From assembly GCA_002688925.1 (NCBI GenBank), contig NZEC01000011.1, positions 61,695 to 125,694 of the forward strand: a stretch of DNA of 64,000 bases, read 5' to 3'. The position numbers and the translations under genes were made by a program. This stretch comes from an archaeon (GTDB taxonomy: Archaea > Nanobdellota > Nanobdellia > Woesearchaeales > GW2011-AR4). Below the pieces are notes generated by a model. That model did no database searches and had not been told where the DNA came from. It saw nothing but the letters and a program-made list of their open reading frames with translations. This document shows positions 1 through 64,000 of the stretch, in pieces; the stretch's first letter is position 1; each line of letters starts with the position of its first letter.

Positions 1-25
1 TATAGCAATAGACGCTCCTTTAATC

Positions 26-913
26 ATGCTTGGGCTGCTATTTTACCTTTTTATAATCATGAGGCATTACAGGAAATACAATGTGGAAAGCCTCATTTAC
101 AGAATAGGGAAATTTGGCGAGATATTTTATGAAAAATTTATCTCATTATTCCATTATAAAAAAACAATTCTTTTGGGAATTTCAGGAATGTTAGTGTTGC
201 ACTTGCTTACAGATGCATTAAGCTTCATATTGCCATATATCTTAACATTTAGGGATTCGCTTTATTTCAGTCAATTGGGAGCGGGCCACGACTCATTAAT
301 ACCCTTATTTTTAGGCCAAATTGAAAATCAGCCTTTTCTTGAGCAGTTTTCATTATTTTTTGTCTATCTGTTAAACGCAATAGGGATTTTATTTTTGCTG
401 ATATTGCCGTCTTTTTTTTGGTACAGTGCTTTTACAGGCAGGATTTATCATGCCAGCAAATTAAGGCTGGCATTGTTTTTCAGCTCAGTATCTGTTTTGC
501 TGATAGCCCCTGTTTTTAGCATCAGCAGATTAAAAGACAAGGCCATTTTAGGAGTGGACATCCAGACCGGATTTGCAAATAATATATTTTTCAGCAGTTT
601 TTTTCAGGTGTTATTTTTTGTAGCTGTTGTTTTTTTACTATTATACCTCCTGATGAAGTATTTCAAGATGCCCATAATTTATTTTGCAGTTATAACAACA
701 CTTTTATTTTTTACCTATTACATTTACCTCTTCTTTACCAGCCTTATTTTTTATTACATTGACATTATTCCTGCTTTATTTGCCGCATCAAGGCTTTTCC
801 TTTCCTTCCATTTCTTGGTATTTTTTGCTATCAACATATTGTTCTATGTGGCAGGCTTCATAATGCTTATAGATGAAATCATAAAGGAAAAGGTTTATAA
901 AAACTTTTTATAA
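26..913 (+). CDS. polytopic integral membrane protein, function unknown
   Basis: 295-aa ORF made almost entirely of hydrophobic F/L/I-rich helices. The frame stays open back to the window edge, so the true start may lie upstream. Confidence 0.45.
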   Translation: MLGLLFYLFIIMRHYRKYNVESLIYRIGKFGEIFYEKFISLFHYKKTILLGISGMLVLHLLTDALSFILPYILTFRDSLYFSQLGAGHDSLIPLFLGQIENQPFLEQFSLFFVYLLNAIGILFLLILPSFFWYSAFTGRIYHASKLRLALFFSSVSVLLIAPVFSISRLKDKAILGVDIQTGFANNIFFSSFFQVLFFVAVVFLLLYLLMKYFKMPIIYFAVITTLLFFTYYIYLFFTSLIFYYIDIIPALFAASRLFLSFHFLVFFAINILFYVAGFIMLIDEIIKEKVYKNFL

Positions 914-923
914 TTCTGTTGTC

Positions 924-1712
924 ATGGCAAGGTTGATTCTCAACTTAAAAAAATCAATAGAGGAAAATGCATCTGATTATTTTGAAAAGGCAAAGAAAAT
1001 AAAAAAGAAGATGAAAGGCGCCCAGGATGCCTTGAAAAAAAGCCTTAAAAAACTGAAGGAATTAGAGGCAAAAAAAGAAAAATACGATAAAGAAGAAGAA
1101 AAAGGAAAAAAGCTAAGGGAAAGGAAAAAAGAGTGGTACGAAAAGTTTAGATGGTTTTTAAGCTCAGATGGATTTTTAGTTATAGGTGGACGAGATGCAA
1201 CCTCAAACGAGATTGTTATCAAGAAGCACACAGAAAAAAATGACCTGGTATTCCATACAGATATGGCAGGAAGCCCTTTCTTTGTTATCATATCAAAAAA
1301 TAAAAAAATTTCACAATCAACTATAAAAGAAACTGCAGATGCAACCTGTACATTTTCAAGAGCATTCAAGCTCGGCATGCAGACAACAGATGTTTTCTAT
1401 GTTTCTCCAGAGCAAGTAAGCAAAAAGGCAAAATCAGGAGAATTTCTTGTAAAAGGGGCTTTTATGATCTATGGAAAAACCAATTATATTGAAAATAAAG
1501 TAAATTTAGCAGTTGGCATTACAAAAGAAAATGCAGTAATGTCAGGCCCCAAAGAAGCAGTAAAAAAGAACTGTAAAAAATTTATTGCTCTAAAACAGGG
1601 AGATGAAAAAGCAAGCAGCATTGCAAAGAAAATAAAACACAAATTAGATGCCGATTTAGATGATATCATCAGGTCATTGCCTGCAGGAAATTTTGAGATT
1701 GCTAGTTCTTAA
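924..1712 (+). CDS. NFACT-R/DUF814 domain protein (short Rqc2/FbpA-like ribosome quality control homologue)
   Basis: K/E-rich coiled-coil N-terminus, then SSDGFLVIGGRDATSNEIVIKKH...VFHTDMAGSPFFVI, typical of the DUF814/NFACT-R domain. Confidence 0.7.
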   Translation: MARLILNLKKSIEENASDYFEKAKKIKKKMKGAQDALKKSLKKLKELEAKKEKYDKEEEKGKKLRERKKEWYEKFRWFLSSDGFLVIGGRDATSNEIVIKKHTEKNDLVFHTDMAGSPFFVIISKNKKISQSTIKETADATCTFSRAFKLGMQTTDVFYVSPEQVSKKAKSGEFLVKGAFMIYGKTNYIENKVNLAVGITKENAVMSGPKEAVKKNCKKFIALKQGDEKASSIAKKIKHKLDADLDDIIRSLPAGNFEIASS

Positions 1713-1830
1713 TCGAGGTTAGTGTTAAAGTTGTGAATTGCGAGCAAGCTCGCTTACATCTCACAGCTTATGCGTAAATCTGACGACAAAACATTAAAAT
1801 TTATAAACAAATCAATAAATAAAGAATAAA

Positions 1831-2424
1831 ATGATATCAACTCAGGAAATGAAACAATTAGAGGACAATTGCGGCATTTCAAAAGGCGTTCTTATGGAAA
1901 ATGCAGGCAGGGGAATTGCAAAAGCCCTGCAGGATAAATTTGACATCAAAAACAAAAAAATCCTCATCGTTTCCTATCATGGGAATAACGGCGGTGATGG
2001 CTTTGCCGCTGCAGGGAATTTATGCGATGATGCAGAAGTAGATGTTCTGTTTGTTGGGGATGATTCAAAGCTCAAGGAAGAGGCATTGACTAATTTCAAA
2101 AAAATAGAAAACAACGACAAAGTTCAGATTTTAACATTGGAAGCAGTGGATTTTTCTGATTATGACATAATCTTGGATGCTATTTTTGGCATTGGAATCA
2201 ACGGAGAAATAAAAGACCCCTTGGCAACGTTAATAAAAAATCTTGGAAAATCAAAAGCAATTAAAGTTTCAATAGATGTACCTTCCGGAATAAACCCTGA
2301 TACAGGGGAAAAGGCGAATGTGTTTTTTGATCCTGATTTAATAATAACAATGCACGACATAAAAAAAGGCCTTGAGGGCTATAAAGACAAAACAGTAATT
2401 GTTGACATCGGGATTAAAAATTAG
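1831..2424 (+). CDS. nnrE: NAD(P)H-hydrate epimerase (YjeF N-terminal domain family)
   Basis: ENAGRGIA, YHGNNGGDGFAAAGNL and DAIFGIG motifs. TATA TTTATAAA at 1800-1807 lies 23 nt upstream of the ATG. Confidence 0.8.
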   Translation: MISTQEMKQLEDNCGISKGVLMENAGRGIAKALQDKFDIKNKKILIVSYHGNNGGDGFAAAGNLCDDAEVDVLFVGDDSKLKEEALTNFKKIENNDKVQILTLEAVDFSDYDIILDAIFGIGINGEIKDPLATLIKNLGKSKAIKVSIDVPSGINPDTGEKANVFFDPDLIITMHDIKKGLEGYKDKTVIVDIGIKN

Positions 2425-2439
2425 AATCCTATAAGAAAA

Positions 2440-2447
2440 TTTATAAA
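2440..2447 (+). promoter_or_regulatory. TATA box (TTTATAAA), leaderless spacing
   Basis: Ends 22 nt before the ATG at 2470; purine-rich AAGAAAA just upstream (BRE-like). Confidence 0.55.
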
Positions 2448-2469
2448 TAATATTCACTTTCTATTCATT

Positions 2470-2772
2470 ATGCCGTTTTCAAAATCATTTCCAAGGCAAA
2501 GTAAAACTAGTACTTACCCTCAATGGGAAGAGGTAACCTTGACAGATGCAGAGGAAAGGCTGGAAGAAAACAAGTCAAAGACAGAAAACATAAAATTAAT
2601 GAAAGAGTGCATTGATGATGCCAAATCTTTAATGCAGGAAAAAGGCCTTAAAGATTACCAGACAGATTTAATCAACCTTGCAGTCGCATTATTTGAAAAA
2701 AGGGCATCTCATGTAATTTATTGGAAGGAAAGCAAGGCAAAGGAAAAGTTTGACGAGATGTTCAACAAGTGA
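2470..2772 (+). CDS. hypothetical protein
   Basis: 100-aa ORF with no recognised motif. TATA-like TTTATAAA (2440-2447) ends exactly 22 nt before the ATG, the same spacing as well-supported genes here. Confidence 0.5.
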   Translation: MPFSKSFPRQSKTSTYPQWEEVTLTDAEERLEENKSKTENIKLMKECIDDAKSLMQEKGLKDYQTDLINLAVALFEKRASHVIYWKESKAKEKFDEMFNK

Positions 2773-2838
2773 TTTTTATTGAATTATTATTTTTATATTA
2801 TTTCTCAAATTAATAAAATTTACATAAAAGATAAATAA

Positions 2839-3051
2839 CTATTTTTTCTTATGCCCTGCATGTAGCATAGCCTCATCAGGTCCGTAAGTCATCGATATTA
2901 GGGAAGCAACAAACATCAGCACAAAAAAGATAGAGAATGTAAATCCCCATGTCCTGCTTCTTGGAAAAACATATATTGCAGAGATAAGAAACCCTACCAT
3001 GCTTGTAACCATAAATCCCCCTGTCAAAGGAGCAATGCCTGTTTGTTTCAT
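2839..3051 (-). CDS. small two-TM membrane protein, unknown function
   Basis: The ORF-track start is a GTG. The first ATG gives MKQTGIAPL... with two hydrophobic helices and a KKK tail. Confidence 0.4.
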   Translation of the reverse strand: MKQTGIAPLTGGFMVTSMVGFLISAIYVFPRSRTWGFTFSIFFVLMFVASLISMTYGPDEAMLHAGHKKK

Positions 3052-3087
3052 AATACACACCTCTTTTTAACTATCTTGATGTTATAT

Positions 3088-4173
3088 TTATTTAAATTTA
3101 ACGAATTTTAAGCTGCCAACTTGCTTCTTTGCTTTTTCAATGCCTTTAACAAGGTTATTCATGAAATCTTCCATTCTTGCGCATGCAATTTCTTTTAACT
3201 CCCCGCTTGTCATTTTGCCGGATTTATACTTCTTGTAAATCTTATTAAGCTCCTTATCATCTTCTACTAAATGTTGTTTCATTAATTCAAAAACCATATC
3301 TTTTTCTATTACAGCTCCTAATTTTCTGTGCTCTTCCAATGTATCCCTGCCGCCGCTCAAAGCCCTTTTTATTTTTTTGCAGACAGATTTTGGGTCTTCA
3401 GGCAGCTCAATACAGGATTCTGGCTTTGATTTTGACATCTTGATAGAGCCGTCTAATGACGGAGTATATTTATGGAAAACAGCGCTTGGAGCAAAAAACT
3501 TTTCAGTTTTCATCTTGGAAACAATATCCCTTGCAAGCAATATGTGCGGCAATTGGTCAGGGCCAACAGGAATTATTCCCGGCATTCTTTCTTTGAACTG
3601 AGGGTAAAGAATATCAGCAACTTGTGTTAATGCGCCAAGTATTCTGCTTGGCTCAGCATTTCCATAAAGGGCTAAAAATTGGTTCAATGTAACTTTTCTG
3701 GAAAAAAGCGAAGTTGCTTTCATCACATCAGAATTTTCAGATTGAAAATAAAATTTAGTTTTTTTTGGGTCCAGTCCAAGGGCAATATAAGCAGGAATGT
3801 GGAAGTCAAAGGCTCTTTTTCTTGCCTGTTCTAAAGAAACCCCCCTTGTAGCTTCTGCCTCCAGATCAGCAATTAAAATATAAGTCTCTGCGCCCAATTT
3901 CTGAAAATAAGCAATATTCTCAACAACCATCTTATTCCCGAAATGGATCTTATCGGCTGTAGGCATTATCCCGCTAAGAACATAAAACCTTTTTTTCAGT
4001 TTAATGGCATCAGAAATAGCCTTCTGCCCAATCCCGGAAAAGACAACGCCTCTTTTCATTATCCTGTTGGGCTTTGGAAACAAAGAAGCATCAAATTTCT
4101 CAAGATGAAAATCAGTGCTGAATTTACCATAATCCTTTACAAGTTCGCTTCCATATGGGTCTATTTTTTTCAT
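3088..4173 (-). CDS. trpS: tryptophanyl-tRNA synthetase, archaeal/eukaryotic type
   Basis: Class I HIGH-like KIHFGN, KMSKSKP loop, and a C-terminal SGGRDTLEEHRKLG...YKSGKMTSGELK block matching the eukaryote/archaeal TrpRS pattern. Confidence 0.88.
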   Translation of the reverse strand: MKKIDPYGSELVKDYGKFSTDFHLEKFDASLFPKPNRIMKRGVVFSGIGQKAISDAIKLKKRFYVLSGIMPTADKIHFGNKMVVENIAYFQKLGAETYILIADLEAEATRGVSLEQARKRAFDFHIPAYIALGLDPKKTKFYFQSENSDVMKATSLFSRKVTLNQFLALYGNAEPSRILGALTQVADILYPQFKERMPGIIPVGPDQLPHILLARDIVSKMKTEKFFAPSAVFHKYTPSLDGSIKMSKSKPESCIELPEDPKSVCKKIKRALSGGRDTLEEHRKLGAVIEKDMVFELMKQHLVEDDKELNKIYKKYKSGKMTSGELKEIACARMEDFMNNLVKGIEKAKKQVGSLKFVKFK

Positions 4174-4215
4174 TTTTTTAAATAATGAATTAAGTGCTTA
4201 TTAAATATTCTGTTT

Positions 4216-5076
4216 TTAAAACAGTATTATCAAACCAGCCCCAACCAGCATTATCACAGCCCCAACCAGCCTTTCCTTGATATATTCTTCCTTAAATATA
4301 AAATAGCCGTACAAAACACCAAAAATAGAGCTTGTTCTTTTAATGGATATAATATAAGGGACTATGGCAAGAGGTAATGCCAAGGCAGTGGTCATCATCA
4401 TCAGGCCAAAAAACAGCCCGGTAAAAAAGAAATTATTAAAGTTAGATTTAAGCTGCCCAAAACTTTTCCTGGATGTAAAAATTACTATTATCAGCAAAGG
4501 TACAACTACTGAAGGCAGATAAATTGCACTAATAAACAAAGGAGAGGATTTCAAAACAAGAATTTTGCCAATAGCAGAAGTTATGCTGAACAAAAAAGCG
4601 GCAGTTATCATATGCAAACATCCTTTTTCATTGAATATAAACCTAACTGGCCCTAATACACCTTTGCTTTTTTCCCTTAAATTTAAAGTATAGGTTCCAA
4701 TAACAACAAGCAGGATTCCAAAAAACCCGATAATTGTTGGCAGCTCATTCAAAATAACAAAGCTTGTAAAAATTAAAAATACTGGCGTTAAGGTCAAAAA
4801 AGGCGCAACTAAAGATAAATGAGAATTTCTTATCGCCTTTATGTAAAATATCCATGCTGCTACTTCAAATGGTATCGCAATGATTAATACAAGCCAAAAA
4901 TTAATATCAAGATCTGGTATAGGAATGAAAAACAGCAGCAATAAAACCATTGGCGCAGCAAATAAAAACCTTGACAATATCAAAATGTGGTTATCTGCAT
5001 CATGAATCTTCTTTGTAAAAACATCAGCAGTAGCCCAGAAAAATCCGCTCAACAGCGCATATAGAGCCCAAAGCAT
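4216..5076 (-). CDS. EamA/DMT-family transporter
   Basis: 286 aa, about 10 TM helices arranged as two repeated halves, typical of the drug/metabolite transporter superfamily. Confidence 0.65.
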   Translation of the reverse strand: MLWALYALLSGFFWATADVFTKKIHDADNHILILSRFLFAAPMVLLLLFFIPIPDLDINFWLVLIIAIPFEVAAWIFYIKAIRNSHLSLVAPFLTLTPVFLIFTSFVILNELPTIIGFFGILLVVIGTYTLNLREKSKGVLGPVRFIFNEKGCLHMITAAFLFSITSAIGKILVLKSSPLFISAIYLPSVVVPLLIIVIFTSRKSFGQLKSNFNNFFFTGLFFGLMMMTTALALPLAIVPYIISIKRTSSIFGVLYGYFIFKEEYIKERLVGAVIMLVGAGLIILF

Positions 5077-5077
5077 T

Positions 5078-5731
5078 TTATTTTACACTTTCCAATAAAT
5101 CTTTTATCGCTTTAACCTTATCTTCGCTTTTGAATATATACGAGCTTGCAACCAATACATTTGCTCCGGCACTGACAGCCAGGTGAGCAGTCTTAAGATT
5201 TATTCCTCCATCAACCTGTATATCCAGTTCTGGCTTTAATTCCCTCAGTTTTTCAATTTTCGGCAATACTTCTTCCATAAATCCCTGCCCTGAAAAGCCA
5301 GGCTCAACAGTCATGATCAAAACCATCTCCACTTTGTCCAAAACATCAGTTATTGCATCCAAGGGAGTTTTTGGATTTATTGCAACAGCAGCCTTGACAT
5401 TTTTACTTTTGATAAAATCCAGTGTCTTTCCCAAATACTCGCACGCTTCCTGATGCACAGTAATGTTATTTATCTTTAAGTTTGGATTAGCATCAATAAA
5501 GCCCATAAGGTATTCTTCACTCGGCTCCTTAACCATCAAATGAATATCTAAAGGAACTTTTGTATTGAATTTTTTCAGTAATTCAGCCTGCGGAGTTATA
5601 TTCGGAACAAAAACATTGTCCATAACATCAACCTGCAGCAAGTCAGAATAATCCTCAATCTCATCTATTTCTTCCTGCAATTTATCCATTTTAGCGGATA
5701 GTATTGATGGCACTATTTTTATTTTCGGCAT
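5078..5731 (-). CDS. rpe: ribulose-phosphate 3-epimerase
   Basis: IVPSILSA, DVMDNVFVPNIT, HLMV, MTVEPGFSGQGF and VDGGIN motifs. Confidence 0.9.
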   Translation of the reverse strand: MPKIKIVPSILSAKMDKLQEEIDEIEDYSDLLQVDVMDNVFVPNITPQAELLKKFNTKVPLDIHLMVKEPSEEYLMGFIDANPNLKINNITVHQEACEYLGKTLDFIKSKNVKAAVAINPKTPLDAITDVLDKVEMVLIMTVEPGFSGQGFMEEVLPKIEKLRELKPELDIQVDGGINLKTAHLAVSAGANVLVASSYIFKSEDKVKAIKDLLESVK

Positions 5732-5772
5732 TTTTTAATAAAAATTCATTTATTTTATAAATATTTAGTTAA

Positions 5773-6957
5773 TTAGCCTTTGCTAAGGAATATTATTTTT
5801 CCTAAAACATCCTCAACCTTGATATTCTTCATGCACTTCTGATAATCTGTAGAGTTTTTCGAAAACAAGCAGTCAGGAACCTGCCCTTTATGCACATTAA
5901 TGCACGGGGAAAAATCGCAATTATCGCCCTTGTAAACAGCAATATTTCCTTTCCCATAAGGCCAGAATCTTTCAGGCAGGTTAGGCCCGAACAATCCAAC
6001 TGTTTTAACCTTTTGCGCAGCAGCAATATGCATCGGCCCTGAATCATTCCCAACAAACAAATTGCATTTCTCAATTAAGTAAAAAAGCTCATTCAGGTTA
6101 AATAGCCCGGCAGTATTAATTATCCTATTATTAATACCCTTGACATCTTTTACATTATCTTTAATTTTCTCTGTAATCTCATTCTCTTTTTCATTGCCGA
6201 TCGATATTATCTTGTTTTTTTTATTTTTCAATAAATTCTCAGATAGCAAAGAATAATTTTTCAACGGCCACATCCTGCATTTGGAGGATTCAGCAGCCCC
6301 CGGAGCAATACCGATAATAAAGTCTTTTTTGGATAATTTTTTTGCTTTAAAGAATTTATCAACCTTCTCCTTATCTTTTTTTGAATAGCTCAATTTCTCA
6401 AGCTTTTTTAATTTATAATTGATATTCAATTTTCTCACTAAATCAAGAAACGTTTCAGATGTATGCTGCCTGTCATTATAAATTACTTTCCCATCATACA
6501 ACCCTGCCCTTATCCCATGAGAATACCCTAATCTTGATTTTCCTGTAAAAAATGATATTATTGAAGATATGTTAAGATACTCTTCCATATCCATCACAAG
6601 ATCATATTTTTTGTAGTTTTTTAATATAAAAGACAGGATAGATAATGGATTTAATTTTAATTCAATAATCTTATCAGCATTTTTATTCCCATAGAAAACA
6701 CTGCTGTTTCTTTTAGTTGTCAAGACATCAATTTCAGATTTTTTAAATCCGCTTCTTAAGGCTTTTAGGGAAGGCAGCATAAGAATTGTCTCTCCAATGC
6801 CCCATAGCTGTATAACTAAAATTTTTTTTGCCTTCAGGTTCAAGCTTTTTTTAGAACTGAAAATACTCAAAAAGCCACATACAGCCTTACCTATATACTT
6901 ATCCAGGAATTTTATAAACTCTACTGCCATATATATCAAAGTCAAGATATAACTCAT
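5773..6957 (-). CDS. glycosyltransferase family 9 (heptosyltransferase-like)
   Basis: C-terminal FVGNDSGPMHIAAA...GLFGP motif and the overall GT9 layout. Confidence 0.75.
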   Translation of the reverse strand: MSYILTLIYMAVEFIKFLDKYIGKAVCGFLSIFSSKKSLNLKAKKILVIQLWGIGETILMLPSLKALRSGFKKSEIDVLTTKRNSSVFYGNKNADKIIELKLNPLSILSFILKNYKKYDLVMDMEEYLNISSIISFFTGKSRLGYSHGIRAGLYDGKVIYNDRQHTSETFLDLVRKLNINYKLKKLEKLSYSKKDKEKVDKFFKAKKLSKKDFIIGIAPGAAESSKCRMWPLKNYSLLSENLLKNKKNKIISIGNEKENEITEKIKDNVKDVKGINNRIINTAGLFNLNELFYLIEKCNLFVGNDSGPMHIAAAQKVKTVGLFGPNLPERFWPYGKGNIAVYKGDNCDFSPCINVHKGQVPDCLFSKNSTDYQKCMKNIKVEDVLGKIIFLSKG

Positions 6958-6982
6958 TATTTAAAAATTCATTGATTATAAT

Positions 6983-7996
6983 TCACTTAACCAAATTCCC
7001 AGCTTTGCCTTTCAGGGACTTCTTAATATTCTCAACAGTTGTATCCAGAATTCTTTGTAAAGCTTCTATAGAATTAAAGGCATTATGTGGTGTTACAATA
7101 ACATTTTCTTTCTTTGCAAGGATATGGTTTTCCAATATTATCCTCAAATCGCATTTTTTTGGGAAATGCTTTGACATAACTTCCTTATCTTCCCTAACAT
7201 AGCATTCATCCTCAAGCACATCCAGGCCAGCACCACTTAAAATACCCTTATCCAGAGCATTAACCAAAGCATCTGTCTCTATCAAGCCGCCTCTTGATGT
7301 ATTGATTAGTATTGAACCTTTCTTTATTTTCCCAATATTGCTCTTATTAATCATGTGATGAGTTTTTTTATTATAAGGGCAGTGCAAAGTTACTATATCA
7401 GAATTTTTAAGCAGATAATCAAAACCAACGTACTTGAATTTTAACTCTTTCTCCAGCTTTTTGCTTTTAAAAACATCAAAAGCAATTACATTCATCTCAA
7501 AGCCATTAGCCATCCTGACAACATGCTTTCCAATACTCCCAACTCCAATAACTCCTAGAGTTCTAGCCCTTAAATCTATACCCCTTAAGCCCTCAATAGA
7601 AAAATCTAATCTTCTAGTTCGTTCCCAAGCTTTATGTATTTTCCTTGTCAAATTAAGGACAAGGGCAAAAGTATGCTCTGCAACTGTATTCTCACCGTAA
7701 TAAGGCACATTACTAATAGTTATTTTCCTTTTTTTGCATTCATTTACATCAATATGGTCAAATCCAGTGCTTCTCGTTGTTATTAATTTCAAATTTTTTA
7801 ATTTACCAAGAACTTTCTTATTCACCTTAGAATATATAAACACAGAAATAATATCAGCATCTTTTATTTTCCCTGCATTTTTCTCATCCAGTGCATCCTC
7901 AAAGAAATGCAGTTTATACTGCTTTAATTCTTTCTTCAAGTAAGGTATTTCCCAGTTTTCAATTTCAAAGAAAGCAATTTTTTGTTTTTTAGGCAT
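6983..7996 (-). CDS. D-isomer-specific 2-hydroxyacid dehydrogenase (D-lactate dehydrogenase-like)
   Basis: NAD-binding GVIGVGSIGKHV. ENTVAEHTFALVLNLTRKIHKAWERTRRLDFSIEGL is collinear with LdhA-type enzymes. Confidence 0.85.
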   Translation of the reverse strand: MPKKQKIAFFEIENWEIPYLKKELKQYKLHFFEDALDEKNAGKIKDADIISVFIYSKVNKKVLGKLKNLKLITTRSTGFDHIDVNECKKRKITISNVPYYGENTVAEHTFALVLNLTRKIHKAWERTRRLDFSIEGLRGIDLRARTLGVIGVGSIGKHVVRMANGFEMNVIAFDVFKSKKLEKELKFKYVGFDYLLKNSDIVTLHCPYNKKTHHMINKSNIGKIKKGSILINTSRGGLIETDALVNALDKGILSGAGLDVLEDECYVREDKEVMSKHFPKKCDLRIILENHILAKKENVIVTPHNAFNSIEALQRILDTTVENIKKSLKGKAGNLVK

Positions 7997-8052
7997 TTAT
8001 TTTTTATAACATTAACTCTTTTTAAATTTTTTGCAAGAGAATTCCAATATTT

Positions 8053-8490
8053 TTACAACTCACTCTGATTAACCTTGATATGGGTTAATTCTATGCCTAA
8101 TTTCTTGGCAACATCAAAAATCCTTTCATCCTTGTAGAATTCTCCGTAATATATCTTCTTTATTCCTGAATTAACAGCCATCTTAAAGCAGTTCCAGCAG
8201 GGGCTTGCAGTAATGTAAACCTCAGAATTGTCTATCATAACACCATTTTTAGCAGCCTGCAGAATAGCATTAGCTTCTGCATGTATCGTAGCAACACAAT
8301 GCTCATTCTCCATCAAATGCCCTGCTTCATCACAATGCGGCATCCCTCTTATGCTTCCATTATATCCTGTAGAAAGTATTGTCTTGTCCCTGACAATAAC
8401 AGCCCCAACATGCTTCCTGTCGCAAGTACTCCTGGTAGCCACTTGTTTTGCAATATTCATGAAATAATCTTCCCACTTCACTCTTGCCAT
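8053..8490 (-). CDS. dCMP/cytidine deaminase family zinc enzyme
   Basis: HAEANAI and PCWNCFK zinc-binding motifs; 145 aa. Confidence 0.85.
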   Translation of the reverse strand: MARVKWEDYFMNIAKQVATRSTCDRKHVGAVIVRDKTILSTGYNGSIRGMPHCDEAGHLMENEHCVATIHAEANAILQAAKNGVMIDNSEVYITASPCWNCFKMAVNSGIKKIYYGEFYKDERIFDVAKKLGIELTHIKVNQSEL

Positions 8491-8544
8491 ATTATTGGAG
8501 AATTAGGAGCCATTATTATAGTTTACTATTATTTTTTAATATGT

Positions 8545-9099
8545 TTAATTGCTTTTTAACGAATCCAAGTAAGAATCAAGATCATTATTAGCTTCTTCAA
8601 TTGTACCATTGCTTTCTATTATCTTATCCACCATTCCCATACACTTATCAAGCTGCTGCCCGGCACCTTCATCGTTGTTCTCTTTATTTTCATGCTCAAC
8701 AAATTCTTCAAATGTCTGCGCATCTCCTGTTCTATTTCTCTTTAAAATCCTTTTGTACCTTATTTTCTCATCTGTATCTACTCCAATAAATATAAAGCCG
8801 TCATTTTTCCTTAGCTCTTCAATTTCTCCGGGATTCCTGATACTGTCCACAACAACATCTTTGCCTTGTAATTTGCTAATCTTCTCATTAATCCTTGTAG
8901 CAAGAACACCATTGCCGAACTTTTTCCTCATTTCTGTTCCAAGTTTGATCAAAACATCTCTTGAATGGCCAAGGCCTTGTTTTGCAGCTTCATCCCTAAG
9001 AGCATCACTCAAAGAAAAATAAACAAATCCTTTGGATTTAAGATGTTCTGCTAATTCTCCTTTTCCAGCTGCATTTTTACCTGTTAAGCCAATTATCAT
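8545..9099 (-). CDS. P-loop nucleotide/nucleoside kinase (dephospho-CoA kinase / dNMP kinase-like)
   Basis: N-terminal Walker A IGLTGKNAAGKG; 184 aa; sits between nrdR and the dCMP deaminase gene. Confidence 0.55.
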   Translation of the reverse strand: MIIGLTGKNAAGKGELAEHLKSKGFVYFSLSDALRDEAAKQGLGHSRDVLIKLGTEMRKKFGNGVLATRINEKISKLQGKDVVVDSIRNPGEIEELRKNDGFIFIGVDTDEKIRYKRILKRNRTGDAQTFEEFVEHENKENNDEGAGQQLDKCMGMVDKIIESNGTIEEANNDLDSYLDSLKSN

Positions 9100-9146
9100 A
9101 TAAAAGTAGAAATAACCTTGATTTAATAAATTTTATCCCTTAAATA

Positions 9147-9599
9147 TCACTTCTTCTGCAATTTATCAAGCTCTTCCTCAAACCTATCCAAATCCTCAAA
9201 TTCCATATAAACAGAAGCGAACCTTATGTAAGCAACCTTATCCAGCTTCCTGAGCTTCTTTACTGTTATTTTTCCGATAATCTTGCTGTCAACCTCAACA
9301 GAGTCCCTTTTCCTTAAGTCAGATTCGACCTCATCCGCAAGCTTCTCGATTTTATCAATACTGATAGGCCTTTTTTCGCACGCCTTTAGTATTCCATTTA
9401 TCAGCTTCTGCCTTTCAAACCTCTCCCTCTTCCCGTCTTTTTTAACAACAACAATATCAGCTTCCTCTATCCTTTCATAAGTTGTAAACCTTTTATGGCA
9501 CTTTAAGCACTCTCTCCTTCTTCTTGTAGCCTCTAAATTCTCAGTTTCCCTTGTATCAATTACCTGGGTTTCCTTAAAATCACAGTATTGGCATTTCAT
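9147..9599 (-). CDS. nrdR: transcriptional repressor NrdR (zinc ribbon plus ATP-cone)
   Basis: MKCQYCDF...TQVIDTRE...RRRRECLKCHKRFTTYE zinc ribbon followed by an ATP-cone (VVKKDGKRERF...AYIRFASVY). Confidence 0.9.
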   Translation of the reverse strand: MKCQYCDFKETQVIDTRETENLEATRRRRECLKCHKRFTTYERIEEADIVVVKKDGKRERFERQKLINGILKACEKRPISIDKIEKLADEVESDLRKRDSVEVDSKIIGKITVKKLRKLDKVAYIRFASVYMEFEDLDRFEEELDKLQKK

Positions 9600-9771
9600 T
9601 TTTCCATCAATAATTCAATCAATAATGCAGCAGTCCATGAAAATTATTGCTTCCCAAGCCTTTCCCGGTTATCTTTTTTACTGCTTTATATTTATTATTT
9701 TGTTTATATTACTATTGTTTTTAAATCAGTATTGGCTTAAATATATATTTTTTAATGTTTAAATCCTTATT

Positions 9772-10542
9772 TTAAGTGTTTTTCCGAGAAACCCTGTAAA
9801 TAAAAACAACTCCAACCAAAAACATAATTATGCTCAAGATCTGCCCCATACTTAAAAAACCAATAATAAAGCCCAATTGCTCATCCGGCTGCCTGAAGAA
9901 CTCAACCGTAAACCTAAAAGCAGAATACATGACAACAAAGAGCCAGAATATAAAGCCCTTGGGCATTTTTTTATCTTTAATTACCCATAAAGTAAAGAAT
10001 ATCACTAAGTCCTTGAATGATGCATATAACTGGCTTGGATGCCTGAAGCCCTCTGCATCCTGAAATTTCATTGCCCATGGCACATTTGTAATCCTGCCAT
10101 ACAACTCCCCATTCGTAAAGTTTCCTAACCTGCCTAAAGCAAGGCCTAAAGCAAGAGGAACAACCGCAATATCCGCAAGCTCGTAAAAATGAATCTTCTT
10201 TTTTTTGCAGAATATTAAAGCAACAATAACAGCACCTATCAATCCACCATGGAAGGACAAACCGCCATTCCAAATTGCTATTATCTGAGAAGGATTATTT
10301 AGGTAAAATGGCAGGTTATAGACAAAAACATAAAAAATTCTTGCACCTAAAACAACCCCGACAATCACATACAGGATAAGATCCGCAATATCATCCTTGC
10401 TTAAAGGCAGCTCTTTTCTCTTTGCGAGATAATTGATTATAAAATAAGCAAGAACAAAGCCCAGGACAAAAAAAAGTCCATAATAGCGAATCTCAAAAGG
10501 CCCTACACTTAACAAAACAGGATCTATATTATGGATGAACAT
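9772..10542 (-). CDS. lgt: prolipoprotein diacylglyceryl transferase
   Basis: GGLSFHGGLIGAV and the signature GRLGNFTNGELYGR; multi-TM, 256 aa. Confidence 0.85.
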   Translation of the reverse strand: MFIHNIDPVLLSVGPFEIRYYGLFFVLGFVLAYFIINYLAKRKELPLSKDDIADLILYVIVGVVLGARIFYVFVYNLPFYLNNPSQIIAIWNGGLSFHGGLIGAVIVALIFCKKKKIHFYELADIAVVPLALGLALGRLGNFTNGELYGRITNVPWAMKFQDAEGFRHPSQLYASFKDLVIFFTLWVIKDKKMPKGFIFWLFVVMYSAFRFTVEFFRQPDEQLGFIIGFLSMGQILSIIMFLVGVVFIYRVSRKNT

Positions 10543-10543
10543 T

Positions 10544-11335
10544 TCATTTCAAAAACTTCTTTTTAACAATATTATAAAAATAAAACCTATTGAAGAGGAT
10601 TGCAATATAAAATATTATTCCAACAGAATGCACAAAGATAATTGTATAAATATCCCCATACCTCAGCAAAGAATTATAGTCTTGGAACAATGTATTTTTC
10701 AGAACTGCCCCGAAAGTGCCAAAAAATAGTGCAATTACAGCTAAAGCAGACAAAATAATCAAAAAAACCCCATAATACTTGTTTACTTTCCCCAGGTTTT
10801 TTGCAGCCATCTGCAAACTATTTCCTAAACTTTTACCTTCATAAAACAACACCTGGCTTATATTTACACAGGCATAAGAGAATACAAAGAAAGCCAGCAA
10901 TATAACTATTGCTATGAACGGCGCAATTCCCTCTTTAACGCTTGCAGCCAATAAGCTCAAAATAAAAAATGAAAAAAACAATATCAGGAAATTAACCAAA
11001 TTCAAAAGAAAAAACTTCCCAAGCCTGCCAAAATCCAATTTATTTTTGCTAAAAACAGATTTAATAAAGGATAAAATAATATACTTAAAGAATGAATAAA
11101 TAAAAAGCAGGCCAAGATAGTAAATTATAACAAGAGCCAGCAGATAATAAACCTGACCCACAGATGCAGGCGTTAAAATAAAGGAATTAAAAATAAGCCC
11201 AAATATCCAGAGCCCCACAAAAAATAGCACATCAATAAGAATAACATATGACAGTATCTTTTTATCCGTCTTTATTGAGTTAAAGGTATCAAAAAAAATA
11301 CTTTCTTTAAATTTATTTTTCAATTTCATTTGCAC
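10544..11335 (-). CDS. polytopic membrane protein, unknown function
   Basis: 263-aa hydrophobic ORF whose stop lies 1 nt from the lgt start, suggesting an operon. Confidence 0.45.
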   Translation of the reverse strand: MQMKLKNKFKESIFFDTFNSIKTDKKILSYVILIDVLFFVGLWIFGLIFNSFILTPASVGQVYYLLALVIIYYLGLLFIYSFFKYIILSFIKSVFSKNKLDFGRLGKFFLLNLVNFLILFFSFFILSLLAASVKEGIAPFIAIVILLAFFVFSYACVNISQVLFYEGKSLGNSLQMAAKNLGKVNKYYGVFLIILSALAVIALFFGTFGAVLKNTLFQDYNSLLRYGDIYTIIFVHSVGIIFYIAILFNRFYFYNIVKKKFLK

Positions 11336-11383
11336 AGATAATAATAATTAATCCAAAAAGAAAGGGTATTTAAACTTTACTTT

Positions 11384-11821
11384 TTAACTCCCAATAACAC
11401 AGCCAGTTATAACTGATAATTTATCCAAAGACTGCACATTCTCATACTTCTCATCATTAATAAACCATGTTGGAGTAATTTTAACTTCATTATTTTCGGT
11501 AAAATCCCTGTAATCAATAAATTTAAAGGATTTTCCAAACATGCCTTTTTGGGCAGCAGAGAACTTGCAAAAAGACGCCCCATACATCACAGCCCCTTTA
11601 TCAGACAAGCATTGTGCAAACCCATTCAAATATCCTGATTTATTTGAACTTACAAAGCTATAGCCAATTCCTGCTCCAATCAAAAGAACAGCAATTAATC
11701 CCACAGAAAAAAAAAGAACTTTCTTATTTTTTTTAGGCTCATTTATAGGTTTATGTGTATTATGCTCTGTTTTTTGAGTTTCATTCCTAATGTTTCCAAT
11801 TTCTTCTTTGCTTAAGGCCAT
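11384..11821 (-). CDS. membrane-anchored thioredoxin-like protein with a degenerate CxxS active site
   Basis: N-terminal TM anchor. GAVMYGASFCKFSAAQKGMFG...ITPTWFINDEKY...SLDKL is collinear with the Trx-like domain fused to bacterial VKOR (GAKMYGAxWCPHCxxQKxLFG...YPTWxING), but CPHC is replaced by CKFS. Confidence 0.6.
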   Translation of the reverse strand: MALSKEEIGNIRNETQKTEHNTHKPINEPKKNKKVLFFSVGLIAVLLIGAGIGYSFVSSNKSGYLNGFAQCLSDKGAVMYGASFCKFSAAQKGMFGKSFKFIDYRDFTENNEVKITPTWFINDEKYENVQSLDKLSVITGCVIGS

Positions 11822-11826
11822 TTTAA

Positions 11827-12036
11827 TTAAGCAGCAGAACTTGAATCAGGAATTAGTGCTCCTGAATCTCCAGCATCCGTACCCGCAACTCCGCAGCCAC
11901 CGCCTACATAGCCTTGGTTTGGATTTTGCTGGCCGCCAGCTGTTGCATATCCGGTTGGATAATCGCTTTTAGTACATCCAAGAACCATCAATGAAACTAA
12001 AGCCAAAACAGCTATTATTAATAAAAATTTTCTCAT
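11827..12036 (-). CDS. small secreted lipoprotein candidate (lipobox)
   Basis: MRKFLLIIAVLALVSLMVLG|C: basic n-region, hydrophobic core and a V-L-G-C lipobox, then a Gly/Gln-rich mature part. Confidence 0.55.
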   Translation of the reverse strand: MRKFLLIIAVLALVSLMVLGCTKSDYPTGYATAGGQQNPNQGYVGGGCGVAGTDAGDSGALIPDSSSAA

Positions 12037-12116
12037 TTTAATATAGTATAATTCAACCGCTTTTATATTTTGCTATTTTGCCCAAAAGCAATATAAAAAA
12101 AATTCTGTTTTAATCA

Positions 12117-12704
12117 TTAAAAAATCGCCTGTATTAATCCTGCAAACACTTTGCTTCCATCAAATCCGGGAATAGGGATCATGTTGAATATAAAGAAAAA
12201 CATATTTAGTTTTGCCATCATACCTATTGTTGTAAAATATTTTCTCTTTACAAGATTATGTTTTATCAAATACATGCCTCCAAGCCATAATATTAAATTG
12301 ATCAATGGCCCTGAAAACGCAACTATTGATGATGCCAAAGCAGGTAATGCACTATGGCTCACATAACCTCCTACAAAGAATAGAATCGGAAAATTAAGAT
12401 GTATGAGCAGTATAACTAAAAGATACATTCCGTATGGAATTCCAAAAAAAGATGGTGCATGCAATGTTGCACTAGCGCCAAACCCCATTGCTGTAAATTT
12501 ATGAGCCATCTCATGCAAAACAACAGCAGGAGCAGCAATCATTGCCCCGTATTTTATATCCTCCCATAACACATTTTTCCTGTAATAAGTCAAAGGATCA
12601 TAACCCTCTTGTGGTGTTCTTCTGAAAAACTTAGAGAAAATATAGCCTATTGCAATTGTCATAACTATGATATCTACTATCTCTGGTAAGGTAATTATTG
12701 CCAT
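12117..12704 (-). CDS. M50 (site-2 protease-like) membrane metalloprotease
   Basis: HEMAHKF (HExxH) in a TM helix and NMIPIPGFDGSKV (NxxPxxxxDG) motif. Confidence 0.7.
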   Translation of the reverse strand: MAIITLPEIVDIIVMTIAIGYIFSKFFRRTPQEGYDPLTYYRKNVLWEDIKYGAMIAAPAVVLHEMAHKFTAMGFGASATLHAPSFFGIPYGMYLLVILLIHLNFPILFFVGGYVSHSALPALASSIVAFSGPLINLILWLGGMYLIKHNLVKRKYFTTIGMMAKLNMFFFIFNMIPIPGFDGSKVFAGLIQAIF

Positions 12705-12773
12705 AAAATAAGCTGTGTTATTTTTATTTATATACTTATTGAAAAGAATCTAAAAAAAAGTGTTAATATTTAA

Positions 12774-12790
12774 ATTGAAACTTTTTATTG
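12774..12790 (+). repeat. copy 1 of the intergenic motif ATTGAAACTTTTTATTG (promoter-like, orphan)
   Basis: Exact 17-mer shared with 14508-14524; the first 16 nt also occur at 54596-54611. Confidence 0.6.
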
Positions 12791-12800
12791 TTTTTTATTA

Positions 12801-13025
12801 TCACTCAGTCAGCCTATCAGAAATTCTCTTTATTGGAGGAAATATAACTAAAGCAATAGGCAAAGCAACAATAAAGCCAACAATAAAACTTTTTAGCCAT
12901 GCATTAAAGAAACCAGGGACAAAGCCTACATTCATCCAGGTGAGAATCAAAGATATAAAAAAGGACATGGCTAGAGACATTAATATGCCCAATACAACAT
13001 TATAGTATTTTCTGCTTATTTTCAA
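12801..13025 (-). CDS. DUF2798-like small membrane protein
   Basis: 74 aa, two TM helices, with the pattern ...MSFFISLILTWMNVGFVPGFFNAWLKSF...ALPIA... Confidence 0.55.
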   Translation of the reverse strand: MKISRKYYNVVLGILMSLAMSFFISLILTWMNVGFVPGFFNAWLKSFIVGFIVALPIALVIFPPIKRISDRLTE

Positions 13026-13026
13026 A

Positions 13027-13824
13027 TTATTGCTCCATCATCCCATACAGATTATAAAGGATCCTGTCAACGCCTTTTACTAATTCAAATCCATTCCCTT
13101 CAACAACCATGCAATTATCATCATAATAAACCCTTGTTTTATTTGCTTCCTTTATATACAGGACAATATCATCAGTGTTGTCACAGTTTATTACTGGTCT
13201 GCCTTCACATGCAAAAGTCTCATTTTTATCGCATGCAGCTATTGGAGCCTTAAAGAAAACATTAGTCATGTGCTGATTAAAGTCTGCAACAGCCAAAGTC
13301 ACATGTGAAAAATCATTTCCTGTAGGGTCAAATGTCACATAATAATTGGTTGCATCGTTAAAAAGCTCTCTATCTAGAAAGCCTTCTATCTCTATTGGCT
13401 CAACTTCCCTAGGGCCGAACCTGAACTGGATATTGTAAAAACGAGAGCCTTTAGGGCTGACAAGCTGTGTATACCACAAATCATCGAATTTGACAAAAGA
13501 ATATGCGTTATTATGCATGTATCCCTGCTCTTCTTCCAACTCGCCTTTCAGGTTCAGTTCATGCAATTGATCCAGTGTTTTTGGCTGCTCTTTTGTAAGT
13601 ATTATCCAGCTGAATGCAGCAGCAAAAGCCGATATAAGCAAAATTACCCCAATTATCAATGTCCTGTCAGACTTTAATTTGCTCTCTTTTACTTCTTCCT
13701 CCTCAGCCTTTCTGGCTTTTTCCGGTATATTTTTTATCTCTTTCTTCTTTTTTTCATACTCCTTCTTATTTATTGCTCCGGATTCAAAGCTTTCTTCCAG
13801 GTCTTTTAGTTTTTTCCCTTTCAT
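13027..13824 (-). CDS. membrane-anchored extracytoplasmic protein with an N-terminal SHOCT-like motif
   Basis: LKDLEESFESGAINKKEYEKKKKEI (SHOCT-like), one TM helix, then a Cys-containing ectodomain. The C-terminus is paralogous to the upstream gene. Confidence 0.5.
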   Translation of the reverse strand: MKGKKLKDLEESFESGAINKKEYEKKKKEIKNIPEKARKAEEEEVKESKLKSDRTLIIGVILLISAFAAAFSWIILTKEQPKTLDQLHELNLKGELEEEQGYMHNNAYSFVKFDDLWYTQLVSPKGSRFYNIQFRFGPREVEPIEIEGFLDRELFNDATNYYVTFDPTGNDFSHVTLAVADFNQHMTNVFFKAPIAACDKNETFACEGRPVINCDNTDDIVLYIKEANKTRVYYDDNCMVVEGNGFELVKGVDRILYNLYGMMEQ

Positions 13825-14408
13825 TGTATTATCCCCAAAATACCATACAATAACCTGTCCTTAATTGCCACAAAATCCTCGTTTCTGGAGGATTCTGCTA
13901 CAATACAGTTATCTTCCATATAAACATTTGTTTCATTTCCACTTTTAAAATAAACAACAGGAATAAAGTTTGTTGAGTCATTGCACGTTATTATTGGAAT
14001 ATTATTCTCATTTTCAGATGAAAGGCCCTGCCTTACAAAAACATCAAAATTATTCAGCACAATTCCCATCTGGTATTGGGCAAGTGCAATTTCCTCGACA
14101 TTTGTTTCATTAAAATCAGATGTTACATCAATCTCAATTGTATTTTTCAACCTGGAGATAATGATATCATCAACTTTTATCTGCTCAACATCGGCAGGAA
14201 AGTACGTAAACCTAGCTTCTTTCCCATCAACATTCGCTGACCAGTAGCTTCCCTTATTCAAAAACTTAAAGTCGTTATATTTCAGTTTTCCAGAGCCACT
14301 CGTAAAGCCAAAAAAAATCACCCCAAAAACGCTGCTTACCATCACTATGCCCATGAAATATACCATAAGCTTCTTTTTTCTTTCCACTCTCTCAACATGT
14401 TTTCTCAT
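13821..14408 (-). CDS. membrane-anchored extracytoplasmic protein, paralogue of 13027-13824
   Basis: The ORF-track start is TTG. The ATG at 14408 is preceded by TATA TTTAAAAA (14438-14431) at exactly 22 nt. Shares C-terminal ...DNC(I/M)V.E....F..(V/I)KDR(L/I)LY.. with its neighbour and overlaps it by 4 nt (ATGA). Confidence 0.5.
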   Translation of the reverse strand: MRKHVERVERKKKLMVYFMGIVMVSSVFGVIFFGFTSGSGKLKYNDFKFLNKGSYWSANVDGKEARFTYFPADVEQIKVDDIIISRLKNTIEIDVTSDFNETNVEEIALAQYQMGIVLNNFDVFVRQGLSSENENNIPIITCNDSTNFIPVVYFKSGNETNVYMEDNCIVAESSRNEDFVAIKDRLLYGILGIIQ

Positions 14409-14430
14409 AAAGAAAAGCAAATTCTGTTTA

Positions 14431-14438
14431 TTTTTAAA
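14431..14438 (-). promoter_or_regulatory. TATA box (TTTAAAAA on the minus strand)
   Basis: Ends 22 nt before the ATG at 14408. Confidence 0.55.
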
Positions 14439-14507
14439 GGTTTTTATGATAGTTATTATTTTTTAGTTCTTATTATTTAAATTTTAAATTTTATTGATTT
14501 TTTTATT

Positions 14508-14524
14508 ATTGAAACTTTTTATTG
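14508..14524 (+). repeat. copy 2 of the intergenic motif ATTGAAACTTTTTATTG
   Basis: Exact 17-mer. The extended form ATTATTGAAACTTTTTATTGGCTTTC resembles 54566-54590. Confidence 0.6.
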
Positions 14525-14605
14525 GCTTTCATGAATATATTTTTAATCACACCCTTATAAAAACCAAACATTTAAATTAAAACAATCTGAGAAATAAAAC
14601 ATAAT

Positions 14606-15292
14606 ATGAAATCAACCATTATAAAGCTGGACAATGTATGGAAAACCTATAAGATGGGAGATATTGAAGTTCACGCTTTACAAGGGCTTAGCCTCGAAGT
14701 TAAAGCAGGCGAGTTTTTAGCAATACAGGGAGCAAGCGGCTCTGGAAAAAGCACAGCCATGAACATGATTGGCTGCCTTGACATTCCCACAAAGGGAAGA
14801 GTATACCTTGAAAGCCAGGACATTTCAAGGCTTTCAGAATCTAACCTAGCCCAGATACGGGGCAAAAAAATCGGATTTATCTTCCAGCAGTTTAATCTTG
14901 TAAATACATTGTCTGCAATGGAAAATATTTTGCTGCCTATGATATTCCAGAATATCAGCAGGGAAGAAAGGGAAAACAAGGCAAAAGAGCTCCTGAATAT
15001 AGTTGAATTAGGAGATAGGATGGACCATAAGCCAACAGAGCTTTCAGGAGGCCAGCAGCAGAGAGTTGCAATAGCAAGGTCATTATCAAACGATCCTGAC
15101 GTAATCCTGGCAGATGAGCCAACCGGAAATCTGGACTCAAAAACAGGAGAGAACGTGATGCATTTCCTGCAGAAGATGCACAAGGAAAAAAAGACAACAA
15201 TCGTGATGGTAACCCATGATGCGCATCTTGCAAAGTTCGCCCAAAGGATAGTGCAATTAAAGGACGGAAAACTTATTAGAGGAAGAAAATAA
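14606..15292 (+). CDS. ABC transporter ATP-binding protein (MacB/LolD/FtsE-like)
   Basis: Walker A GASGSGKST, signature LSGGQQQRVAIARS, Walker B ILADEPT, H-loop VTHD. Confidence 0.9.
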   Translation: MKSTIIKLDNVWKTYKMGDIEVHALQGLSLEVKAGEFLAIQGASGSGKSTAMNMIGCLDIPTKGRVYLESQDISRLSESNLAQIRGKKIGFIFQQFNLVNTLSAMENILLPMIFQNISREERENKAKELLNIVELGDRMDHKPTELSGGQQQRVAIARSLSNDPDVILADEPTGNLDSKTGENVMHFLQKMHKEKKTTIVMVTHDAHLAKFAQRIVQLKDGKLIRGRK

Positions 15293-15361
15293 AAAGCTTT
15301 AAAAACTTTGATTAAGTATTATTAAGTAATAAGCATAAAATTGTAAAAAAAGAGTTGAATC

Positions 15362-16639
15362 ATGAAAAAAACATATCTAATTTCACTAATTGCAGTTTTT
15401 ATTCTAATACTTTCAAGCTATAGCATATTTGCCCAGAGTAGCGATAAGATCTTACTTACAGAAAATATAAAGGTCAGCTTTGTCAGCCAGGAACCCGATC
15501 CTGCAGAGCCAGGGACTTTTGTCGATGTAAGGTTTAAATTCGAGAACATAGGCTTAGAAACATCCGATGAAATAACTATTGAGCTTCTTCCAGAATTTCC
15601 TTTCTCTTTATTGCCGGGAAAAAGCGCTGTAACTAAATTAGGCACTTTGCATGCAAGGCAGCTTGGAGAAGACGGAGTAATTGTAAAATACAAGCTTATT
15701 GTGGACAAAGATGCAGTGGAAGGCATAAATGACCTAAAATTAAGGTACAGGATTGGAAATAATGTATGGATTGAGCCGGATGAATACGAAATCCAGGTAC
15801 AAACTCATGATGCAATTTTAAGCATTGATTCAATTAAAATATCCCCTGAAAGAGTAAAGCCAGGAGACAAGGCATCATTAAGTGTTTCCATAAACAACCT
15901 GGCAGATTCATTGTTAAAAGACATAAGGATAAAATTAAATCTGGATAATTCACCTTTAGCAGCCTTTGGCTCAAGCAACAGGAAAACAATAAAAGATATC
16001 AGCTCCGGGAAAGAAATAGAAGTGAAGTTTGATATAATTTCAGAGCCGGACGCAGAATCTGACCTATACACAATTCCAATAGGAATTGAATACAGCGATG
16101 AGCTGGGAAAAGCCTACAATATCACCGGCTCTTTCGGCATTGTTGTCGGCTCTGAGCCGGAACTCTATCCTGTCATTGACAGCACTGAAATCTATAATTC
16201 GGAAAAAACAGGGGATATTACTGTAAAGTTTGTAAATATGGGACTTACAGATATTAAATTTCTTAATGTTAATTTAAAAAGCAGCGATAAATACAAAATA
16301 ATCTCAGCAGATGAAGTCTACATCGGCAATATTGATTCTGACGATTATGAAACAGCGGAATTCAAGCTGTTTGTGAAAAAAACAAAAGAAGAGAATATAA
16401 TATTGCCAATAACCTATGAGTACAGGGACGCAAACAATATTGAATACAAAAAGCAGATAAGTCTTAAGCTTCCATTGTACAGCACAGCAGAGGCAAAAAA
16501 GCTCGGTATTGTTGAAGGAAACGGCAAAGTCGGAATATTTCTTGTAATAATAATCGTAGTTGTCGGCCTTTACATATACAGAAGATGGAAAAAAGGCAAA
16601 AAGCTGATAAGTTTTGGTTTTCGCAAAAAGAGCAGATAA
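15362..16639 (+). CDS. secreted beta-rich surface protein with a C-terminal TM anchor (CARDB/S-layer-domain-like)
   Basis: Signal peptide MKKTYLISLIAVFILILSSYSIFA, repeated beta-sandwich-like segments, and a C-terminal hydrophobic helix plus YRRWKKGKK tail. Encoded inside the ABC operon. Confidence 0.55.
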   Translation: MKKTYLISLIAVFILILSSYSIFAQSSDKILLTENIKVSFVSQEPDPAEPGTFVDVRFKFENIGLETSDEITIELLPEFPFSLLPGKSAVTKLGTLHARQLGEDGVIVKYKLIVDKDAVEGINDLKLRYRIGNNVWIEPDEYEIQVQTHDAILSIDSIKISPERVKPGDKASLSVSINNLADSLLKDIRIKLNLDNSPLAAFGSSNRKTIKDISSGKEIEVKFDIISEPDAESDLYTIPIGIEYSDELGKAYNITGSFGIVVGSEPELYPVIDSTEIYNSEKTGDITVKFVNMGLTDIKFLNVNLKSSDKYKIISADEVYIGNIDSDDYETAEFKLFVKKTKEENIILPITYEYRDANNIEYKKQISLKLPLYSTAEAKKLGIVEGNGKVGIFLVIIIVVVGLYIYRRWKKGKKLISFGFRKKSR

Positions 16640-16714
16640 AAAGACTTTACATTTACCAGGAAGAATCTAATCTTCATCTATTTTTTAGTCAAAAGAAAAA
16701 ATAATTTTTGAAAA

Positions 16715-17944
16715 ATGCTCAAAGACTATTTCATGTTTTCTATCAAGAATCTAGCAAAGAGAAAGCTAAGGTCATGGCTGACCATGATCGGGATTTTCAT
16801 CGGTATTGCAGCTGTTGTATCCCTTATAGGGTTGGGAGAAGGGCTTAGGATTGCAGTCACATCTCAATTTAACTTTCTCGGAAGCGATGTGCTTAGTGTT
16901 CAAGCTTCTGGATTGAATCTTGCCGGACCTCCAGGCACAGCTGTTGCAACTCCATTAACTGATGACCTTAAAGACAAGATATTAAAAATAAACGGCGTTG
17001 ATGCTGCAATTAATAGGTACATAGAATCAGGCACCTTGGAATTTAATGATAGGCAGACAATAGGCATGGCAATGTCCATTCCAGAAGGCAGCGAAAGAAA
17101 GATTTTAGAAGATATGCTGAACTTAAAAGCAGAGCAGGGCAGATTATTAAAAGACGGAGATAATAAAAAGGTTCTTTTAGGTAATAGTTTCAAGGAAGAT
17201 GATATTTTTGGAAAAGGCATAAAGCCTAACGATAGAGTCTTGATAAATGATATTTCTTTTGAAGTTATAGGAATTTTAGAAAAAAAAGGCAGCTTTCTCT
17301 TTGATAGTGCTATTGCTGTAAATGAGCAGACAATGCTGAACTTGATAAGGGAAGCAGATGATACAGACGTAAATGTAATCGGAGTAAAAGTAAAAAATGT
17401 TGATAATATTGATAATGTCAAGGAAAACATCGAAAAGCTAATGAGAAAAGAAAGGAACGTAAAAAAAGGAGAAGAGGATTTTGTAGTGGAAAGCCCCCAG
17501 AATTTATTAGCAACATTAAATTCAACATTGTTTGCAGTCCAGCTTTTTATTTACATTATAGCCTCAATCTCTATAGTTGTAGGCGGCATAGGAATCATGA
17601 ACACAATGTACACTGCAGTCCTGGAAAGGACAAAAGAAATTGGAATCATGAAAGCCATTGGCGCGAAAAACTCAGTAATATTTTTCCTTTTTTCAGTAGA
17701 ATCCGGATTTTTAGGAATGGTAGGGGGAATTATCGGAATAATTTTTGGATTGCTCTTGGCATATGGCCTGGCTTTCATCGGGCAAATTACCCTTGGCTCT
17801 GATTTAATTCAGGCGCACATTACATCTGGTTTAATTATAGGAGCATTGCTATTTTCCTTTATCCTGGGAATCATTTCCGGAATAGTGCCTGCATATCAAG
17901 CTTCTAAAATGCAGCCAGTAGAGGCTTTGAGTTTTATAAAATGA
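16715..17944 (+). CDS. ABC transporter permease, FtsX/MacB type
   Basis: TM1, a large extracytoplasmic domain, then three TM helices. Conserved MNTMYTAVLERTKEIGIMKAIGAKNS block. Confidence 0.85.
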   Translation: MLKDYFMFSIKNLAKRKLRSWLTMIGIFIGIAAVVSLIGLGEGLRIAVTSQFNFLGSDVLSVQASGLNLAGPPGTAVATPLTDDLKDKILKINGVDAAINRYIESGTLEFNDRQTIGMAMSIPEGSERKILEDMLNLKAEQGRLLKDGDNKKVLLGNSFKEDDIFGKGIKPNDRVLINDISFEVIGILEKKGSFLFDSAIAVNEQTMLNLIREADDTDVNVIGVKVKNVDNIDNVKENIEKLMRKERNVKKGEEDFVVESPQNLLATLNSTLFAVQLFIYIIASISIVVGGIGIMNTMYTAVLERTKEIGIMKAIGAKNSVIFFLFSVESGFLGMVGGIIGIIFGLLLAYGLAFIGQITLGSDLIQAHITSGLIIGALLFSFILGIISGIVPAYQASKMQPVEALSFIK

Positions 17945-19152
17945 AAACAGATGAGATAAAATATTCATTGCAGAACCTTGCGCATAGAAAAACAAGGAGC
18001 CTGCTTACTATGCTTTCCATCCTTATAGGAGTCATGGCAATATTTGCTTTGATAAGCTTTGGGCTTGGAATAAGAAATTATATGGATACACTGGCAGAAG
18101 AAGCCGGAGCAGATAAATTATTTATCCAGGCAAGGAGTGTTGGGGTTCCGGGCACAGACGCGAATTTTTTTGTTTCTGCAGATGATATCAATTTTGTAAG
18201 CAAGATAAACGGAGTTGATGAAATAAGTGGAATGTACATTAGAGCCGGAGAAGTAAAATTCAAGAAAGAAAAAAAATTTGTCTTTATTGCAGGCACAGAT
18301 ATTGATAAAAAGGAATTTGTTGAAAAAGCATTTACAGTAGGCGTGGAAAAAGGAAGACAGCTTAAGAAAAACGAGCTTGGCAAAGTAGTTTTAGGCTACA
18401 ATTACCAGTTTGAAGATAAAATATTTAGCAAAGCAATAAAATTAGGCAACAAAATTGAGATTAACGGCAATAGCTATGAAGTAGTTGGATTTTACGGGCT
18501 TATAGGAAATCCACAGGATGATTCAAATGCCTATCTGAATTACAGGTCAATGGAATTATTGTTCGAGGATATCAAAGATGAGTTTGGCTGGGCCATGATA
18601 GGGGCAGATAAAAATACCGATCCTGAAGTGCTTGCAGAAAAGATTGAGGAAAAATTAAGAAAATTCAAGGACCAGGAAGAAGGCAAAGAAGATTTTTTTG
18701 TCCAGACATTTGCAGATGTCTTAGCAACATTCGGCACAATAATAAATGTCCTGAACGGGATTCTTATTCTTATTGCTTTAATATCGATAATAGTTGCTTC
18801 TGTAAACATCATGAACACAATGTATACTGCAGTTCTTGAAAGAACAAAAGAGATAGGCATAATGAAAGCCATAGGTGCAAAAAACTCAGATATTTTATTT
18901 ATTTTTATCTTTGAATCAGGATTGTTGGGAATGGTAGGGGGAATTATCGGAGTGATTTTAGGCTACCTAATATCCAGCGCAGGAGGGCAAATTGCAGCAG
19001 CATCAGGATTTGCAATGCTACAGCCTGTCTTTCCCCTCTACTTAATAATCGGCTCTATCCTCTTTGCCTTTTTAGTAGGCGCAGCATCAGGGATAATGCC
19101 CTCTATAAAAGCATCTAAATTAAATCCAGTGGACTCATTGAGGTATGAGTGA
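17941..19152 (+). CDS. ABC transporter permease, FtsX/MacB type (paralogue)
   Basis: Same architecture and an identical MNTMYTAVLERTKEIGIMKAIGAKNS block. ATGA overlap with the upstream permease. Confidence 0.85.
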   Translation: MKTDEIKYSLQNLAHRKTRSLLTMLSILIGVMAIFALISFGLGIRNYMDTLAEEAGADKLFIQARSVGVPGTDANFFVSADDINFVSKINGVDEISGMYIRAGEVKFKKEKKFVFIAGTDIDKKEFVEKAFTVGVEKGRQLKKNELGKVVLGYNYQFEDKIFSKAIKLGNKIEINGNSYEVVGFYGLIGNPQDDSNAYLNYRSMELLFEDIKDEFGWAMIGADKNTDPEVLAEKIEEKLRKFKDQEEGKEDFFVQTFADVLATFGTIINVLNGILILIALISIIVASVNIMNTMYTAVLERTKEIGIMKAIGAKNSDILFIFIFESGLLGMVGGIIGVILGYLISSAGGQIAAASGFAMLQPVFPLYLIIGSILFAFLVGAASGIMPSIKASKLNPVDSLRYE

Positions 19153-19169
19153 AATAACTATCGTCAATT

Positions 19170-19310
19170 TCAATTAAAATTGTTTGTAATTCCAAGAAAA
19201 ATATCTCCATAGCCGTACTGCCCTTTTCCAGTCTTAAAAAACCCGGAAAGTATTTTTGCCTTTTCAGGATTTTTTAGCTTCAACAAGTCTCTTTTTAATT
19301 GGTTAAGCAT
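19170..19310 (-). pseudogene. 5' remnant of a DNA alkylation repair (AlkD/HEAT-repeat family) gene
   Basis: 46-codon ORF MLNQLKRDLLKLKNPEKAKILSGFFKTGKGQYGYGDIFLGITNNFN*. The NPEKA...FFKTGKG.YG.GD.FLGI pattern matches the N-terminus of roughly 220-aa DNA alkylation repair proteins, and the rest is absent. Confidence 0.45.
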
Positions 19311-19368
19311 AAATTACAGAAATAATTAATTGTATATAAAAGATTTGAATAAAATAATTAAAAAAGAA

Positions 19369-19782
19369 CTATTCCTTTTGCTGCTGGATTTTTGGCAATT
19401 CTATCGGCGAAGGCAAGCTTATCTGCTCGCTTAAAATCAAAGCCTGCACATTGCATTTGTTCAATACAGTGTTTAATATGCTTGCCATAAGCTCCTTTGG
19501 CAGCTTCTTGTCCTTTTTCCACCCATCCATAATCTCTTTTACCTTCTTTGAGTCATTCATATACAGGACATTGCCAATAAGCTTTATCATTCCAACATTA
19601 GGGTCATATTTTGATACAAATTCAAAAGAACATCTCAAAATCTTCTGCTTGTCAGTTCCCACAGATATATTTTTCTCCCCAACATCAGTTATTGAAACAT
19701 TATTGTTAATCTTTATTTTCCCCTTTGTTAACTCCTTCTTCTCAGCCTCTATTTTTGTAAAATTAAATCCAACAATTGTCAT
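19369..19782 (-). CDS. hypothetical protein (possible SecB-like fold, speculative)
   Basis: 137-aa ORF. The order of predicted strands and the C-terminal helix (LPKELMASILNTVLNKCNVQALILSEQISLPSPIELPKI) loosely parallels SecB. Confidence 0.45.
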   Translation of the reverse strand: MTIVGFNFTKIEAEKKELTKGKIKINNNVSITDVGEKNISVGTDKQKILRCSFEFVSKYDPNVGMIKLIGNVLYMNDSKKVKEIMDGWKKDKKLPKELMASILNTVLNKCNVQALILSEQISLPSPIELPKIQQQKE

Positions 19783-19854
19783 TTTTTTACCTCGCTTTAT
19801 TTTTATTTTATAGTTGTTTTATTTTTAATTTATTTTTTATTAATTTTTCTATTT

Positions 19855-20028
19855 TTAATCTAATTTGAAATTTTTGTTAATTTTAATTGTATCTTTGTTT
19901 TTTATTGGAACTTTTTTTATTGTTTTTCTTTTTTTTATTGCCTTTATCTTTGCTGTTTTCTTCTCCTCTTTTCCTTCTTCATCCTTTTTCTCTGCCACTT
20001 CCATCTCATTTGGCCTTTCTTCTTCCAT
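19855..20028 (-). CDS. small E/K-rich ORF in frame with spt5, just past its stop codon
   Basis: 57 codons, MEEERPNEMEVAEKKDEEGKEEKKTAKIKAIKKRKTIKKVPIKNKDTIKINKNFKLD. Below the ORF-track cutoff. Same frame as spt5, separated from it by TAA plus 7 codons. Confidence 0.25.
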   Translation of the reverse strand: MEEERPNEMEVAEKKDEEGKEEKKTAKIKAIKKRKTIKKVPIKNKDTIKINKNFKLD

Positions 20029-20049
20029 CTTCTTGAGCTTCTCTTCATT

Positions 20050-20526
20050 TTATTCTTCTTTCTCCTCAGTTTCCCTTCTTATGACTTTTACAGAATCCAT
20101 TTTTACTGTTATTGGAATCGGCACAGCTGCTTCAAGCAGCTCAACAACAACTTCTTCCTTGGTTTTGTCTATTCTTGTTACCTTTGCATTCTCCCTCTTG
20201 AATGGCCCAGATATAATTTCAACAACATCATTCTTTTGTATGTTCATCTCATACTTTACCTGCTCAAGCATATGCTCTATCTCCTTGTATTCTACTGTTT
20301 TGGGCAATATGCCTCGTGCATAAGGAACATTAAAAGCAGCCTGCTCAGCATCTGCCCTGTTTCCTGCCTCAACAAAGATATAGCTGCGCATGCCATGCGG
20401 CCTTATGACTGAATAAACCTCAAGTTTCTTCCTCTTCGCATTGGATGAGACAAAATCCATAACCTGATCCTCGCGGTTAGCAGTTGTCCTCAACCCATAT
20501 ATCACTGATTTTGTTTCCTGTTCCAT
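20050..20526 (-). CDS. spt5: transcription elongation factor Spt5 (archaeal NusG)
   Basis: NGN domain (IYGLRTTANREDQV...YIFVEA) plus KOW (NDVVEIISGPFKRENAKVTRID). Located in the canonical ftsZ-secE-spt5 neighbourhood. Confidence 0.9.
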   Translation of the reverse strand: MEQETKSVIYGLRTTANREDQVMDFVSSNAKRKKLEVYSVIRPHGMRSYIFVEAGNRADAEQAAFNVPYARGILPKTVEYKEIEHMLEQVKYEMNIQKNDVVEIISGPFKRENAKVTRIDKTKEEVVVELLEAAVPIPITVKMDSVKVIRRETEEKEE

Positions 20527-20613
20527 TTTAATGTGTTTTTATTGTAATTGTTCTTGTTTTGTATACTTATTGATTATTCTCTTATATTGGGAATAAACCG
20601 CCATTTAAAAGCT

Positions 20614-20802
20614 TTAGGGAAAAAAAATCTGTTTAAACATCGTTACTACAAAACCTATAATCCCTATTATTGCCATTCCCAGGCCGGATACCTTAACTAT
20701 TGTTTTGAACTCTAAACTATCCGGCTTTCTTGTCACTTTCAGGACTCTTGAGCATTCTCCTATAAAGCTCTTAAACCTTATCCAATAAGAATTGAAATTC
20801 AT
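20614..20802 (-). CDS. secE: protein translocase subunit SecE/Sec61-gamma
   Basis: 62 aa, RVLKVTRKPDSLEF followed by a single TM helix; immediately upstream of spt5. Confidence 0.85.
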   Translation of the reverse strand: MNFNSYWIRFKSFIGECSRVLKVTRKPDSLEFKTIVKVSGLGMAIIGIIGFVVTMFKQIFFP

Positions 20803-20803
20803 T

Positions 20804-21901
20804 TTAATCCAGGAATTCGATGCCTAACTCTGTTTCTATCTCCTTTTTCCTCTTGTCTGTTGTCTTAATGCCCGAGCCGAGAATTTGCGAACTTTTAACT
20901 CCGGTTACAATCAGCATGGTCCTTATTGTTTTTTCCATATCTTTGCTTATCTGGGCACCCCATATTATCCTTGCATCATCATCAAGCTTCTCTGAAATAG
21001 TTTCAACTACTTTTCTTGCTTCATCAAGCGTCATGTCTTGGCCGCCAACAACATTTATTAAAGTCCCGTTTGCCCCTGAAATATCAACATCCAGTAATGG
21101 ATTGTTAATGGCTTTCTCTACTGCCTCAACTGCCCGGTTTTCACTATCACTTTCACCAACACCTATCAAAGCCACTCCTCCGCCCTTCATAACAGCCTGT
21201 ATATCGGCAAAATCAAGATTAACCAAGCCTGCTTTAGTCACTAATTCTGCAATTCCCTTAACAGCGCTTGTCAATATCTCATCCGCTACCTTAAATGCAG
21301 TATGTAATGGCAAGTCAGGAGCAAGCTCCAGTAATTTCTCATTTGGAATAACTATCAAAGTATCAACTATCTGCTCCATTTTTTCAAGGCCCATAACAGC
21401 ATTTTCATACCTTCTGTGGCCTTCCATTGAAAAAGGCAAAGTAACAACTCCAACAGACAATGCCCCTACTTTTTTTGCAATCTCAGCAACTACCGGTGCA
21501 GAACCAGTGCCAGTGCCCCCTCCTAATCCGCACGTAACAAAGACCATATCAGCGCCCTGCAGTGTTTTTTTAATCTCGGGCTCTGATTCTCTTGCAGCCT
21601 CTTCTCCTAATCTGGGATCAGAACCAGCTCCATGGCCCCTTGTAAGTTCCCTTCCTATCAGTATCTTTTTTGCAGCAGTAGTATACAGTAAATCCTGCGC
21701 ATCAGTATTGACAGCAATTGTCTCAGCTCCAATAATACCCACTTCAGATATCCTCTGTATAGTATTATTGCCGCCTCCGCCTGCCCCAACAACCTTTATT
21801 GTTGCCTTTTGCTTTGCAAGCAGCTGCTCAAGTTCAGCATCAATATTTGTATCAGCACTAGGTTGAGAAGCTTCTCCGGCATTTGTTATTTCAGGTTCCA
21901 T
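20804..21901 (-). CDS. ftsZ: cell division GTPase FtsZ
   Basis: GAGGGGNN and tubulin signature GGGTGTGSAPVVAEIAK. Confidence 0.95.
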   Translation of the reverse strand: MEPEITNAGEASQPSADTNIDAELEQLLAKQKATIKVVGAGGGGNNTIQRISEVGIIGAETIAVNTDAQDLLYTTAAKKILIGRELTRGHGAGSDPRLGEEAARESEPEIKKTLQGADMVFVTCGLGGGTGTGSAPVVAEIAKKVGALSVGVVTLPFSMEGHRRYENAVMGLEKMEQIVDTLIVIPNEKLLELAPDLPLHTAFKVADEILTSAVKGIAELVTKAGLVNLDFADIQAVMKGGGVALIGVGESDSENRAVEAVEKAINNPLLDVDISGANGTLINVVGGQDMTLDEARKVVETISEKLDDDARIIWGAQISKDMEKTIRTMLIVTGVKSSQILGSGIKTTDKRKKEIETELGIEFLD

Positions 21902-22006
21902 TTAATTACCCCTTTAAAATTAATAATATTAAAAAATCAAATACTATAAAAATATTACTTATATATAAACTATTTGTTTTTCCGCTAAGAATTTGCAATT
22001 AAACAT

Positions 22007-22678
22007 CTAACTTTTTTTAGCTTCTTCTTTTACAAAAGAAAGCTCAACCTTCTTTATTGATGGTATAAGCCCTGTTATTTTTTCCCTAAGCTTTTCCTCA
22101 GCCTCTTTTGGTATCTCTATCTTTAGGCCTATTTTTGCATTGTTTTCATTAATTTCCAGATTAAAATCCTTTATGCCAAGGCTTAATTTGATATAAGAAG
22201 AAAGCTTTTCCTTGTCATCTGTTATTTTTTTATTGATTTTGACTTTGTAAAAAAGATCCTTGCCTGCAAGAGGATGGTTAAAATCCACTAAAGTCCTTCC
22301 TCCGCTTACTGTCTTTACTATTCCTATTGTATTGTCGATATTTATCTGCATCCCGGGCATTGGCTGGATTTTTTGCTGCTTGAATTTGCTTGTAGGTATT
22401 AACTGTATCAGTTTTGCATCTTTGCTTCCAAATGCGTCCTCTGGCTTTATCTCGACATCATACTCTTTTCCAATCTCTTTTCCATCTAACCCCTTATCAA
22501 TGCCCCTTAATACTTGATTTTCCCCAACACAAACAACAACAGGCCCGTAATCAGAATGGCTGTGCAGGTTATTCTTTTTAGCAACATCTGCATCAGTAGT
22601 GTCAAATATTACATCTTCCTCTTTAAGTTTTCCTGTATATTCGATTTCTATGAAGTCGTGCTTTTTTATTACATCCAT
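22007..22678 (-). CDS. FKBP-type peptidyl-prolyl cis-trans isomerase (SlyD-like, long archaeal form)
   Basis: FIEIEYTGKL...VIFDTT and VDFNHPLAGKDLFYKVKI motifs with an insert-in-flap region. Confidence 0.85.
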   Translation of the reverse strand: MDVIKKHDFIEIEYTGKLKEEDVIFDTTDADVAKKNNLHSHSDYGPVVVCVGENQVLRGIDKGLDGKEIGKEYDVEIKPEDAFGSKDAKLIQLIPTSKFKQQKIQPMPGMQINIDNTIGIVKTVSGGRTLVDFNHPLAGKDLFYKVKINKKITDDKEKLSSYIKLSLGIKDFNLEINENNAKIGLKIEIPKEAEEKLREKITGLIPSIKKVELSFVKEEAKKS

Positions 22679-22738
22679 TTTAATAATTGAGATAAACCGT
22701 CAATTTATAAAGATTTCTAAGAAATTAAAAAAAACATC

Positions 22739-23263
22739 TCAACATTCTTTTACTATTCTCCCAACAACCTCTTCTATATCTAATTTAGTAGTGTCAATCA
22801 CCAGATTATATAATTTTTTATCATAATAATCAGCATTATAGTATTTTTTATATCTGACTCTTTCGCTTTCTTCCCTCTCGCTAATTTTTTTTATTATTTC
22901 CTTAATATCTCCGCTTTTTTCATCCTTTCTCTCATCTTTAAGGATTCTTTCTGCCCTTACCTTGTCATCACAGTCTAAAAAAACCTTCACATTTGCATTA
23001 TTAATAAAAAAAGCCGTCAATCTTCCATCTATCACAAAATCATCCCTATCCTTTAACGCAATCTGCTTTTTATCCAGCTCTTTGTCTATTGACTCATCTT
23101 TCTCAGCTAGTTTACTCAGCTCGCTTAAGGAAATATTTCTTTCCTTGGCAATTTCTCTCATCAGATCCCCAATAGAATAATGCCTAAGCTTGAGCTTTTC
23201 AGCAAGTATCTTTGCTATAGTGCTCTTCCCAGAGCCCGCTTTGCCTGAAATTGTTATTATCAT
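22739..23263 (-). CDS. cmk: cytidylate kinase, archaeal type
   Basis: The ORF-track start is TTG. The ATG at 23263 gives MIITISGKAGSGKSTIAKILAEKL. Also DGRL..., RAERI and SERVRYKKYY blocks typical of archaeal CMP kinase. Confidence 0.85.
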   Translation of the reverse strand: MIITISGKAGSGKSTIAKILAEKLKLRHYSIGDLMREIAKERNISLSELSKLAEKDESIDKELDKKQIALKDRDDFVIDGRLTAFFINNANVKVFLDCDDKVRAERILKDERKDEKSGDIKEIIKKISEREESERVRYKKYYNADYYDKKLYNLVIDTTKLDIEEVVGRIVKEC

Positions 23264-23463
23264 GTTTATTAGGGTAATCAAGTAGTATAAATAAGTTGTT
23301 GAAATTTGCAATTAAAATAATCGTTGCAATTAATATAAAGAAATAATGGAAAAACAGACCCAACAAAAATTTTAATATTATTATTTAAAAAACCCAGAAT
23401 AATTATAATTTATATTAAAAAATAATTTCTAAAGTAAAATTTCCCAAATCTCAAATAGAAACC

Positions 23464-23471
23464 TTTTTAAA
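23464..23471 (+). promoter_or_regulatory. BRE/TATA promoter (AGAAACC TTTTTAAA)
   Basis: Ends 22 nt before the ATG at 23494. Confidence 0.6.
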
Positions 23472-23493
23472 AAAATTAAAAACAACTTCTAGA

Positions 23494-24357
23494 ATGAAAA
23501 ACATTCTTATTGAAAAGATAGGAACATTCCTTCTTAAGGAAAGCTTTACTGCAAAAAGGCTGACAAGAAGCTGCTTTGATTTATTGGCAAGAAAACAGGA
23601 AAAAATACTTCTGATAAAAGTTCTTGAAGACGTTAATTCAATAAGCAAGCAGTATGTTGATGAGATGAATATGGTTTCAGCCTATATAGGCGCAGTGCCT
23701 TTGATAATTGCAGATAAGGCAGGCCAGAATTTAGAGGATAATGTCCTTTATACAAGATTTAACTTATACACTTTAAATTTCCCAACATTTGTTAATTCCA
23801 TTAAAAACAAATTTCCGTTCATAAAGAGAACACAGGCAGGCCTGACAGCATCAATAGTTGGCAATAAGCTCAGGAAGAAAAGAGAAGAGCTTGGCTATTC
23901 ATTAAATTCTCTCTCAAAAAAAGTTGGAGTAACAAATAGGATGATAGCAAAATATGAGAATGAAAATTCTGAAATCACAATAAACAAGGCCATGAAAATT
24001 CATGAAATTTTTGGAAATGAAGTCTTTTATGAGATGAACATCTTTTCCAGGAACAACAGGATAGAAAGCAAATATCATTCAGATTTCTCAAAAAAGTACA
24101 TAGACCTTGGCTTTGAGGCTGCAGATACAAATAAAAGCCCTTTCGATATAATAGCAAGGAAAGACAATGAGCTTATACTTACAGAAGTGGGTGATAAAAC
24201 AAGGCCCGACTTTTCATCATTATCTAAATTATTGGACGCAGACAATTTAGTTATTTTCAAAAACAAAAAGCCAAAAAACATTCCTGCTGTAACAAAAGAA
24301 GAATTCTTGGAGTTCGAGAAAGCAAATCAATTAATTAAGTTTTTAAAAGAGTTTTAA
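23494..24357 (+). CDS. XRE-type HTH transcriptional regulator (archaeal COG1395-like)
   Basis: Central HTH LRKKREELGYSLNSLSKKVGVTNRMIAKYENE flanked by conserved N- and C-terminal domains. TATA at 23464-23471, 22 nt upstream. Confidence 0.7.
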   Translation: MKNILIEKIGTFLLKESFTAKRLTRSCFDLLARKQEKILLIKVLEDVNSISKQYVDEMNMVSAYIGAVPLIIADKAGQNLEDNVLYTRFNLYTLNFPTFVNSIKNKFPFIKRTQAGLTASIVGNKLRKKREELGYSLNSLSKKVGVTNRMIAKYENENSEITINKAMKIHEIFGNEVFYEMNIFSRNNRIESKYHSDFSKKYIDLGFEAADTNKSPFDIIARKDNELILTEVGDKTRPDFSSLSKLLDADNLVIFKNKKPKNIPAVTKEEFLEFEKANQLIKFLKEF

Positions 24358-24383
24358 CACAATAGAATACTTTAATGGATAAA

Positions 24384-25100
24384 TCACTCCCAGCAATGCG
24401 GGTCAAACTTCTCAAACCATTCTCTTTTCTCGACATGCGTCAATATAGATGAAAAGCCCAAAGTAGCAGCTTCATCATGCAGATCTATCTTTTTATTGTT
24501 CCCATTTTTTAATGCATAAAAAGCAGCTATCTGGAATTCCGCGCTTTGTTTATTTTCAATTTCATTCAGGTCATAAACAAGTGCCACTTTTTTTTCTTTT
24601 TTATCATAATTAAAAAAGACATTGCTGTTCCCTGTCTGGGCATTGTAATATGTAATATACAATTTGTCTTTTGCATTTTCCAGTTCACCTGCAAATTTCT
24701 CCTGGTTTGATACCAAAGCTGCCCCGAACTTATTCCTGCCGATTGACTGCACCCCGATAATTTTAGATGCCGAGTTTTCAAAAGCTTCTTTCACATTTTT
24801 TTCATTAAGCAATAATTTAGTCTCTATGCCTGTAATCTTTTTCACAATAGCTATCTTGATGTTCTTGTATTTCCTATTGAACTTATCAATCAGGCACTTG
24901 AACTTTTTCAGGTAAACATCAACATCAGAATTAGATTCCGAATAATACCTGTCCATCCACTTCCCAACCCTGAGCATCTGCCTTAAGTCTTTCTCAAAGT
25001 CATTGACATGCTTTCCATTAACCGAACTCAATAATGAATTGTTGACCATAAAAAAGAATATTGGATTATTGTATTTAAATATGTCGGAAAAACAGTTCAT
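24384..25100 (-). CDS. hypothetical protein
   Basis: 238-aa ORF with an ATG start and no recognisable motif. Confidence 0.4.
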   Translation of the reverse strand: MNCFSDIFKYNNPIFFFMVNNSLLSSVNGKHVNDFEKDLRQMLRVGKWMDRYYSESNSDVDVYLKKFKCLIDKFNRKYKNIKIAIVKKITGIETKLLLNEKNVKEAFENSASKIIGVQSIGRNKFGAALVSNQEKFAGELENAKDKLYITYYNAQTGNSNVFFNYDKKEKKVALVYDLNEIENKQSAEFQIAAFYALKNGNNKKIDLHDEAATLGFSSILTHVEKREWFEKFDPHCWE

Positions 25101-25160
25101 TTATTTTTTCAAATTATTTATTATGATTTTAGTATCTTTATTTAACCCTAAAAGAAAAAC

Positions 25161-25168
25161 TTTATTAA
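25161..25168 (+). promoter_or_regulatory. BRE/TATA promoter (AGAAAAAC TTTATTAA)
   Basis: Ends 22 nt before the trxB ATG at 25191. Confidence 0.6.
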
Positions 25169-25190
25169 GAAATAAACTAATCTAATTAAA

Positions 25191-26150
25191 ATGGAAATGT
25201 ATGATACAGTAATAATAGGCGCAGGTGTTGTAGGCCTTGCAGCAGGCATGTATGCAGGAAGGTTAAACTTAAAGACAGTTGTATTCGGGACAACATCCGG
25301 AACCGAGCTTCCTATAGGGGGAGTTATAACCTTGACAGATACTGTGGAAAACTATCCAGGTTTTAAAAAATTAACAGGAGCAGAGCTTGCTGCTAAACTG
25401 GAAGAGCACGCTAAAGATTACAATATAGAGATCAAGGAAGAGAAAGTGACAGATTTAAGCAAACACAAAGAATTGGATTGTTTCATAATTAAAACAGAAA
25501 AATCTTCTTATCATTCAAAAACCATAATTTTTGCAACAGGCGCTAAATGGAGAGAGTTACCGATGAAAGGCGCTGAAGAATTCAAGAGTAAAGGCGTCCA
25601 TTATTGCAGTTTATGCGATGGAGCATTATACAAAGACAAGATAATTACTATTATTGGGGGAAGTGATACAGCTGCCAAGGAAGCAATATTATTAGCTCAA
25701 CATGGAAAAAAAGTCTATATAATCTACAGAAAGGATAAAGTCAGGGCAGAGCCTATAAACTTAAAGCTGATAGAAAAAAACAAAAAAATAGAGATCATAA
25801 ACAACACAAATGTCCTTGAAATTCTTGGAGATAAGTTTGTAAACAAGGTCATCCTTGATAATGAGTTTAATGGGAGCAAAGAGCTGAAGGTTGATGCTGT
25901 TTTCGGCGCAATAGGCCACATCCCCTTGTCTGATTTAGCCGTTAAACTGGATGTTAAAATCAACAAAAAAAACGAAATAATGGTTGACAGGCAAAGCAAG
26001 ACAAATGTAAAAGGAATCTTTGCTGCAGGAGATGTAATAGATTCAGGCTTCAAGCAGGCAATAACAGGAGTCGGAGAAGGAGTAGTCGCAGCACATTCCG
26101 CATATACTTATGTAATGGAAAACAATCCTGTCTGTTTCTTTGATGATTAG
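25191..26150 (+). CDS. trxB: thioredoxin-disulfide reductase
   Basis: FAD motif VIIGAGVVGLAAG, redox CSLCDG, NADPH motif GGSDTAAKEA, C-terminal GIFAAGDV. Confidence 0.85.
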   Translation: MEMYDTVIIGAGVVGLAAGMYAGRLNLKTVVFGTTSGTELPIGGVITLTDTVENYPGFKKLTGAELAAKLEEHAKDYNIEIKEEKVTDLSKHKELDCFIIKTEKSSYHSKTIIFATGAKWRELPMKGAEEFKSKGVHYCSLCDGALYKDKIITIIGGSDTAAKEAILLAQHGKKVYIIYRKDKVRAEPINLKLIEKNKKIEIINNTNVLEILGDKFVNKVILDNEFNGSKELKVDAVFGAIGHIPLSDLAVKLDVKINKKNEIMVDRQSKTNVKGIFAAGDVIDSGFKQAITGVGEGVVAAHSAYTYVMENNPVCFFDD

Positions 26151-26226
26151 TCAATAATATAGGCTAAAAAATATTTCTAAGTATCATTTTATTTAATTAA
26201 TTTTAGAATTACATCCATTCATTATT

Positions 26227-28884
26227 CTAACTTTTTTTAACCCCAATCTTAGCCATCACATTCTTATGCATCCTCTTCAAGAACTCAATCCTGTCCTCTA
26301 TCTTCAGGATATCAACCATGCCCTGTGCAATCAGGTTAAATGCAAAAGGGCTTGGAATTGTAGTATTTATTTCCTTAATCTTTATTTTCTTTTCTTCTAT
26401 GCCTTTTATCACTTTCTGTGCATTCTCCATGTCCATTAAGTCCTTTAAGACTTCTCTTCTTGCCTCTTTCAATATAGAAAAATCAGGGCTTATTCTTTTT
26501 ACTGCATTTATCAAAATTTGCGACGAAACCTGCTGCCTTCCTACTCTCTTTGTGCGGCCTTTGTAAGTTCTTAAAATCATCAAAGCCCTCATTGCACAAT
26601 GTCTAAATCTTCTTTTCAATATTTCAGATTTTTCTATTGCCAATGCGCATACTTTCTCAAAATCCTTGGATTTTATCAGCTTAAAAGCATGCATTACATT
26701 GATTGCCTTGCCAGAAGCAATGTAAAAGCCATTGTCATTTATCCCAATCTCAACATCCTTGTGCTGCGACCTTGAAATTGCAAATGCCAATGCTCTGCTT
26801 AAGCAGTCATTTACTCGTCTTCCATACAAAGAATGAAATATAACATGCTTGACATTCCTGTCATTTGTGTAATGCTCAACTATTATTCTGCTGTTGCTTG
26901 GAATCTCTGCATAATTGAACTGCTCGTAAAAATAATTATAGATTGAAAGAGCTGCATTCTTGTCAACATAAACATAATCATTGATAAAATCAACAATTTC
27001 CTCTTTGCTTTTCCCTGCGCAAAACTTTTCATTTAACAGCTTTCTAAATCTTCCAATCTCCAAAGCCAGTTCAAAGCTTAAAGGAAGCATTTCTGAAAAC
27101 CATGACGGCACAGTAGGAGGCCTGTTGACAGATGCCTCAACCTGCGCAGTCATTCCCCTGCTGAATTTAAAGCTGTAAGTATTTCCTCCAAGCACAAAAA
27201 CATCTCCTGGCCTTAGCTTTTCCAAAAAAGACTCATCAATAGTTCCAACCACTTGCTCCCTTACCTTAACAATAACAGAAGTTTCATCAGGAATTGTGCC
27301 AATATTTGTCATGTACAAAACCCTTGCCAGTTTTCCTCTCTTCCCAATCATCCCAGTATCTTCATCATGCCATATCTTTGCATAGATATGCCTGTCTTCC
27401 AGGGAAATATATTTTCCACTTAAATATTCCATCACTTCCATAAAATCCTTTTTTTCCAGTTTATGGTAGCAGTAAGAATTTTTTATTAATTTAAACATAT
27501 CATTGATATGGGTCCTTTCCTGGATTGCAATCCCGTAAATTTGCTGCGCTAAAACATCAAGAGCATTAGTAGGGATATGAATATTATCCATCTTCTTCTC
27601 AATTGCGCTTTTCAACAGAACAGCGCATTCAACCAAATCATCCCTGTCCAGAACAATAATTCTTCCTTTAGTGATGTCATGCAATCTGTGGCCAGACCTT
27701 CCGATCCTCTGCAGAGCCCTTGCAACTGATTTTGGGCTGCTTAAGCATATTACCAAATCAATAAACCCAATATCCAGCCCTAACTCCAGGCTTGTGCTGC
27801 ACACAACAACCTTAACCTTACCTGCCCTTAGCCTGTTTTCTAAATTAAGCCTGTGCTCTTTGCTCAAGCTGCCATGATGCGCCCCAATACCTTTGACCTG
27901 TTTTGACTTTAAACCCCCTATAGCACTTTTTGAACCATCATTTTCTGTTTCATCACCATCTTCTATGTAATTCCTGGGAAATTTATCCTTTAGATGATGC
28001 ACAACCCTTTCAGTTGCAGACCTTGTATTTGTAAATATTAAAGTTGTCTTGTGGCTCTGCACTAAAGAATCTATTAAAGAATACATTGAATTATGCATGG
28101 TTCCATGCTCCATATTGATTAGATCAGGAACAGGGCTTAATACCTTTAAGTCAAGCTTTTTTATGAATTGCACATCAACAATCTTGCATGCTCTTTCATT
28201 ATTCCCATCATAGCCAACTAAATAACGAGCTATCTCATCCAAAGGCGCAATAGTAGCGCTTAATCCAACTCTTGTTAAAGCTGTGCTTAGATTTTGCAGC
28301 CTTTCCACGCTTAATGACAGATGCGTTCCTCTCTTATTTTCAGCAAGCGCGTGTATCTCATCAACAATGCACCACTGCACATCCCTCAAATGGTCAATAA
28401 ATTTAAATGATGACAATACAATTGCCAAAGATTCCGGTGTTGTAATTAAAATATGGGGTGGTTTTTTCAGCATCTTTGATTTTTCCGATGCAGGTGTATC
28501 TCCTGTCCTTACTCCAACCCTTATTCCAAATTTCTTTCCTGCAATCTCTTCCATCTCTTTTAACGGTTCCAGTAAATTAATCTTAATGTCAGAACTCAAA
28601 GCCCTTAATGGAGAAATATAAACACAATAAATTTTGTTTTCTAAAATACCCTTTTCAGCATTATCAATCAGCTCATTTAATATAGATAAAAATGCAGTTA
28701 AAGTCTTGCCGCTTCCAGTAGGAGAAGAAATCAAAACATTTTCCCTGCTATGTATTGGCATTACCCCATACTGCTGCGGCACACAAAAAGTCTTAAATTT
28801 TCCTTCAAACCATTTCTTAACAATAGGATTCAAAATATTAAAAATATCTTTCTCATTATTCGGCTTTTCAATAAATTCTACCAT
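26227..28884 (-). CDS. lhr: Lhr-like ATP-dependent DEAD/DEAH-box helicase
   Basis: Walker A SPTGSGKT, DEIH box, SAT, HHGSL, QRIGRSGH, plus the long Lhr-type C-terminal domain. The ORF-track start is TTG; the first ATG is at 28884. Confidence 0.85.
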   Translation of the reverse strand: MVEFIEKPNNEKDIFNILNPIVKKWFEGKFKTFCVPQQYGVMPIHSRENVLISSPTGSGKTLTAFLSILNELIDNAEKGILENKIYCVYISPLRALSSDIKINLLEPLKEMEEIAGKKFGIRVGVRTGDTPASEKSKMLKKPPHILITTPESLAIVLSSFKFIDHLRDVQWCIVDEIHALAENKRGTHLSLSVERLQNLSTALTRVGLSATIAPLDEIARYLVGYDGNNERACKIVDVQFIKKLDLKVLSPVPDLINMEHGTMHNSMYSLIDSLVQSHKTTLIFTNTRSATERVVHHLKDKFPRNYIEDGDETENDGSKSAIGGLKSKQVKGIGAHHGSLSKEHRLNLENRLRAGKVKVVVCSTSLELGLDIGFIDLVICLSSPKSVARALQRIGRSGHRLHDITKGRIIVLDRDDLVECAVLLKSAIEKKMDNIHIPTNALDVLAQQIYGIAIQERTHINDMFKLIKNSYCYHKLEKKDFMEVMEYLSGKYISLEDRHIYAKIWHDEDTGMIGKRGKLARVLYMTNIGTIPDETSVIVKVREQVVGTIDESFLEKLRPGDVFVLGGNTYSFKFSRGMTAQVEASVNRPPTVPSWFSEMLPLSFELALEIGRFRKLLNEKFCAGKSKEEIVDFINDYVYVDKNAALSIYNYFYEQFNYAEIPSNSRIIVEHYTNDRNVKHVIFHSLYGRRVNDCLSRALAFAISRSQHKDVEIGINDNGFYIASGKAINVMHAFKLIKSKDFEKVCALAIEKSEILKRRFRHCAMRALMILRTYKGRTKRVGRQQVSSQILINAVKRISPDFSILKEARREVLKDLMDMENAQKVIKGIEEKKIKIKEINTTIPSPFAFNLIAQGMVDILKIEDRIEFLKRMHKNVMAKIGVKKS

Positions 28885-29136
28885 TTTAATCAAGTCTATT
28901 TAATTATTTTCTATATAGCAAATATATCACCATAAGTTAATTGATAACTAAGAGAAGATAGCTTATCTTATAAAATTTGTGAAACGGGAAATTGTTGTAG
29001 GAGGATGTAATACAAGCAGACGAGTTAGTGATTAGTTCTTAAAAATTGAATATAACATCACTCTGTTTAACGCACCAACCCTCATCTTTTTCAAGCCTTT
29101 GGAACAATTTTCAATCTTTTGAATCAAATCAACAAC

Positions 29137-29144
29137 TTTATAAA
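29137..29144 (+). promoter_or_regulatory. TATA box (TTTATAAA) of thiC
   Basis: Ends 22 nt before the ATG at 29167, which leaves no room for a 5' UTR riboswitch. Confidence 0.6.
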
Positions 29145-29166
29145 TCTCTAAAATGTCCAAACCAGT

Positions 29167-30441
29167 ATGGCAACCCAGTTAAGTTATGCAAGAAATGGAA
29201 TAATAACAAAAGAGATGGAATATGCTGCTTCTATTGAAAATATTAATTCGGAAATATTAAGAAAAGGAATAGAAGAAGGAACAATTATAATTCCTGCAAA
29301 CATCAAGCATGAAAACCTTAAGCCAATAGCAATAGGCAAAGGCATTACAACAAAGATAAATGCAAACATTGGCTCATCAAAAGTCAGGGCATGCATGGAT
29401 GAAGAGCTGGAAAAAACAAGGCTCTGCATGAAACATGGCGCAGATACAGTAATGGATTTAAGCACATCAGGAAATTTAAATGAAATAAGAGAAGCAATAA
29501 TAAGGGAATCAACAATACCAATCGGAACAGTTCCAACTTATCAAGTTGTAAAAGAAAACAATACAATTGACGATTTAAAAGAAGAAGATTTTTTAGATAT
29601 AATTGAGCTGCAGGCAAAGCAGGGCATTGATTTTATGACAATACATGCAGGAGTCCTGCAAAAAACACTTCCACTCCTAAAAACAAGGCTTACCGGAGTT
29701 GTAAGCCGAGGTGGTGCAATCCTAGTCAAATGGATGAAGGCAAACAACAAAGAAAATCCCCTCTATACGCAATTTGACCAAATTTGTGAAATTTTTGAAA
29801 AGTATGATGTCGCGTTCTCATTAGGAGATTCCTTAAGGCCGGGAAGTTTGCATGATGCAACAGACAAAGCCCAAATAGCTGAACTAAAAATATTAGGACA
29901 ATTGACAAAAAGGGCATGGGAAAAAAACTGCCAGGTTATGATAGAAGGCCCTGGCCATATCCCCTTAAATGAAATTAAGCTTAATGTTGAATTAGCCAAA
30001 AAATACTGCCATAATGCCCCATTTTATGTTCTAGGCCCATTGGTAACAGATATTGCACCAGGTTACGACCATATTACAAGCGCTATTGGAGCAGCAACAG
30101 CAGGCATGCATGGAGCAGATTTTTTGTGTTATGTGACTCCTGCAGAGCATTTAGGTCTTCCCACTCCAGAAATGGTTAAGCAAGGCATAATAACCTATAA
30201 GATAGCTGCGCATGCAGCAGATATTGCAAAACACATTCCAAACGCAAGAAAAAGGGATGATGAATTAAGCAAAGCAAGATGTAACTTTGATTGGGAAAAA
30301 CAATTTGCATTATCATTAGACCCGGAAACAGCAAAAAAAATGAGAAGCGATTTAAGCCTTGATGATAATTTTTGCTCTATGTGCGGCCCTGATTTCTGCT
30401 CTATGAGGCTCTATTCAAAAATTAATGGAATGAAAAAATAA
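29167..30441 (+). CDS. thiC: phosphomethylpyrimidine synthase
   Basis: ThiC collinear throughout ([25 protein letters not shown]-terminal [11 protein letters not shown] Fe-S motif). Confidence 0.95.
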
Positions 30442-30484
30442 TAACAAAAATATTTAAAAACAATTTGATTTTCTTCTATTTATA

Positions 30485-31201
30485 ATGAACCAAAAGCCAT
30501 TGCCAATAAAAGAAAATAAGCTCAAAATAAAAGAAATTATAGACGAAGCTCCAAACGTAAAAACTTTCAGATTAGAAATTCCAGAAGATTTAACTTATTA
30601 TGCCGGCCAGTTCTTCATGGTGTGGTTTGAAGACAATCCTAAACTGCACAGGGCGTACTCAGTCTCTTCCAGCCCCACAAGAAAAGGGGAAATGGAAATA
30701 ACAGTTATTCTGGTAAAAGAATTCACAAGCAAGCTGTTCAAGTGCAAACCCGGAGATTACCTAATCTTCAAGGGCCCTTATGGAAGGTTTTTATTTACAG
30801 ATGACATGAAAAATCATATTGTGCTGATGGGCGGAGGCCTAGGTATAACTCCTTTAATGAGCATAGTAAGGTACTGCCATGATAAAAAATTAGATAACAA
30901 GATAAACCTCATCTATAGCGCAAGGACACCTGATGATATTGTATACAAAGAAGAATTAGACAAAATAAAAAAAGAAAACCCACACTTCCATTATCATATT
31001 ACTATAACAAGACCAGAACCTCATCACAAATGGGATGGCAGTACAGGAAGGATTGACAGGGACTTAGTAGATATGAACATCCGCGATATAGAAAACAGCT
31101 ACTATTATATCTCCGGTCCGATTGAATTTGTGAACAACAAGCTAAAAATCCTCAATCAACTAGGTGCAAAAAAAGAGCACATACATAAAGAAGCTTGGTA
31201 A
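30485..31201 (+). CDS. FAD/NAD(P)-binding oxidoreductase (ferredoxin-NADP reductase / PyrK-like)
   Basis: RAYSVSS flavin motif, GPYG, and GGGLGITPLMS NAD(P) motif. Confidence 0.7.
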   Translation: MNQKPLPIKENKLKIKEIIDEAPNVKTFRLEIPEDLTYYAGQFFMVWFEDNPKLHRAYSVSSSPTRKGEMEITVILVKEFTSKLFKCKPGDYLIFKGPYGRFLFTDDMKNHIVLMGGGLGITPLMSIVRYCHDKKLDNKINLIYSARTPDDIVYKEELDKIKKENPHFHYHITITRPEPHHKWDGSTGRIDRDLVDMNIRDIENSYYYISGPIEFVNNKLKILNQLGAKKEHIHKEAW

Positions 31202-31228
31202 AAAACCCAATTAAAAATAATATCTAAA

Positions 31229-32023
31229 ATGCAATGCCGTTTTATTGATACTGGATTTAACGATGCATATACAAATATGGCAGTAGATGAGGCTTTATTG
31301 AACTGTTGTGAGATTCCAACTTTAAGGATTTATGGATGGAAACCAGCTATCTCTATTGGATACAGCCAAAATATTCAAAAAGAAATTAATTTGGAGGAAT
31401 GCAAAAGATTGAATATTGGTATAGTCAGAAGAATCACCGGAGGAAAAGCAGTTTATCATGACAAGGAATTAACATACAGCTTTATTCTTCCGGAAAACAC
31501 AAATTTACTGCCAAAAGATATCACAGAATCATATAGGCTCATAGCAAATGCATTAGTTTTAGCTATAAAAAAAATTGGAATTAAAGCAGAAATAAAAAAC
31601 CAGGTAGAGAAATTTTTAACACCCATCTGCTTCAATAGCTCTAATTGGTACGAGCTTGCTGTAAACAACAAAAAAATATCAGGCTCTGCCCAAAGAAGAT
31701 TTAATGGAAAAATTCTCCAGCACGGCCCCATCTTAATGGATTTTGACCACGAGAAAAATGCCTTATTATTTAATTCCAACAACGAAATGGATAATTCAAA
31801 TAATTTAAAAAAAAGAATCACATCATTAAAAGATGAATTAAGAAAAAATATCAGTTATGGTGAGCTTGCAGAAGCACTAAAATACGGATTCAAAGAAAAT
31901 TTCAATTTCAATATTTTTGAAGATTCCTTAACAGAGGAAGAAAAAACATTCGCAGAAAGATTAAGGAAAGAAAAATATTCAACAGAGGAATGGAATTATA
32001 GATTGTTAACAAAAACTATATAA
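31229..32023 (+). CDS. lplA: lipoate-protein ligase family protein
   Basis: BPL/LplA/LipB catalytic domain with RRITGGKAVYHD and KISGSAQRR motifs. Confidence 0.8.
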   Translation: MQCRFIDTGFNDAYTNMAVDEALLNCCEIPTLRIYGWKPAISIGYSQNIQKEINLEECKRLNIGIVRRITGGKAVYHDKELTYSFILPENTNLLPKDITESYRLIANALVLAIKKIGIKAEIKNQVEKFLTPICFNSSNWYELAVNNKKISGSAQRRFNGKILQHGPILMDFDHEKNALLFNSNNEMDNSNNLKKRITSLKDELRKNISYGELAEALKYGFKENFNFNIFEDSLTEEEKTFAERLRKEKYSTEEWNYRLLTKTI

Positions 32024-32056
32024 ACAAACATTATTCTCAAATTATTAGGTGGTTCC

Positions 32057-33358
32057 ATGAACAATATGATGGCTTCTATTGAAAAAAATGATCCTAATAT
32101 TCTTAGAGCTATAAAAAATGAGCACAAAAGGCTGAATGATGGCATTGAGCTGATTCCCAGTGAGAATGTTGTCAGTAAAGCTGTACTGCAGGCAATGGCC
32201 TCTATTTTTACAAATAAATATTCTGAAGGCTATCCCCATAAAAGATACTATGGCGGCAATGAATTTGTTGATGATGCGGAGGATTTGGCTATAGAAAGGG
32301 CTAAAAAATTATTTAAAGCACAACATGTTAATGTGCAGCCTTATTCAGGAAGCCCTGCCAACCAGGCTGTTTTCTTTGCTTTGCTGAATTTAGGAGACAC
32401 ATTTATGGGTTTTGATTTAAGCGCTGGTGGTCATCTGACTCATGGCTCAAAAGTAAATTTCTCAGGAAAGCAGTATAACTGCATACCTTACACTGTTGAC
32501 AAGAAAACTGAGCTTTTAGATTATGATGAAATAAAAAAACAGGCATTGAAATCAAAGCCAAAGCTAATCCTTTCTGGGTTGACTGCCTACCCGAGAAAAC
32601 TGGATTTTAAGGCTTTCCAGGAAATTTGTGACAAAGTCAATGCTTACCATATGGCAGATATTGCCCATATAGCCGGTTTGTGCGCTACCGGTGTTCATGA
32701 AAATCCTGTTCCTATATGTGATGTTGCAACAACCACTACCCATAAAATCTTAAGGGGCCCAAGAGGAGGAATGATAATGTGCAAAATTTTAGATAAATTT
32801 GATAAAGATGGCAAGAAAAATCTTGCTCAAAAAATTGATTCTGCAGTTTTTCCAGGCCTCCAAGGTGGTCCTCACGACCATGTAAATGCAGCAAAAGCAG
32901 TTACTTTTGCAGAAGCGTTAAAGCCGGATTACAAGAATTATTGCATACAGATTGTTAAAAACGCCAAGGCATTATCTAATGCATTAATGGACAAGGGTCT
33001 TGAGTTGGTGACAGGAGGCACAGATAATCATCTAATGGTCATTAAATTAATTAACAAAGGTTTGACTGGAAAAGGAAAAGAGGTGCAGAATGCTTTGGAT
33101 GCTGCAGGAATAACAGTAAACAAAAATACCATCCCTTATGAGCCAAGCACTCCATTTAACCCATCGGGCATTAGGCTTGGAACACCAGCAGTCACTACAA
33201 GAGGCTTTAAGGAATCTGAGATGGAATTGATTGGGGAAAGCATAGCAAAAGTGATTGATAATTTAAATGATAAATCTGTTATAGCAAAAGTAAAAAAAGA
33301 TATACTGGAGTTATGCAAAAACTATCCATTGTATCCTGATTTTGATATTTTAAAATGA
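32057..33358 (+). CDS. glyA: serine hydroxymethyltransferase
   Basis: LIPSENVVS, YSEGYPHKRYYGG, and TTTTHKILRGPRGG (PLP lysine). Confidence 0.95.
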   Translation: MNNMMASIEKNDPNILRAIKNEHKRLNDGIELIPSENVVSKAVLQAMASIFTNKYSEGYPHKRYYGGNEFVDDAEDLAIERAKKLFKAQHVNVQPYSGSPANQAVFFALLNLGDTFMGFDLSAGGHLTHGSKVNFSGKQYNCIPYTVDKKTELLDYDEIKKQALKSKPKLILSGLTAYPRKLDFKAFQEICDKVNAYHMADIAHIAGLCATGVHENPVPICDVATTTTHKILRGPRGGMIMCKILDKFDKDGKKNLAQKIDSAVFPGLQGGPHDHVNAAKAVTFAEALKPDYKNYCIQIVKNAKALSNALMDKGLELVTGGTDNHLMVIKLINKGLTGKGKEVQNALDAAGITVNKNTIPYEPSTPFNPSGIRLGTPAVTTRGFKESEMELIGESIAKVIDNLNDKSVIAKVKKDILELCKNYPLYPDFDILK

Positions 33359-34197
33359 CAGCCCAAATAATAGACGGAAAAAAAGTAGCATCTAAAATCC
33401 TGGAAGATGTGGAAAAAAGAGTAAAAACCATAAAAGAAACGCCTGGACTTGCAATAGTTTTAGTAGGAGATAATCCTGCATCTCAAATTTATGTGGGCTT
33501 TAAGGAAAAAAGGTCAAAGGCAATCGGCTTCTATTGTGAAAGATATAATTTGGATAAAAATACAAGCCAGGATGATGTATTAAAGCTTGTTAACGAATTA
33601 AATCAAAATAATAAGATTCATGGAATGATTGTGCAGCTCCCATTACCAGAACATATAGATGAAAATTTAATCATAGATTCTATCCTGCCGCACAAGGATG
33701 CTGATGGTTTTACCCCTGTTAATTTAGGGAATCTGGTAAATGACAATAACATGCTATTGCCTGCAACTGCCCGTGCTTGCCTGGGATTAATAAAATCAAC
33801 AGGCATGGAAATCAAGGGAAAGAATGCAGTCATTGTCGGAAGAAGCAATATTGTTGGAAAGCCAACAGCATTGATGCTATTGCAGGAAAACGCAACATCC
33901 ACAATATGCCACTCAAAGACAAAAAAACTAAAAGAACATACTAAAAATGCAGACATCTTAGTTGTAGCAACCGGAAAAGCAAACTTAATCACAAAAGACA
34001 TGGTAAAAAAAGGAGCGGTTGTAATTGATGTAGGAATCAATAAAGTAAATGGAAAAGTTGTTGGAGATGTAGATTATGAAAATGTTAAGGAAGTAGCAGG
34101 CTTCATAACTCCGGTACCTGGCGGAGTAGGTCCGATGACAATTGCTATGCTATTGGATAATACTTTGAAGGCTATGGAATTGTTTAAGAGGGTTTGA
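33355..34197 (+). CDS. folD: bifunctional methylene-THF dehydrogenase / methenyl-THF cyclohydrolase
   Basis: GDNPASQIYV, VQLPLP, GRSNIVGKP and PVPGGVGPMT motifs. ATGA overlap with glyA. Confidence 0.95.
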   Translation: MTAQIIDGKKVASKILEDVEKRVKTIKETPGLAIVLVGDNPASQIYVGFKEKRSKAIGFYCERYNLDKNTSQDDVLKLVNELNQNNKIHGMIVQLPLPEHIDENLIIDSILPHKDADGFTPVNLGNLVNDNNMLLPATARACLGLIKSTGMEIKGKNAVIVGRSNIVGKPTALMLLQENATSTICHSKTKKLKEHTKNADILVVATGKANLITKDMVKKGAVVIDVGINKVNGKVVGDVDYENVKEVAGFITPVPGGVGPMTIAMLLDNTLKAMELFKRV

Positions 34198-34271
34198 GTT
34201 CTATAAACTAAATTTCTTAAAAAACAAAGATTTATAAACAAAATTCATTTCTGTTTTTTACCGGTGGTTTT

Positions 34272-34883
34272 ATGATTAACATCGGCATTTTAGCATCTAC
34301 AAAAGCAACTGATATGCAGGCTATAATCGATGCTATAGAAGCCAAAAAATTAAACGCTAAGATTTCTGTTGTCATAAGCAATAAGGAAGATTCTTATGCT
34401 TTAGTAAGAGCTAAAAATCATAATATTGATGCAGTATTCATTGATTCTAAAAACAAGGAAAGGGAAGAATTTGACAAAGAAATTAATTCTGTCCTAAAAA
34501 AGAATAATGTTGATTTAATCATTTTAATTGGCTACATGCGCTGGCTTAGCGAATGGTTTGTAAAAGAATGGAAAAATAAAATTATTAATATCCATCCTTC
34601 TTTGCTTCCTGATTTTGCAGGTGGCATGGACAAAGATGTGCATGAAGAAGTCTTAAAAAGCAATGTAAAAACTACAGGCTGCACACTTCATTTTGTGGAT
34701 GAAAGCAAAGATAACGGTCCTATTATACTCCAAAAAGAAGTTAATATTGATGAAAACGAAACAATAGAAACATTAAAAGAAAAAGTCCAGAAAGCAGAGC
34801 AGGAGATAATATTAAGGGGCATTAAACTGTTTGATGAAGGAAAAATTAAGGTTGATGGTGGAAAAGTAAGGATTTTGGAGTAA
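34272..34883 (+). CDS. purN: phosphoribosylglycinamide formyltransferase
   Basis: INIHPSLLP and GCTLHFVDE..DNGPII motifs. Confidence 0.9.
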   Translation: MINIGILASTKATDMQAIIDAIEAKKLNAKISVVISNKEDSYALVRAKNHNIDAVFIDSKNKEREEFDKEINSVLKKNNVDLIILIGYMRWLSEWFVKEWKNKIINIHPSLLPDFAGGMDKDVHEEVLKSNVKTTGCTLHFVDESKDNGPIILQKEVNIDENETIETLKEKVQKAEQEIILRGIKLFDEGKIKVDGGKVRILE

Positions 34884-34886
34884 AAA

Positions 34887-36416
34887 ATGAAAACAGCAGT
34901 AATATCAGTCTATAACAAGGAAGGCATTGTTGATTTTGCCAGGCAGCTTTCTAAATCAGGATATAGAATTCTTTCAACAGGAGGAACAGCCTCATTATTG
35001 AAGAAAAACAACATCAAAGTCACAGAAATATCGAAATTTACAGGCCAGGATGAGATTTTAGATGGAAGAGTTAAGTCACTACATCCTAAAATCTTTGGAG
35101 GAATTCTTGCTGATAAAACCAATAAAGGCCATTTGCAGCAGATAAAAGAGCATGGCATGGAATCAATATCTTTAGTTTGTGTTAATCTATACCCTTTCCT
35201 CGAAACAATGTTGGAAAAATCCTCATTAAAGGAAATACTCGAAAACATAGACATTGGAGGCCCTTCCTTGATAAGGGCAGCTGCTAAAAACTATAGTTCA
35301 GTAGCTGTTATAACAGACCCCTCGGATTATAACAAAGTTATTGATGCAATAAAAAGCAACAAGCTTGACATTAAGCTAAAAGAATACCTTGCTTCAAAAG
35401 CATTTTCCCACACAGCAAAGTATGATGTCATAATAAACAGGTTTTTCTTTGAGCGATTTGAAAAAAATACCTTTCCTGATGTTTATAATTTCACTTTTGA
35501 AAAAGTGCAGGACTTGAGGTATGGTGAAAACCCGCACCAGCAGGCAGCTTTATACAAGCCATATCTGATAAATGAAACAGGAATCACAAATTCCAAACAG
35601 ATCCATGGAAAGCAATTATCCTATAATAACATTTTAGATGGAGATGAAGCCTTAAGCATCATAAAGGATTTTGAAAAGCCAACCGCAGCAGTCATTAAGC
35701 ACACAAACCCAAGTGGTGTGGCATCTGCAGAAAATATACACGAAGCATTTCAAAAAGCCCATGCAGCTGACCCAAAATCAGCCTTTGGCGGCATAGTTGC
35801 GTTAAACAAGACATGCGATAAAAAAACTGCAGAGCTATTAAAGCCATTATTCCTGGAAATTGTTATCTGCCCTAAATTCGAAAAAGATGCCTTAGAAATA
35901 TTGCAGAATAAAAAAAACCTCAGGCTTATGGAAACAGGAAAAATTAACGTTAATTATTCACAGCCTGAAATGAGAAGAGTTTCATCAGGTCTTTTAGTCC
36001 AGACAAGGCAGTTCCCTTCAATATCAGAAAAAGACCTTAAAATAGTTACTAAAAGAAAGCCAACCAAGGAAGAGATAAATGATTTATTGTTTGCTTGGAA
36101 AATAAACAAGCACGTAAAGTCAAATTCCGTTGTTTTTGCAAAAGAAGAAGTTACTGTTGGAATAGGCGCAGGCCAGATGTCAAGAGTTGACGCAATAAGC
36201 CTCATCTCTATAAAGCCTGAAAGCAATACAAAAGATTCTGTTATGAGCTCAGATGCATTTTTCCCATTCAGGGATGGAGTGGATCAAGCAGTTAAAATAG
36301 GAGTAACCGCAATAATCCAGCCTGGAGGTTCTATAAGAGATCAGGAAGTAATTGACGCTGCCAACGAACACGGAATTGCAATGGTTTTTTCAGGCATAAG
36401 ATTGTTTAAGCACTAA
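34887..36416 (+). CDS. purH: bifunctional AICAR transformylase / IMP cyclohydrolase
   Basis: N-terminal MGS-like domain (SVYNKEGIVDFA, STGGTA), VCVNLYPF, and C-terminal AICARFT domain ending in ...LFKH. Confidence 0.95.
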   Translation: MKTAVISVYNKEGIVDFARQLSKSGYRILSTGGTASLLKKNNIKVTEISKFTGQDEILDGRVKSLHPKIFGGILADKTNKGHLQQIKEHGMESISLVCVNLYPFLETMLEKSSLKEILENIDIGGPSLIRAAAKNYSSVAVITDPSDYNKVIDAIKSNKLDIKLKEYLASKAFSHTAKYDVIINRFFFERFEKNTFPDVYNFTFEKVQDLRYGENPHQQAALYKPYLINETGITNSKQIHGKQLSYNNILDGDEALSIIKDFEKPTAAVIKHTNPSGVASAENIHEAFQKAHAADPKSAFGGIVALNKTCDKKTAELLKPLFLEIVICPKFEKDALEILQNKKNLRLMETGKINVNYSQPEMRRVSSGLLVQTRQFPSISEKDLKIVTKRKPTKEEINDLLFAWKINKHVKSNSVVFAKEEVTVGIGAGQMSRVDAISLISIKPESNTKDSVMSSDAFFPFRDGVDQAVKIGVTAIIQPGGSIRDQEVIDAANEHGIAMVFSGIRLFKH

Positions 36417-36426
36417 GAATAATTAG

Positions 36427-36472
36427 GTGCTTGGCGTAATTTGAGAGGCCATCTAAGGCCCCGCCCAAGCAC
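36427..36472 (+). other. GC-rich imperfect hairpin immediately downstream of purH
   Basis: GTGCTTGG(CG)...(CG)C-CCAAGCAC outer stem (8 bp plus 2 bp with a 1-nt bulge) enclosing GGCC-ATCTAA-GGCC. Stands out against the AT-rich intergenic background. Confidence 0.45.
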
Positions 36473-36518
36473 ATGATTGATACAATTTTAAACACAACAT
36501 TCAGCCATAGTAACCGGG

Positions 36519-36525
36519 TTTTTTT
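36519..36525 (+). terminator. oligo-T tract (T7), candidate archaeal terminator for the glyA-purH transcription unit
   Basis: ACCGGGTTTTTTTAATCC about 100 nt after the purH stop. Confidence 0.35.
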
Positions 36526-36538
36526 AATCCTTCATATA

Positions 36539-36589
36539 GTTTATAGCCAAAATAGAGGTTTATGTCCAATGTCGGGGTTTATAGCCAAA
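36539..36589 (+). repeat. three direct repeats GTTTAT(AG/GT)CCAA(A/T) phased every 19 nt, upstream of the rpl10e promoter
   Basis: GTTTATAGCCAAA at 36539 and 36577 (identical) and GTTTATGTCCAAT at 36558. Confidence 0.6.
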
Positions 36590-36606
36590 GCCTCCATTCA
36601 GAAACA

Positions 36607-36614
36607 TTTAAAAA
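36607..36614 (+). promoter_or_regulatory. BRE/TATA promoter (AGAAACA TTTAAAAA) of rpl10e
   Basis: Ends 22 nt before the ATG at 36637. Confidence 0.6.
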
Positions 36615-36636
36615 CAGCATAAAATCCCATCACAAT

Positions 36637-37167
36637 ATGGCAAGATTAAGAAAATCTGTATCATATAGGAGAATAGAAAGGCCCTACACAAGAATCTCTA
36701 AATACAAAGAGCAGTCTTTTGTGCGAGCCAATCCCAACTCTAGGATAGTAGGATTCGAGACCGGAACTCCGCAAAAAACCTATAAATACACTCTAAAGTT
36801 GGTAAGTAAAACTGACCTGCAGATAAGGGATAACGCTTTAGAAAGCGCAAAGCAGACATCCAACAAGCTTCTTGAAACTACATTAGGAACTACAAACTAT
36901 CATATGAAATTAAAGCCATATCCCCATCATATCTTAAGGGAAAACCCAATTGCAGCAGGCGCAGGCGCAGATAGATTTTCCACAGGAATGCAGAAGTCTT
37001 TTGGAAAGCCGCATGGTAATGCTGCCCAGGTAAGGAAAGGTTCCATTGTATTTCAGGTTTCTGTCAACAAAGAAAACATAGATACTGCAAAAACAGCGCT
37101 TACAAGAGCATCAAAAAAGCTGCCAAATTCATATTTAATCCAAATAACAGAAAATAAGTCAAAATAA
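36637..37167 (+). CDS. rpl10e: 50S ribosomal protein L10e (uL16)
   Basis: MARLRKSVSYRRIERPYTRISKY... TATA TTTAAAAA (36607-36614) ends 22 nt before this ATG, so the longer ORF-track start (36562) is rejected. Confidence 0.9.
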   Translation: MARLRKSVSYRRIERPYTRISKYKEQSFVRANPNSRIVGFETGTPQKTYKYTLKLVSKTDLQIRDNALESAKQTSNKLLETTLGTTNYHMKLKPYPHHILRENPIAAGAGADRFSTGMQKSFGKPHGNAAQVRKGSIVFQVSVNKENIDTAKTALTRASKKLPNSYLIQITENKSK

Positions 37168-37217
37168 ATTTATTGTCTTATTTTTATATCATTCTTTTAA
37201 GCAATCAAAGAGCTAAA

Positions 37218-37415
37218 ATGAAACTAATAATCAATAGCAAAGAAAAAGACATAAATTGCAACACAGTCTCAGATTTATTAAAAGAGCTTAATTTAAACAA
37301 TGACATAGTTGCAGTTGAATTAAACAAAAACATTGTGCACAGGGAAAATTTTGAAAAAACCAAATTAAAAAACCAGGACAAAATAGAAATTGTAACAGTT
37401 GTGGGTGGGGGTTAA
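37218..37415 (+). CDS. thiS: sulfur carrier protein ThiS
   Basis: 65 aa from the first ATG, ubiquitin-like, ends ...VVGGG. Its stop overlaps the thiG start (TAATG). Confidence 0.75.
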
Positions 37416-38182
37416 TGGAAAAACTAAAAATAGGAAATTTTGAATTCAATTCAAGATTATTCATCGGAACAGGTAAGTACGAAAATTTAGATATAATGAA
37501 AAAAGCCCATGAAGCTTCAGGAACAGAAGCTGTTACAGTAGCATTAAGAAGAGTGAATTTAGAAAATGAAAAAGAAAATCTGTTAAATTACATCGACCAA
37601 AATAAATACAAGATTCTACCAAACACTGCTGGCTGCTATACTGCAGAAGAAGCCATAAGGACAGCAAGGCTTGCTAGAGAACTAAAACTTCCTGACTGGG
37701 TAAAATTAGAAGTTATTGGAGATAAAAAAACTCTGATGCCTGATAATGAGGAAACGCTAAAAGCAACAAAAATACTGGTAAAAGAAGGATTTACAGTTCT
37801 CGCATACACAAATGATGATATTGTTTCATGCAAAAAGCTAGAAGAAGCCGGAGCCTCATCTGTCATGCCTCTAGGCGCTCCAATCGGCTCAGGCCAGGGA
37901 ATTCTAAACCAAAACAACATAAAAATCATCCTGGAACAGGCTAAAGTTCCGATAATTGTGGATGCAGGAGTTGGAACAGCATCAGACGCAGCAATAGCCA
38001 TGGAAATAGGTGCAGATGGTGTTTTACTAAACACAGGAGTTGCCTTGGCAAAAGACTCTATAAAGATGGCAAGAGCCATGAAACTCGCAATTGAAGCAGG
38101 CCGAGATGCTTATCTAGCAGGAAGAATCCCAAAAAAGCTCTATGCTTCGGCTTCCAGCCCGACTGAAGGGATTTCAAAGTAA
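37415..38182 (+). CDS. thiG: thiazole synthase
   Basis: [39 protein letters not shown] and [11 protein letters not shown] motifs. Confidence 0.95.
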
Positions 38183-38254
38183 CAATAATATACTCAATGA
38201 ATAAATATATTCTATCAATGTCAAGAAACAAATAATAAAATAATACTTTTTACT

Positions 38255-38878
38255 ATGGAAAATTTTAATTTTGAAAATAGATTGTATGTAATAACCGAAA
38301 GCGCAATATCAAAAAATAGAACCAATGAATTTATAGTCAATGAAGCAATAAAAGGAGGCGCAGGCATAATCCAGTTAAGGGAGAAAAGCTGGAGCAAAGA
38401 AAAAGTAAAAGAAGAAGCAATAAAACTATTAAAAATCTGCAAAAAAAACAACGTTTTATTCATTGTAAACGATTACATCGACATTGCCCTGGAAATAGGA
38501 GCTCATGGTGTTCATCTGGGCCAGTCAGACATACCAATCAAAGAAGCAAGAAAACTTTGTCATAACAAGCTAATAATCGGATTATCAACCCATTCTATAG
38601 AACAAGCAACAAAAGCAGACAAAGAAGATGTTGATTATATAACAATAGGCCCAATATTTAATACAAGGGCAAAAGACTATACTGTTGGAATCAACATTAT
38701 CAAAAAAGTCCTGGAAAAAGTAAAAAAGCCCGTAATTGCCATAGGCGGCATAAAAAAAAACAACATCAACGATGTTTTAGCTCAGGGTATTAAAAGCATT
38801 GCAGTAATAAGTGCAGTTGTTTCTGCAGATGATGTTAAAGAAGCTGCATTGGAATTAGTTAATAGAATAATTTTATAA
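38255..38878 (+). CDS. thiE: thiamine-phosphate synthase
   Basis: LYVITE, IIQLREK, VNDYIDIALEIGAHGVHLGQ and AIGGI motifs. Confidence 0.9.
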   Translation: MENFNFENRLYVITESAISKNRTNEFIVNEAIKGGAGIIQLREKSWSKEKVKEEAIKLLKICKKNNVLFIVNDYIDIALEIGAHGVHLGQSDIPIKEARKLCHNKLIIGLSTHSIEQATKADKEDVDYITIGPIFNTRAKDYTVGINIIKKVLEKVKKPVIAIGGIKKNNINDVLAQGIKSIAVISAVVSADDVKEAALELVNRIIL

Positions 38879-38901
38879 AACAAATAACATTTCTCATAAC
38901 C

Positions 38902-40014
38902 ATGTTCAGCAAAACCTTCAAAGAAGAATATTATCCGCAAATCCAGAGCTTATTAGAACAGAAAACAAGAGTAGATTCAAGTTCAATAAAAAAAATCTTA
39001 AAAAAAGATAATCTCAATCTAAATGATATTAACAATCTAATCCAATCCTACCCAAATCAAGAATCAAGAAACTTAATTATCAAAACCGCAGCACAAAAAA
39101 GAGAAAAATTATGGAAAAACCGGTTATTTCTTGTTCCTCCGTTGTATGTAACAGACAAATGCGCAAATGACTGCCTTTACTGCCCCTGGAGAAAAAGCAA
39201 CAAAACACAGAGAAGGTCTTTAACAACACAAGAACTAAAAAAAGAGATGAATTTTTTAATAGATACAGGCTATAATACCATTCAGCTTGTAGGAGCCTCT
39301 GACCCGTCTTTTTCTGCAGATAAAATAGCTGAATACATAAAAATAGCAAAAGAAAAGCTAAAAGATAAAAAAGGCCACATAGGCATAAATTTTGAATCTA
39401 CAGATGAAAAAGATTACAAATTATTCATCAATTCAGGCCTTGATTTTGCAAGCCTTTGGCAGGAAACCTATCACCCTAAAACATTCAAAAAAATGCACCC
39501 AAAATCCAGGAAAAGCAATTTTGATTACAGGCTTGATGCATTCGACCGTGCTTTTAGATCAGGATTAAAAAAAGTTGGAATTGCCTTTCTTGGCAGGCTT
39601 TATGACTGGAAATTTGAGCTTCTTTCATTAATTGCCCATGGAACATACCTTAAGCAAAAATACAAAATTGATCCATTTATTATTGGCACTCCAAGATTGA
39701 TCAACACAGATAAAATTAAAATTAACAATCCCAGTAATTTTTCAGATGACGAATGGCTCTTTGCTGTTTCCATCCTAAAGCTTGCTTTCCCAAGATCATT
39801 GCCGTGGTTCAGCACAAGGGCAAGCTTTAATCTAAACAAAAAAGCAGCCCAAGGAGGAGGAGCTTTATTTACATTAGACTGCAGCACAGCAGTAGGCGGC
39901 TATACAATAAAAAAAGATTTTCCCCAATTTCCAGTCTACTCAAAATCCCTGGATAAAGGCATAAAATGGCTGAAACAGCAGGGCTATAAGCCGGAATTCC
40001 ATTTACCGTATTAG
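38902..40014 (+). CDS. thiH: radical SAM 2-iminoacetate synthase (ThiH-like)
   Basis: CANDCLYCPW CxxxCxxC cluster motif, about 370 aa, directly after thiE and close to thiS-thiG. Assignment to ThiH rather than another BioB/HydG-like enzyme rests mainly on context. Confidence 0.7.
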   Translation: MFSKTFKEEYYPQIQSLLEQKTRVDSSSIKKILKKDNLNLNDINNLIQSYPNQESRNLIIKTAAQKREKLWKNRLFLVPPLYVTDKCANDCLYCPWRKSNKTQRRSLTTQELKKEMNFLIDTGYNTIQLVGASDPSFSADKIAEYIKIAKEKLKDKKGHIGINFESTDEKDYKLFINSGLDFASLWQETYHPKTFKKMHPKSRKSNFDYRLDAFDRAFRSGLKKVGIAFLGRLYDWKFELLSLIAHGTYLKQKYKIDPFIIGTPRLINTDKIKINNPSNFSDDEWLFAVSILKLAFPRSLPWFSTRASFNLNKKAAQGGGALFTLDCSTAVGGYTIKKDFPQFPVYSKSLDKGIKWLKQQGYKPEFHLPY

Positions 40015-40264
40015 GAATTAATCATAAAAGTTTATTAAAAATACAAAAGAAATAACCAAAAACCCAATTTTATATAAAAAATAAAGAAAAATTTAAATAT
40101 AAGTTAGTAAATAATGCTTTATTATGACTATGCATACTAGTAAATGGGGACTAAGGAAGATGTTCTTTATTACATATCCCCTTACACTGGTGTGTTAAGT
40201 CTTCTCACATTTTCTCTTTTTGCTTAACGCGCTTTTTATGTTCTAAATCTGTGAGGTGATAAAA

Positions 40265-40360
40265 ATGAGACAAGAAATAAAACCAAAAAAAGAAGATTTT
40301 ATGGAAACGTTGATGTTGTTTGACGTTAACGACATAAACGAGGAATTAAGTAACAAGTAG
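40265..40360 (+). CDS. 31-codon small ORF with a perfect Shine-Dalgarno-like sequence (very tentative)
   Basis: GAGGTGAT (40253-40260) 4 nt upstream of the ATG. TATA-like TTTTTATG (40233-40240) lies 24 nt upstream. Encodes MRQEIKPKKEDFMETLMLFDVNDINEELSNK. Confidence 0.2.
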   Translation: MRQEIKPKKEDFMETLMLFDVNDINEELSNK

Positions 40361-40523
40361 AATGGAAACTAAAACAATTAAAAACAAAATGCATTGGAAT
40401 TATAGGTTTTTTACAGTTAGTTTGAGGAATATTGTTTCTTGGCATAAGCTCATTTCATATACTGGGAAGTGTTGCTGATTTTTCTATATATTGTCTTACA
40501 ATTTAATCCCTAATAGTTACTTT

Positions 40524-40531
40524 TTTATATA
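40524..40531 (+). promoter_or_regulatory. TATA box (TTTATATA) of the tRNA gene
   Basis: Ends 22 nt before the mature tRNA 5' end at 40554. Confidence 0.6.
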
Positions 40532-40553
40532 CTCAAAAATTACTTGTTTATAT

Positions 40554-40644
40554 GCGAGGGTAGCCAAGCGGCCAAGGCGAGCGTCTCAAAATGAGCTCGA
40601 AGCTGCAACCCGCTTATTCCTGGGTTCGAGTCCCAGCCCTCGCT
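40554..40644 (+). tRNA. intron-containing tRNA, class I; probable tRNA-Cys(GCA) via a non-canonical splice (canonical 37/38 splicing would give CAA)
   Basis: Acceptor GCGAGGG/CCCTCGC, D arm GCC-AAGCGGCCAA-GGC, T arm CTGGG-TTCGAGT-CCCAG, 5-nt variable loop, discriminator T, no encoded CCA. 25 nt lie between the anticodon-stem halves (7-nt loop plus an 18-nt insert). TATA at 40524-40531 is 22 nt upstream. Confidence 0.8.
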
Positions 40645-40839
40645 TTTATTTTCATAACAAAAAGCTTTTAAAAACAATAACATTACTAATAAAAATGAGA
40701 AATATCACAATTAATTTTCAAAATAATTTATTTCTGTTAGATAATACTATGTGCTGTTGTTAGTTCTGTTTCATTGTTCAAAATATAATGCCTTAGTTCA
40801 TATTTTTTAAATTTCTATAAAGTGTTTAGGAGGTAATAA

Positions 40840-41142
40840 ATGGCTATTTATTTCAATAAAGACAATAAAATTAAGCTTGAAAATCAAATAGGAGAATTGT
40901 ATGATAGGTATGATAATCAGCCTTTGGGAGTTGATGAAGCTATTTTAGAGAATATGGAATCATGCAATAATTGTACTTTATATATAAATCAAATGTCCAA
41001 AAATAAAAAAAAATACTCTGCAAAAATCATTGAAAGAAAATCCAATGGAAAAGAGCATACAATCAAAGATGGTTCAAAATATATGCCCCATAGAACTGAA
41101 ATTGGCAATTATATTGGGAATGGGTATTGCATATGTCGTTAA
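40840..41142 (+). CDS. hypothetical protein
   Basis: 100-aa ORF with a strong SD AGGAGGT 5 nt upstream. Contains CNNC and a C-terminal GYCICR. Confidence 0.45.
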   Translation: MAIYFNKDNKIKLENQIGELYDRYDNQPLGVDEAILENMESCNNCTLYINQMSKNKKKYSAKIIERKSNGKEHTIKDGSKYMPHRTEIGNYIGNGYCICR

Positions 41143-41165
41143 AATTTAGAATATAAAATACAAAC

Positions 41166-41173
41166 TTTTATTA
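41166..41173 (+). promoter_or_regulatory. BRE/TATA promoter (CAAAC TTTTATTA) of cysS
   Basis: Ends 23 nt before the ATG at 41197. Confidence 0.55.
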
Positions 41174-41196
41174 AATACAATCAGATAAGCAGTAAA

Positions 41197-42555
41197 ATGC
41201 CAATAAAATTATTCAACACATTAACCAGGAAAAAAGAAGCATTAAAGCCAATTAAAGACAAAAATATAAAATTATTCGTCTGCGGCATAACACCTTATGA
41301 TTATGCCCATATCGGCCATGCAAAAACTTATGTGCAGTTCGATGTCATAGTAAAATACCTAAGATACAGAGGATATTCTGTTTATTACCTGCAAAACGTG
41401 ACTGATATCGATGACAAAATAATCAACAGGGCAAAAGAAAAAAATATCAAGCCGCTTGATTTGGCAAGGAATTTTGAAAAAGAATACCATAAAGATATGC
41501 AGGCATTGGGCGTTGATTCTATAACTAAATATGCGCGTGCAACAAAGCACATTAAGGAGATAATAAACCAGGTAAATGCTTTAATCAAGCACGGATATGC
41601 ATATAACATAGAAAATGACGGGATTTACTTCAATCTTAGCAAATTTAAGGAATATGGCAAATTATCAGGCAGAAAATCAATGCAGGCAGAAGACGCTGTA
41701 ACAAGAATAGATGACAGCAAAAAGAAGATCAACAAAGGCGATTTTTGCCTGTGGAAAAAATCAAAAAAAGACGAGCCTTCATGGGACGACCCATGGTTTC
41801 ATAATGGAAGGCCAGGCTGGCATATTGAAGATACAGCAATAAGCGAGAAATATCTTGGCCAGCAATATGATATCCACGGCGGCGCCCGAGACTTGATATT
41901 CCCCCATCATGAGGCAGAAATAGCCCAGATGGAATCTGCCTCAGGAAAAAAGCCCTTTGTTAAATATTGGCTGCATACTGGCTTTCTTAACGTAAAAGGC
42001 CAGAAAATGGCCAAATCGCTGGGAAATTTCATCACAATAAGGGAGGCTTTAAAGAAATATGACCCTAAAGTATTAAGGTTTTTTTACCTCTCAGCCCACT
42101 ACAAAAGCCCGATAGATTTCTCAGAAGAATTATTGAAGCAGGCAAAAAATTCATTGGAAAGATTAAATGATTTTCTAAAAAAAGTAAAATACAGCAAAGA
42201 AAAAGACAACAGCAAATTAATAGAAAAAACAAAAAAGGAATTTTTTAAGAATATGGATGATGATTTTGACACTCCAAAAGCACTTGCAGTTATTTTTGAT
42301 TTTGTAAAAGAGGTAAACAAGACTGGAGGAGGGAAAAAAAGCTGCAACTTAATAATAGAGTTTGATAAAATCTTCAGTGTTTTGACAATAGAAGACCTTA
42401 AGTTAAGCCAGGAAATCAAAAAATTGATAGAAGAAAGAGAAAAAGCAAGAAAAGAAAAAGACTATGAAAAAGCAGATAAAATAAGGGATAAAATAAGGGA
42501 TAAAGGCTATATTCTTGAAGATTCAGATGAAGGTCCAAGAGTCAAAAAAATATAA
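41197..42555 (+). CDS. cysS: cysteinyl-tRNA synthetase
   Basis: CGITPYDYAHIGHAKTY (HIGH), GWHIEDTA and KMAKSLGN (KMSKS). TATA TTTTATTA at 41166-41173 is 23 nt upstream. Confidence 0.95.
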   Translation: MPIKLFNTLTRKKEALKPIKDKNIKLFVCGITPYDYAHIGHAKTYVQFDVIVKYLRYRGYSVYYLQNVTDIDDKIINRAKEKNIKPLDLARNFEKEYHKDMQALGVDSITKYARATKHIKEIINQVNALIKHGYAYNIENDGIYFNLSKFKEYGKLSGRKSMQAEDAVTRIDDSKKKINKGDFCLWKKSKKDEPSWDDPWFHNGRPGWHIEDTAISEKYLGQQYDIHGGARDLIFPHHEAEIAQMESASGKKPFVKYWLHTGFLNVKGQKMAKSLGNFITIREALKKYDPKVLRFFYLSAHYKSPIDFSEELLKQAKNSLERLNDFLKKVKYSKEKDNSKLIEKTKKEFFKNMDDDFDTPKALAVIFDFVKEVNKTGGGKKSCNLIIEFDKIFSVLTIEDLKLSQEIKKLIEEREKARKEKDYEKADKIRDKIRDKGYILEDSDEGPRVKKI

Positions 42556-42688
42556 CTTAGTCTTGGTTTTTTCAAGATAATTTTTAATATAAGTAAGATA
42601 TTTTAACTTTTAATTTTCAGTTAATTTTATATAACATCCATGTTTATTCTATATACTCTATTATAATATAATCTAAACATTAAACAAA

Positions 42689-43381
42689 ATGACATCAGAA
42701 AGCAATTCAAAAGGAAAAAAGATAAAGGAAGACATAGAGAGGATTCTAAAGGATATAAGGGAGTTAAGCAAGGACGTAGATGAAACAGGAGAAGAAATTG
42801 AAGAGACAGGAGAAGATGTAGATAAAATCAAGGAAAATGTGGATGACATTAAAAAAGAGGTCGGAGAGACAGGAGAAGATGTTGAGGAAATCAAGGAAGA
42901 TATTGAGGAAATCAAAGAGGACATAGGAACATTAACCAAAACAATGTCCAGAGGGAAAAAAATATTCTCAAAAGTCGCAACCTCTGTTTTGCCTAATAAA
43001 TTCGCATTTAAGGACATAGCCCAGCAGATTGTAGGTGCAACAATACTTTCAGCTCCTTTTGCAGTAACCGAAGAAGTCTGGAATCTCGCAAGAAACCTTG
43101 ATCAATTGCATATAATAGCTTTAATTTCAATAACTATACTATTTGACGTTCTTTTGTTTTACTACACAAAATACCAGGGAACAGAGAGCAAAAAAACCCT
43201 GTTCTTTCCATTAAGGATAATTTCATTAATTACAGTAACTTACGTAACAAGTGCAGTTGTATTATCAATATTCGGCGTAATTGGAGGCCAGATACAAGAC
43301 CCATTCTGGGCCATGAAGCTTATAGTAATGGTAGGATTATTCGCAAATATAGGCGCAGGAACAGCTGATTTGATAAAGTAA
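42689..43381 (+). CDS. membrane protein with an acidic repeat N-terminus and a multi-TM C-terminal domain
   Basis: Repeated ETGE(D/E)V(D/E)..IKE units, then about four TM helices (resembles uncharacterised integral-membrane DUF families). Confidence 0.5.
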   Translation: MTSESNSKGKKIKEDIERILKDIRELSKDVDETGEEIEETGEDVDKIKENVDDIKKEVGETGEDVEEIKEDIEEIKEDIGTLTKTMSRGKKIFSKVATSVLPNKFAFKDIAQQIVGATILSAPFAVTEEVWNLARNLDQLHIIALISITILFDVLLFYYTKYQGTESKKTLFFPLRIISLITVTYVTSAVVLSIFGVIGGQIQDPFWAMKLIVMVGLFANIGAGTADLIK

Positions 43382-43429
43382 CTGACTAAATAGTAATTTT
43401 AAAAAGAGATTAAAAAAGAAGAAAAATTA

Positions 43430-43987
43430 TTATTTTGTTGAAGCATATACCTGGACTTTTGAATCCGAATATACTCTTGATACATCATTATTTAAAATAG
43501 AATTTCTAATTCCTTTTAGAGTGTCTAAATAACTGGGTGCTAATAATAAAACTCCATTACCTCTTTTTGTTGCTTCATATATTTCCAAATAGTCTTCTAT
43601 ACTTTTAACTTTTTCTAATACAGCTCTTGTAGGTTTCTCGCCCGCCTTAGACACCATCTCGGGCAAATGACTTAATAACTTATGAATATAATTTGTTTTA
43701 ATATCTTCTATTGGTTTTTCTTTTAGATGTTCATAAATCAATTTTTTTGTTGTTGAAATTATATCTGTATCATACCCTAGAGAAAGATCTGATTTTTGAG
43801 TTTCATCATCAACTATTTTATGAAGTTTATCCTCATCCAATTCATTGTTTACTTCTGTAATAATTCCAACTACATATGTATTGGTATTGTTAAAGAATCT
43901 CCTACTATAAAAAATTCCTTTATTTCCCCTACGCTTATGTCTTTTAGGAATTGTAATTTGAATAGCCCCTTTATTCCAACTAATCAT
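43430..43987 (-). CDS. hypothetical protein
   Basis: 185-aa ORF with a basic N-terminus (KRHKRRGNKG) and no recognised domain. Confidence 0.4.
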   Translation of the reverse strand: MISWNKGAIQITIPKRHKRRGNKGIFYSRRFFNNTNTYVVGIITEVNNELDEDKLHKIVDDETQKSDLSLGYDTDIISTTKKLIYEHLKEKPIEDIKTNYIHKLLSHLPEMVSKAGEKPTRAVLEKVKSIEDYLEIYEATKRGNGVLLLAPSYLDTLKGIRNSILNNDVSRVYSDSKVQVYASTK

Positions 43988-44097
43988 TATATTTTATAAG
44001 TATTATATAAATTTTTCGGATTTTTAAAAATAGCTAGTATTAAAACATATCGGAAAACATCTATAAAAACTCAAAAATAAAAGAAAAAATAAAGGAA

Positions 44098-45186
44098 TTA
44101 TTCTTCCCTTTTCCTTCTGACAACCATAACAATGATTACTACTGCTATAATTACCAGCAATATTTCTCCTACTATCAATGTTGCCAAAAATCCTGTTGAC
44201 CGGAACACTGATTTTTCTTCAGTTGTTGGCAGGGTTGGAGTTGTTACTGACTCAGCAACTACATCTGTTGGAGTTGTTGGAACTGTTACAACAGGAGGTG
44301 CTACAACTACTACATCTTCCTCCTCCTCAGCTTCTTTCAAAGCTTCACAATCAGTAACTACAAGGTCTGCTGTTTCTTCCTCTGTATCAGATCCGTCATT
44401 AAATATTACCTCGGATATAATAGAGTATATTCCTGGTGAAACATCAGTTGGCACTGAAAATGTGAATGTTTTTCGAAATTTGCTGTCATCGTCAAAAGCA
44501 TCATTGCTTAAGTCAAATGTTTCCTTAAAACTGACGCCTAAAGCGGAATTAAGCACTTCAAGCACAACTCCATCTTCATCATCAGCTCCTGTATTAAGAA
44601 CCGCAGTTGAAAGCTGGACTGTCCTGCTGCACTTGATTTCTGATGGTGTTATTGTATTTCTTGTGAATTGAACTTCATTGTCTTCTTTCTCTACTTCAAG
44701 ATCAAGAGCATACTCAACTTTATGGGTTGTTCCGTTTTCATCATCACCTTCAACCTCGATTAATACGTCAAAAGTGTCTTCATCCACTTCAAGAGGGATT
44801 TCAAATTCAATCTTTACTTTATCATCATCATCTGCCTTAACGTCAAATTCTTTAGCATCTTCATCTAGATCATCATCATCATCAATGCCTTCAATTGTTA
44901 CAGTAAGCTCGATATCCTCAATTTCTAGATCCTGAGCATCAGTAAAATTATTCTTCACTTCTATAGAAAATTCAACCTTGTCACCTGGCTTTGCCTCATT
45001 CTTTATTTTATCGCCATAATCAAGATTCTTGTCTGATTTGCTTCCTACCTTTACATCAACATCTGTAATAAGAAGCTTTCCGTTAGTGCTTGTTACTTTG
45101 CCATCTTCATTTGCACCTAATGCAAAAGGTGCCATTAATAGAATCAAAATCCCGAATAATATGCTTATATTCCTTATTTTAATCAC
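44098..45186 (-). CDS. highly acidic secreted surface protein with a Thr/Pro linker and C-terminal TM anchor (S-layer/CARDB-like architecture)
   Basis: A GTG start at 45186 gives the signal peptide (M)IKIRNISILFGILILLMAPFALGA. TATA TTTAAATA (45219-45212) is 25 nt upstream. D/E-rich beta domains, a PPVVTVPTTPT...TTPTLPTT linker, and a TM helix plus RRKREE tail. Confidence 0.55.
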   Translation of the reverse strand: MIKIRNISILFGILILLMAPFALGANEDGKVTSTNGKLLITDVDVKVGSKSDKNLDYGDKIKNEAKPGDKVEFSIEVKNNFTDAQDLEIEDIELTVTIEGIDDDDDLDEDAKEFDVKADDDDKVKIEFEIPLEVDEDTFDVLIEVEGDDENGTTHKVEYALDLEVEKEDNEVQFTRNTITPSEIKCSRTVQLSTAVLNTGADDEDGVVLEVLNSALGVSFKETFDLSNDAFDDDSKFRKTFTFSVPTDVSPGIYSIISEVIFNDGSDTEEETADLVVTDCEALKEAEEEEDVVVVAPPVVTVPTTPTDVVAESVTTPTLPTTEEKSVFRSTGFLATLIVGEILLVIIAVVIIVMVVRRKREE

Positions 45187-45386
45187 CCAATATACTGAAA
45201 AATACAACTACTATTTAAAGTTTTTGTTATTATACAATAGTAAGAGATTTTCTATATCAGATAATGACGAAAATTTGGATATTTGTTTAAATGACCCATA
45301 TAATTAATTAATTATTATACCATATCAATAATTCCCTGGATTCATATATAGCAATATATAAATACTATCAAATTTTAGGTTATTTA

Positions 45387-46253
45387 ATGATAATCATAGG
45401 CTGCTCGCATGGTAAATTAGCCAAAAATATAGCTAAAAGGCTGAAAAAGCCTTATTCTGAGCTAAATGTCAGGAAATTTCCCGATAGCGAGCTTTACCTA
45501 AGATATATGAAGGATGTCAAAGGTAAAATAGTAGTTTTAGTGCAGTCATTCTATGGGCAGATTAGCGATTGTATTATAGAAGTATTATTCGCTGCAAAAA
45601 CAGCCCGTGATTTAGGCGCAAAAAAAGTATTCCTTATAGCACCCTATTTTCCCTATTTAAGGCAGGATTCCAGGTTCAATCCTGGAGAATGCCTGAGCAT
45701 AAAAGTGCTCTCAGAAATGATAAGTGATTGCTTTGACAAAGTTTTCATTATTGATCCCCATCTGCATCGGGAAACAGACCTGCACCATCTGTTTTCAATA
45801 AGCTCTAAAAAATTGACCTCAAACCATTACACAGCACAGTATATCAAAAAAAACATCAAAAACCCATTAATAGTCGGCCCTGATTGGGAAAGCTATAAAT
45901 GGGCAAGAAAGGTTGCAGAAGAAATAGGATGTGACCATGTAATTTTAGAAAAAAAAAGAATTTCAGGAAGAAAAGTAAAAATAACACTAAACAAAAAAAT
46001 CAATATCAGCGGAAAAAACATCATATTTGTTGATGACATTATAAGCACAGGCCACACAATCTTAGAGGCCGCAAAAAACCTGAGAAAACTAGGCGCAAAG
46101 AAATTCATCTGCATAGGAGTCCATGGAATCTTTGTGGAAAACGCATTAGAAAAGCTAAAAAAAGCAAACATAAATGTCATAACAACAAATACTATTCCAA
46201 ATAAAAAAGCTAAGATAGATATTTCTGAGTTGATTGGAAAAGAGTTAGAATGA
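45387..46253 (+). CDS. prs: ribose-phosphate pyrophosphokinase
   Basis: FPDSELYLR and the PRPP-binding loop IIFVDDIISTGHTILEAA. Confidence 0.9.
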   Translation: MIIIGCSHGKLAKNIAKRLKKPYSELNVRKFPDSELYLRYMKDVKGKIVVLVQSFYGQISDCIIEVLFAAKTARDLGAKKVFLIAPYFPYLRQDSRFNPGECLSIKVLSEMISDCFDKVFIIDPHLHRETDLHHLFSISSKKLTSNHYTAQYIKKNIKNPLIVGPDWESYKWARKVAEEIGCDHVILEKKRISGRKVKITLNKKINISGKNIIFVDDIISTGHTILEAAKNLRKLGAKKFICIGVHGIFVENALEKLKKANINVITTNTIPNKKAKIDISELIGKELE

Positions 46254-46267
46254 TACTTTAGAAATTA

Positions 46268-46621
46268 CTATCTCATTGATGATATCATATAAATTTCTTT
46301 TTCCTTATCATCCTTGCCAAGATATACCGGATGAAAAAGTTCACTTAGGAAGGATCCAGGACAGATAATGCATTTAAATTCATTATATTTTTTCCCCGAA
46401 ATATCACCATTTCTATCAGTAGGAGTAACATATTTATGGTAATTTCCCCGACAAATTTGAGAGATATCCACATCAGAAGTTGGATCCATAGCTTTGATAG
46501 CTTCTCCTAAATTATTTCTTAATATATTTTTAGCGGCAGTCATTGCAGCTTGATCTATTTTAACCCGATACAGTGTATTTACATTTGTCCTTCCAATTAC
46601 AGGATGTTCAATCTCTTTCAT
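46268..46621 (-). CDS. hypothetical protein (Cys/His-containing)
   Basis: 117-aa ORF with SD-like GTGAGGA upstream. Contains ICRGNYH and CIICPGS; lies downstream of proS on the same strand. Confidence 0.45.
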   Translation of the reverse strand: MKEIEHPVIGRTNVNTLYRVKIDQAAMTAAKNILRNNLGEAIKAMDPTSDVDISQICRGNYHKYVTPTDRNGDISGKKYNEFKCIICPGSFLSELFHPVYLGKDDKEKEIYMISSMR

Positions 46622-46752
46622 AGTTTTTTCCTCACATAAAATTCAATTGATTTATTTATTCTCATTTTCATTAGTAAGATGTAATACTTTATAGACCTAA
46701 CCCATATAGTATACAGATATTAAATAGAAATTAAACATTATATATAAACCAA

Positions 46753-48189
46753 CTAATAAGCCCTGGCAAAATAAACCAGAAAATTCCCTTCTTTTCCGCA
46801 ATGGACGCATTTGCCTTTTTCTTCCTTTATTATTACCCTTGAAGTTGCTCCACCTGTCTTGTCTTTAATTTCCTCCTCACACTTCACTTTATTGCAGAAA
46901 TTTGCCAAAACTAATTTTTTATCATTAATGCCTTTTTTGAATTCATTAAAGTTCTTAACCTTTATTGTATTGTCATTAAAAAACTTCTTTGATTTCCTGT
47001 AAAGATTTTCATGTATGTCTTCCAGCACCTTATCTGTTTTTTTATTGAGTTCGCTTATCTTAACAGGCTCTTTTTTTCCGTTATCCCGCCTGACTAAAAT
47101 AACCTGACTTTTCTCAATATCTCTAGGCCCTATTTCTAATCTTACAGGAACACCTTTAAGCTCCCACTCATTGAATTTCCATCCCGAGCTGTATCCTTCT
47201 CTATCATCAACCTCAACCCTTAAGCCTTTCAATTTACTTTTGATTTCATCTGCTTTTTTCAGCACTTTATCCTTAGTCTTATCAAAAATTATCGGAACCA
47301 CAACCACTTGCACCGGAGCCATTTTAGGAGGCATTACAAGGCCGTTGTCATCTCCATGCACCCCAATCATAACCCCGAGCATCCTTGTCGTGATAGCGAA
47401 CGTATTCTGCCACACATAATCCTCTTTTTCATCTTTATCCAAAAATTTTATGTTAAAAGCTTTAGCAAAGTTCTGCCCGTCTGAATGAAAATCAGGCCCT
47501 TGTATTGCCTTTCCGCTTGGCAAAAAAAGCTCTATTGAGTAAGTTGCTTCTGCTCCTGGAAACTTTTCCTTTTCTGTTTTTTTACCTATGACTCCGTATA
47601 ATGCCATATAATCATTAAGAAAATCAGAATAAATGTTCAGAATCTGCTCTTTTTCTTTCTCAGCTTCTTCTTTTGAAGCAAAAACTGTATGCCCTTCATT
47701 CCATAAAAATTCCCTTGTTCTTAATAAGGCAATGGGATGCTTAAACTCCCATCTTACTATATTGTTCCATTGGTTCAGCCTTAAAGGTAGATCTCTCCAG
47801 CTCCTTATCCACTTTGCAAAGCTTTCATACATTATTGTTTCTGATGTTGGTCTTACTGCAAGCCTTTCATTTAATTTTGTATTTCCAGCATGAGTAACCC
47901 ACGCAACCTCTGGATTAAAACCTTTTACATGGCTTTCTTCTTTTTTTAATAAGCTTTCAGGAATAAATAATGGAAAATAGCAATTTTTAATTCCAATTTC
48001 CTTAAACTTTTTATCAACCTCGCTCTGCACAATCTCCCACATAAAAAAAGAATAGGGTTTAAAGACCATGCACCCTGAAACAGAAGTGTAATCCGCAAGC
48101 TCAGCTTTCTGGATTACCTGTGTGTACCATTCAGAAAAATCCTCTGATTTTTTTACTGAGATTCCAAGCTTTTCTTCTTTTTTTGGCAT
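46753..48189 (-). CDS. proS: prolyl-tRNA synthetase, archaeal/eukaryotic type
   Basis: Class II motifs (RPTSET, FLWNEGHT..., GKAIQG), an anticodon-binding domain, and a C-terminal zinc domain ending ...CVHCGKEG..YFARAY. Confidence 0.95.
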   Translation of the reverse strand: MPKKEEKLGISVKKSEDFSEWYTQVIQKAELADYTSVSGCMVFKPYSFFMWEIVQSEVDKKFKEIGIKNCYFPLFIPESLLKKEESHVKGFNPEVAWVTHAGNTKLNERLAVRPTSETIMYESFAKWIRSWRDLPLRLNQWNNIVRWEFKHPIALLRTREFLWNEGHTVFASKEEAEKEKEQILNIYSDFLNDYMALYGVIGKKTEKEKFPGAEATYSIELFLPSGKAIQGPDFHSDGQNFAKAFNIKFLDKDEKEDYVWQNTFAITTRMLGVMIGVHGDDNGLVMPPKMAPVQVVVVPIIFDKTKDKVLKKADEIKSKLKGLRVEVDDREGYSSGWKFNEWELKGVPVRLEIGPRDIEKSQVILVRRDNGKKEPVKISELNKKTDKVLEDIHENLYRKSKKFFNDNTIKVKNFNEFKKGINDKKLVLANFCNKVKCEEEIKDKTGGATSRVIIKEEKGKCVHCGKEGNFLVYFARAY

Positions 48190-48205
48190 TAGGTTATCTG
48201 CCTTT

Positions 48206-49030
48206 TCATGTATATTTAAATTTTTTGGGTAAAAATAAGGTGCCTTTTGATTTACTTCTTAATAGTTCATTTATAATCATATGCTCCACACCATTTGCTA
48301 TCACTACTGGAATTCCAGCATTCATAGCAATTTGCGTTGCCTCTAACTTGGATTCCATGCCTCCTGCACCATTTTCTGTTCCAATATTAGGATTAGCGTA
48401 CCCTTTCACTTCATCCACATCTCTTGCTAAAGGTACCTTCTTTCTTTGATTGTCATATACACCATCAACACTTGTTAGCATAATAAGGAGATCTGCATTG
48501 CTATTTACAGCAACTTTAGCAGCCAATGAGTCATTGTCACCAAAAGTAATCTCTTCATTTGATACAGTATCATTCTCATTTATAATTGGTACAACATCAT
48601 TATACAATAATAATTCTAAAGTATTTTTGAAACTATCCAACCTACCACTTTTTTTATCAAAATCTTCATGTGTTAAAAGTAATTGTCCAGCTGTTATTCC
48701 ATAAGACCGCAAGTGCATTTCATATTCATGATACATACTGCTTTGGCCAATAGCAGAATAAGACTGCTTTACAACAGTTTCACTATGCTCGCCATCGTTT
48801 TTCAAATCAATTATGCCTCTTCCAGTAGCAATTGCTCCTGAAGAAACTATGATAACTTTTTTATCATATTTTTTTATTAACTCAGCAACCTGGTCCGAGA
48901 TTTCATAAATTTTTGTACTATCGAGCTTTTTATCTTCTCTTGTCAATATATTAGAACCTATTTTTACTACATATATTTCTGCTTGATTCAATAAATATTG
49001 TTGGATTTTTCCTAAATTCACTTCATTCAT
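48206..49030 (-). CDS. proB: glutamate 5-kinase (no PUA domain)
   Basis: VVKIGSNILT, IVSSGAIATGR, INENDTV and FGDNDSLAA motifs. The ORF-track N-terminal extension overlaps the tRNA and is rejected. The ATG at 49030 has SD AGGAGGT 5 nt upstream. Confidence 0.85.
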   Translation of the reverse strand: MNEVNLGKIQQYLLNQAEIYVVKIGSNILTREDKKLDSTKIYEISDQVAELIKKYDKKVIIVSSGAIATGRGIIDLKNDGEHSETVVKQSYSAIGQSSMYHEYEMHLRSYGITAGQLLLTHEDFDKKSGRLDSFKNTLELLLYNDVVPIINENDTVSNEEITFGDNDSLAAKVAVNSNADLLIMLTSVDGVYDNQRKKVPLARDVDEVKGYANPNIGTENGAGGMESKLEATQIAMNAGIPVVIANGVEHMIINELLRSKSKGTLFLPKKFKYT

Positions 49031-49035
49031 GTTAA

Positions 49036-49042
49036 ACCTCCT
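49036..49042 (-). promoter_or_regulatory. Shine-Dalgarno AGGAGGT of proB inside the 19-nt tRNA-Pro/proB spacer
   Basis: Minus strand reads tRNA...CCCCA TTTATTC AGGAGGT TTAAC ATG. Confidence 0.6.
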
Positions 49043-49049
49043 GAATAAA

Positions 49050-49160
49050 TGGGGCTGCCCGGATTTGAACCGAGGTTGTGTGGCCCCGAACCACAAGTGA
49101 TAAGTGATATTACTCCAAAACAACTATTAAATTGCTCCAACCAAGCTACACTACAGCCTC
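49050..49160 (-). tRNA. tRNA-Pro: tRNA-Pro(CGG) with a roughly 35-nt insertion in the 3' side of the D arm
   Basis: Anticodon arm TGTGG-TTCGGGG-CCACA (CGG at 49088-49086), T arm CTCGG-TTCAAAT-CCGGG, acceptor GAGGCTG/CAGCCCC (A2:C71 mismatch), discriminator A, no CCA. 58 nt lie between the acceptor and the anticodon stem where 19 are expected. Confidence 0.75.
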
Positions 49161-49186
49161 TACCTTGAATGAGAAAAACTAGGTAG

Positions 49187-49194
49187 TTATTAAA
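49187..49194 (-). promoter_or_regulatory. TATA box (TTTAATAA on the minus strand) of tRNA-Pro
   Basis: Ends 26 nt upstream of the tRNA 5' end at 49160. Confidence 0.5.
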
Positions 49195-49297
49195 CCTTTA
49201 GAATAAGTGATTATTAATTAAATTATTAATTGAGTATAACGAAGAAGACATAATTAACCTTAAAAAAATAGCAGAATATTGCGTTGAGAAATTGAAA

Positions 49298-50005
49298 TCA
49301 GCTACTAACAACTAGCTCCTTAACATCTTCTTTTGCAGATATCAAAGCAGCCTCTAAAACAACTTCTGCAACCTGCTCTGGCTTAAGCATTTTTTCCCTT
49401 TGAGGGTCATCTTTGCTCATGCCGGGGTCGTGTATTGGTGTATTTGTTTTGCCCGGATAAACAGCTACAACACTAATTCCTTTTTCTTTTAAGTCCTCAT
49501 GCACTGCATTTGACAATCCTGCCTGTCCATACTTGGATGCAGCATACGCAACTCTTCCGGATTTAGTTTTCTTTACAGTGCTTGTTATTATATTTACAAT
49601 ACTTCCTGATTTTTGCTCAATCATGATTGGAGCAATTTCTTTTATTGTGTTAAAGCTCCCGGTTAAATTGAATTTAATCTGCTCATCAAAATCCTCATAA
49701 GAAACATCTTCAATAGGGCCCCATCTCGCAATCCCGGCATTATTCACAAGAACATCAATTTTTTTATATTTTTCAATAATTCCCAAAACAGCATTTTTTA
49801 CCTGCTCTCTGTCAGTCACATCCATCACAATTGAATCTGCCTTTCCATTATTTTTTTTAATTGAATTTTCAACTTCCTTTAACCTATCCAGATTCCTGGA
49901 TGTCAAAATTACCAAAGCTCCTTCAGAAGCAAATTTCTCTGCAATTGCCTTCCCAATTCCGGAACTTGCCCCTGTTACCAGTGCAATTTTGTTTTTTAGC
50001 TGCAT
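49298..50005 (-). CDS. short-chain dehydrogenase/reductase (3-oxoacyl-ACP reductase-like)
   Basis: TGASSGIGKAIA, NNAG and YAASKYG (catalytic YxxxK). Confidence 0.85.
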   Translation of the reverse strand: MQLKNKIALVTGASSGIGKAIAEKFASEGALVILTSRNLDRLKEVENSIKKNNGKADSIVMDVTDREQVKNAVLGIIEKYKKIDVLVNNAGIARWGPIEDVSYEDFDEQIKFNLTGSFNTIKEIAPIMIEQKSGSIVNIITSTVKKTKSGRVAYAASKYGQAGLSNAVHEDLKEKGISVVAVYPGKTNTPIHDPGMSKDDPQREKMLKPEQVAEVVLEAALISAKEDVKELVVSS

Positions 50006-50006
50006 T

Positions 50007-50891
50007 TTAGATTCTACTTTTTTTATTTAATAGATTACACAATCTATCCGCCCTATATGAGCTCCTTACTAAAGGGCCGGTTTCAACATTCTCAAATCCA
50101 ATTTCATATCCTATTCTTTTAAGCTCTAAAAATTCATCAGGAGTATAATATTTTTCAATTTTCACATGCTTAATTGATGGTCTTAAATATTGCCCTATTG
50201 TTAAATAATCCACATTATTATTTTTTAATTCTTTCATTGTTTTTTTAATCTCTTCCAATGTTTCACCAAAACCAACCATCAAGCCGGATTTTGTCTTTAT
50301 TTTACCATCTATTTTTTTTGAGTTTTCAAGCAATTCCAATGACTTCTTGTAATTCCCTTTTGGCCTGACTTTATTAAACACAGGTTCAACAGCCTCGATA
50401 TTATGCCCCAGAACATCAGGCTTTGCTTCAATCACTGTTTTCAATGCAGAAAAATCAAAGTCAGGTATCAGCACTTCAACCTTGCAAGATGTTATTTTTT
50501 TGATTTCATTGACAGTTTCAGCATAAATTAAAGATCCTCCATCTTCTAAATCATCCCTGGTAACAGAAGTAATAACAGCATACTTTAATTTTAGTTTTTT
50601 AACAGCATCAGCAATCTTCTTTGGCTCATTTTTATCAAAATGAATTGGCTTTCCAGTCTTAACATTGCAATATGCACAATACCTAGTGCAAACATCCCCT
50701 AAAATAAGAAAAGTTGCCGTGCCATTGCTCCAACAATCAGAAAGGTTTGGACATTTAGCTTCTTCGCAAATAGTATTCAATCTATTTGTCTTTACAAGGC
50801 TTTGAATTTTATTGAATTTATCTCCAGAAGGCAACTTTATCTTAAACCAGTCCGGATGCCTTCTTTGAGGTTTTATTTGGCTGTATTGCAT
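50007..50891 (-). CDS. lipA: lipoyl synthase
   Basis: CEEAKCPNLSDCW auxiliary cluster and CTRYCAYCNV radical SAM motif. Confidence 0.95.
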   Translation of the reverse strand: MQYSQIKPQRRHPDWFKIKLPSGDKFNKIQSLVKTNRLNTICEEAKCPNLSDCWSNGTATFLILGDVCTRYCAYCNVKTGKPIHFDKNEPKKIADAVKKLKLKYAVITSVTRDDLEDGGSLIYAETVNEIKKITSCKVEVLIPDFDFSALKTVIEAKPDVLGHNIEAVEPVFNKVRPKGNYKKSLELLENSKKIDGKIKTKSGLMVGFGETLEEIKKTMKELKNNNVDYLTIGQYLRPSIKHVKIEKYYTPDEFLELKRIGYEIGFENVETGPLVRSSYRADRLCNLLNKKSRI

Positions 50892-51460
50892 CTTATAATC
50901 CTTTTCTCAGTAACTATCTTATCAACCGGAACATCATGCTTCTCAATAGGTATTTTATCTGCTATTTGAAAATCATAAGCAAGACCTATCTTTACTGCAT
51001 TTTTATTTATTTTTTCTAAATTATCTAAAAACCTGTCATAATATCCATGCCCATAGCCAATCCTATGCCCGCTTTTGTCAAACACAACACCCGGAACAAT
51101 CACTAGATCAATATCCGCTATATCAAACTTTTTTATATGATGCTCCTTATGCTCTAAAATCCCAAAATTTTTCTTCTCCAACTCATTAAAATCTTCCAAT
51201 TTAGAAATCTGCAGAAGATAATTATCTTTTTCAGTATAAGGCACAACAACAGTCTTTTCCTTTTCCAATAATAATTCTTTAATCATCTCATGAGTATCAG
51301 CTTCATTATCAAAAGAAACATAGAACATGATATTTTTTGCTTCTTTGAATTCCGGCAAAGAGTAAAGCATTTCCTTTATTTCTGTACTTTTTTCTATAAC
51401 ATATTCTTCACTAAGAGATTTTCTTTTTTCAAATATTTTTAATTTAAGGGCCTGTTTCAT
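50873..51460 (-). CDS. 5-formyltetrahydrofolate cyclo-ligase
   Basis: VVPGVVFDKSGHRIGYGHGYYDRFL motif. The 3' end overlaps the lipA start by 19 nt. Confidence 0.85.
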   Translation of the reverse strand: MKQALKLKIFEKRKSLSEEYVIEKSTEIKEMLYSLPEFKEAKNIMFYVSFDNEADTHEMIKELLLEKEKTVVVPYTEKDNYLLQISKLEDFNELEKKNFGILEHKEHHIKKFDIADIDLVIVPGVVFDKSGHRIGYGHGYYDRFLDNLEKINKNAVKIGLAYDFQIADKIPIEKHDVPVDKIVTEKRIIRCNTAK

Positions 51461-52765
51461 TTAGTCTACAATTCTCTTTATATGTTCAACCTTTTTCCCA
51501 ATTAGCTCTTTTGTCCCGATATCTTTCCTGTGGAATACTTTTCCTTTAACCTTAGAAACAGCCTCTTCTGCAATCTTCTCCGCTTCCTCTAAATTATCTC
51601 CTATGCCTAAAAATGCCACTGCTCTTGAGCCTGTCATGTACAATCCATCTTGTTTTTTATCAACAGAAGCATAGTAGATTTTAGCATTAGAACTTTGAAT
51701 CTCAATTTTCTCGTTTTTAACAGGATTGTCAGGATAGCCTTCAGGAACAGCATACTTGCAGACAGTTGCCTTTTTCTTAAACTCAATTTTTAATTTTCCA
51801 AGATCCTGCACAATTATTGCCTGGCATATTCCAGCAAGCTCTGTCTTAAGCAGTGGCAAAACATTCATAGCCTCAGGGTCTCCAAACCTTGCATTATACT
51901 CGATTAATTTAACCCCATCTTTTGTTAAAATAAATCCGCCATACATAATTCCTTTGTAATAAGTTCCTGTCTCAGAATAGATTGCATCAACAACCTTTTT
52001 TGTAATTTTCAATGCCTCATTAACATGCTCTTTTTTCAAAAACGGCAGCAAAAGATTTTCACATGAATAAGATCCCATGCCTCCTGTATTTGGACCTTTG
52101 TCATCTTCATAAGCCCTCTTATGGTCCTGCACAGCTGGAAAACTAAGAACAGTTTTTCCATCAGTCAGGCATTGCAAAGAAAATTCTTCTCCATCCAGCT
52201 TTTCCTCAACAACAACAGACTCATGTTTTTCTAAAACTTCTTTGCAGTAAGCAACAGCTTCTTCTTTTGTGTTAAAATGATCACCTTGTACCTTAACACC
52301 TTTCCCCCCAGTCAAGCCGTCTGGTTTAACAACAATACCCTCAATTATATTAAGAAAATCATCAATCTCATCAATATTCTCTTTGCCAAAAACCATAAAT
52401 TTTGGATTTCCCTCAATCTCATGTTTCTGCAGCAGATTCCTTGTAAAAGATTTTGAAGTTTCCAGTTTGGCAAGCATCTTTACAGGGCCTATTGCATCTA
52501 TACCCTCGCTTTGCAGCACATCAACAACTCCAAAGCTTAAAGAATCTTCCGGCCCGATAAAAGCAAAATCAACATTATTTTTCTTGGCAAAGTCCTTTAC
52601 TTTATCCATATCAGAATAACTGCCTATTTCAATCTTTTCAGACAAAGCAGCAATCCCCGGATTATTTGATTTCATATAAGAAAAAAGCTTTGCATAGCTG
52701 CTTTTTCTAATAGTCTCTGCTATAACATTCTCGCGAGCACCATGACCTAAAAGCAAAATATTCAT
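51461..52765 (-). CDS. purD: phosphoribosylamine-glycine ligase
   Basis: MNILLLGHGARE, ATP-grasp core, GGMGSY and EYNARFGDPE motifs. Confidence 0.95.
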   Translation of the reverse strand: MNILLLGHGARENVIAETIRKSSYAKLFSYMKSNNPGIAALSEKIEIGSYSDMDKVKDFAKKNNVDFAFIGPEDSLSFGVVDVLQSEGIDAIGPVKMLAKLETSKSFTRNLLQKHEIEGNPKFMVFGKENIDEIDDFLNIIEGIVVKPDGLTGGKGVKVQGDHFNTKEEAVAYCKEVLEKHESVVVEEKLDGEEFSLQCLTDGKTVLSFPAVQDHKRAYEDDKGPNTGGMGSYSCENLLLPFLKKEHVNEALKITKKVVDAIYSETGTYYKGIMYGGFILTKDGVKLIEYNARFGDPEAMNVLPLLKTELAGICQAIIVQDLGKLKIEFKKKATVCKYAVPEGYPDNPVKNEKIEIQSSNAKIYYASVDKKQDGLYMTGSRAVAFLGIGDNLEEAEKIAEEAVSKVKGKVFHRKDIGTKELIGKKVEHIKRIVD

Positions 52766-52926
52766 AATATCCCCCTAAATATAGATTATTAATTTTCTTT
52801 ATATTATTTTTGTTTCAATTCCTTTAATCCACCCTTCCCCATAATTATATAATTTATATAAACTCAACTAAAAGCAAATGTTTATAAAGCATTACACCAT
52901 AATATGAATTGGGGGTAGTAGTTAAA

Positions 52927-54477
52927 ATGCTGGATGACGTAAAAGAAGAATGCGGCATTTGCGCCGTTTACATAAAGGGAAGCACTCATACTGCCAATAA
53001 AGCCTTGTTCTACCTATACAAATTATTGCTGAACCTGCAAAACAGGGGCCAGTTAAGCGCCGGCATAACCACTTTTAATCCAGACAGGTCACAAATACTT
53101 GATACATATAAGCAGTTAGGCCATGTAAATGAAGTTTTTAAGACTAACAGCAGGGAAAAAAGCTTCAGGATATTCAAGAGATATGCAGGCAACAAAGGAA
53201 TAGGCCATGTAAGGTATGCAACTTCCGGAACCGAAGGCAGGGATTTAGCTCAGCCATTTGAAAGGCATCATGGCAGAAAATGGAAATGGTTTTCATTTGG
53301 CTTGAATGGAAATCTTGCAAACTATGCAGAGCTGAAAAAAGACCTTCTTGAAAAAGCAGATTACCATATTGTTTATGATACAGACACTGAAATTCTAATG
53401 CACTATATCTCCAGGGAACTAAAAGGAAGCAAAAGCCCGGATCTGCTTAAAGTATTTACAAACCTGGCAAAAAAGTTTGATGGCTGCTACAACATAGCTT
53501 ATATGAATGCATTTGGCGAGATGGTAATATCTCGTGATCCATATGGCTTCAGACCCTTAGTTTACGGCTTTAGCAAAGATAAAAAAATATTCATGGCTGC
53601 ATCTGAATCAGTTGCTCTCATAAACTGCGGAATGACCAATATAACTTCTCTTGAGCCGGGACACATGATCCACATAAGCAACGGCAATGTTAAGATAAGA
53701 AAATATGCAGAATCCAAAAGAAAAGCTCATTGCATGTTCGAATGGGTATATTTTTCAAATGTAAGCTCGGTTTTAGACAACAAATCGGTTTATACTTCAC
53801 GTACAAACTTGGGCAAAGAGCTGGCAAAGCTTGAAACAGAAAAAATCAATGATGATTATATTGTTGTTCCGGTTCCTGATACAGCAAAAGCAGCAGGAGA
53901 CGCTTATGCATTTGAATTAAAACTGCCATCAAAAGAGGGGATTATAAGGAACAGGTATGTCGGAAGGACATTTATTGAAGGAAGCTCACGTTATGATAAG
54001 GTCCAGAACAAGTACACAGCATTGAGAAATGTTTTAAAGGGAAAAAAAGTTCTGGTTGTAGATGATAGTGTAGTTAGGGGAAATACAACAAAGCAGCTTG
54101 TAAAATACCTGAAAGAAGTCGGCGGCGCAAAGGAAATTCATCTAAGAATAACATGCCCTCCGATCCGTGGCCCTTGTTTTTACGGCATTGACATGTCAAC
54201 TGTTTCTGAACTTCTTGTTCCAAAATACGAAAAAAAGCCTGTTTCCTCAAACATTACAAAAGAAACATGCGCTAAGATTGCAAAAGACGTAGGAGCAGAT
54301 TCCCTCATTTATCAAACAGTAGAAGGCCTGGTAAAGTCAATAGGATTTCCAAAAGATAAATTATGTACAGCATGCGTCACAGGAGAATACCCAACACCAT
54401 GCGGAAAAAAGCTTTTCAAAAAAGCATGGAAAAACCACAGGAAAGGCATAAAAGAAAGGACTTATAGCTGCAGATGA
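52927..54477 (+). CDS. purF: amidophosphoribosyltransferase
   Basis: The first ATG gives MLDDVKEECGICAV (Ntn catalytic Cys after a propeptide). PRT motif VLVVDDSVVRGNT and C-terminal Fe-S cysteines. Confidence 0.95.
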   Translation: MLDDVKEECGICAVYIKGSTHTANKALFYLYKLLLNLQNRGQLSAGITTFNPDRSQILDTYKQLGHVNEVFKTNSREKSFRIFKRYAGNKGIGHVRYATSGTEGRDLAQPFERHHGRKWKWFSFGLNGNLANYAELKKDLLEKADYHIVYDTDTEILMHYISRELKGSKSPDLLKVFTNLAKKFDGCYNIAYMNAFGEMVISRDPYGFRPLVYGFSKDKKIFMAASESVALINCGMTNITSLEPGHMIHISNGNVKIRKYAESKRKAHCMFEWVYFSNVSSVLDNKSVYTSRTNLGKELAKLETEKINDDYIVVPVPDTAKAAGDAYAFELKLPSKEGIIRNRYVGRTFIEGSSRYDKVQNKYTALRNVLKGKKVLVVDDSVVRGNTTKQLVKYLKEVGGAKEIHLRITCPPIRGPCFYGIDMSTVSELLVPKYEKKPVSSNITKETCAKIAKDVGADSLIYQTVEGLVKSIGFPKDKLCTACVTGEYPTPCGKKLFKKAWKNHRKGIKERTYSCR

Positions 54478-54565
54478 ATTAAATTATTGTTTTTATTCTT
54501 ATTATTTTTAATTATAATTATTCTAAGTATTTATTTTTATAATTTTTTAATTGTTGTTTATTTTT

Positions 54566-54611
54566 ATTATTGGAGTTTTCATTGGCTTTTTTATCATTGA
54601 AACTTTTTATT
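54566..54611 (+). repeat. tandem degenerate plus exact copies of the same motif
   Basis: ATTATTGGAGTTTTCATTGGCTTTT (54566-54590) followed by ATTGAAACTTTTTATT (54596-54611). Confidence 0.55.
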
Positions 54612-54668
54612 TACCCTATTACCAAAAAGATTATAAGCACAAACAACATAAACACTAATGGTATTAAA

Positions 54669-55328
54669 ATGCACTCAAACACATTATTGGACCAGAAAAA
54701 CGACCTCATAAAGTATTGGAAAGAAAGATTTAGCTTTGGAGATATAGAAATAAATGCCTTTAAAGCCGTTGACAGGGAAAACTTTATCCATGAAAATCAT
54801 AAGCATAATGCGTATAATGATGCTCCTTTGCCCTTGCTGAGGGGAAAAACAATCTCGCAGCCAACAACCGTCATGATAATGACAGCCGCACTGGAATTAG
54901 AACTTGGAGATAAAGTTTTTGAAGTAGGCACAGGTTCTGGCTACCAAACTGCTATTATTGCAAAGATTGTAGGACCAAAAGGCAAGGTAATAACAACAGA
55001 AGTTGTCCCTGAGCTTATAAGCTTTGCAAAAGAAAACCTAAAAAAAGCAAAAATAGATAATGTTGAAATATTCGAAGAAGACGGCTCAAAAGGAATAAAA
55101 AGCAAAGGTATGTTTGACAAGATAATAATAACTGCTGCCTGCAGAGAATTCCCAAAACCTTTATTAGACCAATTAAAGCCAAATGGAATTATTGTAGGCC
55201 CCATTGGAAGCAGAGATGCGCAGGAAATGGTAAGAGGCATCAAAGACAAAAAAGGAAAACTGCAATTAGAGTTTCTGGGCTCTTTCTTATTCACCCCGAT
55301 GTACGGCAAGTATGGGTTTGAGGATTGA
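54669..55328 (+). CDS. pcm: protein-L-isoaspartate O-methyltransferase
   Basis: TISQPTTVMIM and the SAM motif VFEVGTGSGYQTA. Start taken at the first ATG, because the ORF-track TTG start runs through an intergenic repeat. Confidence 0.88.
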   Translation: MHSNTLLDQKNDLIKYWKERFSFGDIEINAFKAVDRENFIHENHKHNAYNDAPLPLLRGKTISQPTTVMIMTAALELELGDKVFEVGTGSGYQTAIIAKIVGPKGKVITTEVVPELISFAKENLKKAKIDNVEIFEEDGSKGIKSKGMFDKIIITAACREFPKPLLDQLKPNGIIVGPIGSRDAQEMVRGIKDKKGKLQLEFLGSFLFTPMYGKYGFED

Positions 55329-55384
55329 TAACTATTCTAAAGTAGAAAAGATTAAATATTGGTTGGTGATTTTTCAAAAATAAG

Positions 55385-56059
55385 ATGTATAGTGATTTTT
55401 TATTTCAGGATATAAATTTTTTGGGTTCTTTTGGCTACACTCATACAAAGAGTGGTTTAGAGAAAGCTGTTGAGGATAAGAGGTTATTTGACACTCTAAC
55501 AGAAAATTTAAATGAAAAAGTAAAGATATCTCCAAATTTATATTTCTATATTATAGTAAATAAATATATGAAAGAAATTGATATTGAAGATAAGGATATT
55601 ATTTTTTATGTTGGTGATATTTTGACTAAGTTTGTTGATAACGAAATACTAAGAACAATACCAAAACAAAATGAAAAGATTGAACATGTCTTAGATGCAA
55701 TAAATTTCGGACACAAATCTATAGATAAAAGGAATAAGTATGCAGCGTTTGATTCTTATAAGCATGCAGGAGAACTAGCATTGTTCATATCAGGTATATT
55801 TTACGAATACATCCTTAAAAAGGAGAATAGGAGGGTTTTAATGCCAGAACATTATGTGCCTTTGGGATCTTCATCATTTACAAGAGCAATAAATTTGAAT
55901 AAATATTTTGAATTAGGTATGCCTATTCCATCAGGAATGATGGCATTGTCCAATCCTGATAATTTCAAAGATTCAAAACTAGTTTTACATAAATTATCTG
56001 ACTATCATTTGAATTTTGATGATAAAATTACAATATTATGGAAAAGGCTAATGTCCTAA
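55385..56059 (+). CDS. hypothetical protein
   Basis: 224-aa ORF with no recognised motif. Confidence 0.4.
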   Translation: MYSDFLFQDINFLGSFGYTHTKSGLEKAVEDKRLFDTLTENLNEKVKISPNLYFYIIVNKYMKEIDIEDKDIIFYVGDILTKFVDNEILRTIPKQNEKIEHVLDAINFGHKSIDKRNKYAAFDSYKHAGELALFISGIFYEYILKKENRRVLMPEHYVPLGSSSFTRAINLNKYFELGMPIPSGMMALSNPDNFKDSKLVLHKLSDYHLNFDDKITILWKRLMS

Positions 56060-57598
56060 TCACTCATACTCAATCGTAGCAGGCGGCTTTTGCGAGATAT
56101 CATAAACAACCCTATTAACGCCTTTAACCTCGTTTATTATCCTGCTTGAAATCTTTTCTAATAACTCGAAAGGCAGCTTTGCCCAGTCTGCTGTCATTGC
56201 ATCTACAGAAGTTACAGCCCTTAACGAAATAATATTCTCATAAGTTCTTTTATCCCCCATAACGCCAACTGTTTTTACCGGAAGCAAAGCAGAAAGTGCC
56301 TGCCATGTTTTTTGATAATATCCTGAGCTTTTCAATTCTTCAATAAAAATATGGTCTGCTTCCTGCAGTATCTTTATTTTTTCTTTTGTAACTTCCCCTA
56401 AAATCCTAATAGCCAAACCAGGCCCTGGAAATGGGTGCCTCAATAAAATCTTGTCATGGATCTTTAACTCTTTGCCTAATTTCCGAACTTCATCCTTGTA
56501 AAGCTCCTTTAGCGGCTCAATTACTTTTAGCTTCATTTTTTTTGGCAGAGCAACATTATGGTGGCTTTTTATTTTATCCGCATTTTTGCTTGGCTGCGCA
56601 GTTTCAATCCTGTCAGGATAAATAGTTCCCTGCCCTAAAAACCTTATTTTTGGGTTTTTCTTTTCCAATTCAATTACTTTCTTCTCAAAAACCTCAATAA
56701 AAGTCTTCCCGATTATTTTCCTCTTTTTTTCAGGATCACTTATTCCCTTTAACTTGTCAAGAAAAATATCGCTTGCATCAACCATAAAGAAATTTTTAAA
56801 CTTTAATTTTTTAAACATCTTTTTAACTTCTTCAGCTTCATTTTTCCTTATAAGCCCATGGTCTATGAAAACGCAATAGATTTTATCCGAAATAGCTTCA
56901 TGCATCAAGTCAGCAGCAACCGTGCTATCCACCCCCCCTGAAACTCCCATGATGACATAATCATTCTTTATAGTATCCTTAACTTCTCTGATCAATTCAT
57001 CCCTCAAGCTTTTAAAATCCCAGTCTTTTTTAGATTCGCAGATATCAAACACAAAATTTTTCAAAACCTTATTCCCATTTACTGTATGAACAACTTCTGG
57101 ATGGAACTGCACCCCATATAATTTTTTATTTTCATTCCGAATAACAGCTGCCGGGCAAGTCTTTGTCTTTGCAAGAACCTCAAAATCTTTTCCTAGTTTA
57201 GTTACTAAATCGCCATGCGACATCCATACCTGCTCTTTTTTAGAAAGCCCTTTCAGCAATTTCCCGTTATTTTTAACAAAAATGTGCTTCTTCCCATACT
57301 CTTTCAATTTTCCCGCAAGAACTTTCCCATAGTACCTCCCTATCAGCTGCATGCCATAGCATATACCCAAAACAGGAATTCCTAATTCTAAAATCTTTTT
57401 ATCAAGAGTTGGAGCATTTTTTTCATAAACAGAATTAGGCCCTCCGGATAGAATTATTCCTGCAGGATTTAATTTTTTTATTTCTTTAGCAGAAATATCG
57501 CATGGCTTTATTTCAGAATAAACTCCCAATTCTCTTATTCTTCGCGCAATTAAATGAACTACCTGCGACCCAAAATTTATAATAATTATTTGTGCCAT
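56060..57598 (-). CDS. guaA: GMP synthase (glutamine-hydrolysing), fused GATase plus ATP-pyrophosphatase form
   Basis: GATase GICYGMQ and HPE, PP-loop SGGVDSTV, C-terminal dimerisation domain ending ...PATIEYE. Confidence 0.95.
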   Translation of the reverse strand: MAQIIIINFGSQVVHLIARRIRELGVYSEIKPCDISAKEIKKLNPAGIILSGGPNSVYEKNAPTLDKKILELGIPVLGICYGMQLIGRYYGKVLAGKLKEYGKKHIFVKNNGKLLKGLSKKEQVWMSHGDLVTKLGKDFEVLAKTKTCPAAVIRNENKKLYGVQFHPEVVHTVNGNKVLKNFVFDICESKKDWDFKSLRDELIREVKDTIKNDYVIMGVSGGVDSTVAADLMHEAISDKIYCVFIDHGLIRKNEAEEVKKMFKKLKFKNFFMVDASDIFLDKLKGISDPEKKRKIIGKTFIEVFEKKVIELEKKNPKIRFLGQGTIYPDRIETAQPSKNADKIKSHHNVALPKKMKLKVIEPLKELYKDEVRKLGKELKIHDKILLRHPFPGPGLAIRILGEVTKEKIKILQEADHIFIEELKSSGYYQKTWQALSALLPVKTVGVMGDKRTYENIISLRAVTSVDAMTADWAKLPFELLEKISSRIINEVKGVNRVVYDISQKPPATIEYE

Positions 57599-57683
57599 AT
57601 AATAGAAGAAACCCCGTTATATATAAATGTTTCGCGTTTATTTTTCAATATGGAAAATAAGATATTAAGACTTAAACAAAACC

Positions 57684-57691
57684 TTTTAATA
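57684..57691 (+). promoter_or_regulatory. BRE/TATA promoter (CAAAACC TTTTAATA)
   Basis: Ends 22 nt before the ATG at 57714. Confidence 0.6.
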
Positions 57692-57713
57692 ATATAATTT
57701 ATTCTATCTCAGT

Positions 57714-58340
57714 ATGAAATATGTGCATGACCCAACGCAGATAATAATTGGGAAAATAAACACATCAGAAAAAGAAATCAAGGATTTGATAAAGGCATGG
57801 ATAGCTATCTCAATAGCCTTTGCCGTTGTCCTTAGGGGAGCAATACAACTGAGCTTTTACAAAGTATTTATTATTGCTGCTGTTACTGTTGGAACTGGAT
57901 TTTTGCTTCATGAATTAGGTCATAAAATTGTTGCTCAGAGATATGGCTGCTTTGCAGAATTCAGGTCTTTTGACCAGATGCTTCTTTTAGCAATAATAAT
58001 GTCAATCTTCCTCAAAGTTATATTTGCAGCTCCGGGAGCAGTCATGATATCCGGACCTGTTGGAATTAGAAGAAACGGCAGGATTTCAGCCGCAGGCCCT
58101 GTTGTAAACTTAATTTTAGCATTATTTTTCTACTCGATCTTATTAATATCCGAAGCAGGCTTGCTGAAGATAATAGCATTTTACGGCTTTTTCATAAATT
58201 CATGGCTGGCCTTGTTCAACATGCTGCCTTTATGGAACCTCGATGGCGCAAAAGTATTAAGGTGGGACAAAAAAATATATGGAATCATCGTAGCTGTAGC
58301 AGTGGTATTTTTATTTTTGCAAAACTTTATAAGCATGTAA
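57714..58340 (+). CDS. M50 (site-2 protease-like) membrane metalloprotease
   Basis: HELGHKIV (HExxH) and NMLPLWNLDGAKV motifs; paralogous in layout to 12117-12704. TATA at 57684-57691 is 22 nt upstream. Confidence 0.7.
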   Translation: MKYVHDPTQIIIGKINTSEKEIKDLIKAWIAISIAFAVVLRGAIQLSFYKVFIIAAVTVGTGFLLHELGHKIVAQRYGCFAEFRSFDQMLLLAIIMSIFLKVIFAAPGAVMISGPVGIRRNGRISAAGPVVNLILALFFYSILLISEAGLLKIIAFYGFFINSWLALFNMLPLWNLDGAKVLRWDKKIYGIIVAVAVVFLFLQNFISM

Positions 58341-58407
58341 ACTGATTTTAATCCATTAATAATAGAAAAAGCCAATATCAAAAACAAATAAAAAAAGAGG
58401 TATTATA

Positions 58408-59373
58408 ATGCCCAAACTGAATCTTGACAGCAATAAAGTTCTGATTATTTCTATATTAGTTGTTCTGATTGCAACCGGAAGCCTTGTTTTTTATTACAAC
58501 AATAAGCTGACAAAGATGAATGAGGATTTTAATACAAAGCTTTTGATATTGAATAAGGAGATTGTTGAAAATCTTAACCGCATGGAACGTTCTTTAGAAG
58601 AGGAGATATTCTCGCTAAGGAATAATTTGACAATGCAGGTGCTGCTTCTTGACAAAAACCTGAAGAATTTTCGGGAAAAGAATGAGCAGGAGATAGGAGC
58701 TTTAAACTCATTGATTGATGAGATAGAAAAACAAAGCGATATACAGCTCAAAGAGATAAAAGATGAATTAAAAACTATTCAAGTAAAGAGCAAGGACTTT
58801 TCTGCAATAATTGATGATGTTTTACAGTCAGTTGTCAGCATCGGTACAGATAGGGGCCAGGGCAGCGGAGTAGTAGTGGATGATCGCGGTTTTATTGTAA
58901 CTAATTTCCATGTTATTGATGACGCAAGCATAATAAGAATCCTGACTTATGAAAATGATGTTTATGATGCCAATTTAATCGATTATAATGAAGTCATGGA
59001 CCTTGCAGTTATTAAGGTAGAAGCCAGCCTGGAAAACTTAAGGTTCGATGACTCGGATGACGTTAAGGTCGGTGAAAGAGTAATAGCTTTGGGAAATCCT
59101 GCAGGATTGTCATTTACAGTAACAGAAGGCATTGTCAGCGCTCTAAACAGGAAAGGCCCTAATAACTTAGATATTTATCTGCAGACAGACGTTCCGATCA
59201 ACCCGGGAAATTCAGGAGGCCCATTGGTAAATACAAACTCAAGAATCATAGGCATCAACAATTTCAAGATAGGAGGTTTTGAAGGATTAGGATTTGCAAT
59301 AGAATCCAACTCAGTTAAGGAAGCAGTAGAAGAGATAATAGATACATACATCCAGGAGCAGGAATCACAATAA
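58408..59373 (+). CDS. membrane-anchored trypsin-like serine protease (HtrA/S1C-like, no PDZ)
   Basis: N-terminal TM helix and coiled coil, then TNFHVI (His), DLAVIK (Asp) and GNSGGPLVN (Ser). Confidence 0.8.
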   Translation: MPKLNLDSNKVLIISILVVLIATGSLVFYYNNKLTKMNEDFNTKLLILNKEIVENLNRMERSLEEEIFSLRNNLTMQVLLLDKNLKNFREKNEQEIGALNSLIDEIEKQSDIQLKEIKDELKTIQVKSKDFSAIIDDVLQSVVSIGTDRGQGSGVVVDDRGFIVTNFHVIDDASIIRILTYENDVYDANLIDYNEVMDLAVIKVEASLENLRFDDSDDVKVGERVIALGNPAGLSFTVTEGIVSALNRKGPNNLDIYLQTDVPINPGNSGGPLVNTNSRIIGINNFKIGGFEGLGFAIESNSVKEAVEEIIDTYIQEQESQ

Positions 59374-59477
59374 AAAACCCAATTAAAAAATTCAATAAAA
59401 TAAAAAATAATAATTATAACAAAAATAATACATTAGCAATGCAAAAACTTAAATAATGCTAAAAAAATAATAATACA

Positions 59478-60101
59478 ATGCCAAAAAAGAGGAAAGTAAA
59501 GGAAGTTAAGAAAGTTGCACCTGTAAACGTTAAGGCAACTGAGAAAACAGTTCAACCTAAGCCAATAAAAACAGATTCTCAGCCTAAATCTTCTGCCAAG
59601 CCTGTATCTTTCTCAAATTTTTTTGATAAACAGGCAAAAATACAAAAAACAGAGTACAGATCAAAAGAGGAAGAAGAGCTGCAGGACATGGTTGAAGAAG
59701 TAAATGCGTTAAATGGAAACAAAAAATCCCCTAAAGCCAAAAGTTCAATACCAGCATGGTTTTATATCGCCTCTATCTTTGCAGCATTTTTATTCACATC
59801 CTATATATCAATCTTTGCAGCCCTGCATTTTGAAGACATAGAATTTATGAACATAACAATTGTTTTTTTGTTCATCTCAATTGTTTCTTATTTTCTCATA
59901 TCCTCAATGTATTTCATCTCAGAAAAAAACAGGATGCATTCCATCCCTCCAATGCTGTTTTTTATAGGTATAACCTCTATTATGATTTATGCATTCAAGG
60001 CAGTTGACACATCAAACTTAGTGAGGTTCTCTATAATGTATACTATAGTAGTTGCAGCTGTATCTATGTATTTTCTTACAACAAGAAAAGGAAAACAATA
60101 A
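59478..60101 (+). CDS. membrane protein, unknown function
   Basis: Lys-rich N-terminal region followed by about four TM helices. Confidence 0.45.
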   Translation: MPKKRKVKEVKKVAPVNVKATEKTVQPKPIKTDSQPKSSAKPVSFSNFFDKQAKIQKTEYRSKEEEELQDMVEEVNALNGNKKSPKAKSSIPAWFYIASIFAAFLFTSYISIFAALHFEDIEFMNITIVFLFISIVSYFLISSMYFISEKNRMHSIPPMLFFIGITSIMIYAFKAVDTSNLVRFSIMYTIVVAAVSMYFLTTRKGKQ

Positions 60102-60111
60102 GTAAAAAATT

Positions 60112-60660
60112 TCATTCACCAAACTTCTCTACTCTGTAAGTATCTATTTCAATATCACCATTTTTCCAAGAATCCCCGTTTAATCCGGCTTTCATGCACA
60201 AATGCTCCAGAAATTCTTCCTTATCATTAATCTGCTCCCATACCTGTGGAAGAAATGTAGCCATCTTCTGTCCTTTTTTAAGAATAACACCTTCCTTTTT
60301 ATCTAATTTTTTAAGCAGATTATTGGAATCAATAAAATTCAATTTTACCGGTTCAGTCAATATGGAAATTTCAATCTTCAAACTATCAATTTCTTTTTTT
60401 GTTACCTCAGTAAATCTGTAATCATTGTAAGCTGCATTGACAGCATTTTCTATAACAGACTTGTAAATTGAATCAGAAGGAAGCAAATTACCTATACATC
60501 CCCTTAGCTCATCATTTAAATTCAATGTCACAAAAATACCCTTTTTCTCTTTCAGTTTCTTTGGAATTTTATTTTCATCAATATCAACATTACCAGGATA
60601 CCTAATTATTGCATTCCTTGCCAGCTCAAGTAAAAACTTCTGTTCTTTTTCAGTTATCAT
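60112..60660 (-). CDS. AMMECR1 domain protein (AmmeMemoRadiSam system protein A)
   Basis: GIFVTL...LRGCIG motif. Confidence 0.85.
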   Translation of the reverse strand: MITEKEQKFLLELARNAIIRYPGNVDIDENKIPKKLKEKKGIFVTLNLNDELRGCIGNLLPSDSIYKSVIENAVNAAYNDYRFTEVTKKEIDSLKIEISILTEPVKLNFIDSNNLLKKLDKKEGVILKKGQKMATFLPQVWEQINDKEEFLEHLCMKAGLNGDSWKNGDIEIDTYRVEKFGE

Positions 60661-60763
60661 TTTTTCAATAATAATATTTTTTTAGTAATTAAATTTTTTT
60701 TATTTTATTGTTTTTTTGTTATTTTTTATTGGAATTTATTTATTCTAAATGTTAATCAAAAAC

Positions 60764-61528
60764 TTATCCATAAAAAACAAAGCTCGAATAGCCCACAACA
60801 CCATCTTTAGTGTTTGTAACATCCCCTGAATTTTTATAATCAAGCAGTTTGCACTTCCATTTTAGCTTTTTTGCAATATCTATAAGCGCTAAAATTGGAA
60901 TCTTTCCGCATGCATCCCCTTCTTGCTCAATTTTATCATAATCAAGATTATTAATTCCAATATTAGTATTCTTATCAATCCCAACAGCATCATCATAGCT
61001 GTTATAATGGCTCAAATCCGAACTTATAATAAGAACAGTATCCTCATTCAGCAGAGGCTCTATGCATTTGCTTATTTTTTTCGGGTCTGCATCCCCTGCA
61101 ACCATTGGCAGTATTTCAAAATCCTTTAATATTTTCTGCAGAAAAGGAACCTGCACTTCCAGGCAATGCTCTTTTACATGCGGCTCTTCTAATTTTCTAA
61201 GCTTATTTTCCATAACCTTAACTTTCCCAAGTGGACTTTCCCAGTATTCATTTACATCACTTGCTGCATCACTAAAATAAACCTGATGCGAAGGCCCAAG
61301 CATTATAACCTTCTTTATTCTATCTCTATATTTTTTCAACAAAGAATATGCATAAGCTGCTACCTGCCCAGAATAAATATATCCTGCATGCGGCACAATA
61401 ATAGCCTTCAATTCCTTTTCCAACTTAATATCAGGAACATTATCCAAGAACTTGTCAATCATACTATCTAATTCTGCTTTGTCACTTGGATAAAACATTC
61501 CTGAAACTGCTGGTTTTCTTGTTGTCAT
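60764..61528 (-). CDS. MEMO1-family protein (AmmeMemoRadiSam system protein B)
   Basis: SGMFYP and IVPHAGYIYSGQVAAYAY. The ATG at 61528 forms an ATGA overlap with the upstream radical SAM gene; the ORF-track TTG start is rejected. Confidence 0.85.
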   Translation of the reverse strand: MTTRKPAVSGMFYPSDKAELDSMIDKFLDNVPDIKLEKELKAIIVPHAGYIYSGQVAAYAYSLLKKYRDRIKKVIMLGPSHQVYFSDAASDVNEYWESPLGKVKVMENKLRKLEEPHVKEHCLEVQVPFLQKILKDFEILPMVAGDADPKKISKCIEPLLNEDTVLIISSDLSHYNSYDDAVGIDKNTNIGINNLDYDKIEQEGDACGKIPILALIDIAKKLKWKCKLLDYKNSGDVTNTKDGVVGYSSFVFYG

Positions 61529-62583
61529 CCCCAAACCCCAGCTATCTTCTCATTGCATTTAGCACACTTCCCATTCTTAAGATTTTCTATCTCAACTAAA
61601 TATCCTCTCCTCCTTATTAAAACTGCTTTACATGAAGGACAACGAGTGCTTTCATTATCTTCATCAATAATATTGCCCGCATAAACATACTTTAATCCGC
61701 TTTTCCTTCCTATTTTTACTGCCTTGTGAAGTGTTGTATGCCTTGTTATTTCTGCATCAGTCATTCTATAGTCTGGATGAAATGCAGACACATGCCAGGG
61801 AATATTTTTGTCAATACCTGAAATAAAATCAGCTATCTTTCTAAGTTCACTATCAGAATCATTTTTCCCCGGAATGACTAATGTAGTTATCTCCATCCAT
61901 ATTCCTAACTCATGCACTTTTTTTATTGTTTCCAGCACATGTTTAAGCTCAGCCCTGCATATTTTCCTGTAAAATTCATCAGAAAACGATTTTAAGTCAA
62001 TGTTTATTCCATTTAAGTAAGGTTTCATCAACTCCAATGCATCATCCGACTCATAGCCATTGCTCACAAACACATTCTTGATATTTTTTTTATGCGCAAG
62101 TTTTGAAGTGTCATAGAGATATTCAAAAAATATTATAGGTTCATTGTAAGTATATGCAATGCTAGGAATTTTCCCCTTTACACATATATCCACAATTTTT
62201 TCAGGGCTTAGATCATAGCCATACTTGCTTACCTCAACACCCATAAGCTCCGGCTTTTTTTCCTTTAGCAGCTTTAGCTTCAATTCCTTAGAAGCTTGCG
62301 AAATATCCCAATTCTGGCAAAAACTACATGCAAAATTACAGCCAACTGTCCCCAATGAAAATACTTTTGTTCCAGGAAGAAAATGATATAATGGTTTTTT
62401 TTCAATAGGATCTATATTAAATGAAGCAGCCTTCCCATAAACCAATAAATACAATTTTCCATTTTTATTCTGCCTCACACCACAAATCCCGGTATTATCC
62501 GGGCCAATAACACACTTATGCTTGCATGCTGTGCAAACTACCTTATTGCTGTCTAATTTTTTATAGAGTATAGGTTCATGCAT
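61525..62583 (-). CDS. AmmeMemoRadiSam system radical SAM enzyme
   Basis: N-terminal Cys cluster CTACKHKC..GICGVR, IDPIEKKPLYHF, GCNFACSFCQNW radical SAM motif, and a C-terminal CPSC...CAKC zinc ribbon. Confidence 0.85.
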   Translation of the reverse strand: MHEPILYKKLDSNKVVCTACKHKCVIGPDNTGICGVRQNKNGKLYLLVYGKAASFNIDPIEKKPLYHFLPGTKVFSLGTVGCNFACSFCQNWDISQASKELKLKLLKEKKPELMGVEVSKYGYDLSPEKIVDICVKGKIPSIAYTYNEPIIFFEYLYDTSKLAHKKNIKNVFVSNGYESDDALELMKPYLNGINIDLKSFSDEFYRKICRAELKHVLETIKKVHELGIWMEITTLVIPGKNDSDSELRKIADFISGIDKNIPWHVSAFHPDYRMTDAEITRHTTLHKAVKIGRKSGLKYVYAGNIIDEDNESTRCPSCKAVLIRRRGYLVEIENLKNGKCAKCNEKIAGVWG

Positions 62584-62679
62584 ATTATTCTTCTAAGCTG
62601 TTAAAGTTTAAAAAATTTGCTTAATAAAAACCAAAACAAAACAATAATTAATATAAACAAAAACATAATCCTATTAACC

Positions 62680-63294
62680 ATGATATTTAAACAAATAGAA
62701 GTAGGAAATATGCAGAACTTCTGCTATATTGCAGCAGATGAAGAATCTAAAGAAGCAGCAATAATTGATGCTGGCTTTGACCCCGAGCTTTTAGTAGAAG
62801 AAGCAAAAAAATTCGGCTTGAAAATAAAATATATTTTACTTACCCATAATCATTACGACCATATGCAATCAACAGAAATTCTGGTTCAATTGACAAATGC
62901 AATAGTCTGCATTCATAAAAACGATGCTCAAGCCTTACACAATTTAAAAATAAAGACTCTTGAGGATAATGAGGAACTTAATATTGGCAAAATCAAGATT
63001 AAACTTTTGCATACACCCGGGCACACTCCCGGAAGTTCATGCTATCTGATAAATAATAAGCTAATAACAGGAGACACTTTATTTGTAGAGGCCGTTGGCC
63101 GTGTAGATCTACCAGGAAGCGATATAAAACAGATGTTCAACAGCCTGCAAAAGCTAAAGAATCTGGATGAAAACATAGAAGTATATCCCGGACATGATTA
63201 CGGCTCTATCCCTCACTCCACAATATCGCACGAAAAACAAAACAATCCTTACCTTAAATGCAGAACTTTTGAAGAATTCTCAGAGATTAGGTAA
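62680..63294 (+). CDS. MBL-fold metallo-hydrolase (glyoxalase II-like)
   Basis: THNHYDH metal motif, HTPGHTPGS, GDTLF and HDYG. Start taken at the first ATG. Confidence 0.8.
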   Translation: MIFKQIEVGNMQNFCYIAADEESKEAAIIDAGFDPELLVEEAKKFGLKIKYILLTHNHYDHMQSTEILVQLTNAIVCIHKNDAQALHNLKIKTLEDNEELNIGKIKIKLLHTPGHTPGSSCYLINNKLITGDTLFVEAVGRVDLPGSDIKQMFNSLQKLKNLDENIEVYPGHDYGSIPHSTISHEKQNNPYLKCRTFEEFSEIR

Positions 63295-63322
63295 AATAAT
63301 TTAATATTCAAGAAAAAACCAA

Positions 63323-63742
63323 TTAATCATACCCTGTAACTTCACTAACAGCTTCTTTTTTCTCTTCTTTTGCCTTGTGCCTAAAGATATGAGCAAATGA
63401 TGGTACTGCAGCAATCCAGTTGTCTCCAAATCCTGCTATATCTCCCTCAATAGCATCGCATGTTTTCTTCAATTTATTGATTGCCCTTTTCAATTCAACT
63501 ATATCTTTGTCTTTTAACGGCTTAATATTAATCAAGGCAACAGTATTCCCTTCCCTTAATGTATCAAGAATTGGCTTGATGCTCTCAAAATCATCAATCA
63601 CAAAAGGCCTTACAGTTATTTTAGAGCTTTGTGAATTAACATCTGTACCTAATTCAACATAACCTTCTTCTTCAGCCTCGTGAATAATTTCAGAATCACC
63701 ATTAGACATCTTTTCTTTTAATTTTGAAAAAAAACCTGTCAT
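63323..63742 (-). CDS. sepF: cell division protein SepF (DUF552)
   Basis: ITVRPFVIDDFESIKPILDTLREGNTVALINIKPL...ELKRAINKLKKTCDAIEGDIAGFG pattern of archaeal SepF. Confidence 0.8.
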   Translation of the reverse strand: MTGFFSKLKEKMSNGDSEIIHEAEEEGYVELGTDVNSQSSKITVRPFVIDDFESIKPILDTLREGNTVALINIKPLKDKDIVELKRAINKLKKTCDAIEGDIAGFGDNWIAAVPSFAHIFRHKAKEEKKEAVSEVTGYD

Positions 63743-63843
63743 TTAACCACCATTAACAATTTTAATAAGTCTAATCATTTTGATTCATAGCAAATATATA
63801 AATCTTTCTATTAGTATCACTCAAACACCATAGCAACGAAACA

Positions 63844-63851
63844 TTTTTAAA
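63844..63851 (+). promoter_or_regulatory. BRE/TATA promoter (CGAAACA TTTTTAAA) of rpl21e
   Basis: Ends 22 nt before the ATG at 63874. Confidence 0.6.
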
Positions 63852-63873
63852 GCGAAATAAAATTCGTTTTAAT

Positions 63874-64000
63874 ATGAAGAGAATAGGCGGATTAAAAAGG
63901 AAAAGCAGGCATAAGCTGACTAAGCCAAGAAGGCAAAAAGGAAAAGTTAGCATAAGCAGGTTTATGCAGCGCTTTGAAGCAGGCCAAAGAATCCATTTAA
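63874..64000 (+). CDS. rpl21e: 50S ribosomal protein L21e (3' truncated by the window end)
   Basis: MKRIGGLKRKSRHKLTKPRRQKGKVSISRFMQRFEAGQRIHL... matches the L21e N-terminus. TATA at 63844-63851 is 22 nt upstream. Confidence 0.75.
   Translation, partial: MKRIGGLKRKSRHKLTKPRRQKGKVSISRFMQRFEAGQRIHL

Follow-up and report, generated by a model that had tools for sequence, protein, structure and literature searches.

Non-canonical introns in archaeal tRNA genes are known from a number of positions, including 20/21, 30/31 and 59/60 (PMC4090602). Disrupted tRNA genes and genes with multiple introns have been described in Thermoproteales and DPANN archaea, the intron sites including 30/31 and 59/60 (PMC4090602, PMC5829648, PMC3239211). 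Examples of HBh'-type introns located in the D loop are those in pre-tRNA-Glu(UUC) of Methanopyrus kandleri at 20b/21 and in pre-tRNA-Thr(UGU) of Aeropyrum pernix (PMC5829648). In DPANN archaea, a Woesearchaeote included, alpha4 endonucleases with an extra L3 loop accompany many disrupted tRNA genes (PMC5829648).

The window analysed in this study is a stretch of 64,000 nt with 34% G+C. A locus in it is best explained, with a probability of about 0.85, as a real tRNA-Pro gene which carries a relaxed intron in its D loop and, in addition, a strain-specific 7-nt duplication of exon sequence. As in M. kandleri and A. pernix, the intron is inside the D loop and its removal, as carried out in orthologues, restores that loop. 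One well-formed 3-nt bulge separates a 4-bp helix from the intron helix and the other site is in a relaxed loop; as in those two cases, a broad-specificity endonuclease is expected to be needed. Unlike the two hyperthermophiles, the host is a mesophilic marine Woesearchaeote; the predicted site, 19/20 in tRNA-Pro, is common to several Woesearchaeota lineages, and the window allele adds an exon duplication at the 3' junction. The spread of sites in Woesearchaeota (19/20 and 59/60 in tRNA-Pro, 30/31 in tRNA-Cys, 35/36 in tRNA-Arg) resembles that in Thermoproteales and other DPANN archaea, and as in Thermoproteales the presence of an intron varies among close relatives. In contrast to the cases described in these groups, no sequence similarity that would point to intron transposition was found here between introns of different tRNAs.

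The tRNA-Pro(CGG) precursor, read from the sequence, extends from 49160 to 49050 on the minus strand. Its 5' part is GAGGCUG UA GUGU AGCUUGG UUGGAGCAAUUUAAUAGUUGUUUUGGAGUAA UAUCACU UAUCACU. The 3' part consists of the anticodon arm (UGUGG-UUCGGGG-CCACA), the variable loop CAAC, the T arm (CUCGG-UUCAAAU-CCGGG), the acceptor strand CAGCCCC and a final A. A preliminary description had reported canonical anticodon (CGG), T and acceptor arms apart from an A2:C71 mismatch, and a distance of 58 nt from the acceptor to the anticodon stem; both points were borne out. The coordinates it gave for two short repeats, TTGGAG at 49140-49135 and 49118-49113 and a tandem ATCACTT at 49108-49102 and 49101-49095, were also exact. 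The features of the locus and of its surroundings are collected in Table 1. The A/T box TTTAATAA is a putative archaeal promoter of the gene, and a comparable box is present about 30-40 nt upstream in orthologues, e.g. L015.

Table 1. Coordinates of the tRNA-Pro(CGG) locus, its predicted splicing elements and neighbouring genes in the window
Feature	Coordinates	Strand	Remarks
TATA-box-like TTTAATAA	49187..49194	-	~30 nt upstream of tRNA position 1; sequence read
Exon 1, tRNA positions 1-19	49141..49160	-	GAGGCUG, U8 A9, GUGU, AGCUUGG to G18 G19
Central helix H, 5' strand GCUU (exon 1)	49143..49146	-	pairs with GAGU
Predicted intron, between G19 and U20	49110..49140	-	31 nt; BHB scan, orthologue junctions, covariation
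h' inner helix	49139..49130 with 49125..49116	-	10 bp, loop UAAU
Central helix H, 3' strand GAGU (intron)	49115..49112	-	BHB scan
UAUCACU copy 1, exon 2 start, tRNA positions 20-26	49103..49109	-	directly 3' of motif GAG(C/U)AA^
UAUCACU copy 2, tandem, strain-specific	49096..49102	-	orthologue comparison
Exon 2 remainder	49050..49095	-	anticodon CGG at 49088..49086; discriminator A = 49050
proB, glutamate 5-kinase, 274 aa	48206..49030	-	PF00696; no PUA domain
Archaeal-type prolyl-tRNA synthetase (ProRS)	46753..48189	-	directly downstream of proB
tRNA-Cys(GCA), U73 discriminator	40554..40644	+	intron 40584..40601; ARAGORN on spliced sequence

ARAGORN made no call at the tRNA-Pro locus, and Rfam left it unreported both at the gathering threshold and at E values up to 5. 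A covariance model (R1) was built on seven intron-less Woesearchaeota tRNA-Pro(CGG) genes. It matched the whole precursor over its full model length with 73.7 bits (E ~5e-17), a score far beyond chance, and the only local insert was placed in the D loop. Exon 1 was aligned with model positions 1-21 and is identical to the intron-less orthologues save for a G2->A change. The cloverleaf, the CGG anticodon, G37, A73 and the orthology are all those of tRNA-Pro(CGG), the one blemish being the A2:C71 mismatch, which is common to the window and its sister strain (L023, see below). On these features the locus is read as a true tRNA-Pro(CGG) gene, its host being a marine archaeon of the Woesearchaeota (DPANN). 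The minimum free energy fold of the whole precursor was no better than that of shuffled sequence (z = -0.63). The nearest named relatives of the ProRS encoded in the window are from Candidatus Woesearchaeota and Nanoarchaeota, which identifies the host as a DPANN archaeon. The exact ProRS sequence was found in 119 blocks of the public collection; thus the organism is widespread.

To compare the D arm, orthologues were collected from species-representative genomes scanned for TCACTNNNGGTTCGGGGCCNNNCAA, from metagenomes scanned for the exact 26-mer of the anticodon arm, and from the ProRS neighbourhoods of relatives. Seventeen orthologous tRNA-Pro(CGG) genes beyond the window were obtained, of which one lacks its 5' end. 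An intron is absent from seven complete genes (73-75 nt) and from the 5'-truncated L009. GUGU-AGCUUGGUA-UCAC-U is the commonest D arm in the intron-less genes, GTGT-AGCTTGGTA-TCAC-T is found in L008, L015, L016 and L021, and D loops reach 11 nt in L002 and L018. Five genes (L023, L012, L014, L019 and the odd L011) carry an insert of 34-70 nt directly 3' of AGCUUGG. In the first four the insert measures 34-40 nt, is placed exactly between GG and TATCACT and ends in GAGCAA. When it was removed in silico, the intron-less D loop AGCUUGGUA was restored exactly, and L023, L012, L014 and L019 gave a canonical cloverleaf like that of the intron-less orthologues. As the native D arm in the orthologues is GUGU-AGCUUGGUA-UCAC, the excess in the window amounts to 38 nt, made up of a 31-nt intron (49140..49110) and the 7-nt tandem duplication. 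An insert of about 35 nt near tRNA positions 22-25 had been proposed earlier, with a D arm of AGCUUGGUUGGA closed by GCAC; no orthologue has GCAC at this place, all of them having TCAC.

L011 (tRNA-Pro(CGG) at 3976..4118) does not fit the intron scheme. Its D-arm insert is 70 nt long and contains two GAGCAA motifs, with nine extra bases, GCTTCAAAC, between the second motif and TATCACT. No BHB was found in it that restores a normal D loop, and the best-scoring candidate (12/13), in which the acceptor strand is paired with the extra bases, is probably spurious. L011 may contain tandem introns or may be, after the window, another instance of additional bases at the 3' junction. Another side observation concerns L012, where tRNA-Pro(CGG) is followed, at a distance of 170 nt, by a second tRNA-Pro-like gene (1877..2029); the D loop of this gene is interrupted at the same site by an intron, and its anticodon region contains a large insert. 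A T-loop intron at 59/60 (UUCG-AA^ ... CGAA-AG^U) is present in tRNA-Pro at five loci (L002, L013, L014, L017 and L022, of which L002 and L013 are the same MAG contig), and L014 has introns at both 19/20 and 59/60.

The 31-nt intron starts with a U, the third base of the 5' bulge GG^U, and continues with the h' hairpin, GAGU and the AA of AA^U. The h' strands are UGGAGCAAUU and AGUUGUUUUG, with G-U in 5 of the 10 pairs. In the central helix H, GCUU and GAGU form all four pairs, two of them G-U. The same helix is seen as GCUU/GAGC in L023, L012, L014 and L019, and as GCCU/GGGU, a compensatory change, in the paralogue of L012. The 5' bulge is closed by H and by the 10-bp h'. The 3' site AA^U is 2 nt past H, in a 1x4 (or 2x5) internal loop beside the D stem. 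A strict hBHBh' motif with two bulges is not formed, because the D stem, which would be the outer helix, is offset by 1-2 nt (adjacent h = 0 bp) and the 3' site is no clean 3-nt bulge. Under the relaxed definition (HBh'/BHL) taken from PMC5829648, H, the bulge and h' are intact and the 3' site is at a fixed distance; L023, L012, L014 and L019 have the same architecture. By this architecture the intron would belong to the non-canonical (relaxed) BHB introns of archaeal tRNAs, a well-known class.

Pairing of this quality is rare by chance: when the junctions were kept fixed, only 7 of 200000 shuffled introns gave H = 4 together with h' >= 10. Precisely the same site is occupied by an intron in five other Woesearchaeota tRNA-Pro genes, with the central helix in common and with inner helices which are unrelated but paired. 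Covariation was assessed on six genes in register (the window, L023, L012, the second tRNA-Pro of L012, L014 and L019). In these, 97.2% of the helix cells are paired, compared with at most 53% in slid controls. All H cells are paired, five pairs change on both sides (including U-A -> C-G in H), the inner helices are wholly different in sequence, and none of 500 shuffles reached the observed covariation score. The sample of six genes is small and partly related, with a register extracted by hand, and so the covariation is strong support, short of proof. It is highly probable that the window intron is real and homologous to those of the relatives.

The comparison of orthologues which had been recommended in the preliminary description thus upheld its reading that the D arm contains a non-canonical archaeal intron with a relaxed motif, with five related genes showing the same site and a covarying BHB, and corrected its boundaries, its helix and the meaning it gave to the repeats. 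Where it had been unable to fold a strict BHB at any junction, a relaxed one (H of 4 bp, 3-nt 5' bulge, h' of 10 bp) is present at the junctions of the orthologues. The tandem ATCACTT, taken there as a feature of the insert, is a strain-specific 7-nt duplication of exon sequence; a sister strain of 98.5% identity does not have it. Repeats of another kind were seen in the introns. The sister-strain intron (L023 3450..3483) has the same 9-mer, TTGGAGCAA, at its start and end, with 8 of the 9 bases matched in the window intron, and the exon edge TTGG recurs as the intron's first four bases. A less marked repeat, ..GCAA/..GUAA near the start and GAGCAA at the end, is present in the introns of L012, L014 and L019.

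The sister strain (L023/L025, contig Ga0187827_10000006) is 98.5% identical to the window over 3.7 kb with an identical ProRS and is of the same species. The duplicated unit covers tRNA positions 20-26, the segment between the 3' splice site and the anticodon stem. It is found in the window and in L001/L024 (ERZ27286378), an independent assembly with 1 SNP in 20.8 kb; the sister strain and all 15 other orthologues are without it. The sister intron is 34 nt long, has a hairpin loop longer by 3 nt and has GAGC where the window has GAGU. Its tRNA contains a single UAUCACU, and the predicted spliced product of 73 nt is called as tRNA-Pro by ARAGORN. G57A, a neutral change, is the only exon substitution between the strains, and two of the four indels that separate them over 3.7 kb fall inside the 111-nt tRNA gene. 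When 24 contigs with the exact ProRS were read, 14 were of the window strain type and 10 of the sister type, the tRNA allele being directly visible in one contig per type. The duplication is a recent mutation, which probably arose by replication slippage.

Removal of 31 nt from the window precursor leaves the 7 extra nt in a product of 80 nt, which was rejected by ARAGORN. In its predicted folds, either the D loop is enlarged to 16 nt or an 8-nt linker precedes the anticodon stem, at similar energies (-21.1 and -21.7 kcal/mol, respectively). A canonical tRNA is obtained from the window allele only if 38 nt are removed. A single 38-nt intron was considered and rejected on sequence reasoning: H has at most one of four pairs at junction (20,58), and at (21,59) it starts with a C-C mismatch.

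From these data the following course of splicing is proposed. The pre-tRNA would fold with normal acceptor, anticodon and T arms, and exon bases G15-U17a (GCUU) would pair with GAGU near the 3' end of the intron, giving the central helix of 4 bp. The 3-nt bulge GG^U, between this helix and the 10-bp intron hairpin, would contain the 5' splice site. The 3' site AA^U would be placed two bases past the helix in the small asymmetric loop by the D stem, giving a relaxed BHB of the HBh' type. The archaeal splicing endonuclease would cut at both sites and an RNA ligase would join G19 to U20, with the loss of 31 nt. In the sister strain, excision of the 34-nt intron is predicted to yield a perfect 73-nt tRNA. 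As the central helix is the reference from which the endonuclease sets its cuts, the duplication would stay in the product of the window strain. The 80-nt RNA would accordingly have either the 16-nt D loop or the 8-nt linker between the D and anticodon stems.

What this means for the function of the window allele is less certain. The chances are about even that this copy is impaired or dead and is tolerated since CCG can be read by tRNA-Pro(UGG). A decaying gene, the other reading of the preliminary description, would concern this allele alone. A codon that makes up about 15% of the Pro codons in the window ORFs, and that another tRNA-Pro may read, would allow such a loss. A stricter form of this view, to which slightly less than an even chance is given, holds that the intron is ancestral and real, that the duplication together with A2:C71 blocks the formation of a usable tRNA, and that another tRNA-Pro reads CCG. 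It agrees with the rejection of the BHB-predicted product, which keeps the 7 extra nt, by ARAGORN, with the concentration of strain indels in the gene, with the weakening of H (G-C -> G-U) and with the low demand for CCG in a genome of 34% G+C. Many C34 isoacceptors are not known from AT-rich archaea such as Methanocaldococcus jannaschii, which favours the same view. A 7-nt tandem duplication in the tRNA body and an acceptor mismatch are also what is seen in tRNA pseudogenes with small insertions. Unlike in such pseudogenes, this locus has kept intact every tRNA position of universal conservation as well as the anticodon and T loops and the promoter-like box, and the lone exon substitution relative to the sister is neutral. 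Beyond the 7-nt duplication no other damaging change was found, and 98.5% identity is too close for constraint to be gauged. The strain type that carries the duplication, represented by 14 of 24 contigs, comes from many samples, the allele itself being seen in two assemblies; this also speaks against a dead gene. Since the sister strain has an undamaged allele, any inactivation in the window would be at most very recent.

It is also possible, at somewhat less than even odds, that the window allele still works with an enlarged D loop, and in a tolerated variant of this kind the enlarged part may be solvent-exposed. We consider it improbable that the duplication at the 3' junction is a snapshot of BHB introns moving or growing (intron sliding), or that the 80-nt product functions as a tRNA whose D loop, at 16 nt, would be unprecedented. 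If sliding were true, the duplicated exon edge would supply a second, weaker helix, UGGU/AUCA, and with it a shifted pair of splice sites, the old exon copy would be in the course of becoming intron, and L011, with nine bases after GAGCAA^, would be a second case of junction change.

The same UGGU/AUCA helix figures in a further alternative, a single intron of about 35 nt cut at UG^G and CU^U or ending at a GCA|C junction. In that event the first repeat copy would be absorbed and the tRNA would have a 12-nt D loop. UGGU/AUCA does form four pairs at the 4-bp BHB spacing, D loops of up to 11 nt exist in the relatives L002 and L018, and ARAGORN takes many excisions of 35-46 nt as tRNA-Pro. The last point comes from brute-force excision followed by ARAGORN, in which 273 of 2290 excisions were accepted, mostly of 35-46 nt and called tRNA-Pro(CGG); this test is too permissive for junctions to be placed by it. 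Against the 35-nt intron, the flanks of UGGU/AUCA, as read from the sequence, amount to 1 bp each, and the junction (a=23, b=58) is outside the top 15 of the BHB scan. TGGT/ATCA, the best helix of the preliminary description, is not that of the orthologues and its fold is 3.4 kcal/mol worse than the orthologue-type fold. Moreover, such an intron conflicts with the junctions of the five orthologous introns, it implies the GCAC D stem which no orthologue has, and in the duplication-free sister the helix would excise a strand of the D stem. We therefore regard it as very unlikely, and the 31-nt intron followed by an exon duplication is retained.

Downstream of the gene, proB starts after 20 nt, behind an AGGAGG motif. 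In related Woesearchaeota, tRNA-Pro(CGG) is directly upstream of ProRS (L002 4656..6437; L022 10..1303); in the window (46753..49160, minus) proB is placed between the two. The best matches of ProB are bacterial (Omnitrophica and others) or from Methanosarcinales/ANME. When ProB was used as a query for relatives, the next match was 46% identical and the first contig scan of genomes was empty. L005, whose ProRS is a 72% relative, has at the same place a different amino-acid kinase, 28% identical. The window proB looks like a horizontal acquisition or replacement. Just upstream of the kinase-ProRS pair of L005, an orphan tRNA 3' fragment, CGGGGTTCGAATCCTGTAGGCGCA, was seen at about 4175..4210. 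It resembles the 3' end of the tRNA-Arg(TCG) 1.3 kb upstream and not tRNA-Pro; it may be left from an integration or a duplication.

Given this arrangement, the element might be taken for a tRNA-like leader that regulates the downstream proB-proS operon, with no tRNA gene present. It precedes proB-ProRS by 20 nt in which no clear terminator is seen, the order tRNA-Pro(CGG) -> ProRS recurs in L002/L013 and L022, and tRNA-Cys likewise precedes CysRS in the window. Against this, the element corresponds at every base to its orthologues, ordinary tRNA-Pro(CGG) genes which in most Woesearchaeota loci are apart from ProRS; ProRS relatives at 72% identity (L005, L006) are without such an element upstream, and no regulatory structure beyond the tRNA is conserved. 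The leader is thus highly improbable. Equally improbable is an assembly or sequencing artefact, with the sister-strain allele as the true gene, since the duplication, short, tandem and directly seen in two assemblies only as it is, is identical in the independent contig, the SDR-to-proB spacing differs from the sister type by +4 nt, as expected from +7 and -3, and 7-nt tandem repeats are not normally created by short-read assemblers.

The second tRNA gene in the window is tRNA-Cys(GCA), which has an 18-nt intron at 30/31 with a strict hBHBh' motif (H CGAG/CUCG, h' CUCA/UGAG). In unspliced form it was miscalled by ARAGORN as 'tRNA-??? (caaa)' and aligned by Rfam with a 20-nt insert in the anticodon loop; the spliced sequence was called tRNA-Cys(gca), 73 nt. 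The gene is upstream of a 100-aa ORF (40840..41142) and of CysRS (41197..42555), all on the plus strand. The tRNA-Pro/ProRS and tRNA-Cys/CysRS neighbourhoods suggest a pairing of tRNA genes with those of their cognate synthetases, possibly co-transcribed.

A strict BHB in its own tRNA-Cys, and introns of relatives at 59/60 and 35/36, suggest that the lineage splices introns of this kind. Thirty mid-size ORFs of the window were searched for a splicing endonuclease (tRNA_int_endo, EndA), and none matched. The relatives' introns at 35/36, inside the anticodon, are in tRNA-Arg(UCG), with a strict BHB in L006 (~2170..2290) and L007 (~380..500); near-canonical introns are present in the same tRNA in L002 (2833..2931) and L017 (2742..2825). 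ARAGORN misses this tRNA in L006, L007 and L002. The tRNA-Arg gene of L007 is adjoined by an ORF of 224 aa, which has faint LAGLIDADG matches. Elsewhere in the window (4734..4771, plus strand), a single-copy match to CRISPR-DR22 with 27.3 bits (gathering threshold 50; E = 0.22) is probably due to chance.

The tRNA-Pro locus leaves the current understanding of archaeal tRNA splicing unchanged. Both tRNA genes of the window were missed or mis-assigned by standard tRNA finders; thus, tRNA inventories of Woesearchaeota and DPANN archaea look incomplete without BHB-aware tools. Across Woesearchaeota, tRNA-Pro has a conserved D-loop intron site at 19/20 and a T-loop site at 59/60, and as the presence of introns varies between close relatives the group is useful for the study of intron gain and loss. 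A mildly interesting feature is the natural pair of alleles which differ by duplication of an exon edge at the splice junction. This pair, with and without the duplication, constitutes a natural test of how the endonuclease measures its cuts and of how far expansion of the D loop is tolerated.
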